From: Microthyrium microscopicum
Lineage: Eukaryota
Direction: 5' to 3'
Length of the DNA stretch: 53,367 nucleotides
NCBI GenBank assembly: GCA_010405405.1
Contig: MU004236.1
Span: 2,362,070 to 2,415,436, forward strand
Below, in pieces: positions 1 through 53,367 of the stretch (within the stretch, counting starts at the first letter, position 1; every line of letters begins with the position of its first letter). The notes under the pieces are model-generated. The model was not told the origin of the DNA and did not search any database. It worked only from the letters and a program-made list of their open reading frames with translations. The position numbers were made by a program, and so were the translations under genes.

Positions 1-83
1 TTCAACGACATGGCGACTCCTGAAGCCTCCGTAAGCACAGCATCAGAGCTGTTCCCCTCCATTTTGAGTTCCGACATTCTACA

Positions 84-1025
84 ATGGGCAGCCTAGAGGT
101 TGTAGTGACACTAGCTCTGGCTTTGTTAGGCTATATACTGTCCGAACACTTCCTACCAAAGCATGATCCAAGAGAACCTCCACTGGTGAAGTCGGTGATC
201 AAGGTGCCTTTCATAGGCCACCTCCTTGGTATGCTGAGGTATGGCCATCGATATTACGCAAAAGCAGGGTACGTAAGGTCTTTCGGTCAAGAGTGGCTGC
301 TAAATTTTATCAGCGGTGAAGACCCACCGCCAATATTCACGATAGACATGTTGTTGACGAAGACAAATATTGTCACAACATTGAAGCTCATGCAGTCGGT
401 TCAACGAAATAGCAAAACACTCTCATTTGATCCTTTATTGACCTCTACTGCCGAACGAGTGATTGGAGTTCGCGGAGAAGGACTGAAAATACTGAAAGAA
501 AAGGCCATTGGAGGCCATGGCGTCAAGTTGGTCTCCTAAAGTTGTACTTTATGGCAAGGCTAATATGGACGGTGTAGCGCCTCGATGGTTCAAGCTATGC
601 TTCCGACACTTCTAGGGGATGGACTTGACAAAATGAACAAGACCATGATTGCTTTTGTTAAGCTTTCCATTGATGACTTGGTAAACGAACACGAGCCATT
701 CGACTTGTATGCTTGGATTCGCCATGCCGTAACAATCGCAAGTACAGATGCAGTCTACGGCTCTCAAAATCCGTACCGGGATCCTGAGATCGAGCAAGCA
801 TTCTGGTTAGTCAACATGCGTATTCGAGGCATTATCTGTTAAAGTGATTGACTTTACTACAGGGATTGGGACACAAATATCGTAGCGCTTATGCCGAACA
901 TCCTGCAATCCATCATTGCCAGAAAGCCTCTACTTGCTCGCGAGAAAATTGTCGAACGCATGAAAATATATTTCAAATCTGGTGTTCCTGCGGATGCCTC
1001 TGAAATGACTAAATCGAGATGGAAG
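84..1025 (+). pseudogene. Cytochrome P450 (CYP7-like fungal group), 5' part; disrupted by retroelement insertion
   Basis: N-terminal membrane anchor followed by a P-rich hinge (HDPREPPLV...PFIGH). GT-AG introns at 269-313, 527-577 and 806-862 keep the frame. Exon 4 reads ...ASEMTKSRWK up to 1025, where the copia LTR begins. Confidence 0.92.
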
Positions 1026-1320
1026 TAACGGAATACGGTCCGTGCAGCTCAGGGAATGCAGAATCGGTGAAGGGAATATTAAAGAATCTAATTAACTAAC
1101 TACTATAATAACTATAGTATTTATACCCTATTAAAGACGTAAAACGTATCTTCTTAGAGCTTAGAATTTAGGCTATAATAGAGATAAAAGTAATATATAA
1201 AAAGGAGTAGAAAAAATAAAAAGATATAATAGCTAATAAAGGCTAAATTTTAGTATTTTTACTTCTTAATCCTAAATTAAGACTAGTATAGATCTAAGGT
1301 TTAAAATAAACCTTTTATTA
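1026..1320 (-). repeat. Copia 3' LTR (295 bp)
   Basis: Collinear with 25064-25358. The differences I compared are C/T and G/A transitions. Reconstructed termini are TGACGGAA...TTC(C/T)GTCA. Confidence 0.95.
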
Positions 1321-1859
1321 TACTCTCTAAGTTTCTAATCTATAAATCTTAAAATATACTTAGTATTAAGTATAAAAGAATATTAATTTTTAGGTTTTCT
1401 AAGACTAAGCTATTAAAATATTAAAACTAGTTAAAATAGAAAATAAAGAATACTATTAGATAGCCTTAGTATAGAAAATCTAGCTTATATAAAAATATAA
1501 AAGATTTAGTAATTTATAGTAGTAGTAAAAGTATTTATAACGTTTTAGAAAGAATCTTTCTAAGCTAGTACTAAGTACTTTATATTTACTAAATTTAGTA
1601 TCTTTCTAAACTTTTTATATTTTTATAGAGAAAGAGTTTTTATTAAACTATTTACTAGTATTTTATCTATAGAAACCTATTTAATAAAGATATAGCCTTT
1701 TATAACTTTTTAATAAAGCTAAAACTAATATATATTAATATACTTTAATTTAGAAGATAAAAGCTAAGCCTACTTTATTATAATACCTATTATTTAGGTA
1801 TTATTATTTAATATTAGTATTTTAATATTAGGATTAAACTTAAGCTATAAAAAGAGGTA

Positions 1860-2081
1860 TATAAGGAGCTATTAGGCACAATTAGGTAAGTAGAATATAG
1901 CTAATATTATAGGATCTACGTATAGAGAAAAGAGATCTAGAGATAGAGCTATAGATATAAAGATATAGGGCCTAAGGGATCCTTAGATATACTAACCCTA
2001 AACAAAATAAAGAGATCTTATCTATAGGATTAGATCTCTAGATCTAATACTAAAATACTAAACCTATAAGGATTCTTTATA
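1860..2081 (-). repeat. Gypsy A 3' LTR (222 bp)
   Basis: Direct repeat of 16953-17174; reconstructed inverted termini TGTGAGGA...TCCTCACA. Confidence 0.94.
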
Positions 2082-3882
2082 TAATTCTTCCTTTTTAAAA
2101 TAGACTTCTTAAGCTATTCTAATCTATTTTATTCTAGGCTAGACTAGGCTAGTCTAATCTAATCTAGTTTAGTCTATATAAATACTAAACTCCTTTATAT
2201 ATATTACTACTAAGAGATATATAATACGTTATCTACTAACCCTAGTAACTATTAAAACCTATTAATAAAGGTAAAGATATTTATTTAAGATAGTCTATAG
2301 TATTTAATAGTCTTAATAGTAGCATTATTAAAATAAGCTAAAAATAAGGAGTATAAAACTATAAAAATAAAATACTTTTATACTATATAATCCTAATCTA
2401 TAAATAAATTATTAATATTATAATCTTCTTTTTAGTTAGGCTTTAGTAGCTTTTATAAGGGATATAGACCTAGTTTATTAAAATATAGATAATAAAACTC
2501 TAAGATAGCATTAGGTACGTTAAGTATATTCTACTATAATTACTAACTCTTATTATAATAATTATTCTACTTAATCCTATATTTTAAAACCTTACTTTTA
2601 CTATAGCCTTCCTATTTACTATTAATAATAGCGTCTATAAGCTATTCTTTTTCTTTACCTTTAACTTTACTAATAATAGCTAGTAGAGAGTTAACTTCCT
2701 TAAGAAGCTTAGCCTTATTATTAATAGGGTATAATAACTAAGTATAAAATACTAAATATATTTTTATTAACTTAAGTAAGTCTAACTTATAAGTAATACT
2801 ATTAATCTTATAAAGGACTTTAAATAGTCCTACGCTTTTATTATTAAGCGTTTTTAAAGGGCATATTATATTATAATTATAAATATTAAAATAAACCTAA
2901 TTTCCTAAATAAAGATTAGATACTAAACGCTAATATTTATTAGCGTAGAGCTTTTACTATAACTAAGCCTATACTAACTATTTCTTTAGAAATTAGTATA
3001 ACTTCTCTCTACTATTTTAAATATAATCTACTAAGGTAACTTCCTTATAAGCTACTATAGATTTATATAAAGCTTTAGGTAGTAAATAATAAGCTAACTC
3101 TAATCCTAATTTTAAAAGAAAGCTATTCTAAGCTTTAAATAGTATAAAACTTATAGTAGTACTTACTACTAAGTTAACTATAAACTTAGTAAAGAATAAT
3201 AATAAGGCCTAATTATTCTAGTCTTAGTTAATAAATAAGTATAGATATTATTTAAATATAGTAATTAAAATCTCTATAATTCTATTTATTTTAAAATACT
3301 AAGCTATACTTAGTCTTAAGATAATACTAATACGTTTATAAAGGTAGCCCTAAAATACTAATATAAACTAGATCCCTCTATCTAATAGGATAGAATCTAG
3401 CTAACTATAAAGCTTCTAGACGTAGTTAATAAATACTATAACTATTATTTTAACTAATAGGTTAGGAAGGGTAATAAATCTTTAAGACTATATAAAGTAA
3501 TTAACTATAACTATAATATAGTAATAGATAATTCTTTAGTATATATATCTTAGTAAAGAAATAGTAAAGTTAATAGAAATATCTAACTAAGTATAATTTA
3601 GTAGTAAGAAGGATCTTAATAAACCTTACTTCTTTTAACGTATAGGTTTAGCAAAAATATAATAATAGCTCTTAACAAAAGTCTTTACTAACTTTAATAT
3701 ATATAGCTACTAGTAGTCTTACTATAAATAGTAATATATTATTATAACTCCTCTATATCCTATAACCTTATATTAATAAGCCTACTTTATAACTTTATAA
3801 CGTAAATAGATAGTAAAAATAAAGAGCTTTTATTAGTAAAGCACTATACTATCTAGTATAGCTTTATAATTTATTAACTTAA

Positions 3883-4108
3883 TGTAATGATTCCTCTTTA
3901 TAGGCTTTATAGTAGTGTTATAAGAGAGATCTTATTATAAGATTACGCATTAGACTTAAAGAAGTTAGCGTGCCTAAGGATCTACTAAGTAGACTTACTT
4001 TCCTTGTAGATCTATAGCTCTTCTAAATCTTCTTCTTTCTCTTTCCTATTCGTAGATTCTAAAATATAATCTAATTATCTACTTACTTAAGTTCTATAGC
4101 TCGTTATA
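3883..4108 (+). repeat. Gypsy B 5' LTR (226 bp)
   Basis: Starts TGTAATGATTCC; direct repeat of 11309-11534. Confidence 0.95.
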
Positions 4109-7100
4109 TAATCTATAAACTATTTAAATATCTATATGCTTATACTACGTACCCTAAAATTTACTTCTAAAGAAGTACCTATATAGATTAATATCCTACG
4201 TATATAGTCTTAAACCCTATTAAAGATCCTTTATAGATTTACTAAATTTATTAGCTTTGCTAACTCCTTATCTAATTAGAGTGTTAGGATTTCCTAATAC
4301 TCTTAGACTTACTAATAACCTAAGTATTAATTACTCCTTATCCTTAGTTCTATAAAATACTAAAGTTTATCTTCTATACTACTACTAAATATCTATAATT
4401 ATACTTAATATACTTACTATTAAAACGTATTAAATAAATAAGCGTTCTTTCCTAATACTCTTCTTTATTATTTATAACTATAGCTAATAAGGCTTCTACC
4501 TAATAGACCTAAGTTAATAGCTATATAGCCTACTTACTATCTCTAGTTACTTATACTTAGCCTTATAATTAGCATTAATTCTTATTTTCTATATGCTTAT
4601 ATAATCTATCTCTATTACGTTGCTTCTCTACTATATATACTAAGTATTAAAGTAGACTTAATACCTAAGATATAGTATAACTAAATACTACCTAAAAAAT
4701 AATAGATTTAGTAGAAAACGTCTTAAGACTATTAAAACTATTAGAACTAAACTTAAGAGCGTTATTAAAAAATAAAGATAAGTTAAAAGATAATTATCTA
4801 TTAGAATAAGGCTATAAAAGTAAAGAAACTAAAGTATTAAAAGATGCCCCTTAAAATACTAGTTAAATAACTTTACTAAACTAAATAAATATAGAAAATA
4901 ACTAACTACTAGCTCCTTTTTAACCTAATAATAATACTAGACTTTCTCTTAAAATATATAAATAGCTAATAAAACTACGCTAATAAGTTAAAGGCCTTAG
5001 AGTACTACTTATATTAATATTTTATTACTCTATAATAATAGACCTTAATTAACTAGTTACTCTAATTATTAATAAGAACTCTCTAATCTTTTAAGCTACT
5101 TAAGTACGAAAGATACTTAGTAAAAAAGGCAATAAGCTAAAGAATATAAGAGTATATTTCTATTATAAAGAAAAGTAATTAGACTTTTATTACTATTCTT
5201 ACTACTTAATTAAATTAAGTATAAACCTAGAATATTTATTAAAAGAAAAGCTTATACTAGATAACTTAGTTATATAGCTTTATGCTTTTCTATTAGCCTC
5301 TTAAACTATAGCTTATCTCTTTAAAATTAAGTAAAATATAAATACTTATAATATAGACTTAATCTATACTCTCTAGAAAGAAGCTCTAAAAGCTTAGAGA
5401 GAAATATAGAACTTAGCTAAAACTAATAATAAACGCGTAAAGCAAATTACTTACCTTAAAGCGTAAATCTAAAATAATACTATTATCTTTAAAGAAGTAG
5501 TAACTACTTATTAGAAGGTATAAGAACTATAATATAATAATAATCTACTTAAGAAAGTACTTACTACTTATATTAATAAGATTAGTAAATATTATAAAGC
5601 TCTATAAGAGAAGGTAAATAAAGCTACTATCCTTTAAGCTTAAGTTAACGTCTTCTAAAAAAAACCCTTAGTTACTAAGGTAACTAATTTTTATTTTAAT
5701 CGTAACGAGTTAGTAGATAATAATCTATTTTATTAAACCTTCTTAACTTAAGATATAGACTAACCTAACTTAAATATACTTCTAAAAGTACTAAACTTAT
5801 ATTAAACTACTCCTTTTTCTAACCTTAACTTAGTTAATAGCACCTTTCTTTTTAAAATATAAAGTAATAAGCTTTTACTCTTCTTAGAAAAGGATAAGTA
5901 GAAGTATTATACTTAAAAAGATAAAGTATTAGATTACCTTAATAATAATATATAAGTCTATTTTATAGAAGCCTTTAAGATCTAAGTTATCTAAGGAGTA
6001 ATAAAAGATTAGGCATTTAGTACTATTAATAAGTAAAGTAACTATAAGTTAATTAATCTATATTTATCTATAGTAAAGATATAGTCTAATTTAGACTATA
6101 AGTATAATATTAAAGATAGCTATATTACTACTAAGACTTAGCTTAAAAGTTAAGAAGCTATAATAAAGCCTACTAAGAAGCTTAAATAATTCCTAGCTTA
6201 CTTCTTAGAGAACTTATAAGAAGCTAAGCTTAGTAATTAAGATAAGATTATTAAAATACGTCTCCTTCTACTCCTAAAGTTTATAAAAAGAATACTCTTT
6301 ATAGAGTTAAAAACATTTACTAACTTCCTTAAGAACTTATATACTATTACTTATTATATTAAATACGTCTCTTCTACTAATTTATAAAGCTATAATAATA
6401 ATAATTATTTAGTAGCTAAGAGTAGTGAATAAAAACTAAAGTTTAACTATTCTTTAAATATCTATAATGCCTTAAAGGCTAATAACTATTATATAAAGTA
6501 TAGAGAGAAGAGCTATAGCTATTAATATAACTTAGTACTATATAAAGATAAAGACGCTCTTTTAAATACTAAAATCTAACTAAAGGTTACTACTATTATT
6601 ATAGAGTTTACTACTATCTATAATTAAATTACTACTTAATCTCCTTAGTTCCTAACTATAGAGAATAATTATAATAAGTATAATTATAATAATAATATAG
6701 AAAACTAAAAGCTCTTCTATAGAGACGTATAAAGAAGCTAAATAAGTAAGAAATATATAATTAGTAACGAAAAAAGAAGGAACTTAATCTTAAGCTAATT
6801 CTCTCTAAAGAATAAATCTAATATAAGGTTAATAAGACTATCTAACACCTAGAAGGTAATCTCTAATAAGCGTTATTCCTAAAGCCTATTATATTTAATA
6901 ATATTAAACTAGCTATTATTAAGATATTCCTTACTTCTATAGTATATAATTTCTATCCCTAAGAAGTAGCTACTATACCTATAGTAAGTAACTAATAAAC
7001 TATCTCTAATACTATATTCTCTTTAAAATAAGGCTACTACTTAAAAATTAATATCCTTATAAATACTAGTAATAGAGTAATAAGAATTATTTACTCTAAC

Positions 7101-10100
7101 TTTATTAAATAATATAGGATCCCTACTATTAATCTTTTTGTCCTCTAAATTATATAATTAGCTAATAGTAAAGCTATTACGAAAGTTAATAAAGCTACTA
7201 TAGTTAATATCTATTTAGAAAGGTATATTAAATAAATCTACTACTTTATTATAAATATTACTAACTATAACTTTATCCTTAGTAATCCTTAAATTAACCT
7301 CTATGAGGTTACTCTTAAAGAAGATAAAAAATAAATTTACTTTAACTTAAACTACTACCTTATATACTACTTACTAGTAAGCTACTTAATCTTAGTAAAT
7401 TATAAAGGCTACTTAGTTAATCTAATAGACCCTTACTTTAAAAACATTACTATAATTAGTACTACTACTTTTATTAAGTTACTAAAATAAAGCTAGTAAT
7501 TTAATAAAATCTAACCTAATAACTTTAAAGATAAAAAGGAAAAGAAACTTCTAAATTTAGATCCTATACTAAAGAAAGATATTACTATTAACTTAAGCAA
7601 AATCTTACCTAAGGATTTTAAAAAATAGTAAGAGAAATATAATAAGCCTTCTCTCTTATAAGAAGAGATTCTTAAACGCCTACTAAAGGAATATTACTAT
7701 TATATAAACGTCTTTAACTTAAAGTTAGATAATAAACTTATACTATACTATAGTAAATAGGATTACTTTATTAATATTATCCTAAATGCTATAATCCTTA
7801 AACGCTACTATAATAACCTAAGTTACTAAGAATTTCTTATTATTAAATAATATATTAATTAAATACTTAATTAAAATTAAGTTTAAGCTAATAAGTTATA
7901 TTATACTATACTAATACTATATATATATAAGCTAAGAGAAGGAATTTAAGTTTATATTAATTATTATAGACTTAATAAGATTATATAAAAGAATTATAAT
8001 ATCCCTCTATAGCTACTAAAAATACTTACTTATATCTATTATATAAAATACTTTTCTAAATTTAACGTTATTACTACCTTTATATATATTTATATTAAAC
8101 CTAGTAATAAATATAAAACTATATTCCTAACTTATTATAGGTTATATAAATTTAAAGTTATGCTCTTTAGCTTTACTAAAGCCCTAAGAACCTTCTAAGC
8201 TTATCTTAACTATATCCTAATTAATTACCTAAATAACTTTATTATAAGCTATATAGATAATCTATTAATCTTTAGTAATACTAAAGCTAGCTATACTACC
8301 TATACCTACCTAGTCCTAAAAGTAATAAGTAAAGTAAGATTATACTTAGATATCTAAAAGTATAAATTTAATACTTAATAAGTTAAATATCTTAGCCTAA
8401 TTATTACTACTAAAGGTATTAAGATAGACCTAAAGAAAGTTTAAAGTATAATTAACTAGTAACGTCCCTTTTTAATAAAAAATATTTAAGCTTTCCTTAG
8501 CTTTATTAACTTCTACTACTAATTTATTCTTAAATATTTAAAGACTATAGTATTATTAATAGTACTTATAAAGAAGGACGCTATAGTAATTTTTCCTTAG
8601 AACCTTAACAAGCTAGAGGAATATATATTTAAGAAGCTAAAGTAAGACTTTATATTTACTAAGATATTATATTACTTTAACTATATAAAAAAAATATAGC
8701 TAAAAATAGACGCCTTAGATTAGATTTATACTATAGTCTTCTCTTAAAAAGATAATAATAAGAAGCTTTACCTAGTTACGTACTTCTTAAAGAAGATAAC
8801 CTTAATAGAATATAATTATAATATTTATAATAAAGAGCTTCTAGCTATTATCTATATATTTAAAGAATAGGAATTAGAGCTATTTAGCTCTATTAACCCT
8901 ATTTAAGTATTCTCTAATTATTATAACCTTTAAATATTTATAATAACAAAACATCTCTCTTAATAATAAGCTAAATAAACTAAGTTCTTTTCCTAGTTTT
9001 ACTTTAAGATAAAGTACTACCTAAGTATAGCTAATAGAAAGGCTAATACCCTTACCTATTAGTTATAAGACATTCTATAAAGTAATAATAACTTTTACGT
9101 CTTTTAATAGGTCTAACCTTTACTATTCTTATACTAATTTAATATAAAATACATAGTAAAGCTAGCTATATTACTTATTAAACTTACTTACCTCTTAATA
9201 CTATACTTAGCTACTATTACTTAGGATAAGTTAGATATTTCTAATCCTATAGGTAAGCTACTTAATTCTATAGGAAAGTTTCTTAATAATAATAAGACGC
9301 CTAAGAGTAAGCTACTTAATTCCTTAGGAGATAACTTATTCCTAGATTTTAATAATAACTAGTTCCTATAGGATATTATAAACGTAATAAAGTATAATAA
9401 AATAATAATAATTATTTGCTATGCTAAAACTAACTACTAGCTCTTTTTACTCTTTAGTACTCTAAAATAAGAGTAAATTAAGCCTAGAGACTATATAGTA
9501 GCTACTAATAAGATAATCCTTTACTATAACTAGATTTTTATTTTTTAAAGTAAGCTTTAGCGTTACGCTATATAGAGTATATATAGCTATAAAGCTATAA
9601 GCTATAGTAAAGTAATAATAACTTACTACTACTTATAAGAAGATTACTAATAGCCTAAGATATTATAGAATATTAAGAGCTTTATTAAAGGCTATAAATA
9701 CGTATTTACTAAACCTATTTACTAAAAGAAGTAAGGCTTCCTATATTAATTCCCTCTCCCTAAGTATATATAGTTAGATATCTTTATTAACTTTACTATT
9801 TTACTACCTTACTATTTATACTAAGGTATAATCTACTAATATATTATAGTAGTTATTAACTAATATATATAAACCTAGCATTTTATTTCGCTACTAGACC
9901 TATTTATAGACTTAATAGTACTAGCCTTTATTAACTATATATAGAAGCTTATTAGCTAACTATTAATAATTCTTTTAGACTATAGTAACTAATTTATTTC
10001 TATATTCTAGAAGCGCTTATATAAATGCGTAGATACTATACTCTATCTTAGTATAGCCTTTTACCCTAAGACTAATAGTATAATAAAAATCTTAGTTATT

Positions 10101-11308
10101 ATACTTAAGTAATTCCTATACGCGTTTATTAACTAGGATTAAGATAATTAAGTAGCCCTTCTACTCTTTACTAAATTTATAGTTAATTCTACTATAAATA
10201 CTACTATAAGAGTTATACTTTTTAAAGCTTAAAATAAATTTAACTCTTAATTAGGTCTTAAGTCCTTATATTGCTTCCTAAAACCTATAAACGCTTCTAT
10301 AACTACTAATAAAAAAGCTATTAATATAGATACAATATAGATAAGTTGCGCTAAGATACATAATTATCTAATAAAGTAATTAATCTAAGCATAAGCTTAG
10401 TAAGCAGAATACGCTAACTGCTATTACTACGTAGCCTTAGACCTAATACTAAGTAACTAAGTTCGCTTAGATACATAGAACTACCCTACTTTACGTTCTT
10501 TAAAGACTCTAAATAATAAGAATATAAGCCTCTTCTATATAATTAAGAAGATTAATACTATTACCTATAAACTTAATCTTTCCTCTTCTATAAAGATACA
10601 TAATATTTTCTACGCCTAGGTTTTCTACTATATTATAGATAACGCTAAGCTACTTAAGTATACTAATTTACTACTAATAGTTATTAGAGAAACTATAGAT
10701 AATAATGAATAGTCTATTAATGCTATTATTAATAGCTACTTTACTAATTAATATAAGAAGCTATAATATAAGATTAAGTATACTAGTTATAATAAAGCTA
10801 AATAGTATAATTAAATAGCTACTAAGAATATACTAAAGCTTATTACTAAGTTTTATACTTAGCACCTTAGTAAGCTAGGCCTATACCCTACCTAAATACT
10901 ATTAATATTAGAGCCTACTAACGATAGTATTAATTATAACTCTAATAGCGTTCCTACTAATTAGGAGAAATAAATAATTATACTACTAATTCTCTTATAT
11001 TAATAGAATTACTAACTACTAGACTACTAAGACTTAAGAACTAAAGTATTCTAAAGATATCTTAAGGTTCGTTAATGCTTCTTAATAGTTACTTTAGTAA
11101 GCTAAAGGTTAAGATACTCTAAATAACTAGTATAGTTAGTATTATACTATAGAAGGATTAAAATATTACTTATTACTAAAAGTTTATTAGATTAGACTAA
11201 ACTAGGCTAGACTAGACTAGACTAGACTAAATTAGAATAGAAGGAACTAAGAAAGTAGTTATAATTAATAATCTATAACCTAAAGAGCTATACTAAAGGA
11301 GGGGGTTA

Positions 11309-11534
11309 TATAATAATTCCTCTTTATAAGCTTTATAGCGATATTATAAGAGAGATCTTATTATAAGATTACGCGCTAGACCTAAGGGGGTTAGCGCGCC
11401 TAAGAATCTACTAAGTAGACTTACTTCCCTCGCAGATTTGTAGCTCTTCTAGATCTTCTTCTCTCTCTCTTCTGTTCGTAGATTTTAGAATATAATCTAA
11501 TTATCTACTTGCTTAAGTTCCACAGCTCGTCACA
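11309..11534 (+). repeat. Gypsy B 3' LTR (226 bp)
   Basis: Preceded by the PPT; ends CTCGTCACA followed by the TSD CTTAA. Confidence 0.95.
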
Positions 11535-14500
11535 CTTAATATACTCTTAATTAAGAATATTAAAAGGTAAGAAGTAGTCTTTTTATATTTTAGCTAGCTA
11601 AATTATAATTAATAGCTTATTAACCTTACTTACTTTTATTACCTCTTTTAAGAACTATTCTAAGGTAAAGTCTAAGAATTCCTTATTAACTAGTAGAGAA
11701 TTATCTAAACTAGCTAGAGCCTTATTCTAAAGGCTTTCTATAATAAGTTCTAAATATAACTCTCCTATTATAATAGTATCTAACTTATCTACTATAATTA
11801 TAGCTACTTATAAAAAAGATAAAATAATAAGGTTAATAAAAATTATAGTAAGTTTAACTACTTTTTTCATACTAAACTAGTAAAGAAATAAAAGTAGTTA
11901 ATACTACTAAATAATCTATAGATTATTATTACTTTAAGAAAGATCTTAGAAACGTCTTATAAGAGCGTTAGCTTTACTATTAGCTATTTCTAGATAATAT
12001 TTAATAAAAAAGTAGAATTATAATAAGAATTTAGCCTATTATATTTAATAATAAGTAAGCTTCTTTATTTTTATAAATATCTAGAGGTTTTAATAATCTA
12101 AGAAGACCTTAATAACGTCTTCTATACTAAAGAGTTTAGGTTCTTATTCTTTAAAAGCTTAAATAATAGCTAATAGTTCCTTATTATAAATATTATAATT
12201 ATATTTTATAAGTATTATCTTTTTAGATAGAAACGTAATAAGTTTAAGATCTCTATTAGTATCCTTTTATAATAATACTATTATATATACCTAATCTAAA
12301 GTATCTATTTCTACCTAAGTTTTCTTATTATAGTTAAAGTAAATAAAGATAAAAGTAGAAGTAAAAGCTTCTTTAAGAGCTTTAAATACTCTCTCTTTAA
12401 GCCCCTTTAGATTCTATAAGAAAACTATAATAACGTCTTTTCTTATAAGATTAATTAATAGCGTTATTATAGCTAAGTAGCTAAATATAAAGTAATAATA
12501 AAAATTTATAAATCTAAGAAATATCTAAGTATTTTTTAAGTATACTAGTTATTTCTATTCTAATACTACCTAAACTTTAATAAGATCTATTTTAATACCC
12601 TTAGTAGTAATAATTAAACTAAAATATTTAACTTCTTAAACGTAAAATTTAGACTTCTTAATATCTAAGAATAAACCTATATATTCTAATATATTTAAAA
12701 TAAGATAGATATATACGTTATATTTTTTTAATATTTTACTAAAGACTAAGATATTATTAAAGTAAATAGTAACGAAATTATTAAGGAATTATATTAATAT
12801 ATAGTTAACGTAAAATTAAAACGTTCTTAGTCCTTTTATAAGACTAAAGAGAAGGACGTTAAATTTAAAGAGGCTATATCTAGTAAGAAAGGCTATTTTA
12901 TACTTATCTCTAGGTTTAATCTAAATTTATTTAAACGCTATAATAATATTAAATTTTAAATAAAACTTTATATATATTAAATATATAAGTATTTTATTAA
13001 TAAGAGGAGAAATATTACTATTCTTAATAATAATTTTATTAAGTTTATAATAATTAATATAAACTCTAATACCTCTATCTAGTTTACTAATATAAAGTAT
13101 TAATATAGTATATTAAGACTTAGAAGGCCTTATAAACCTATATATTAATAATTACTCTATATATTACTTTATTATTAATACCTACTTTAAGAATATTAAA
13201 ATAAGGTAACGTTTTAGTATCTTTATATCTAGAATAAGATTAATAGTATAATTAAATTTATCTTAATATAATATAAAAGTATTAACTCATTTTAAATTAA
13301 AAACCTTAAAGTATTATTAGAACTCTTCTAGAATAAGCTTTAGTATTTCTTCTTATAATATATATAAGCTATCCTACTTATCCTACTATTTAATATAATC
13401 TTCTTTAAAGATAACGTAAGTAAAGAGATTTATTACTTTTTTATTATTATTATCTTTATCTATTATTCTATTATCTTTTATCTTTTTAAAATCTTCTAGC
13501 TAAAAAGCGTTAATAATAACGTCTTTATACTTTAAAAGCTTCTTAAATACTATAGCTAATATAAATATAATATCTATATTATTAAAAAAAGGAAGGTTAA
13601 TCGTACGTTCTTTTAGATCTATAAATATTAGATAACGTAATATAATATAATTAGTAATATATTATATACTACTAAAGATTAAAGTTTTTAATCTTTTATA
13701 AAGATTAACTTTATATTAATCTATCTAAAGCGCTTTTAATATTAAGTTATATAAGGCAACTTCTATAATAAAATAGCTAAGCTATTTAACGTAGTAGCTA
13801 ATATAAATATTAATAAGGGCAGCCTTATTAACTATAAAAATAGACTTACTATTAGTAAGCTTAATAATTTAAAGTTAAGTTAGGTTAAATATAATATACT
13901 ATATTATCTTAAGTAGTAAGAATTAATAATACTTATAGCATTACTACTTATATTAATTAGGATACCTATATTAGAATATACTTTACTATATAGAATATAA
14001 ACTTACTCTACTATAGTCTACTAAAATCTAATAATAAAGTCTTTCTTTTTAATATCCTTTAGCTATACTATAAGTATAATAAAAGCTAGTAATATATAAA
14101 TAACTTAAGAATATACTAGTATAATATAACTCTTATAGACTACTTCTTTATATTTAAGGCGCTTAATATAATAATATAAATATCTAATAATAACCTTTTT
14201 ATTTTTATAAAATATCTTCTTAGCTTTTTACTTATTAGTTTTAATATTAGGTAGTTAAGCATTAGGTTAGTTATCCTAATATTTCTTTTATTTATTTTAC
14301 GCTTTATTCTTATTTAGCTTCTCCTTATAGCTTAGTAAAGAAGCATCTAGTTTAATAAATAGTAATTATCTTTATTTTAAGCTTCCTTAATAAAGGGTTA
14401 TTAACCTTAACGTACGTATATAAATACTATAATTAATTAAGCAACCTTAGCTTTAATCTTCTAATTAAATAATAGCTCTTAATCCTTATAAAGTAGGTTC

Positions 14501-16952
14501 TTAGTATTAGTATAATATCCTTTTTTACTATAATAAATATAACATTTCTTAGCTTTTAGTACTTAGAATATATTTAAGGATTAAAAGATATTATTAGTTT
14601 TAGCGTTAGTATTATTTCCTTAATTAAAAGATTAATTATTTCTTTAACGTAAGTTATTCTAATATAGGTTACTATTATTTAGATTTATATTAGTATTTAG
14701 TTTATAGTTAATATAATAACTAACGTTATAAAGTTAAATATAAAAGGTAGTAAAGTCTTTAATATTATAAGCTACTAAGAAATTTATAAACTTCTTTAGG
14801 ATTAGATCTTTAAGTTTAATAATCTTCTTACGTTTATTAAGTTTTATATTTATAAAGTTAGCTTTAAATTATTCTAAGAACCCTTAAAGAGTCTTAGAAT
14901 CTTTTATTTTAGCTTTAGGTAACTTTAACTAAGCTTTAGTATCCTTAAAACTATTTTTAGAATAAAAGTAGCTATTTAGATTAGCTTATATTTTATTTAT
15001 ATACTTATATAAGTTCTTTAATTCTCTACCTCTCTAAATAATAGTAAAGTTATAAGTAGTATTAGTAAAGTATTAGTAAATAAACTTAATCTTTTTCTTT
15101 TCTATTAGGACGTATAAATATATTTTATTATTAAGTAGAATATTAAGTATCTTCTTCTTCTATATCTTATACTTAGTTATATTAATTCTAGTAAAGTTAC
15201 TAAGTTCTTTAAAATAAAGGTAACTACCTACTACGCTTATAGTAGTTAATAATAAAGTTAGATATTATATATCTATAAGTTAAGTATTACCTAATACTAC
15301 TAAATATATAAAATTTAATATATAATAACCTAGAATAGTATTATCTTCTAAATCTTTATAATTAATATAAAGAGGTAGTACTATAACTAATACTACTTAT
15401 AGCTATTCTTCTAGTTTAGTAATCTTAGTATATAGTAAGCTAACTAATTCTTAATACTAAAAATTAGTAGCTTATTTAGTCTTTAACTTTATAATAGCCT
15501 ATTATTTAGACTAGCGTACTATATTTAATTTAATAATATAATTACGTTATAACTAGTTAATATAGGCTTAAACGTCCTCTATTAAATATTACTAATCTAT
15601 AGCTTTATTTTATAAGGTTTTAAACAACTTCTTAAGATAAGTTATATTAAAGTTTAATTCTAAGAAGTTCTTTATAATAGTATTCTATACTAATCTTAAA
15701 AACTAATAGTAAAGAGCTATAGTTTATAATATTACTAATATAGTATAAAGTTATTTAAAGAAATCTTTAAGATAGCTAAATTTAATATAATAGTATAAGA
15801 AATCTTCTTCTTTAATAGTAAGATATTAATCTTATACTAGGTTTAATAAGTCTACTTTATTTTAGTAAATTACTAATACTTATTTTCTCTATTTTAGTTT
15901 AATTCTATATAAGGCCTATATAAATAAAGGCTTATCTACTACTAATAGAGTAATATTATAGTTTAAGTCTATAAATATAATAGGTAAATAGGAAAGAAAT
16001 CCTAAAAAGACGTTTAAAGAGTTAAGTTAACTAAGTAATAAATCTAATTAGAGTTATATATCTTTTAGAAGACGTACTTTATTATTATCTAATACTTCTA
16101 CTATACGTTTCTTTCCTTTAATTACTTTTACTATAAAAAAGCTAGCAATCTAAGTAGTACTAAAGGTTAGCGCCTTTTTCTTTAATTCTAACTCTTTTAT
16201 TAACGCTATAATAAGTACTACTTTAAAAGTTTTCTCTACTTCCTAAATATCTATAGTATTCTAACGTAGAAATTTAGCGTCTTTATTATTAGAGAGTCCT
16301 TTATCTTTCTTAAATATTAAAAAGAGTTTAATAGTATCTTAAACTCTAAGTAGTTTATATTAAAGAATTAACTATAAGGTTAATATCTAATTAGCTTTTA
16401 TATCTAATATAACTAACATAGCCTTTAAGAAGTATTTATATAAGTCATAAAAAGGTAGAGAACGCTCTAATAAATAAGATTATAAATATTTACGTTTAAG
16501 ATAAAGAAAATAAAGTAGTATACTATAATTAGCGTGCTAATTATTCTAGTAATCTATAATAATATTATTTCTATTATTATTAGAACTAATCTAATAGAAT
16601 AATAGATATTTTTAGATAAAAAATAAAGTATATATAAGTAGATAGTAAGTAGAGAAGATATAGAAACGTCTTTATAGATTATTAGTAAAAGAATACAGTA
16701 AGATAAACACTTTAACTACTTTATACTCTTTATTTTAGTAAACAACGCTAAAAAGGCGCTTATTTAATTAAGTATTTATAGCTTTACTAGTACCTTCTAT
16801 AAAGATCTAAATAACGCTAATCCTAACTAAGAATAGTACTACTAATTTATTATTATTATTTAATAAATTTAAGCATAACTTTAGTTAGTAGCAATTTAGT
16901 AATATATAATAAATATATAGAATTATTTTTTAGTATAAAGGTACGTAAATTA

Positions 16953-17174
16953 TATAAGGAGCTATTAGGTATAATTAGATAAGTAGAATATAGCTAATAT
17001 TATAGGATCTATATACAAAGAGAGGAGATCTAGAGATAGAGCTATAGATATAAAGATATAGAGCCTAAAGGATCCTTAGATATACTAATCCTAAACAAGA
17101 TAAAGAGATCTTATCTATAGAATTAGATCTCTAGATCCAACACCAAAATACTAAACCTATAAGGATTCCTCACA
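16953..17174 (-). repeat. Gypsy A 5' LTR (222 bp)
   Basis: Direct repeat of 1860-2081; ends ...GATTCCTCACA followed by the TSD AGGTA. Confidence 0.94.
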
Positions 17175-20100
17175 AGGTATTAGATTAAGATTAGCTCTTT
17201 TAAGGCATTTAAAAGAAATAAAAGTTTTACTTCTATTATAGATATTAAGACTATCTTCTAACGTAAAGATTACTAGCTAATAAGTTTTCTAAATAAGTTA
17301 AATAAGAAACCCTAGATTAATCTTTAAGTCTCTTAATTATCTATAAATATAGTATTATAGGCTATAAGAAATACTTCTTTACTAGTAGTAAATACTTTAA
17401 TAGTTCTATAATACTTAAGTATAAAGTATTTTATTGCTTAAAGATATAAAATAGTTCTCTTAATCTTATAGTAATAAAGCTTAGAAGGATTCTAGTTAAA
17501 ATAGCTTAAATAAAAGGCTATATAATAGATATCTAGCCTATATACTATTATAAGGTAGATTATAAAGCTATAATATATTTAGAAGATATAGATTTAATCT
17601 TTAGATACCTATTCTTTATTTAGAATAAGTTTAATAAGATTTAAGATAAAAATAACGTATTTAGTCTTCTTTATAATATTAAGCTAGAATTTAGTACTAA
17701 TTTTATTAATATACTAGTCCTATAAGATCTAAAGCTTTTAATTAGCTTAATCTTAAAGTATTTAAATATTAAGAAAGCTTTTTAAAGTACTTAAATCCTT
17801 TATAGTATAGCGTATACTAAGTTTATATTTTATCTTATCTACTTCTACTTAATATACTTTTAGTAAAAGAAGGAAGAAATTATTAATATAATAAAAAAAG
17901 AAGATAAAATACTAAATATATTTAAAAAGATAAAAGTTTTCTAAAATAAGCTTAAACTTTATTATATAAAGAATAGCTCTTATATCTTAATACTATAGTA
18001 ATAAAGATCTTAGTAATCTATAAAGAGTATAATAAAGTAGTAAAACTTTTCTAAGGATATTAAAGCCTTTAAAATATTAAACTAAAACTATTTTATCTAG
18101 AATAGTATTTAGAAAGATATTTATAGTATTAAATTAGTAAAGATCTAAATTAAACGTAGCTATTAATATAAGAATTATATATAATATATAGTAAGCTTTA
18201 GTAATAGTATAAATCTCTAGTTTTAAATTTTAGTACTATAGATTTCTTCTTATATAGATTCTAGCCTTATATTTAAAAAGAAAGCTATTTAAATTATACT
18301 TCTCTAAAAATACTTACTTTAAGAGTAGAATAAGCTTATTAATTTAAGAAGTATAGACCTCTTTAAATATACCTTATTCTTAAAGTATTTTAATCTTAAT
18401 TCTAGTAACTAAAAGATACTAGTCTTAATTAAGGCATTTTATTATTTTAAACTATATTTTTAGTAATTCTAATATATCTTTTTTATAGTAGTATTAAACT
18501 AAAGCTATAAAGAATATATAATATAATAAGATAAGGAAGTAAGGTTTATAAAGTACTAGATTAATAATCCTTAAAAATTATAGAATATAATTACTTCTTA
18601 TAGCGCGTATAAAGATATTTTAAAAAGCTTAGATCTCTTATTTATACTTAGTAATATATTACTATTTTAAGCAAGCTATTAGAGTAGCTAGTAGTAGTAC
18701 TAGTAGAATTATAGAAGTAGAATTTTCTAAAGTATTCTCTCTTAATTTAGTATATTCTTAAGTAGGTAATAGACTTATAAAAGGTATTAGATATTATAAA
18801 GAAGGCTAAGATAGTAGTAATAGTATAAAATTAGACGTTATTAGCTAATTGTTAAATATAAGTTAATTAGAATCATTTTTAGAAGTCTAATAATTATCTT
18901 ATTCTTACTATTAAGTATCCTATGCCCCCTAATTTTAATTAGGCTATTATTTAGCTTCTTATAAGTTAAATATACTACTACTAATATCTATTTTAAGATA
19001 AGAGAGTAGTATATTTAGAAATATATTAGTAAATTAGTTATTAATTATAGTAAGCATAGTAGTATTAAATTTAATAATTTTATTAATTATAATATTTTAT
19101 GCTTTAATAATATAGTTATTTAAAGAAATCTAGACTTTAAAGATATTGCTTCTAATATAATTTATTAGCTAACTTTTAATTAAGTAAGATTAAAGCTTCT
19201 TAAGCTTTAGAATATTAGAATTATAAATATAGGCTTTTAAGCTAATAATTTAAACTAATAAGAAATCTAGTACTTATTTAAATACTATCTTAAAGAGTAT
19301 TCTCTAATTTAGCTACTTCTTTAGGATCCTATTAAGTAGATATATTATTAAGTAAGTAAGTTTAAGCTATAATATATCTAGAAGGCTACTATATTATTTT
19401 AATACTTTTATAATAAATATTAGGATTTATCTTAATACTTTTATAAGACTATTTTATAAAGCAATATAGGGTATAGATAGTTCTTTAATAATATTATTTA
19501 GCTAAATCTTATTATTTTATTTCTTACCTATTATAGCTTTATAATCCTTATAGATTTAAAGAACCTTATATTTAATATTACCTATTTTATAACCTATATT
19601 CTTAATAATAATAAATACGTAGCATAAAAATTAAATATAGTTCTCTTATATCTTTTAAGGAAGTATTTTTAGTAGATAAAACTTTATAATAGTATAGTAA
19701 GTATAGATAATCTAATAATTATTATTATAGCCTTTCTTAACCTAAATTAGATTAATATAAAGCTTCTTAAAGGGCTTTAAGCCTAAATTTATTAATTAAT
19801 AAGAGATTTATTTCTTTTACTTTATTTTAATATAGATTTTATAGAAATAGTTATTATCTTTAGTATCTTTAAAAAGAGTAATGTTTAGAGTAATTTTTAC
19901 GCCTTTAGTAATATATTCTATATAAGATACTATAGCTTTACTAATATAATCTATCTATTAGTACTATTTAGATATAAAAGCTATAGAAGTATAAGAAAGT
20001 AATAATATTATAAGAAAAATATAGTAAGAATTATTTTTAAAGAGAAAATAAACGTTAGAAGAGATAATTTTAGCTAAAAGCTTTCCTATTTTAATATACC

Positions 20101-20608
20101 TAATCTAGCTTATTTTATTATTCTAATAATATTTTATAGCTTTTATTTTATAATAGGAAGCTAGATTCTTATAGAAGCTAGGTATATAAGCAATATTATA
20201 AAGAGTAACTATTTAGTATTCTTTAGAGCCTAAAATAATAATATCTATATTACTATATTTTATAACTTATAAAGAGACCCTACTATAGATTAAAAAACTA
20301 AAAATACTCTTATATATTTTAAAGTAGGATTTATTATTATAAATATATATATCTATTCTAGAATTAAGAATAAACCTTTTATTAAGAAATATTTTAACTA
20401 CTATAGATATTATAACTTTTATAACTACTATTCTAATACCTATATATTTAATTAGTTTAGGTAGTTAGTTATTATTACTATACTTTTATTCTTACTTTTC
20501 TTAAAGGATATAATTTACTTTAGCTTTAAGTATAAGATTCTTAAGGCTTTTCTTAACTTTAGCTTCTACTTTAGGGTTAAGATACTATTTATTTAAATAT
20601 TTATTAAG

Positions 20609-22515
20609 AAAAAGGACCTTCTTTGGCTCCCACACGGCTTGATTCGCACTACTTCATTAATATAATTTAAATAAACCATCAGAATCCCTTTGCTAACGCT
20701 TAGGGATTACTTTTATAAATTTTTAGCTAGACGCCTGCACGCGCTACAGTATTATTACGGCTAGAATAATAGCTAAACTAAACGACTAAAACATAGAAGA
20801 ACGAGACTCTAATTTTAAGAGCTATAAGAGCTTACTTAATAGTAACCCTTTAGAACTACTTAGTATAGTTAACATAGTAGAGATATCCCTATCTAAAATA
20901 TAAAAAGGTATACAAAAAGGATTAGAAATAATTATCTTAAAATAAGTCCTCTATAATACTATAGAGGAGCTTATTAAGCTAAAGAACTACGTCCTTTATT
21001 AAGAGGAAGAGCCTCTAGTAGCTAAATACCTTACCCCTAAACCTATCTTCCTTAAAACTATCCTTAATTAGCTTAATAAGATTAAAGTAGTAGTTTAACA
21101 TTATTCTACTATACTAGCTCTAAAGCTATATTCCTAGGTAGTAATTACTTCCTATACTAAACTATATATAAGCAAATTAAAAGGTTATTCTATTATTTTA
21201 TAACTTAAGGTAGGATAATATATAAGGACTCTTCTAAAAGTCCTTAAGGAACTTAAAAAGATATTTATAGGTACTATAGGCATATGCCCTCTATAAAGTA
21301 ATAATCTTTAAATTATCTTTAAAGACGCTAAATAAAAAAATTAGGCTTAGTACCTAACCATTAAAGGCGCGTAGGTACTTTAGTAAAATTATTCTATTAA
21401 AGTAGCTAGCGTATCCTTAAAAAGTATTAGTAATAGGGTTTATTATAGTAAGAAAGTAGATAATTATAACTTAGGGTTTATTAAGGCCCTAAATAAGAAT
21501 AACTAGCACCTTTCTACTATTACTAGGGTAAGCTAGATCTATAGTAATAAAATATTAATCTTAGAGAAGAAGAGATTATCCTTTATTATATATCTCCCTA
21601 TAAAGGGTCTTTAAGAAACCACTATAGCTTAAAGGCTAATAATTAAAGGCGTATAGTATAGTTATAAACTCTAGGCTATAACGCTAGCTAGTACCTATTA
21701 CTATTAGTATAGTATCTAGGGATATATATAGTCTTTCTATTTAGTAGAAGCTTACTATAGACACTATATAGATAAGTATAATATATAGAACTATAAAATA
21801 AAAAGTAAAAGTAAATAGTGCTTAAATTATAGTTATAAATATAATTATTAGAATAAATCCTATAGTATTTATAAGAGTATTACTTTAGTAGTAGACGCTC
21901 TTTAGGTAACCTTATTTAAACGTATTATTAACTTATAGAATAGCATAGCTTAATAGAATTATAGTAATATAAACTTATTACTAAAGAATAAATATATACC
22001 TATTGCTATACTAAAAGCTAGCCCTATAAAAGGCCCTAGAAAGCCTCTAGCCTTAGCTATAGCAAAATCTACTCTAGAATAGTAATCCCTTAACTTTATA
22101 CCTACTTATCTAGAACCTTTAGGCATAGCTACGCCTATAGCTATATTAAGAAGGAAGATTGCTATAGCTATCTTAGCAAGTATCTATAAGGCTACTAAAA
22201 TAGCTCTAGTAAACCTAGTAGAGTTTAAGGAAGTAGACGAAGAGGTTTAGATAAAGTTAGATAAGTAGGAAGAAGATTAAACGAAGTAAAAGTATTTTAT
22301 AGAATGGCCTATTAATAGCTATAAGGTTAACGTTCTATAATAGATAAATAGACGCTAGAGCGCCTATAGCGCTCTACTAGGGCAAATAGTATAGTTTTAT
22401 TCCCTTAAGGGTTTCTACTATAAATAGTTGATATAGTCTGCATACGCTTATTAAAGTAGCGTATTTAGACCCCTTACGGGGTCTAAACGAACTAGACAAT
22501 AAAGAGATTTATATA
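20609..22515 (+). mobile_element. ORF1-only non-LTR (LINE-like, Tad1/I-type gag) element, RIP-mutated; inserted in the copia gag
   Basis: Flanking direct repeat TAAATATTTATTAA(G/A) at 20594-20608 and 22516-22530. One reconstructable frame of ~504 codons (20766-22280) carries three zinc knuckles at 21699-21863 (CX2CX4HX4C, CX2CX3HX4C, CX2CX3HX6C). There are no LTRs or TIRs and no room for endonuclease/RT. Two hairpins and AATAAA lie at the 3' end. Confidence 0.8.
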
Positions 22516-25063
22516 TAAATATTTATTAAATTAAAGATAGAAATAATTATTATAGAGTTCTATTTTACTATAAAAATAAAGAGGAGTTATTTTTTTATCC
22601 TTTTAAGAACTTTATAATCTAGATATTAAGAAAAGTTAATAAGTATTTATATTTAAAAAAGTCTTCTTAGGTTAAAATATCTCTTCTTAAGTTTTTCTAT
22701 TAAGAATAGTAGTAAAAGTAATACTAAATTATAATACTAGTATAGTTTTCTTATTATAAATAGTCTAATATTTCTTAATATATTCTAAAAGAATAAGTTA
22801 TTTACCTTTTATATAATAATAAGTAAATTATATTTAGGTACTAAGGTAAGAAGCTTAAGTAGTATCTATAAAAGTATCTATAAGCTATTTCTTAGAGATT
22901 CTATCCTTATTATAAAGAGAACTTTCTTTTTAAAGAAATATCTAGTAAGTTAGCTAGAGTTATAATTCTTACTATTTATACCTTTTTCTTAAAGTATTAA
23001 ATTCTTTATCTAGCTTTAAAATTATACTAGTTTAGAAAGAATAAATACTTTTCTAAAGTACTTAAAATATATCTTAAGCCTTAAAGATATTAGTAATATA
23101 GTTCTAAAGACTTTTAGATACTATTTTATTTAAGAAGTTATTAATCTTAACTATAACGTTTTTAGTATCTTAATACTCTTAGTAATCTAAATTATATATC
23201 TATAATAGGATATTATATTCTTAAGTAAAAATTAACTCTACTATTTAAGTAAGTTAATCTTTACTATTTTCTATAGATACTTAAGAAATAGTAAGTTCTA
23301 CTAAATATATTTTAAATAAGTGTACTAATTCTTTTAGAAAAAAACTAGTTCCTTCTAAATTAATATAATCCTATATATCTAGAATATATACTTACTATTT
23401 TATAAAATTAATCTAGATATACTAGTTATTATTATTTTTTAATATAATTACTATAGAAAGATTACTAGTAGTTACTATTATAAATAATCCTTCTATAAGC
23501 TTCTATATAGTATACTTAGGAATAATACCTAGCTTTCTATAAAGACTAATATCTCTAATACTACTCTAATTAGAAAGTAAAAACTTAGTATATAGAAGAA
23601 GAAGAAAAAGAAGAGGAAGAAAGTATTTTATACCTCTAAGAATTAAGGGATTACCTATTTAAGCAATTTATATTAAGTTTATTTAAAAGAAGTATGTATA
23701 AGCTTATAATAAGTACTTCTAGTAAATACTACTACCTTCTTAGAAATAGAATATAAAATAATTAGATACTTATATATCTTTACTAAGTATTCCTTCTACT
23801 CTACTTAGGAATAGAATATAAAATAATTAAATATTTATATATCTTTACTAAATATACCTTCTAGTTATAGTATACTAAGCCTAGACTAAAGTACTAAAAT
23901 TAAGTTAATAATAGTAAGATTACTAATAATATTTTATAAGAATTTAGAATATACTTAAAAGTAGCGTAGGTTTTAGTATTACTATAGCTAAGGTAGTAAA
24001 AAGATTAAGTTCTTAAAGTTAAGGAATAATAATAGTAGTTTATATAATATTAATAATAAGTTTCTCTAAGAGATCTACTTAGTAGCTTAGGTTTATAAAA
24101 AAGGAAGTAGTAAGTATAGTAATATAGTTACTATTAAGAAGTTAGAAGATATTATCTAGCACTACTAATACTAAGACTATTAATATACTCTAGTACTACT
24201 AATACTAAAACTATTAACGTACTAAGATAATAAAGAGATTAAGTCTTTAAAGGTAAGAACTACTAGTAGTTAAGTCCTTAAAGTTAAGAAAGTAATAGTA
24301 ATAAAAGAACTATTAAAGACTAAAAAACTAAATAGTAACTAAAAATAGTAAGAAGTATTATTTATGCTTTATTTCTATAAATACTAAAGCTATTAGCATA
24401 TTTTAGTACTATTAATACTAAAGCTATTAGTATACTAAGTATTTAAGGAAGTAATAGCTTTTAAGAACTATTAAAGATAAGAAGACATTAAGATCTTAAT
24501 AGTAAAAGTTATATAAATATTAAATATAGTAGAAAGAGTATTAGTAAAGGCGTAGATAAGATAAAGCTTAAAGTATATAATAAAGAAGAGAAAAAGAAGA
24601 GGAAGAAAAGAGAGAATAAAAGAATATTTATACCTCTAAGGTTTATAAAATTACCTTTTTAAGTAATTTCTTAATTTAATCTATTAATTCCTTACTTTTT
24701 CTTATTATTAAATAACGTAATAAGGTTCTCTTATTACTTCTTAATAATTTAAATAGATATTATAAATAGTAAAGTAATAAAGAGAGGTATAAGTTACTAT
24801 AAAAAAGAATAGGTAAAATAAAGTACTTCTTAACTCTACTCTAAAAGAGTAGTAGCTCTAAATAATAGTTCTAGCTTTAGTAATAATTATAACTTTAAAA
24901 GTAATATTATAAGTTAATCTATAATCTAAATATTAGGTATTAATACTAAAACTAGTATATAGTAATAGCTAAAATTTAGGAAATTATAATAATATAGTTT
25001 ATAAAGAATTTACGTATAGAATAATAAAATAATAAAAGTATATTAGAATATTAGGCTTATAAC

Positions 25064-25358
25064 TAATAAAATATAGTTTATATAGCTTAAGGAATATAGA
25101 ATTAATAAAGAAAATATTAAAGAATCTAATTAACTAACTATTATAATAACTATAGTATTTATACTCTATTAAAGATATAAAACGTATCTTCTTAAAGCCT
25201 AGAATTTAGGCTATAATAAAGGCAAAAGTAATATATAAAAAAGGGTAGAAAAGGTAAAAAGATGTAATAGCTAATAGAGGCTAAATTTTGGTGTTTTTGC
25301 TTCCTAATCCTAGATCAGGACTAGCGCGGATCCAGGGTTTGGAACGAACCTTCTGTCA
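25064..25358 (-). repeat. Copia 5' LTR (295 bp)
   Basis: Direct repeat of 1026-1320. It ends TTCTGTCA and is followed immediately by the TSD GGAAG. Confidence 0.95.
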
Positions 25359-25363
25359 GGAAG

Positions 25364-26116
25364 TCCATGCAAGAAGGCGATATGGACGCTGCAGATCGAC
25401 ACCGCATAGAAGCTGCCATGGCCTTTGGAGTCTTGAGTAACAGTGTCCCAACGGTTTTCTGGGTGCTTCTAGACGTCTTCTCTCGACCAGATCTTCTAGT
25501 CCAACTACGAGAAGAGATTGAGACAAACGCTGTCACTATTCAGTCCAGGGATGGAAAACCAGCCCATATCATTGATCTCGCTGCTATTCGCGACAGCTGT
25601 CCGCATTTCGTATCAACCTTCCAAGAAGTACTCCGTCTTCGAAATCTGAGTGCTTCCACTCGCTCAGTAGTCAATGACATCGTGTTAGATGATCAATATC
25701 TCCTGAAGAAGGGCTCGCTTGTTCAGATGCCCTCGCAGTACTTCAACGTTCGAAAAGCAGTTTGGGGAGACGATGCTAAGTTGTTCGACTCCAAACGTTT
25801 TTTATCCAAAGAAGTTGGCACTGGAAAGACAAGGGGCTTTATTGCTTTTGGCACCACTCCGCACATATGCCCAGGACGACATTTTGCGAGTGGCGAAGTC
25901 CTTGCCATTGCAGCAATGGTGTTTCTGCGGTACGACATGGTGGCTATTAATGGCTGGAAAGAACCGAAGCTCTCATCTACAGCGTTGACAGCGTCGATTA
26001 CACCACCTAAAGATCCCTATTTGGTCTCGATCAGTGCAAGAGATGCGTACAAAGATACGACCTGGGAGTTTGCCGTCACTGAAGGTAAAGGGCGGTTCAA
26101 CCTGATCATTGGATAA
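25364..26116 (+). pseudogene. Cytochrome P450, 3' part (I-helix, ExxR, heme-binding loop)
   Basis: Continues in frame after the TSD (K|SMQEGD...). Motifs: GVLSNSVPT (I-helix), EVLR (ExxR), DSKRF (PERF-like) and FGTTPHICPGRHFA (heme Cys). The joined exons total 1542 nt (513 aa) with no stop codon. Confidence 0.93.
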
Positions 26117-26529
26117 AGATTCATTCCAAGCGGACAGCATGACGGCAAAATAAAGGGGGTGCTGCTATGAACTACTCTCCATGTTCACGTTGGCGCCGCT
26201 CGCAATTAGACTGTTTTAGTTAGTACCGTCCAGGGCGGTCAGGCTTGGATATTTTCTCGATTGCGAGGGCAAAATTGTCAGTCTCTACTGAAAAGAGGTG
26301 GTAGCAGCCGTTGCATTGAACGACTTTTCTAGTCCAGACTCCAGAATCAGATCAAGACTGGACTGCTGGACTGGATGTCTTGTTGTGCACGTGACTACGT
26401 GTCATTACCGCGTTGTGATGTTGACGAAACTTATCTCTCTTCATCAATCTTCTCTTTTTGCGCATCAAGTTATCCAACTCACTTTCCGAACTTCGCAGCC
26501 TCACGAACTCCGGCCGTCCTCCTCTCATC

Positions 26530-27664
26530 ATGTCGGTGATATATGGTTTGACCGCCAAAGGCATGGAGACTTTCGCTCGAACCGCTCCTTCGCATCAGCC
26601 TAAGCAAAAAATCAACCGCCAACCTCTGCGCGAGATCAACCCCAACAGAGGGTATTCCTTCAAAGAAATGGTGGAAATAGCCGATAAAATCAACAGTTTT
26701 GGAAAAGCTAAATCGCTTAAACGAAAATCGAATGATGCCGATCTAAACTCGAACCTTGACCTCGAATCCCAAGACCCTGACCTGGAGTCGGCCAGCGATC
26801 AGGACGATTGCGACACCATTCGCCACAAAATTCGAAATCTGCTCGAAACGGGTGATATAACAATCAAAGCCTGGCTCGCCGAATTGGATGTCAGTGGGGG
26901 TGCCTATTATCGCTTCACAAAGCAGCATGGCAAGCACAGTGGCCATAGCAGTGTCTTCTACGAGAAAGCCGTTGAGTACTTTGAGAAGCGAGAAGGCAAA
27001 CAGCCTAGCAAGTCCAGAAAGAAGCGGACAGCCGTGCCAGCCCCTTCTCAATCATCGACGGCAAACATGGCTCATACCGATAAGTCCGGTGGTGAGTCAG
27101 ATGAACCAGCTTTAGCACCTAGCAAAGCCAACTCCTCGGCCAGGAAGTCTGCTACAGATATACCGCTAACAGATTTCACCGGCATTGAGCTTGATGGCGA
27201 AGAAGATGACGTAGTCTCAATTTTCGACTCCTGTGACGAAATCCGCCGAAAGATCAATGTATGTTAGCCACCTTCTTACTCTGTTATAATTTCCTAACTT
27301 CTAATAGGCATACCTGCGCAAGCCTAGTATGACTCGAACGCACTTTTTGCGCGATCTTCATGCGCAGTTCCAGGGTCCACGCAAACCGAAGACAATGAGC
27401 TGCCCACAACTGGCAACGTTTCTTGGTCAAAAAGGCCCGGTGACTGGCAACCAAACCAATGTCTACTATGCCGCATATGTGTTTTTCGAAAAACAACGTT
27501 TGGCCGCTCGAAAACCAAAAACCCAACATCGCGAGGATATGGAGGATGCATGGTGGATGGAGGATGGTGTTGATGTGACGATTAATCTTAAGAATGTTCG
27601 TTACATCGGAAGGGTAGGCATGTCTCTGGGCATCAACAAGTTCGGGAAGCCTTTTACGTATTAG
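26530..27664 (+). CDS. Conserved fungal hypothetical protein with two repeated helical domains (DUF7726-like); start codon uncertain
   Basis: ORFs 26458-27267 and 27329-27664 join through a GT-AG intron at 27259-27307 (RRKIN|AYLRKPS). Internal repeat: DCDTIRHKIRNLL...FYEKAVEYFEKR versus SCDEIRRKINAYL...YYAAYVFFEKQR. The family label is from recall only. Confidence 0.75.
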
Positions 27665-28142
27665 AGGCATGGTCAATCGCGCACTGCGCTTTACTACATA
27701 TTGCTACATATTGCAAACATTAGCAAATGCTTAGCTTGTGAATTGTACATGCTCATACATATGTGAGGGTAAGGTAAGTTTTCGGTTTGATGTGCTCCTG
27801 ATTGTTCCGATGCTAAAACTGTTAGGCTTGACTCTGAACCAGCGCTATTGATGAGCCCCATCGCTGTTCATGAGTATTTTATCTTCTGAGAGGTTATGCG
27901 AAATGGTATGCTTACCGGTATGATACATCTATTTGGTAATAGACAGTACTCATGGTACCGTTTTGGTTTAGTCTACCATAGCGGTAGAAGACCGATTGGC
28001 TCAACCATGACCACGACAAGCCCCTGAATCCTCCACAACTTATACACTGTTGGAGCCTTCTAGCTATTCAATCGAACTTACAACTGCGTTGATTATTTCA
28101 AATCGTACACCTTTCTCAAATTGCCAGTAATCACCATTAGCC

Positions 28143-29154
28143 ATGGCTTTACGCTGGGAACAGAACCCTGTAGGAGCACAAGTGCTCGTCCAGAGTATCT
28201 GTCTGAATGCCGTGAGTTGTATCTTTGTGGGAACAAGAATTTGGCTTCGTATCAGCAAACTCAGAAAATTGTATCTCGAAGACTACATTTTGACTCTCGC
28301 GCTTCTCGTATCCATTGCGCTGACCGTCGACATCGAATTTCAACGAAGATCAGGTTCAGGATTGCACCGCTGGCAGCTTCAAAGCATGCACCTCCATCCA
28401 GGAGAATTTCTATTTGTTTGTATCCCATCAATCCTGACATGCGCCTAACTTACCAGTGTCACAGTGGCTCTGGATGAGCATACTTCTCTATCAAACAACC
28501 ATCTTTCTAACAAAACTCGCCCTGGCATTCCAATATTACAGAGTCTTCAAGTTCCGAGTCCAGCGCATACAGTCCCTTATTCTTGGACTTTTTGTCACCC
28601 TTACCTATGTCCAGGTTTTGCTCACAACAATTGTATTTGTTTGTCGTCCAACGAAAAAGTTCTGGAATCCTGAGCTCGCTGGAACGTGCTTGCCATTACA
28701 TGTCCTTGGTCCCGTCAATGGCGCCCTCTCTGTTATTGGCAATCTTCTTCTCATAGTTCTGCCTATCCCGGCTATAGGAAAGCTCAACTTGCCGAAGAGA
28801 ACAAAGTGGGCGCTCTCTGTTGCCTTCCTTTTTGGCCTTGCTGAGTGTGTGGTGTCATTTGCAAGGCTATACACGCTCATTAAGGTCCTCTCAGCGAATG
28901 ACATGCTGTATTACACTCGTTATGCCTCTCTCTGGACTGTGGCCGAGGCGAATGTTGGTCTGATGTGCATATGTATACCAGCATTTCAGCCGCTTCTTAG
29001 CCGGTGGCTGCCTCGTGCTTTTGGAGGTACGAACCAGGATAGCACAAGACAGACGCAGCAGATGTCCAGGGGCTCAAGGTCAGGCTATGAGCGAGCTGAG
29101 AGCGGGTCTACTGCCCACACAAACCCCAATCGAGCGAGAAGCCCAGAAGTTTGA
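28143..29154 (+). CDS. PTH11-like / fungal rhodopsin-domain integral membrane protein (no CFEM domain)
   Basis: Two exons with a phase-0 intron at 28416-28464. Multiple hydrophobic helices and family motifs RxxxR..LEDY, TKLA..FQYYRVF, CRP..KFWNP...GTC, LPIP.I.KL.LP, WT.AE.NVG.MC.CIP..PL. Confidence 0.88.
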
Positions 29155-29646
29155 TTTATCGAGCTATCAAAATATCAACCTAGGAGTTGATAGGTTGTGC
29201 AGGCCAAGCTGTGATGAAATTATTGCCAATCAGGCTGAAACATGCGACGGGGCCGATTCTTGAAGAGCACGTCAATGGACTGTGGCATAGCATATCACGT
29301 ATCAAATTGGACTGGAAATACCGGTCCTCGTATTCCAAACGGCAAACAACGTGTCAAGGTCAAATGCAGTATCGTCACGCAATACTTCGCCATGTCTGTC
29401 AACGCGGCGATATCATCACCTCCGAATGACCAAACTTATGTTCTTTGCTTCACTCTATATGAGAAAGCAGTCGTGGTTGATACCTACAACATCTTCAAAG
29501 AGCAATCGGTGGCGTTATTGATGTTGTCATTGGATACTATAGGAAGCATCGGTGAACATCGACATCTAGAACTGTGATACATGACAGAGCCATCACTTCA
29601 CGAAGACCCGGAGTCTCATACCAGACACCCATTCCTCAGTCCTCGC

Positions 29647-31337
29647 TCAGCAAAGGTTTTGACCGCGAGCAGCGACCTCTTCTTCCAACTCCTTCACTGT
29701 CCGAAACTTGATCAATGGTCCTGACTTATTGAAGAAATCTGAACTTCGATCCTCGAATTCCGGAATTGGCACAAGGCTGGGAGACGGAAGGCAGTTTGAG
29801 CTTAGCCAGTAACCAGCTTTGTGGTTAGCGTAGTCTCGTTCAGGTATGGGCAAGAATGGAATGGGGTCTCCAGTCACTGCTTCGAATTGATCGCAGTTGA
29901 GAACTTGCACATTGAATGTGACGCTCTTCGAAGCGTCCCACTTATGAACACCCTTATCCTCGACAATAACCTGCGTGATACCGCCGCCAGGAACACTAGC
30001 CTTGTCGTAACCCTGGTCAATACGAGTGCGGCCAGTACCTCCTAACGACAACAGCAGATGGATCTGCGCGTCCTGTCAATAGTTAGATCGTCATACGGGG
30101 AGACATGTGTGAATTGCTCGCCTGGTGAATGTTGTACTCGGTGAGGGTATAGTGATCTGGTTACATGTTAGTGTGCCGTCACAATAAAACGATCTCCGTA
30201 CCTTCTAGTATTTTCCCCTGGAAGATCAATCGCTGCGGATCGAGAGGTAGTCCCTCTTTGTCTTGTATTTTCTTCTTAACGTCTTCGATGGTGTCTGTTC
30301 CTGCTACATTCAAGGTAATGGTTTTGCCAGTCAAGTATTTGACATGTATAGTACCAGATGAAAAGGCCTGCAGTTGAGAGTCTCGCTCAACATTGATGAT
30401 GACGATCTGATAGAAAAAGCATGTTAGGCAATGGTGCAAAGCATATACCGAAGATACGCACTTCCTCAATTTTCATATCCTTCAATGCTTCTCCAATATA
30501 CTTGCACCCTAAAACAAATTAGTTGAGTCCTGCTACGTAGAGGGTGGCCGTTACCTGTCAATGGCTGCTCGTCGATCTTAAGATTATCGCATGGCAGAAA
30601 GTCAACTCGGGGATCAGAGTATAGCTGATGCCGTAAATGTTGGATAGTTTCGGTAAGCTCCAACTCAACAGAGGTTGCAATTCCATCAGCTCCTATGACA
30701 CGAACAATCTTTCTATGGATCATCATCGGCGTAATCTCGAATCGCAAGCCACCGACACATCCAGGATTGGTAATCTGCGTTTCCAACATGGAATCAGAAT
30801 CAACGGTTCTGGCCACAAATTGGCGGATTTTGCCAGGCTCGGAGACTACGCCATCCAGCCAAATTTGGTCCTGCGTAAGTATGTAGTCTTGGACCGACTC
30901 TCCTCTGCTCATCTTGACCTGACGTCGAAGCAATGTTCCAATGTTCTCGTCGAAGGGTTCGCCAGAGATGACATTGACTCCTCCAGCATAGACCTTGACT
31001 ACGTAAGGCTTTTTAGACCAGAAGTTTATCATCATGGCTTCTCGCTCTATTCGGTAACGTGTCAAAATGGAAACTGGAGCTTCATAAGCAGGCTAGACTC
31101 ACGATGCATCGGGAAGAATAATCCTCCCTTGGTAACCATATCGACAGGCAAATTGGCACTGTAGTCTTTCACTTCGAAGAGCGGAAACGTGTCGATGAGA
31201 TTTTGTTGCGGTAAGAGGCTATCGCCATAGCCCTCAGTAGCCTTCAATCGAAGCAAACGAGAGAAGAATATTTCGAGGTCATCAATTTTGATGGCTTTGG
31301 TTTTCATCTGTATCTTAGGAATCCAAGGAGATGACAT
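29647..31337 (-). CDS. Multi-exon protein of unknown function with internal ubiquitin-like domain(s)
   Basis: Spliced reading: ...[18 protein letters not shown]...QDYI...Q.WLDG...IRQFVA...[10 protein letters not shown] ubiquitin-like block follows: [15 protein letters not shown]...[54 protein letters not shown]. The C-terminal part reads [11 protein letters not shown]...W...TFNVQVLN...FEAVTG. Five introns are inferred, one of them GC-AG (30073-30121). Confidence 0.8.
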
Positions 31338-32544
31338 GGTGGGCGAGTTCTTGACAAAGTCGGAGGATTGATCGTAGTCAAAAAGGTTAGAAGGTGCAAG
31401 AAATCCGATAGTGGAGATAGAGAAGAGAGTGTCACAAAAACGATTGTGAATCGTGAGCTGGTGAGAACTTGAGAAGGATCAAATGTTAGGCGGAGTTATG
31501 TTAAGGAAGGCTTCAAAATATCATGTGCGCTCAGGTTGCCTGGCAAACAATGAAAGCGGCAGGAGCAATCCACCCAGGTAGCTAGCCGTCAATGGTAGCT
31601 ACTGTATCAGGAAAGAACCCTGGAGCAATGCAGATGCAGCGAGGCAAGTACGATCGGGCTGAATATAGAAAGTCAAGTACCTCGGGTCCTTTCTTTGCTT
31701 CTATCAGGCATGAAAACTCCCCAAGTAGTCCCACGATGTATTCATTGTATTAAACAGTACGAAAATTGGGCATGCATGTTTGCGCAGGCTGAGAGTGGCT
31801 GGGCCTGCGCCACCCCCCGCAAGGTGAAGCCGCTGCTTGAACTTCAACAGAACCTCTGACTGACGCCTCTACTTCTCAAATTAGTGATTTCTACAATAGC
31901 TTTGATGTTTATACTATAGACATCTATTTGCCATATAAACATTGGCTCTGAACTTGATACCGTAATTATCGGGGCTCATCTCAAAAACAGAGTTGATAAA
32001 GAGACACATTCACTTCCTAGTACAGGCAATTAAACGAACATGAACTACGCAGTCATGGCCAAGTCTTCTATTGCCTTGACAGCAATTCCAAGTGTCGTTC
32101 TCTTGTTGGCCTACAAACATGCTGACAGGTTGGTCTCGCGTTGTGTTAACTGCCGTCCCTGCGCATCATACTCGCAGCCTGGAGAGCAAGAAGGCACTTG
32201 ACATCGATCGCATCGGCTACACAGTCACCTGCCGAATTTACTTTGTAGCATAGCAGCACAGAGATATCAAGTGGAACATTGACTCGATTCTAGTGCAGCC
32301 ATATGTTACACAACTAACCACGTTAAGATCGTGAGCAAACGAATAACATTATGAGACTTCCCAGTCACGTCGCCCTGCGAGTTCTTTCTTTCTTAGCTTG
32401 CGTATGCCATCTACAGACCTTGCTCGACCTTCAGAATCAAGTGCTATATTACTTATAATGTGATATCTTGAACCATAATTCAATTCCTGAACTGGCCTCC
32501 TTCCAAGGTGTCGCAAGATATGATTTATACAAAGACAACAAGCG

Positions 32545-34496
32545 ATGGTAGGCGCCATCACTCAGTGGACAGCATTGAGATTTGAAGGGCTAAAATTTGA
32601 AGCTTTGCGTCGCTATTTCTCTTATCCGCCCTTCCTGGGCAAGAAGAATATTCGTCTGCTGGAAATGGTTTTAGAAAGCGATATAGTGTGCTCGAGGAGG
32701 GCAAATTTTATGACTGTTCCATTGCCTAAACTCATCTAAATCTGAAGCAGAAAGTTCAACATGATCGAAGCAAACATCGATGATCCAGCAGGTATTCCAG
32801 CATACACTGCACTTTCATACACGTGGGGGAATCATAATAGCACTGTGACCATCACAATCGAAGGTTCCCCTCTGGACATATCACAAAACCTGGGTGACGC
32901 TTTATGCCAAGTCGTCCAAAAGGCATACAAAACTAGTCCATACCTCTGGGTGGATCAAATATGTATAAATCAGAGGGATTTAGCCGAGCGTGGAGATCAG
33001 GTCCGCTACATGGGCTACATCTACGAAAGGGCGGCGGAAGTGTGTATTTGGCTCGGCGATGGGACTCCAGATGGAGACCACGATCTCGCTATCGATGTGC
33101 TAAGCTCCTGGCCACAAGACTTTTGCAACTCAAGAAGACCTTCTGAAGGACCCTTGCTCTTTCTCATGGAGCAGAATGGATCCCACAGCCAAGGGTAAGA
33201 TGCTCTCAGCTTAATCCTCACTGAAAGCCATAACTTTATCACTTACCTCATCTCAGATCCTGGTCAGAGGTAGTCCCCTCCTTGTCATCCGAGTCAGCTT
33301 GGAATGCTGTCAACAAGTTAAGCCAACGACTCTGGTGGTCACGAGCCTGGGTTGTACAGGAAGCAACTGGACCCGCTCCTACTTATTGTATGGTAGGGTC
33401 AAGATCAATTCCCTTCCCGAACCTCGTAAAGCAACTTCTTGTAGCTAGACTTATCACCAACATGCCCAGCTTTCCACTTGGTCCGCTGGTGGCACGATTT
33501 GCATGGAGTATGCTCATGATCTCCGATCTACGCCCCCATCAGCAACTCAAACTTCTCGATGCGCTACAGTTTCTTCGTATTCTATCCTGCAACGATTCGA
33601 GAGATAAGTTATACGCCATATTGGGTCTTATCGATGACAACACCGTAATCATTGTTCCAGACTATTCAAAGTCAATGACACAGGTCTATACAGACGTTAT
33701 TCGTTTTTGTATTGGTACATACCCGCCACTGCATAAACTTGACTTTCTCGGCTATGTAGCCCATGAAACTGTGGATGAAGACTGGCCATCTTTCGTACCA
33801 AATTGGACCCGATGCCCAGAGTTCAACGCTTTTGCCAAAACGCAACAGGAATTCAAAATGGCGGATCGTCTATATAACGCCAGTCTAGACCATACAGGCC
33901 ACATTAGCATAGACAATGGGATTCTAAGCGTAGATGCATTCGATGTAGACACTGTAGTGGAGGTCGGGGATGTCTGCGAGACTCCAGATCTTGCCGATAT
34001 CGAACGCTGTCTCAAATCTTAGAAACTAGAAAGGCCCGAACTCAGATAATTCAACGGACAAACCGAAGAGGAAGCATATCTTCACATCTTGATTGCCGAT
34101 ACCTATCGCAGATTTGATTGCAGGTTAGAACGAGGCTGTCAGTTTGATCCGCGAATTCTCCAATCTGGGTTCAAAGGCGAGCTTCCAGTCGAGCGGTTCA
34201 AGTATACACATCATATGCGAGCATCTATGCGGTGTACGGTGACTAATCGAAGGCTCTTTCGAACAAAGTTGGGGTATATGGGCATTGGACCAAGTTCTAT
34301 GTGCGTCGAGGATCGCGTATGCGGCTTCCTAGGTGGTCAAATGCTGTATGTGATCCGCCACCACAGCGATTTCAATGTTAAGGAGCCAAAATTTCACTTT
34401 GTGGGGGAGTGTTATGTTCATGGACTCATGGATGGGGAAGCCGTCAAATATATGAAGAATGGCACCGTGGATAGCTATCGAATGCATTTGTGCTGA
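32545..34496 (+). pseudogene. HET-domain (HET-6-like) heterokaryon incompatibility protein with two in-frame stop codons
   Basis: HET motifs IRLL, YTALSYTWG, LWVDQICINQ.D..ER..QV..M..IY, WWSRAWVVQE, DSRDKLYAILGL, WPSFVPNW and the C-terminal VGECYVHGLMDGEA. Intron at 33195-33256. TAG at 34020-34022 and TAA at 34047-34049 interrupt a single continuous frame. The 5' exon structure is uncertain. Confidence 0.85.
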
Positions 34497-34651
34497 GGAG
34501 CTAGATGATAAGCAATCGAGTCTGGTTCCATACGTTGTCAATAAGAATGTGTTACAGTGTTTACATTGTTCCAATTGCACTAGTAATACAGCTTTAGGTA
34601 CCATACCATAGCTTCCTCCTGATAGCATCCAGCGCACAACATATCAATCAA

Positions 34652-35260
34652 CTACTTCTCCGAATGATGATTCATTCCAGGGGAAAGTTCCATAAAGTCC
34701 TTTCCCAAAGGGTATGCCTCAACGACAGTCTTATATTCTGCCGTAGTGACATAGCCCGAAGGCCCCATCAAGTCAATCAGCTGCCCATCGCGAACCGCGC
34801 GAACCTCCAGAGCCTGGCTTGAATCAGAAGCCTTAAGATGCAAGACGACCGAATCCACCACGAGCTGGACGCGAGATTGCTTCCAGAGTTTTCCCTCAGT
34901 GCTGTTTGCGAGAAAATTTCGCACACCAGTTTCGCCCAATGCGGCATGGTCGTTCTTCATTGGCGCTTTGGGGTCTTCAATTCCAAAGTCGTGTAGTATT
35001 GCTCCCAAGGCGTGGACTTCTTCGTCGACTATCTTGTTGTAGGCTGGGTTGCGGTTGATGATGAGGGACCCGAAGACCCAAGAGCGCATGCTGTGGTTGA
35101 AGACACCCCCATCTTCGTGCGCTTTTGTGTAGGAGATGGCATCGCGAACAATAGGAGTGTCTATCACGCTGACGCCGGCGATGGTTCGATGGGGTATTTC
35201 AGCCAATAGTGGGGAACAATTTCCTAGCAGGAACAGAGATGAAAAGACTACTGACTTCAT
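34652..35260 (-). CDS. HD-domain metal-dependent hydrolase (cyanamide hydratase-like superfamily) with predicted signal peptide
   Basis: Hydrophobic N-terminus MKSVVFSSLFLLGNCSPLLA; motifs AGVSVIDTPIV, FNHSMRSWVFG, AILHDFG, DSVVLH. Confidence 0.8.
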   Translation of the reverse strand: MKSVVFSSLFLLGNCSPLLAEIPHRTIAGVSVIDTPIVRDAISYTKAHEDGGVFNHSMRSWVFGSLIINRNPAYNKIVDEEVHALGAILHDFGIEDPKAPMKNDHAALGETGVRNFLANSTEGKLWKQSRVQLVVDSVVLHLKASDSSQALEVRAVRDGQLIDLMGPSGYVTTAEYKTVVEAYPLGKDFMELSPGMNHHSEK

Positions 35261-36085
35261 TGTGGTTTTTCAAAATCGAGAATGAGTTGATGGCTTTTCC
35301 TTGTACTGCCTTCGAGGCAATCCTTATATACCAAAAGCGGTCACTCGTGAAACTAGATCTCAACTTTTTCAATGCCCTTGGCTTTTCGGCCATCCTACTC
35401 AATCCAGGGCTCTCAAGCTTAGAAATATGCTCACAACTTCGCTTAGAACTCAAGTCTTACAAGCTTGGGGATTTCTGTAGCATCGCTTCATCTAACAGAA
35501 GGCTCAGGCTTCAAGGGACGTACTTCGTACATGCAATGTATGAAGTATATCGACCAAGTAGGCGAGTAAAAGAGCTTCGTTGGGACTGCAAGCCCATGAG
35601 GTTCAATATAAATATATTGCCCTTTCCGCACTCGTGAAAAATTGCCATCCCGTCCACCCTCGCCGAAAGTTGCCATCCGCGGGCTTAAAAGTTTTGAACA
35701 AGATAGACCTGTGCTTTCGCAGCTTCTTGGTTGAACGTTCTTAGAGTCTTGTTGGAGAAATTGGGCGATTAGATGTTGCTGGAAGCACGGGAAGCAGGAA
35801 GATAAAAAGAGGGCTTCGTTATTGAACGAACCTGCCTCTTCGGGGACAAACTAAGTGAGCCGTTTCGTCGAGTATTCCATCGATCGATTCCATACACATC
35901 GAATGAACAGGTAGATGTTGTGTCATTGGGAAGGCGCCACTTAGAGTATGTTACCCTTTCCTCAAAGCTCTTGACAATATTTCGAAAACAACTCAACGAG
36001 GTAGAGTTAGTATTACCACAGGGATATTGCTTAGGTTGATTAGGACTAGCTGAAGAGCTCTATAAGATGCTACTAACAACGGTGA

Positions 36086-38088
36086 TTACTTTGGCAATCG
36101 CACACTCTGAGGGTTGTGAAACGTATCCTTTGGATCATATGTAGCCTTCAACTGCTGTAATTTGGCGTAGTTAGACTTCCAGTATGCCTGTTGTGCCCCT
36201 TGGAGTCGAGGGTCTATATAGCCCGGGTATGCTCCATTTGCTTGGAGTCCGGGCGTGCGATCGGTCATTGTCTCCATCAATCCGGTTACAAATTGGACAG
36301 CACTAGAGGATCGTTAGTATAAAAGCTGATCTGAAGGATGTTAGCCTACCTGTCTGGCAATGGCAACAGCCCATTCGACACGTATGGCTGAAAGTAGAAT
36401 AAAGTATCTCTATGGGCATATGCGGTAGCATCCATTGGTACATCATTCGTGGCACCTGCAATTTGTCAGTATAAGATTAGAAGAGTGGAGTTAAAACGCT
36501 CTGGAAAGACAATTTGGTCGTTTCCAGCGTAGAACCGGAATCAATTAGAAGCACCTTCTATGGTAGCCACCATATGCAATGGGAGATACGGCGCTTTTGG
36601 TTCTAATGGATGCCGTCAAAAAATATGAATTGGCACAGGGGAATCTTACCGCCTTGCACGTCGAAGATGGCGAACCACAATAAGCTGAGCGGTGATTTGG
36701 TATCAAGAAATGCCAGGAAAGAGTCGATGGCTGCATCAGAAAGCAGAGTAGTTGGTGTGAATGCCAGACTTGCAGCGTAAAATGAATTTGGGAACCAGCC
36801 AGCAACCTCCAACCCCATATTTTCAGCCCAGAAACCGACAGTACCAAGCCAGTTGTTTAAGACCAGTGTATGTGCTGCTGAAGCGCCAGAGAAGATGCTG
36901 GTCATATTGAGCGCGTCCCATTCTGCTGTGTTGCCGAAGAAAGTCCCGGAGATGACAAGACCAAGCGGTGTGAAGATGGCATTACTCGAGAATCTGCGGT
37001 CAAGCGCAGTGTTGGAGGCAAGTTTCTGCCAATCTTTAAACTGCTCTGCGTGCTGAGAAAAAGGAAGGCCGGAAAACGTATAGCTGTATTGCACAGTCTG
37101 AGAAGGCGGAGCGTGGGTGATGATGTCGAATTGAGTGACGATTCCAAAGCTAGCGCCACTGCCTTTGATAGCCCAGAGAAGATCCGGATTGGAGGTTGCT
37201 GAAGCTTGGGTAATGGTGCCATTGGCTAGGACGACAGTGGCAGATTGACTGTGAGGTTGGTCAGATGGAGATCAAGGATTACCTACCTGGCATAAAGACA
37301 CCTTGTGCTAGATACCAGAACTCAACATTTGATCGAGCGTGCCGTGGTATCATGGTCCAACGAAGAGGGTCCTTGGACAAAGCACTTACATATGATCGAG
37401 AGCAGTTCCCCACATCCTCGAAGCAGGACCAAGGCCGCCCATTGTAGCATGGCCCCCAATGCCAACCTGCGGACAAGTACCATGAGCGAAAGCCCGATTC
37501 GTTGTCGACATCTGTTTGTTCAAATCCTGGAGTAGGTTTCCAGCTCCAACATGAGCGATCTGTAACTCATTAGCATGGAGTAACCCAGATGACAAACTTC
37601 TCTGCATAACCACTTACCCAGTTTCCTGTCGCATCCCACACAAACCTCTTCATATTCCTCAGATCAACAACAACAGTCTCATTATCGCCACCGCCATATG
37701 CTACATCGCACCGTTAGCAAGGATCACACAGCATCAACTTCATAGCTCTCGAAGGGTATTACAATCCTTACCATAGTTAGCATAACCATGCCCTCCGGAC
37801 TTCGCTTGCACACTCTTCCCAAATTTGCTCGCGCACTTCACAGCTGCGGCTACATCCTCTGAGCTGTTCGCATACACCACGGCGAGTGGATGTACTGGAA
37901 TGGCAAGGTTATACGGCACCGTTTTGAGGCCGAAGATGGGGTCGGATCTGAGGAGGACAGAAGAGGCAGGGAGGGAGGAGAGAAGACACGCAGGGAGAGT
38001 ATTGGATGAGGGTGCGTTGCCTGCTGCTCATTAGTATTGGGTTTGAAAGAGCGTGAAAGACCGAGCTTGATATTGGAGGAATACCCAT
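36086..38088 (-). CDS. Berberine-bridge-enzyme-like FAD-linked oxidase (glucooligosaccharide oxidase / AA7-like)
   Basis: Multi-exon gene. Motifs QAKSGGHGYANY (His for covalent FAD), AHGTCPQVGIGGHATMGG (Cys for a second FAD link), WAIKGSGASFGIVTQF, and the C-terminal BBE domain YPGYIDP...YW.SNY.KLQQLK..YDP.DTFHNPQS. Confidence 0.9.
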
Positions 38089-39015
38089 GGCGAAGTTTAA
38101 GAGGTAATGGGATAGAAGATCAGCAGTGACCGTGACGAGAGGCTGTAATAGCCTTTTGGAAATAATGGTATGGAGGTCGTACGGATGGCAAAATTCATCC
38201 ATTTGCCAAAAGATCCTGATTTGCGTGGACGATGTCTTAGGGAGTTGTTGCGGTCACTGATCCTTAACACTGGCTGGCCCTTCCTGCCGTTTGTAGTCAC
38301 CTTGCTCTTGCCATATGTCTGGTGCTCCGTCAATATGAACATAGTCAAACATCACCCAATCAAGAAAATCATAGTCCACATAAGAAGCTATCCAGATGAA
38401 TCAGATTACTATTGATCCGTCTATCCATCATTACATCAATTGTATATCGCCCCAAAACACACAAACTACACACCAAGCAGCCGTCAGTCGGCATCAGCCA
38501 GCGCAGTTGCACATTAAACAAAACGCATCTTTGCCATGCCCCTTTTTTGTTTCGCAAAAACCTTGCAGAAAAGAAAAATCCTCATCGCTTTTGCTTAATA
38601 GCAGTGTCCATCACAATAACTCCAGAGCTAGACCCAGCGCTAATGACTATGCTGCAAAATATAACCGTGTATGAGACAGTAAAACGCGAAGACTCCTGAG
38701 CTCACAAAGACCTTTTGAAACCGGTAATGTCGTGCTGAGAACATGAAATGGGTTGAGGGAATGATGGGAAGGATTAAGATGCGGTTCGTGTTGGTGGTGA
38801 TGATAGGTGATTGTGTATTTGTACTCTAGATGGGTAGAGTGAGTTGTTTAGAAAAGAGAAGCGCAGAGAAAACATAGAGGAACATAGATATAAGAGCTGT
38901 TAGGGGTATCATTCGCTGTTGTTAAGGTGGGCATTAAACAAATGTATGCGGCTATGGCTATTTTTCCAGGCAGCATACTGAGTTGGCTATTTTTGTCTCC
39001 GAAAGCATTCTAATG

Positions 39016-42000
39016 CTATGGCAAAGGGGTAGTCATCGGCGAGACATCGTCAGAGGCCGAAGGGCCGGAAACCGTGGGTCCCGTGGCAGGATGAATTGGA
39101 GGCGCACTCGCGGCCACAGCTGTCGGCTTAGGCGACTGAGTGCGGCTGGTTGAACTGGAGAAACCACCAGACATTGGCCGGTTACGCACACTTGGTGCGC
39201 TGTCGGTGAATTCATCGGCACAGTACGTCTTAAGCACTAGTCGCAGCCGGGCAATTTGGATAGGCTTGGAGACAAAGTCATCCATGCCAGCATCTCGACA
39301 GCTTTTAACGTTGGTGTCGTCCGAATAAGCGGAGAGAGCAACGATCGGTTTGCGACAGCCATATTCCCTGATTAGCTTAGTGGCTTGCACGCCGTCCATG
39401 ATAGGCATTTGCACGTCCATGAAGATGAGATCGTACTCGGAGTTGCTCGCCATGCTTTCCTTGACTCTGTCAAGCGCCTGTTGGCCATCTTCTGCTACAT
39501 CAACATTATGTATCTTTTCCAGCCTGAGCATTCGAAGCACAACGGTTTGATTCATCTTGTTGTCTTCGGCGATGAGGATACGTATTTTCCTACCTCCAGT
39601 CTTGTCTGGCTCTGGAGGCGAGTCATTGGACTTTGCTGGCGCAAAGAATGGGGCGCTGAGTCCCACGAGTCTTGGCTGGGAGTCTGGATCGAACGCTGGT
39701 GTAGAAGAAGAGGTGGGCGTAGGAAAGTTTTCAGGCTGTGTACTGTGATCATTGGTGCTGACCGCTAATGGTTTTTCGTCGAGGCTTCCTCTGGGTGAAG
39801 CACGAGAGATGGTCTCGGCGCTCCCAGTGCTACCAGCTCTACTGGCTAAATGACGAAGGGGTATTCGCATAGTAAATGTGCTGCCTACGCCCTCTTCACT
39901 TTTGAGTGAAATTGTTCCATGCATCAATGTTGCTAGTTGTCGACAAATGCTCAAACCCAAACCAGTGCCGCTGTATTTCTTGCTCAAGGAATAATCGCCT
40001 TGGAAAAAGGGCTCGAATATCCTGTCCTGAAGCAGAAAAGGTACGCCTGGTCCCGTGTCATGTACTTCAAACTCAAACATTAGTTCGCGAGCATGAGGTG
40101 GCGGCGAATTGGTCCGTATTGAAAGACCAGGCTCCAAAGAAGAGGCACGATCTGAACGTCCAGAATATTCCGATGTATTGGAATAGACTCTGGATCGTGA
40201 GTTGCGACCAGAACCGTGCCTCGAGGTGAATGATTCTTTGCGCGTGATCTCTGGCTCTCCAGTACATCGAATAGTAACAAGTACATTGCCATTCTCGGGT
40301 GTAAACTTGAGGGCGTTCGATGTGAGATTGATGACCACTTGCAAAATCCTGGTTTTGTCACCCCAGACAATCATATCCTTGACTCTGCCAGTTCCATGTG
40401 GTCCATTGGCTGAGCGGCCTTCACCGGTATTGTCAAAAGAGTTGCTGTCTGTTACGCCCTCAAAGTTCACTCTTAGATCAATCTGTCGGTCCTTGGCCAT
40501 CCTATCAAACACTGCAAAGATTTGCGTGCTGATGTCGCGAGTGCGAAACTCCTTCTGTTCGAGAGTGATTGTAGAGACTTGATTTTTGCTGAAGCTTAGC
40601 AAATCCTCAATCAGCTTTTGCAGTAAGTCACCCTGTGAGTATATTGTTCTCATGTCTCTCTTCAGAGCAATGATATTGTTTTCAGCTTGCGCTGTTTGGG
40701 CTGTACCAATAATTCCATTCAGCGGTGTTTTGAGTTCGTGTGAAATGTTCGCCACGAACAGGGTTTTCATCTCGTTGGCTGCCTCAGCTGCTTTTTTACT
40801 CTCCTCAAGCTCCGCAGTTCTTTGACGCACTCTTTCTTCAAGTTTTTCATAGTTTACCATCAACTCGTCGCACATTTCATTGAATGTTGCCGTAAGATCA
40901 GAAAGCTCGTCCTTAATAAAGTGCTTATGGTCTTTAACCTTGCTTGGAACTCGGAATTGTCTTCGCCTTCGATCGCCTCCTTCTCGCGGGTTTGCTTTTT
41001 TGCGGCGAAAGTGTAAAATTGAACCCACAAATCCCTCCTTTCTTGCCAGTGCCCGATCCGAGTGATCATCGTGACTTTCTGGACCTTCTACATCGCGACT
41101 TACCTCCCCGTCGCTCAAAGGATCCCGTGGGTCAATTGAATTGCTGGTTGCTTCGCGAAGTCTTCGGATGGGTCGGCTTGAGAAATGTGCAATGGGTACA
41201 ACCATAACAATCAAGGCTGCCGCTGTGCCGAACACACAGGTAATCAATATCGTTTTCAGATGGTTGATTGGCGCCCAGACTTCTGAGTGTGACTTCTCCA
41301 CAACTATCAACCAGTCAACGATAGCGGAGTTCGGTATGGCATAACCGACAGCGACAGTGATGTTGTTTTCGTTTGTGGTACTGACATCAGCTCCAGCATT
41401 GTTCAGCTTGTTGTTGTCCACGGTCATAGCCTGCTTGATGATAGGATATGCATTCCAGGTAAAGTTAGGCTGAGGGCTGCCAAATGCATATTGTGAGTGA
41501 CGATGTGCGGTGTTATTAGGTGGAACCACAAATCTGATAGTCATGTCTGAGTCCAGAGCAGTTTGATTTTTGACGTCTTGGTTGTAAAATACCCCCGGTG
41601 GAAATTTGCTAGTTCTATTAGAAGGTCCAACCAGGAGTGTGACACCGGTGTTGTCAAGGCCTTCCATTGATTGTATAGGCTGTAAAATAAAAGTTGCTTC
41701 CACGATGATGCAAAGCCAACCCAAAATCGAATCAGAGGCTGAAGTAACTATGGGCAGTGTTAATGACATAAGACCGTAGCTCGCGTTGGTCATGTAAGGA
41801 CCAAGGACAATCACGCTATCCGTATTGAGAGTCTGACTTCTGTACATAACATCTGAGGTTCCGTTGGGATAAGTGAAGTTGGGATATAGATTTGGGGGAT
41901 AGCCGTATCCCGGATCGCCAAGGAAGACATGAGAGCCATTAGTATCAGCTACGGGCAAAGGTATCTGACCCGTGACTCCAGCGCCAGTTGCTTGTATGAT

Positions 42001-43314
42001 GGTATTATTCGCGCCTTGACTTGTGGGAGGTCTTACGGCAGAAAAGATCTTGGCTTGCATCAAAAAGCCGCGCTGTTGGGCCCCATTCAAGGAAACACCT
42101 AGATCCTGTTGAGCTAACGTAATGTTGGCTGCATCCATTCCATCGGGGTTCAGGTTGTAGTTCTCCAAAACACCTTGTATCAAAATGCGAGTGGATATGG
42201 ATCGCACGCTGGTTTCGAGAAGTACCAAGCCGGATGCGACTTGAGCTGCTTTAAGAGATGCAGTTGTAGTTAGCGACGTGGCAGTCTATATAAGCAGTCA
42301 GCATTGGCTTTGATCCACGTCATGAGCAGCGAAGCAGCAAACAACGGACAGAGTGTAACGACCGGTTTGAAAGTGCGGGAAAAGGTTGTGATCATGTTCC
42401 AATAAACGTCGACCATTCTCTCGAAACCGAATCGAGGTTGTAAACGTAAAATGAGACAGATCTGGTAATTGTGTTGAATGCCATCAAGCGCAATGACTTA
42501 CCACACCGAGTACAAAATTGTGATTCGTGATCTGCAAGTCATGTATCAGTCAAAGCAGATCGACTTAAAGTAGGAAGCATTATCATACCCATGTTGCAAT
42601 TGTTACGACAGCCAATCCAATCAAACTTGCAAGAAGGACAAGACCTGCTAACTGTACACGAATGCCAATCCTGACCATCTTTCTTTCCGGATCGTCAGAT
42701 CCCAGGCTCGAGCTTTGAGCAGATGCTCGAGCCTGCAAAGGCGTGCGTGCCGGAGTAGTCGGGCGGGACCTCGGGGTCAAGGAGGATAAAGGTACTTCGT
42801 CTTTTACGGATTTGGCATGATTTGTGAATTTGGAGTGAGCGATGGACGAGCCGTAGGACGAAATGTTGGGTAGCGGAGTGGGCGAGACTGGCGACACAGC
42901 GCCCGCCGCGACGGATGTGGTATTGGGTGTATTTGTAGTTACGGCGTTGGAATGAACAGGCGGCGGCTGGATTGCTTGTCGCGCGGTTGAAGGAGGTTTG
43001 GATGATTGGGACTCGCGGGTATCGACAGCACCTAAGGAAGGTTGAACTAAGAAGGAGTGTGGAAGGCTTGGCACGCGTGAAATCGATTGATCGTGGAAAG
43101 AATTGTCGATGCTGGAATGAGGGGATGTAGACGTATTGCTGCCGAGGGAATAACTGGATGGCGATGGTGATGGAGGTGAAGTTGAAGATGGCAATGGCTT
43201 GCCGGAACCAGTGGGCGCAGCAGGAGCAAAGGACCTGCGAGACTGAGAGTGAATGTCCCCCAAGTCCAGGTCGGCGTCTGAAGGACGAGAGTGAAATTCA
43301 GAATCTAGACCCAT
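39016..43314 (-). CDS. SLN1: Membrane-bound hybrid two-component histidine kinase, Sln1/TcsB type (group VI)
   Basis: Exons 43314 (or 42678)-42589, 42531-42502 and 42285-39016. Two TM segments flank an extracellular domain. Motifs: split HAMP-like region, H-box FVANISHELKTPLNGI, N-box INLTSNALKFT, DTGPG, GTGLGLSIC, and receiver domain LIAEDN...IFMDVQMP...KP. Confidence 0.92.
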
Positions 43315-43371
43315 TTGCGCATGAAGCTAGCCCGCTTGGGGATAGTGCTAAAGACCCCTGCTCCCTAAGTC

Positions 43372-43400
43372 CTCTCAGACTCTCAGACTCTCAGACTCTC
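43372..43400. repeat. Short 8-bp tandem repeat (CTCTCAGA)x3.6 upstream of the histidine kinase ORF
   Basis: The sequence CTCTCAGACTCTCAGACTCTCAGACTCTC is seen directly. Confidence 0.85.
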
Positions 43401-45403
43401 GTCCTTTTTAACTTTACAAGGTAAAGAAAATACTGCCTGTCCAGTGGCCCGGTGTGGCCAGTTTTGTAAGCTGTTCCACAGCGAACGAGAATCCGATCCG
43501 ATACTGGCTTATTCGTACATATATTTCGCCAATCGCGATTATTGACGACCTGTACCAATTGAACGATAAGTTGGGAACATTGAACTTCGAGGGGGCCTTA
43601 ATCTTCCAAGTCTGTGCTTTACAGCCTTTACAGGACGGTCCAAGTATTCCGAGGCTTGCTCAACGCGGACGCAAGTGACAAGTCAATCGCTGCACGTAAT
43701 TCTCAAGCGTCGTTGAAGGTGAATTTGCGACATACACTATTCTGACGTAGAGACTAGAGTAGTGTTGAATTTGACTTTAACTTTGACTTGGCTATCGAGC
43801 CTGAAGCAGAGTAGTGAGGCTGCTGCGATCCGTTGATTTCCTGTTCCGGTCGCTTGGGTTCCAAAGTAACATGATTTTGGTCTGAAAGGCTCAGGCGACT
43901 GCAGGTTTGAGAGGCGCGATAACGTGCTTTCAGTCTTGGTGTGCGGACAGACGTGTGATCAAAGGGAGAATCAAAGATATTATTGGGGATTGTGAGAGTC
44001 GACTCCTGAGTCCTGAGTCTTGACCGGCGGGTTCACCGTTGAGTTTCGCCGAACGCGTGGCTAGCTCTTTGCTTCGTAACCAACAACAAGCTCCTCGCTA
44101 CTGTATCATACAGTATCTCGTCCAGTAGCTGATTGTCGTACTCGTTCTGCTTCGTCCTTTCAAGCCAGAAAGGAAGAAAATGCTAGGACATTACAGTCGG
44201 TATCGCATGTCATGTTTAATACACCGAGCGTACCACTTCCAGGGTCTCAATCAGCAAGGCTTTATCCTGGCATACCTGGCAGTTCGCTAAGACTGAACAA
44301 GCACAATACCTAAGCCTCACGAGTCACCAACAAGTCAGAGGACGACGGAAGCGAGAATGATGCCGATCTTCAACTGTCCTGGAATATGTTACAATCATGA
44401 TTATCTTGGCTGTCCACTAGGGCACAATGCTGGAAATTGAATACCAGTCATTTTTCAGCTTTAGTATTGTCGCTGTGCCGAATACCCGTAATGAGAAAGG
44501 ATCTGCATATAAAGATCAGTTCATATATAATCATAAAATTTACAATTCCATGATGTGATTCAAATCGCATTATCTGCTTCATCTATTGACGAGCATCTCA
44601 ACACCGGATACTCTGGCATTGTGTTTTCTATTCTATTCCTTGAAAACATCAAAAACTGCCAGCCACAGATATGCTAGTTTGGTCTACATTTCCCCACAAG
44701 GAAGCTGTCAAAAATGTTTCATGGCCCTGTCCTTCTGTTTGTTAAACATGCTCTAAACTTTTCCATTTTGTTTCCTAACCGCAATGCTGTTGGCGATTCG
44801 TTTCTGTTAACGTCAAGCCCCTGGATTCGCCTCTCATCACTACCAGGGAAGCCTGGCGCGATCTTTCTCTCTAGAGTACAGTTGGAGCGTGGCAAACAAT
44901 TTTTGCAAGTCTGATTTACAATGCAGCAATGTTTACAAGGGGACGAAATACGGCCTATGTGGCCGCAATTGTGACCCGAATTGTGGGACATCAAGGACTG
45001 GAATTCACTGGCATTCTTCAGCTCGAGGATACAAGCAAAAATGATTTTAGAAGGGTTGTCCAAAAGAATAGCCTAATGGATGATCCATCTTACATTGCTA
45101 CCAAACTTTGGAACGAACAGATCATCAAAGACATCTATCTAAGATGAAGTAGTTTGTCCCCGCCCACTTGTCCAGAACCAGATCGACAACTAGACTGTAA
45201 CAAAAACAATGACCCCTTCCCGCTTCGTTCCTTGATTTTTGAATGGTTGCTTGAAAAGTGGATAGGGTGAAGAACAGTTCTAACGCGTTTCCCTAAATAC
45301 CGCGCGGCTGGGCAATTTATGGAAATAAACGCAAGGGACGTTTTTCTGTTTTTGTTTCCAAAACCCCATATTGAACCCACTCTCCAATGCTGTTATTGAT
45401 CGC

Positions 45404-46181
45404 TTATTTTGGAGCCTCCTTGGCGTCAATGCAAGACTCCTCGCCCATGGCAGTGAGAACAATGACATCTGATAGAAAGAATGGAGGTTAGCTAAGAAGG
45501 GCATGCGGCAAAGCTGCTAGTGGTGGGAAACAACATACTGAGGTCCTTGCCCTCCTCTTGGAACCACTTCTTAATCTTGTCACCAACATCACCATCTGGA
45601 ATCTTGACATCGTCCTTGGTGGAACCATCATCGGACATGAGAGACAGAAAGTCATCATCGGTAACATCAAGCTAATATCACTCTGTTAGCTGTTGATCAA
45701 AGATTGAGGATGAGGAGTAAATGCGCACAAGCTGGTATTCCTGGCGACGAACGTTGGGAACATCCATGTTGTGGGTGGATGGGCACAATTCTTCGAGCTT
45801 CTTTCCGGTGAAGATGTCGATGGCTACAAGATGGACTTTCGCGTGACCGTGCTTGCCGGTTTTGGAGGTGGACATGTCTACAATCTTGCAAGGACGGTTC
45901 TTGATGCAGACGAAGCCGTTCTTGCGCAGAGCGGAACACTGCATCGGGTAGGTGGCTGAGGCACCGGCATCGGCGCTCTCGAAGGTGTGCTGCTCATGCT
46001 GGAGAAGAAGAGCTTAATTAGCAGATGGACAGAATGATAGAATAAGAGGCTTTGCGTCGAGACTTGAACGAAGCACTACTGTGGGGGTTTTTGGGCTGCG
46101 CGAAATGTCGAGAAAAAGTGGCGGATGGATTTGGGCCTTGCGGGGTGGAGTATAGAAACATACCTGGGCGTCGTCTGCCAT
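45404..46181 (-). CDS. HYP2: Eukaryotic translation factor eIF5A (161 aa)
   Basis: Four exons (46181-46164, 45998-45729, 45671-45539, 45468-45404) with GT-AG introns. Contains the invariant hypusination motif [12 protein letters not shown]. Confidence 0.97.
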
Positions 46182-49100
46182 GGTGACAACAGTAAGGAGA
46201 TAGGATTGAGATGGTTGGAGTCGACGAGCAAGCAATAAAGCTCAACGAAAGGGAATAGGTTTGTTGGTGTGGGCGAAAGGAAATTTGGTGTTGAGGCAAG
46301 AAGAAATGGTCCAAACTGTCCGAGAAGCGTAACCCACTGCCCCGCGTGCCCGCCTGTAGATTGGTTGCTCCTTCAATGTTCAGTATCGGCCCGGGAAAAT
46401 CCCAAGCTCCGGCGCGCCATAAAATTTATCTACTATTATTTGCTGTCCTTGGAATGGTCAGACCCACCCGCTAGCAACTACCTTGCTCTAGGTTTTGGGT
46501 AGTAGTACCAATTATTTCAACTACCACCCATGGACTATGAGGTTGTACTTGGAGAGGGAATCTCATGGCATACTACAGTCCTACACATGAAGGAAATGCT
46601 GTCAAGCTTTACAATGCTCAGAACTGGGTTAGAAGTTCTTCACGTGATTATCATTCATAGCTTGAGTTGAGGTGTGGTGTTGATTAACCCTTCTATTATC
46701 TCAGAAGCTCATACTCTTAGGGAAGTCAAAGGGACGATATGCGTATTAAAAAGTAGTAGCGTAGCTATAATAATATTAGTATAGTATTTTAAACTTATTA
46801 AATTATATATACTAATTATAGTATAGCGTCTATCTTTTTTCTTAAAAGTTTAAAACTATATTATATTCTTTACTAGTATAAAAGCTTATATTTTTATTAA
46901 TAACTATCTATCTTTTTATTATTATTAAACTATTATTATCTAGGCTAGCGTCTTAAAATATATATTAAACTCTTCCTCTTATCTTATTATATTTTTAAAA
47001 AATAATATAAGTCTATATTAATAATTAAATAGACTATAGTAGTTCCTTAGATAGTAGTATTTTAGCCTAGTTATCTTTACTCTAACGCTATATAATTAGT
47101 AACCTTTTTTTCTACTATAATTATCTATATATTTTACTATAGTATATATTATACGTTTTATATACTAGTATAATATATTAAGTTTATATAGATACTATTA
47201 TACTTTATATAATAAAATACTTAGCCTATATAATAACTACTACTCTCTACTTTAGCTCCTTCTCTACCTAATAGTCTTATTACTAAAACTCTTTAGGTTA
47301 ATATTTAAGATAAATATAAGATAGAAAAGATAATATATAACGTCTTATATTTACTAGCTACTTAATAGTTAAATTTTCTTATATTACTTTATGCTTTTAT
47401 TAACCTAAAGCTCTTAACATATAAAGGTAATTCTATCCTATTCCTAAATATATATTATTAGTATCCTAATTAGTAGTAATAAATATTAATAGATATATTA
47501 GTTAATACCTAAGATTTAGGTTTTTCTAATATAAAATACTCTTTATTTAATATTAAGAAGAAACTTACTAAGCTTTCTACTAACTTAGAGTTTTTTAAGA
47601 AAATCTATAAAATAGTTAATCCTTATAATATTAATATTATTTATACCTTTTTAGATATATAAATATAGGTACCTTCTTAAGTTAAATTTATTATACTACT
47701 ATTAAGAAATATATATTATAACTACTCTAGCACTAAAGAGTAGCTTACTTAGAATAAGGAAGTATAATATAAGTTAGAATAGAAAGCTTAAGATATAGTA
47801 TATATAATTATAATAATAGTTTATAATATTAAATAGGCTTTAAAGTCTAACTTCCTTCCTATAGCTTTATTAATATACTTATATAGTATTAAGATAAAGA
47901 GAAGAGGACTTAAAGTTCTTAGTAATCTTAGCATTAGAAGTAGTTATACTATTATACTCTAGTTCCTTAATAAAGTAATAGAAGAAGCTTAAGTAGATAA
48001 AATTTAATAACTTTTCTTTACGTTTATATTATAAATATTATTATTCTTAATCTTTCTACTTAATAATATATATAGCTTATAAAGTTACTATTATAAGCTA
48101 TTATTCTTTAAGTCTTTCTATATATAACTTCTTACTATATAGTAGTTATAATACCTTATTAATAGTATCTAATTATATAGTTAGTATAGCCTATATAGTC
48201 TAGTACTATATACTATTAGTTAGGCATTATAACTACTATATAACTAGGAAGGCTATATAGTTAGTATGTTTAGATATTATTATTTTAGGTAAATTAATAA
48301 CTATACTAACTATATAGCTTATATAGCCTATATAGCTTATATAGTTATAGTTTTACTTTCTTTTTATATTTTACCTTTTAATTTATTATTTCTTTATATC
48401 TAATAATACTAATCTTTATATAGAAAGCTTTACCCTAAATAAAAGATCTAAATAAGTAACTTATCTATATCTATAATAATATTAATTTTAAGAATACTAA
48501 GCATTATAAAGTTAATAAGAAGAAGACTAAGATAATTTTTATAATTACTACTACTATTATAGTATGCTTTACTATTTTTATAGATATAGAGCTCCTTTAG
48601 TCTATATATAATTCTACTATTAGACTAAAGTAAGAATATATTATTAATAGTTTATTCTATATTAGGAATAAAACATTAGTATTATAAAATACTATATACT
48701 TTTATTCTATATAATAACGTATAATTTATAACTCGCTATAGAAGGTTTATAGTAAAAAGATAGAACTAAAAAAGTAGTAGTAGTTAAAAAAGAAAAATAA
48801 GTCTAAAAAGAGTAAGCTTAGTCTACCTTAGTAGCTAATAATTAATTATCTTATATTAGAAAAAATAGTATTCTATTAATTTAGTACTATTAATAAAAAT
48901 AAAGGTACTATTTAGGGTATTTATACTATATATAAGCATATATTTCTAGACTAGATAAACTATAAGTACTAATTAAGGCTAACTAATACTAGATTTAATA
49001 TATTTAAAAATTCTTTAATTATAGTTTATAAAGACTAGTTAACTTATAAGCTAATTTAATAAACTAAGGTTAATTCTATAGACTCTCTTTTTCTATTTAT

Positions 49101-51103
49101 ATAGTATAAATAGTTATTATTTTACCTAGGATTATTCTATATTAGTATAGCTATTACTAATCTTATAGTTTAGACTTATTTTAATATTATTACTAGTAAT
49201 ATTAGTAATAATACTATTTATACTATTAAGTTAAATCTTTTCTTTTAAAACTAATTTATTTATATATAGGATAGATAAAAGATCTATTAGTTAGCCTTAG
49301 CGTTAGTAGTAAGCTTTTAAGCTTAGGTTTTAATTTTATTTATATAGGTTATAATTAATAAGAAAAAGAGTATTCTAGTATTTACTATTAAGTCTAATTA
49401 TCTTAATTATTAAAGTATACTAATAAATAACGTTACTTAGCTATCTTATTAAAAAGTTAGATAATTAAGTAACTTAATTATATAGCATACCTTTATACTC
49501 TAGGTATAAAATAGTAGGACTACTAATCTTATATATTTTACCTCTTCTTTAGTCTAGGTACCTCTAAACGCTAATTAACTTAATATTAATTTTTAAACTA
49601 TATATTAATATCTTTAAGAGATTAAGTTATAGATTATATTTTATTATACTATTAAGTATAGGAACGTTAGTATATTTAAGCTTCTAATTAATTCTTTACT
49701 ATTAATATTTTCTAAATTAGGTTAGTATAATTATATAGAGATAATAATATATTAGAGGTAGCTACTTATAGATAGTATATATACCTTAGTACTATAAAGG
49801 TTTCTTTTATAGTTTACGTTTATAAACTAAAAAAGTAAATTAGATATCTTTAAAGTAATAGATCTTAGTTTAGAGTACCTTAATTATACTTATAAGCTAG
49901 ATATAAAATATTATAAGAACTTAATATATAATTTTATAACTACTTTTAACTAATTTTATCTTACTAGTCTATTTTAGTACGTACTTTATAACCTCCTTAA
50001 GAGTACTTTTAGGAATATTAATAATAGAGTATATACTTCCTACTAAGCTAATATAGATATTTAGTAATAAGCTATATATCTTATAAAAAATAGATATTTT
50101 AGGCCTTACCCTAAAAGTAACTAGCTAGTTAAACTATTTAATTCTAGAGATATTAAGCAATATAGCATAAATAACTTAGATAAGTATATTACTATTTTTA
50201 ACTCCTCCTTTATATAAATAACTATAAGTAGTTATCTTCTTATATATAAACTATTCTAAGACTTAGTTAGGTATAGGCCTATTAATAGTCTTAGTAATAA
50301 GTATAGTAAGGATTTTAATAACTATATTAATAATTATCTTAATATAAATAATAATAAGTTTATTAAACGTAATAGTATTAGTATATTTCTAAAAAAGATA
50401 CTAATTAATATAGACCTAAATAAATAGAAAGTTTTAAGGCTAGAATAGGAAGCTAAGTAATAGTAACTAGAAAAAGAAGATAAATTATTTAGAGATAAAG
50501 CTAATATAGAAATACTTAATAAGAATAGTACTATTTAAGATATTATTCTATAGTATATACTAGTCTAGTATCCCTAAAATATAACTTCTATAGTAAAGTA
50601 TTATATTACTATCTATTATAATAGTATTTTAGTTTAATTTCTCTACGTAATATTATCTTTATTATAAAGATCTATAAATTTAGTAATAGTAGTAATAGGC
50701 GTAGATATATTATTCTTATTATCTAACTATTATTATATTAGTTAAGGCATATACTTTTACCTTCCTATAAATTAGTTATCCTATATTATATCCTCTTCCT
50801 AGCTCTTATAGCGCATTTAATAGTATAAAAATTATTAAATTAAATAAGGCCTTTCTAGTTAGGAGGTCTACTCTTATTTAAGTCTTGTATTTAGTTACTA
50901 ATCTTGTCTATAGCGCCTAATAGTAATAAATATACTAAATATAACGTAAATTTAGATAAGATAAGAGTTTAGATTATTATAGGATAGGCAAAGGGCAATA
51001 GTAAGTAAGATTAATATATTATTATAGATAGAGTATACTTAGTACTAGTCGTTAAAATTATTATTTCTAATATAGGTAAACGTATTAAACTATTAAACTA
51101 GTA

Positions 51104-51300
51104 CTTCTAACTATATAGAACGTATACTATATATAAGATAGATTCTAGGGTTTAAACTAAGGCTTCTAACTATATAGAACATATAAGCTATATAAGACAA
51201 ATTATAGAGTTTAAACTTAGGCTTCTAACTATATAGAGTATATAAGCTATATAAAACGTTTTTATAAGTTTAGACTAGGGCTTCTAATTATATAGAATAT
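51104..51300. repeat. 59-bp tandem repeat, ~3.3 copies
   Basis: The unit start CTTCTAA(C/T)TATATAGA recurs at 51104, 51163, 51222 and 51281. Confidence 0.9.
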
Positions 51301-51637
51301 ATCTACCTATCTTTTTAGTTATAATTATATAGTTTACTAGTATCTTTTCTAAGTAGGAAAATTTTAACTTATTAGAGTATAGTATTAATAAGTAAGTATT
51401 CTATAATAAAGTATATATATAGATTAAAGCTCTAGTAATCTACTTTACTCTATATTTATATTAAGTTAGAGTATTATTAGTTTTAGCTAGTTATATATCC
51501 TTAGCTTTTAGTATATTATTAAAGCTTTATATAAAGACTATATATTACTACTCCTAATATTATTATAGAATTATAAAGGCTCTAAAAAAGTAAAGTTATA
51601 TTAGCTATAGTATTTTATATTAACATTACTAATATAT

Positions 51638-51752
51638 NNNNNNNNNNNNNNNNNNNNNNNNNNNNNNNNNNNNNNNNNNNNNNNNNNNNNNNNNNNNNNN
51701 NNNNNNNNNNNNNNNNNNNNNNNNNNNNNNNNNNNNNNNNNNNNNNNNNNNN
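51638..51752. other. Assembly gap (115 N)
   Basis: Run of N characters. Confidence 1.
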
Positions 51753-53367
51753 CTACTAAACTTTACGTTATAATTTAGTAAGCAAGATTAGATTTTTGTT
51801 CTAAGTTATACTAATCTATATTGTATATTTTTCTCTTAAACTTATTAATATAAAAGACGTCCTAGTATAGTATATATATTACTATATTAGTTAGAAAGAA
51901 TATATATACTATTTATAGCTTATATTAAGCTTCTTATAGTAGCCTTTTATAGTAGCGTTAATATAAAATATTAAGCATTAAGGCTTATAACTATTAGAAG
52001 TCCTTATATTATTAAGTTAGAGATAAAAACTACTATACTCTAAGGAGCATAAGCCTATATTTATAAGTTACCCTCTTTATTAATAGACTTACCTATATAG
52101 TCCTATTATATTAGACTATAGACTTTTAATCTTTAAGTAGTAACTTAAAGTTTAGTATAGGTTCCTAGTTCTATAGCTAGACCTTTTATTATTACTTTTA
52201 GGTATATATTAGCTATAGTAGAGAAATAAGAGATAGTTGCTACGCCTAGGCAACGCTTTATAGATAATACTAAAATCTATCTTATTTATTTATTACTAAT
52301 AATAATACTATTTTTTTTTTATTAATAGCTATTATTTATAGAATAGTAATATTATAGAGTTTATACGCTATGCTATATATAGAGTACTAATATATAATAT
52401 TAAATATTAGTATTTATCTTTTTATATATTTTAGGTATATTATTTATAGTCTAGGGAATGTACTTTATCTAGATATTAATAAGTAATATTTAATATTAAA
52501 CTTAGTCTAGAGAGTTTATTTAATCTTATTATTGTTTTTAGTACTAAGCTAGCATATATTAATATATAATTAGTATCTACTATTATTACTTTAATATCTA
52601 TCTCTTAATTTACTTTATTTATATATAATATGCCCTAGCGCGTAAAACCTAATAAGTCTCTATACTATAACTATATATATATTTTTAATCTTAGTTAGGA
52701 CGTTTTCTTTATAATTAAATTAAATATTTAGTTACGTTATATTTTAGGAAGATATAGTTATTTTAAGAGATTAATATATTAAATACATTATAAATTTTTA
52801 GACTTAACCTTTATTAGTTTTAGGCAGTATAGTGCTATATAATTATATTCTAGAGGGTATCTAGTGTTTACTATAGTTATTATTATATTTTAGTATTTAT
52901 TAACTTACTAACTTTTATTATATATTATACCTTTAATTTATTAGTATATATAGATTACTAACATATAAAAGAGTTAGTTAGTAGTAAGGTTTAAGTATTT
53001 ATCTATTTAATGTTAGTTATCCTAAATTAGCTAAAGAATAGTTAGGGTATTCTATTATTTAACTTATAGAATAGAAGTACTAGTCTATAAAGTAGGTACT
53101 AATTTATAGAATTCTTAAGATATACTAATAAGTATTATATATAAATTTAGTCTATTATTAGCTAATTTATTTACTTAAGTTTTAAATAGTACTAACTTTA
53201 CTTTAATATTTACTCTATAACTTATAAAGATCTATTTATTTAGCATACTAGTACGTATTATTAGTCCTATTAAGAAGCTACTTTTTAGCTATAAATAGAA
53301 TTTTAGATTATACTAGTTATACTTATAGTATTATTTTAATATATTAGTATTAGCAAGTTTACTAATA

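Follow-up and report, generated by a model that had tools for sequence, protein, structure and literature searches.

A discrete insertion of 1908 bp was identified at positions 20608-22515 of the window, the whole 53,367-nucleotide stretch of Microthyrium microscopicum DNA that was analyzed. With a probability of roughly 0.8, it is a dead, non-autonomous, ORF1-only non-LTR retrotransposon (a "half-LINE") that was killed by RIP. The first-pass annotation had proposed a non-autonomous ORF1-only family resembling HAL1, and the proposal was largely borne out by ORF1 homology, by the lack of ORF2, and by intact relatives of the same layout. The lengths it had given for the 5' UTR (about 160 nt), the frame at 20766-22280 (about 504 codons), and the 3' UTR (about 235 nt) were close to those found, which are listed here with the flanking target-site duplication (TSD).

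20594..20607, no strand: left TSD copy, 14 bp, TAAATATTTATTAA; an exact 14-mer found twice in the window and placed by empty-site joints
20608..20765, plus strand: 5' UTR, 158 nt, beginning GAAAAAG..ACCTTCTTTGGC; flanks upstream of 20615 differ in contigs of other copies
20766..22280, plus strand: ORF1 remnant, 505 codons, with 37 internal TAA/TAG stops and many transitions; recognized by HMMER and alignment A1
22281..22515, plus strand: 3' UTR, 235 nt, with a degenerate TA/TAA-type tail; 206-226 nt in relatives
22516..22529, no strand: right TSD copy, 14 bp; the same exact 14-mer, placed by empty-site joints

The 14-mer that brackets the insertion had two matches in the whole window against 0.05 expected, and none of 100 shuffles reached two. 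The repeat alone was dropped as proof of a TSD, as 99 exact 14-mer pairs at a spacing of 0.5-5 kb were present in the 23.7-kb AT-rich block. The element boundaries are real because empty-site joints that omit the element and one TSD copy were observed in four sequencing runs (X1-X4) of one sample, from which the assembly possibly derives. Specifically, the joint 20597->22520 was found in at least one contig of X1 and at least one of X2, with a shorter side of 131 nt, and the joint 20608->22531 in at least two contigs of each of the four runs. Both omit 1922 bp, the sum of 1908 and 14, and both correspond to host-repeat copies in which the site is empty; since 1922 bp are omitted, the host repeat exists without the insert, and further copies exist. 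The 14-15-bp direct repeat reported at first reading was hence upheld as an exact 14-mer, and host-repeat copies were found without the segment, rather than uninterrupted and carrying it, the case that had been named as counting against the reading. Additionally, the summed depth in X4 stepped up at bin 20624 (297 to 1816) and down at bin 22496 (1737 to 456), with an even elevation over exactly 20624-22495. As had also been described, the element has neither LTR nor TIR: among 22 direct-repeat families and 20 inverted pairs, none had its arms at the two ends.

The ORF1 frame was ruined by RIP-type transitions, and the copy in the window is an inert relic. Including the terminal codon, its 38 stops comprised 22 TAG and 16 TAA with no TGA, and no frameshift was seen in the remnant. 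Among the 26 stops at conserved columns, 20 aligned to R, Q, or W, and the replacements included eight C>Y and five H>Y. In alignment A1, the frame could be followed with its relatives from the N-terminal region through the acidic end, where the acidic tail noted in the first-pass annotation is visible. The (CA+TG)/(AC+GT) ratio was 0.22 in the element versus 0.07 and 0.03 in the flanks, and the GC content was 0.29 versus 0.19-0.20. Mutation has thus gone less far in the element than on either side of it, which fits a later arrival than that of the flanking repeat, and it is placed within this older repeat. Pfam scans of the six-frame read-through of the element and of the surrounding 11.4 kb yielded nothing usable, because RIP has erased the ordinary profile signal; only a weak Pol_BBD hint (E=0.048, about 20141-20347, minus strand) in those 11.4 kb suggests that the host repeat might be a copia element. 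The tail of the window copy is a degenerate TATATA/TAA sequence with no clean (TAA)n. At the other end, the motif CATCAGA, located about 60 nt into the 5' UTR, was invariant across the six 5' UTRs aligned, the 12-mer ACCTTCTTTGGC was common to the window and the metagenome locus L009, and the 5' ends of relatives follow the form (A)nGCA(C/T)CA...

Sequence comparison supported homology of the frame to LINE ORF1. The read-through frame returned no matches when used in a word-indexed search of proteins, and the family was found by a full HMMER scan, which gave seven protein matches (best E=1.3e-17, protein P0001). A profile of the ORF1-only relatives matched the window with 86.7 bits (hmmsearch, E=4.6e-28, profile positions 23-385), versus only 16.5 bits for a profile of the ORF2-linked group. 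Similarly, an ORF1 tree from a quick search grouped the window and all ORF1-only rows in a set of 12 rows (SH-aLRT 99), where it had a very long branch (4.9) and a skewed composition. At the nucleotide level, blastn of the element against 62 loci returned only short, strand-inconsistent, AT-rich matches of 59-71% identity, which were taken as noise, and no longer, fused relatives of P0001 were found in a search that was itself weakly informative. The ORF of the relatives is already called "hypothetical protein" by gene callers, and Pfam is without a model for ORF1. Only unnamed eukaryotic clusters were seen in the ESM Atlas; those of known phylum belong to Ascomycota or Basidiomycota, and all were treated as leads only.

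The frame contains the remains of three zinc knuckles, read here with Y for mutated C or H, within the part matched by the ORF1-only profile.

20865..21935, plus strand: part of ORF1 matched by the ORF1-only profile (hmmsearch), with a predicted helical N-terminal part, two putative RRM-like domains, and the knuckles
21699..21740, plus strand: zinc knuckle 1, CX2CX4HX4C, now Y-x2-Y-x4-Y-x4-Y, with G preceding the former His; aligned to CFRCNRWGHTQTAC of P0001
21756..21794, plus strand: zinc knuckle 2, CX2CX3HX4C (Y-RH-Y-IDK-Y-NI*N-Y); aligned to CGHCAGPHNTKDC of P0001
21819..21863, plus strand: zinc knuckle 3, CX2CX3HX6C, with the first Cys codon TGC intact; aligned to CVNCGRRHKAWNRRDC of P0001

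The triple-knuckle pattern occurred once in the six frames of about 30 kb of AT-rich DNA (two blocks) and in none of 200 Markov-2 simulations. The three knuckles had been recognized at first reading, and their spacings are identical to the CX2CX4HX4C, CX2CX3HX4C, and CX2CX3HX6C of relatives: P0001 and P0003-P0005 share all three, while P0002 ends inside the third. The model of the homolog P0001 (alignment A2) had a mean pLDDT of 66, reaching about 80-88 at residues 133-300, where two beta-alpha-beta units are predicted; the knuckles follow at residues 303-358. The best Foldseek matches of these units were tandem RRMs (Raver1, IMP3, and hnRNP A1 UP1, with E from 7e-6), and the window frame aligns across the RRM-like region. 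The type I ORF1p is described as having one or more RRM domains immediately upstream of one or more CCHC knuckles, and type I ORF1 is reported in the I, Jockey, R1, and Tad1 clades (PMC4120745). By its predicted structure, the ORF1p of this family would share this type I feature, with two RRM-like domains directly before the CCHC knuckles.

No ORF2 signal was detected in the window. Only 235 nt separate the ORF1 stop from the end of the element, the best match of an ORF2 profile against all frames of the window had E=0.58, and tblastn of five ORF2 proteins against the window gave nothing under E=0.6. The first-pass description of an element that kept ORF1 and lacks ORF2 is consistent with these values. 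Its further suggestion that other copies existed was confirmed by diverged contigs of the same sample, which, among the matches listed, were 80-95% alike with almost all differences being transitions; in X1, the listed matches included 165 A>G, 188 C>T, 150 G>A, and 145 T>C differences and 45 transversions. Unlike 5' flanks before 20615 were found in three to four contigs per run (agreement 0.72-0.74, among the matches listed), while no TSD of a further copy was seen among these matches. One contig begins at 21696 after 255 unlike letters and may be a 5'-truncated copy.

These copies bear on the rival reading that an ordinary LINE lost its ORF2 at this site, during or after insertion, and did not spread as such. 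LINEs commonly undergo internal deletions, the copies themselves differ by deletions among the matches listed (internal joints 21273->21946 and 21967->22498, and indels in 22058-22336), and the contig matches listed for X1-X4 leave room for ORF2-bearing copies. However, contigs of the same sample (records 7, 14, 21, and 30) cross the junction between the ORF1 end and the 3' UTR without a gap, spanning 22006-22315 to 22006-22429 with 42-55 differences (among the matches listed). The evenly raised X4 depth over exactly the element also argues against this rival, as do the closest relatives, which are ORF1-only units with independent flanks, TSDs, and tails and group apart from the ORF2-linked ORF1s. 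A one-off internal deletion, the case that the first-pass annotation had set against its own reading, is therefore very unlikely, and the observations support an ORF1-only form that is not the product of such an event.

The metagenome relatives of the element included both full LINEs and ORF1-only units, the latter with intact members on environmental contigs of fungal appearance. At 17 loci, the ORF1 of distant relatives (410-524 aa) preceded an ORF2 with Exo_endo_phos and/or RVT_1: 12 encoded APE and RT, four APE only (the ORF2 being cut by the contig end), and one RT only. In these ORF2-bearing relatives, ORF1 contains CCHC knuckles, ORF2 overlaps or abuts it, and the tail is (TAA)n. The view taken at first reading, that the knuckle spacing is that of ORF1 in LINEs of the I/Jockey/Tad1 type, accords with these distant family members, which lie directly upstream of APE and RT ORF2s. 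The close relatives, by contrast, were 1.7-kb units composed of a 5' UTR, ORF1, a 3' UTR of about 210 nt, and a (TAA)n tail, with no ORF2; the tail began 206-226 nt past the ORF1 stop at six loci. For example, L001 and L002 shared 99.5% identity over 1707 bp, and L005 and L008 shared 92% over 1733 bp. In each pair both ends were common and the flanks unlike, and the contig of L008 runs on into APH, DUF6540, and kinase genes. A TSD was found in three of the four complete ORF1-only copies (14, 15, and 14 bp) and was not seen in the fourth, L002. ORF2 queries did not match the ORF1-only units themselves; they matched one of the 15 ORF1-only loci, in a separate upstream fragment of L009. This contig is the one instance seen of a partner LINE and a half-LINE in one genome, and a closely matching 3' end was looked for between the two and not found. 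The dN/dS of ORF1 was 0.118 (L001-L003), 0.157 (L004-L005), and 0.164 (L001-L004), with dS of 0.38-2.4. By these three comparisons, the ORF1 of the relatives is under purifying selection, while the window copy is dead.

Purifying selection on ORF1 would also be expected from a host function, in which case the family would be one of host genes with the ORF1 of a LINE as their origin (effector-like or domesticated, cf. EKA) and spread by duplication or retrocopies. ORF1-derived gene families are known in a fungus: the multi-copy EKA genes (Avrk1/Avra10) of Blumeria graminis are described, in a case that includes the LINEs Satine and Kryze, as originating from the ORF1 of a LINE that belongs to the I superfamily and has a CgT1-like ORF2, and most consensus sequences are reported to have ORF1 without ORF2 (PMC4641428). 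The present units, however, are flanked as a whole by 14-15-bp TSDs and have conserved UTRs, a LINE 3' module, and (TAA)n tails, copies of 99.5% identity lie in unlike flanks, and the window copy, which sits inside another repeat, has undergone RIP in the way of multi-copy DNA. While EKA proteins are described as truncated ORF1s turned into effector genes, the knuckles, both UTRs, the tail, and the TSDs are kept here, and given these features the present family behaves as a transposon. A host gene family is accordingly a highly improbable account of it.

The 3' UTR contains a module, with a predicted structure, that is common to ORF1-only elements and full LINEs.

22363..22518, plus strand: conserved LINE 3'-terminal module, with two stem-loops, a GTTAAAT-like box, and the tail; covariance model R1

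Only metagenome elements, 11 in number (five ORF1-only and six full LINEs), went into the model R1, which had one clear match in the window, covering the whole model (1-129) with 31 bits and a rough E of 8e-4. This match stops at the insertion boundary, and the next-best score in the window was 13.3 bits. RNAalifold predicted 18 pairs in the module, of which 13 showed compensatory changes, and the module identity was 0.59 between ORF1-only and full elements compared with 0.68 and 0.65 within the groups. The module was kept, with compensatory base-pair changes, across elements with ORF1 proteins of only 31-41% identity, which points to selection on the 3' structure. Such selection is expected if a cognate RT must recognize the module, and it speaks against the possibility that no related partner is needed, with any RT (of an unrelated LINE or an LTR element) copying the RNA and the 3' module being inherited baggage. 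That possibility draws on the partner LINE not being found in the window and on the dissimilar 3' end of the L009 LINE, the sole one beside a half-LINE, and was given only a slight chance.

Under the preferred reading of a half-LINE, the family would descend from a LINE lineage with two genes, an ORF1 for a protein with helices at its N-terminus, a pair of RRM-like domains, and a triple CCHC knuckle, and an ORF2 encoding an AP-endonuclease and a reverse transcriptase. With ORF2 lost entirely, the half-LINE would have retained the 5' UTR, where an internal promoter is presumed, together with ORF1 and a 3' UTR that includes the stem-loops and the (TAA)n tail. Its RNA of 1.7-1.9 kb would be translated into an ORF1p that coats its own RNA, and the ORF2 protein of a full LINE that belongs to the same group and resides in the same genome would recognize the shared 3' module and tail. 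This protein would then nick an AT-rich target starting with TA, and target-primed reverse transcription would leave a duplication of 14-15 bp. The window copy would have been inserted in an older repeat and mutated by RIP afterwards. The use of ORF2p in trans, the action of ORF1p in cis, and the promoter are inferred.

Among known systems, the autonomous fungal LINEs of the Tad1/I group include Tad1, CgT1, and MGL; the ORF2-bearing metagenome relatives are comparable to them in the CCHC knuckles of ORF1, the APE and RT of ORF2, and the (TAA)n tail, whereas the window element has no ORF2. The 3' end of HAL1 is a poly(A). HAL1 elements derive from L1 and have a type II ORF1p, in contrast to the type I ORF1p, the structured 3' module, and the (TAA)n tail of relatives considered here. 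Unlike HAL1, the window element also lies in DNA that bears mutations of the fungal RIP type. Its likeness to HAL1 is in being ORF1-only: HAL1 elements are described as non-autonomous LINE derivatives that encode only ORF1p, long kept their coding capacity, and presumably use ORF2p in trans (PMC3627910, citing Bao and Jurka 2010), and the L1-type, type II ORF1p is described as consisting of a coiled coil, one RRM, and a CTD (PMC4120745). With CCHC knuckles and tandem RRM-like domains, the window element is an analogue of HAL1 and not a member of it. Similarly, HeT-A and its kin are described as ORF1-only, reliant on the ORF2 of other families, and as ORF1-only lineages that yield new ones (bioRxiv 10.1101/2025.06.09.658640). 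The window element resembles HeT-A, of the Drosophila Jockey clade, in having only ORF1, and the same three spacings (CX2CX4HX4C, CX2CX3HX4C, and CX2CX3HX6C) are reported in the gag-like ORF1 of helena, whose gag is called similar to X, jockey, and HeT-A (PMC2330053). However, HeT-A is telomeric, whereas the copies found here are dispersed with TSDs, in another repeat (window) and beside ordinary genes (L008). The element represents a counterpart of HAL1 and HeT-A among fungi. The first-pass annotation knew of no well-described fungal equivalent; this stood insofar as no described fungal ORF1-only LINE family was found in a literature search, and it is qualified by EKA, Satine, and Kryze of Blumeria, which, as described in PMC4641428, are a partial precedent.

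A broader reading, held with less assurance and considered somewhat probable, is that of an old, widespread, and dispersed clade of half-LINEs in filamentous fungi, which has passed through more than 50% protein divergence without ORF2, is kept by selection on ORF1p, and is parasitic on the RT of I/Tad-type LINEs through the 3' module and the (TAA)n tail. If this is true, the loss of ORF2 would be a stable life style outside mammals and Drosophila telomeres, and the family would offer a natural system for the role of ORF1p in cis, where intact relatives could serve to probe whether the RNA on which ORF1p acts must be its own. Where repeat libraries of fungi label consensuses of 1.7-1.9 kb as incomplete LINEs, these may be complete elements of this kind and not fragments. 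ORF1-only derivatives are known in mammals (HAL1) and, with HeT-A and its relatives, at the telomeres of Drosophila. A dispersed lineage in fungi, with an I/Jockey-type ORF1p under strong purifying selection and a structured 3' end in common with full LINEs, would be a third and quite different setting, and it would show that the strategy of keeping the RNA-binding protein and borrowing the polymerase arises and persists.

A 1908-bp insert (20608-22515) was found between two exact copies of the 14-mer TAAATATTTATTAA, which is present twice in the window. Its features are as follows:

20594-20607: left copy of the target-site duplication (TSD), exact 14-mer TAAATATTTATTAA
20766-22280, plus strand: ORF1 remnant of 505 codons, 38 of which are stops (the terminal one counted)
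22363-22518, plus strand: 3' module, covariance-model match of 31 bits over the whole model
22516-22529: right TSD copy, exact 14-mer TAAATATTTATTAA

Taken alone, the 14-bp repeat is little proof of a TSD, because such pairs are not rare in AT-rich DNA (99 exact 14-mer pairs at 0.5-5 kb spacing in 23.7 kb). The stretch is also contained in four public sequencing runs of one sample, from which all read evidence derives, with contig figures given among those listed. Run contigs were placed on 20000-23100 at a likeness of at least 80%, and 285-638 contigs fitted per run; hence, both the element and the older repeat around it (the host repeat) are multi-copy. Among the joints listed, 20597 to 22520 and 20608 to 22531 each skip exactly 1922 bp, which is the element plus one 14-mer and matches an empty target site in other host-repeat copies. 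In run X4, the summed depth rises about six-fold at 20624 and drops about four-fold at 22496, and sequence before 20615 is unlike the window in the listed contigs of other element copies. One listed contig starts at 21696 after 255 unlike letters, as would a 5'-truncated copy. Additionally, no direct or inverted terminal repeats were found at the element ends in a repeat search of the window. The discrete insert without LTRs or TIRs, bounded by a 14-15-bp direct repeat, that the first-pass annotation described is therefore backed by joints and depth steps, and uninterrupted host copies appear as empty sites instead of also carrying the segment.

The existence of other copies, likewise proposed, agrees with the contig counts and with copy-to-copy differences in the read contigs of this sample, which are almost exclusively transitions. 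Behind 20837, a loose end resembles the following 30 bases in a form richer in G+C and less mutated; copies with lighter damage therefore exist. At 22058-22336, indels of 61-154 nt occur among other element copies (joints listed, same sample), and the ORF1 C-terminal tail in the window exceeds that of the 445-aa relatives by about 60 codons; this tail region seems to be length-variable. The only protein-family hint in the host repeat is Pol_BBD (copia-type Pol beta-barrel; about 20141-20347, minus strand; E=0.048, below threshold), on the strand opposite to the element, and the earlier assignment of this repeat to copia is plausible from that hint and unproven.

Two blocks of the window are AT-rich (GC about 0.2), one at about 1.0-25.3 kb and one from 47 kb to its end, with a GC-normal block between them; the element lies in the first. 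The AT-rich blocks carry a RIP dinucleotide signature, with TpA/ApT of 1.6-1.8 versus 0.68 in the GC block and (CA+TG)/(AC+GT) of 0.03-0.08 versus 1.33. By the latter index, the flanks (0.03-0.07) are more mutated than the element (0.22), and GC is 0.19-0.20 versus 0.29; this lighter damage fits a later arrival of the element than its flanks. A 292-nt direct repeat marks both edges of the 24-kb block (1023-1314 and 25061-25352; 82% identity, 52 of 53 differences being transitions), and could represent the LTR pair of an outermost LTR retrotransposon with heavy nesting, or one repeat in two copies that RIP has driven apart. Short tandem repeats were also observed in the AT-rich blocks at 51093-51269 (three units of 59 nt) and 23736-23863 (two of 63-65 nt).

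The ORF1 frame, whose stops comprise 22 TAG, 16 TAA, and no TGA, retrieved nothing from Pfam or a word-indexed protein search. When query stops were read as Q, a full HMMER scan against 1.84 billion representative proteins returned seven matches, the best being P0001, a 445-aa protein (E=1.3e-17). Full-length matches carry the knuckles CX2CX4HX4C, CX2CX3HX4C, and CX2CX3HX6C, and the same three spacings occur in the window at 21699-21863, with Tyr codons where RIP would alter Cys (TGY) or His (CAY) codons. This triple pattern was found once in about 30 kb of AT-rich DNA (two blocks) and in 0 of 200 simulated sequences. Of 279 alignment columns with good conservation, the window retains the residue in 82; 20 of the 26 stops at such columns are opposite R, Q, or W, and the commonest replacements (V>I, T>I, C>Y, E>K, D>N, and H>Y) are all in the RIP direction. 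One continuous frame aligns from the N-terminal helices through to the acidic C-terminus, which bears out the one reconstructable frame of about 504 codons, the three zinc knuckles, and the acidic tail first read from the window. By this alignment, the gene was killed solely by point transitions.

P0001 was modelled with AlphaFold from a 13-row alignment (mean pLDDT 66). In the model, N-terminal helices precede a core at residues 133-300 that is predicted well; the knuckles come next, then a long helix and a disordered tail. The best Foldseek matches of the core were tandem RRM proteins (E from 7e-6), with TM-scores that are low because domain orientation differs. The predicted layout is that of a type I ORF1p, which PMC4120745 reports from the clades I, Jockey, R1, and Tad1. 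The knuckle spacings equal those of a jockey-clade gag (PMC2330053), as expected from the I/Jockey/Tad1-type ORF1 originally suggested.

In a collection of 5.8 billion proteins, 17 relatives of P0001 were identified, none with a Pfam domain and, where named, annotated as "hypothetical protein". Metagenome contigs from JGI and ENA, scanned with an alignment of 13 family members, yielded 62 loci in two groups, distant (31-41% identity to P0001) and close (44-78%). In 17 loci of the distant group, the ORF directly after ORF1 carries Exo_endo_phos and/or RVT_1 and measures 930-1240 aa unless the contig end truncates it; at locus L025, the ORF downstream of ORF1 had no family match. By gene content, the distant loci are full LINEs; their 5' ends read (A)nGCCGCA.., and a structured 3' UTR with (TAA)n closes them. 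Four contigs (L036, L037, L040, and L045; GC 0.31-0.38) are low in GC and carry broken matches to ORF1 and ORF2; they resemble graveyards of LINEs degraded by RIP-type mutation in other fungi.

The close group is without ORF2: ORF2 queries matched 33 of the 62 loci at E<=1e-10 and one of the 15 close-group loci (L009), and there the matched sequence belongs to a separate LINE fragment located upstream of the unit. That fragment (L009:5-940 and 1237-1262) comprises an ORF2 C-terminus (E=2e-47), a 3' UTR partly mutated by transitions, and a TAA-type tail, and an intact ORF1-only unit follows it immediately, which could reflect a head-to-tail arrangement or insertion beside a LINE tail. Close-group copies are discrete: L001 and L002 share 99.5% identity across 1707 bp and are unlike beyond, L003 has the 5' end of L001, and L005 and L008 share 92% across 1733 bp, with L008 continuing directly into phosphotransferase, DUF6540, and kinase genes. 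A (TAA)n tail lies 206-226 nt past the ORF1 stop in six loci, and three of four complete copies have TSDs (14, 15, and 14 bp). Together with the window TSD (20594-20607), these all start with TA, followed by a few A/T-rich bases:

L001:102-115: TSD
L005:462-476: TSD
L008:571-584: TSD

The shared start may reflect a preference in target choice, or base pairing to the (UAA)n tail, which a nicked target starting with TA would allow. Within the ORF1-only group, dN/dS is 0.12-0.16, so the ORF1 protein is important for these elements.

Among 30 ORF1 rows in a quick maximum-likelihood tree (loci whose ORF1 is broken or partial left out), 18 of the ORF2-linked kind formed one clade (SH-aLRT 99); this count takes in L025, with a putative ORF2, and five proteins of unknown context. 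The window, on a very long branch, grouped with 11 other rows, namely all five ORF1-only loci and six proteins of unknown context (SH-aLRT 99). Independently of the tree, profile scores gave the same placement: a nine-protein ORF1-only-group profile matched the window at 86.7 bits (E=4.6e-28) versus 16.5 bits for a profile of 12 ORF2-linked ORF1s. The element 5' UTR also has a 12-mer in common with L009, and CATCAGA is invariant with five aligned relatives. An ORF2 profile had no match in the window (best E=0.58), whereas the ORF1 profile detects ORF1 despite an equal level of mutation, in keeping with the absence of ORF2 noted at first.

The final 130 nt were alignable across five ORF1-only elements and six full LINEs, and fold into two stem-loops of 18 pairs, 13 with compensatory changes; identity between the two kinds is 0.59, not far from the 0.68 and 0.65 inside them. 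With a covariance model from those 11 sequences (window excluded), 22363-22518 was the one clear match in 53 kb (next best 13 bits), and it stops at the insertion end of the element. A 3' module shared with full LINEs, for which the first-pass annotation proposed a search, is present. On L009, the only contig carrying both a half-LINE and a LINE, no close match was found between their 3' ends.

The simplest account of this lineage is a non-autonomous, ORF1-only LINE (half-LINE), which would make its own RNA-binding protein; a related full LINE may supply the ORF2 protein that copies it via the shared 3' module. The HAL1 analogy drawn in the first-pass annotation holds as the same idea, built on L1 in that case (PMC3627910). 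ORF1-only members of the Jockey clade include HeT-A and many further telomeric elements of Drosophila; ORF2 loss there is seemingly limited to telomeric elements (preprint 10.1101/2025.06.09.658640). Among fungi, the EKA effectors of Blumeria come nearest; this family arose from truncated ORF1 sequences of two LINEs, Satine and Kryze (PMC4641428). No described fungal ORF1-only transposon family was found in the literature searched. The half-LINE is real and clean, and probably undescribed in fungi; it represents no new principle.
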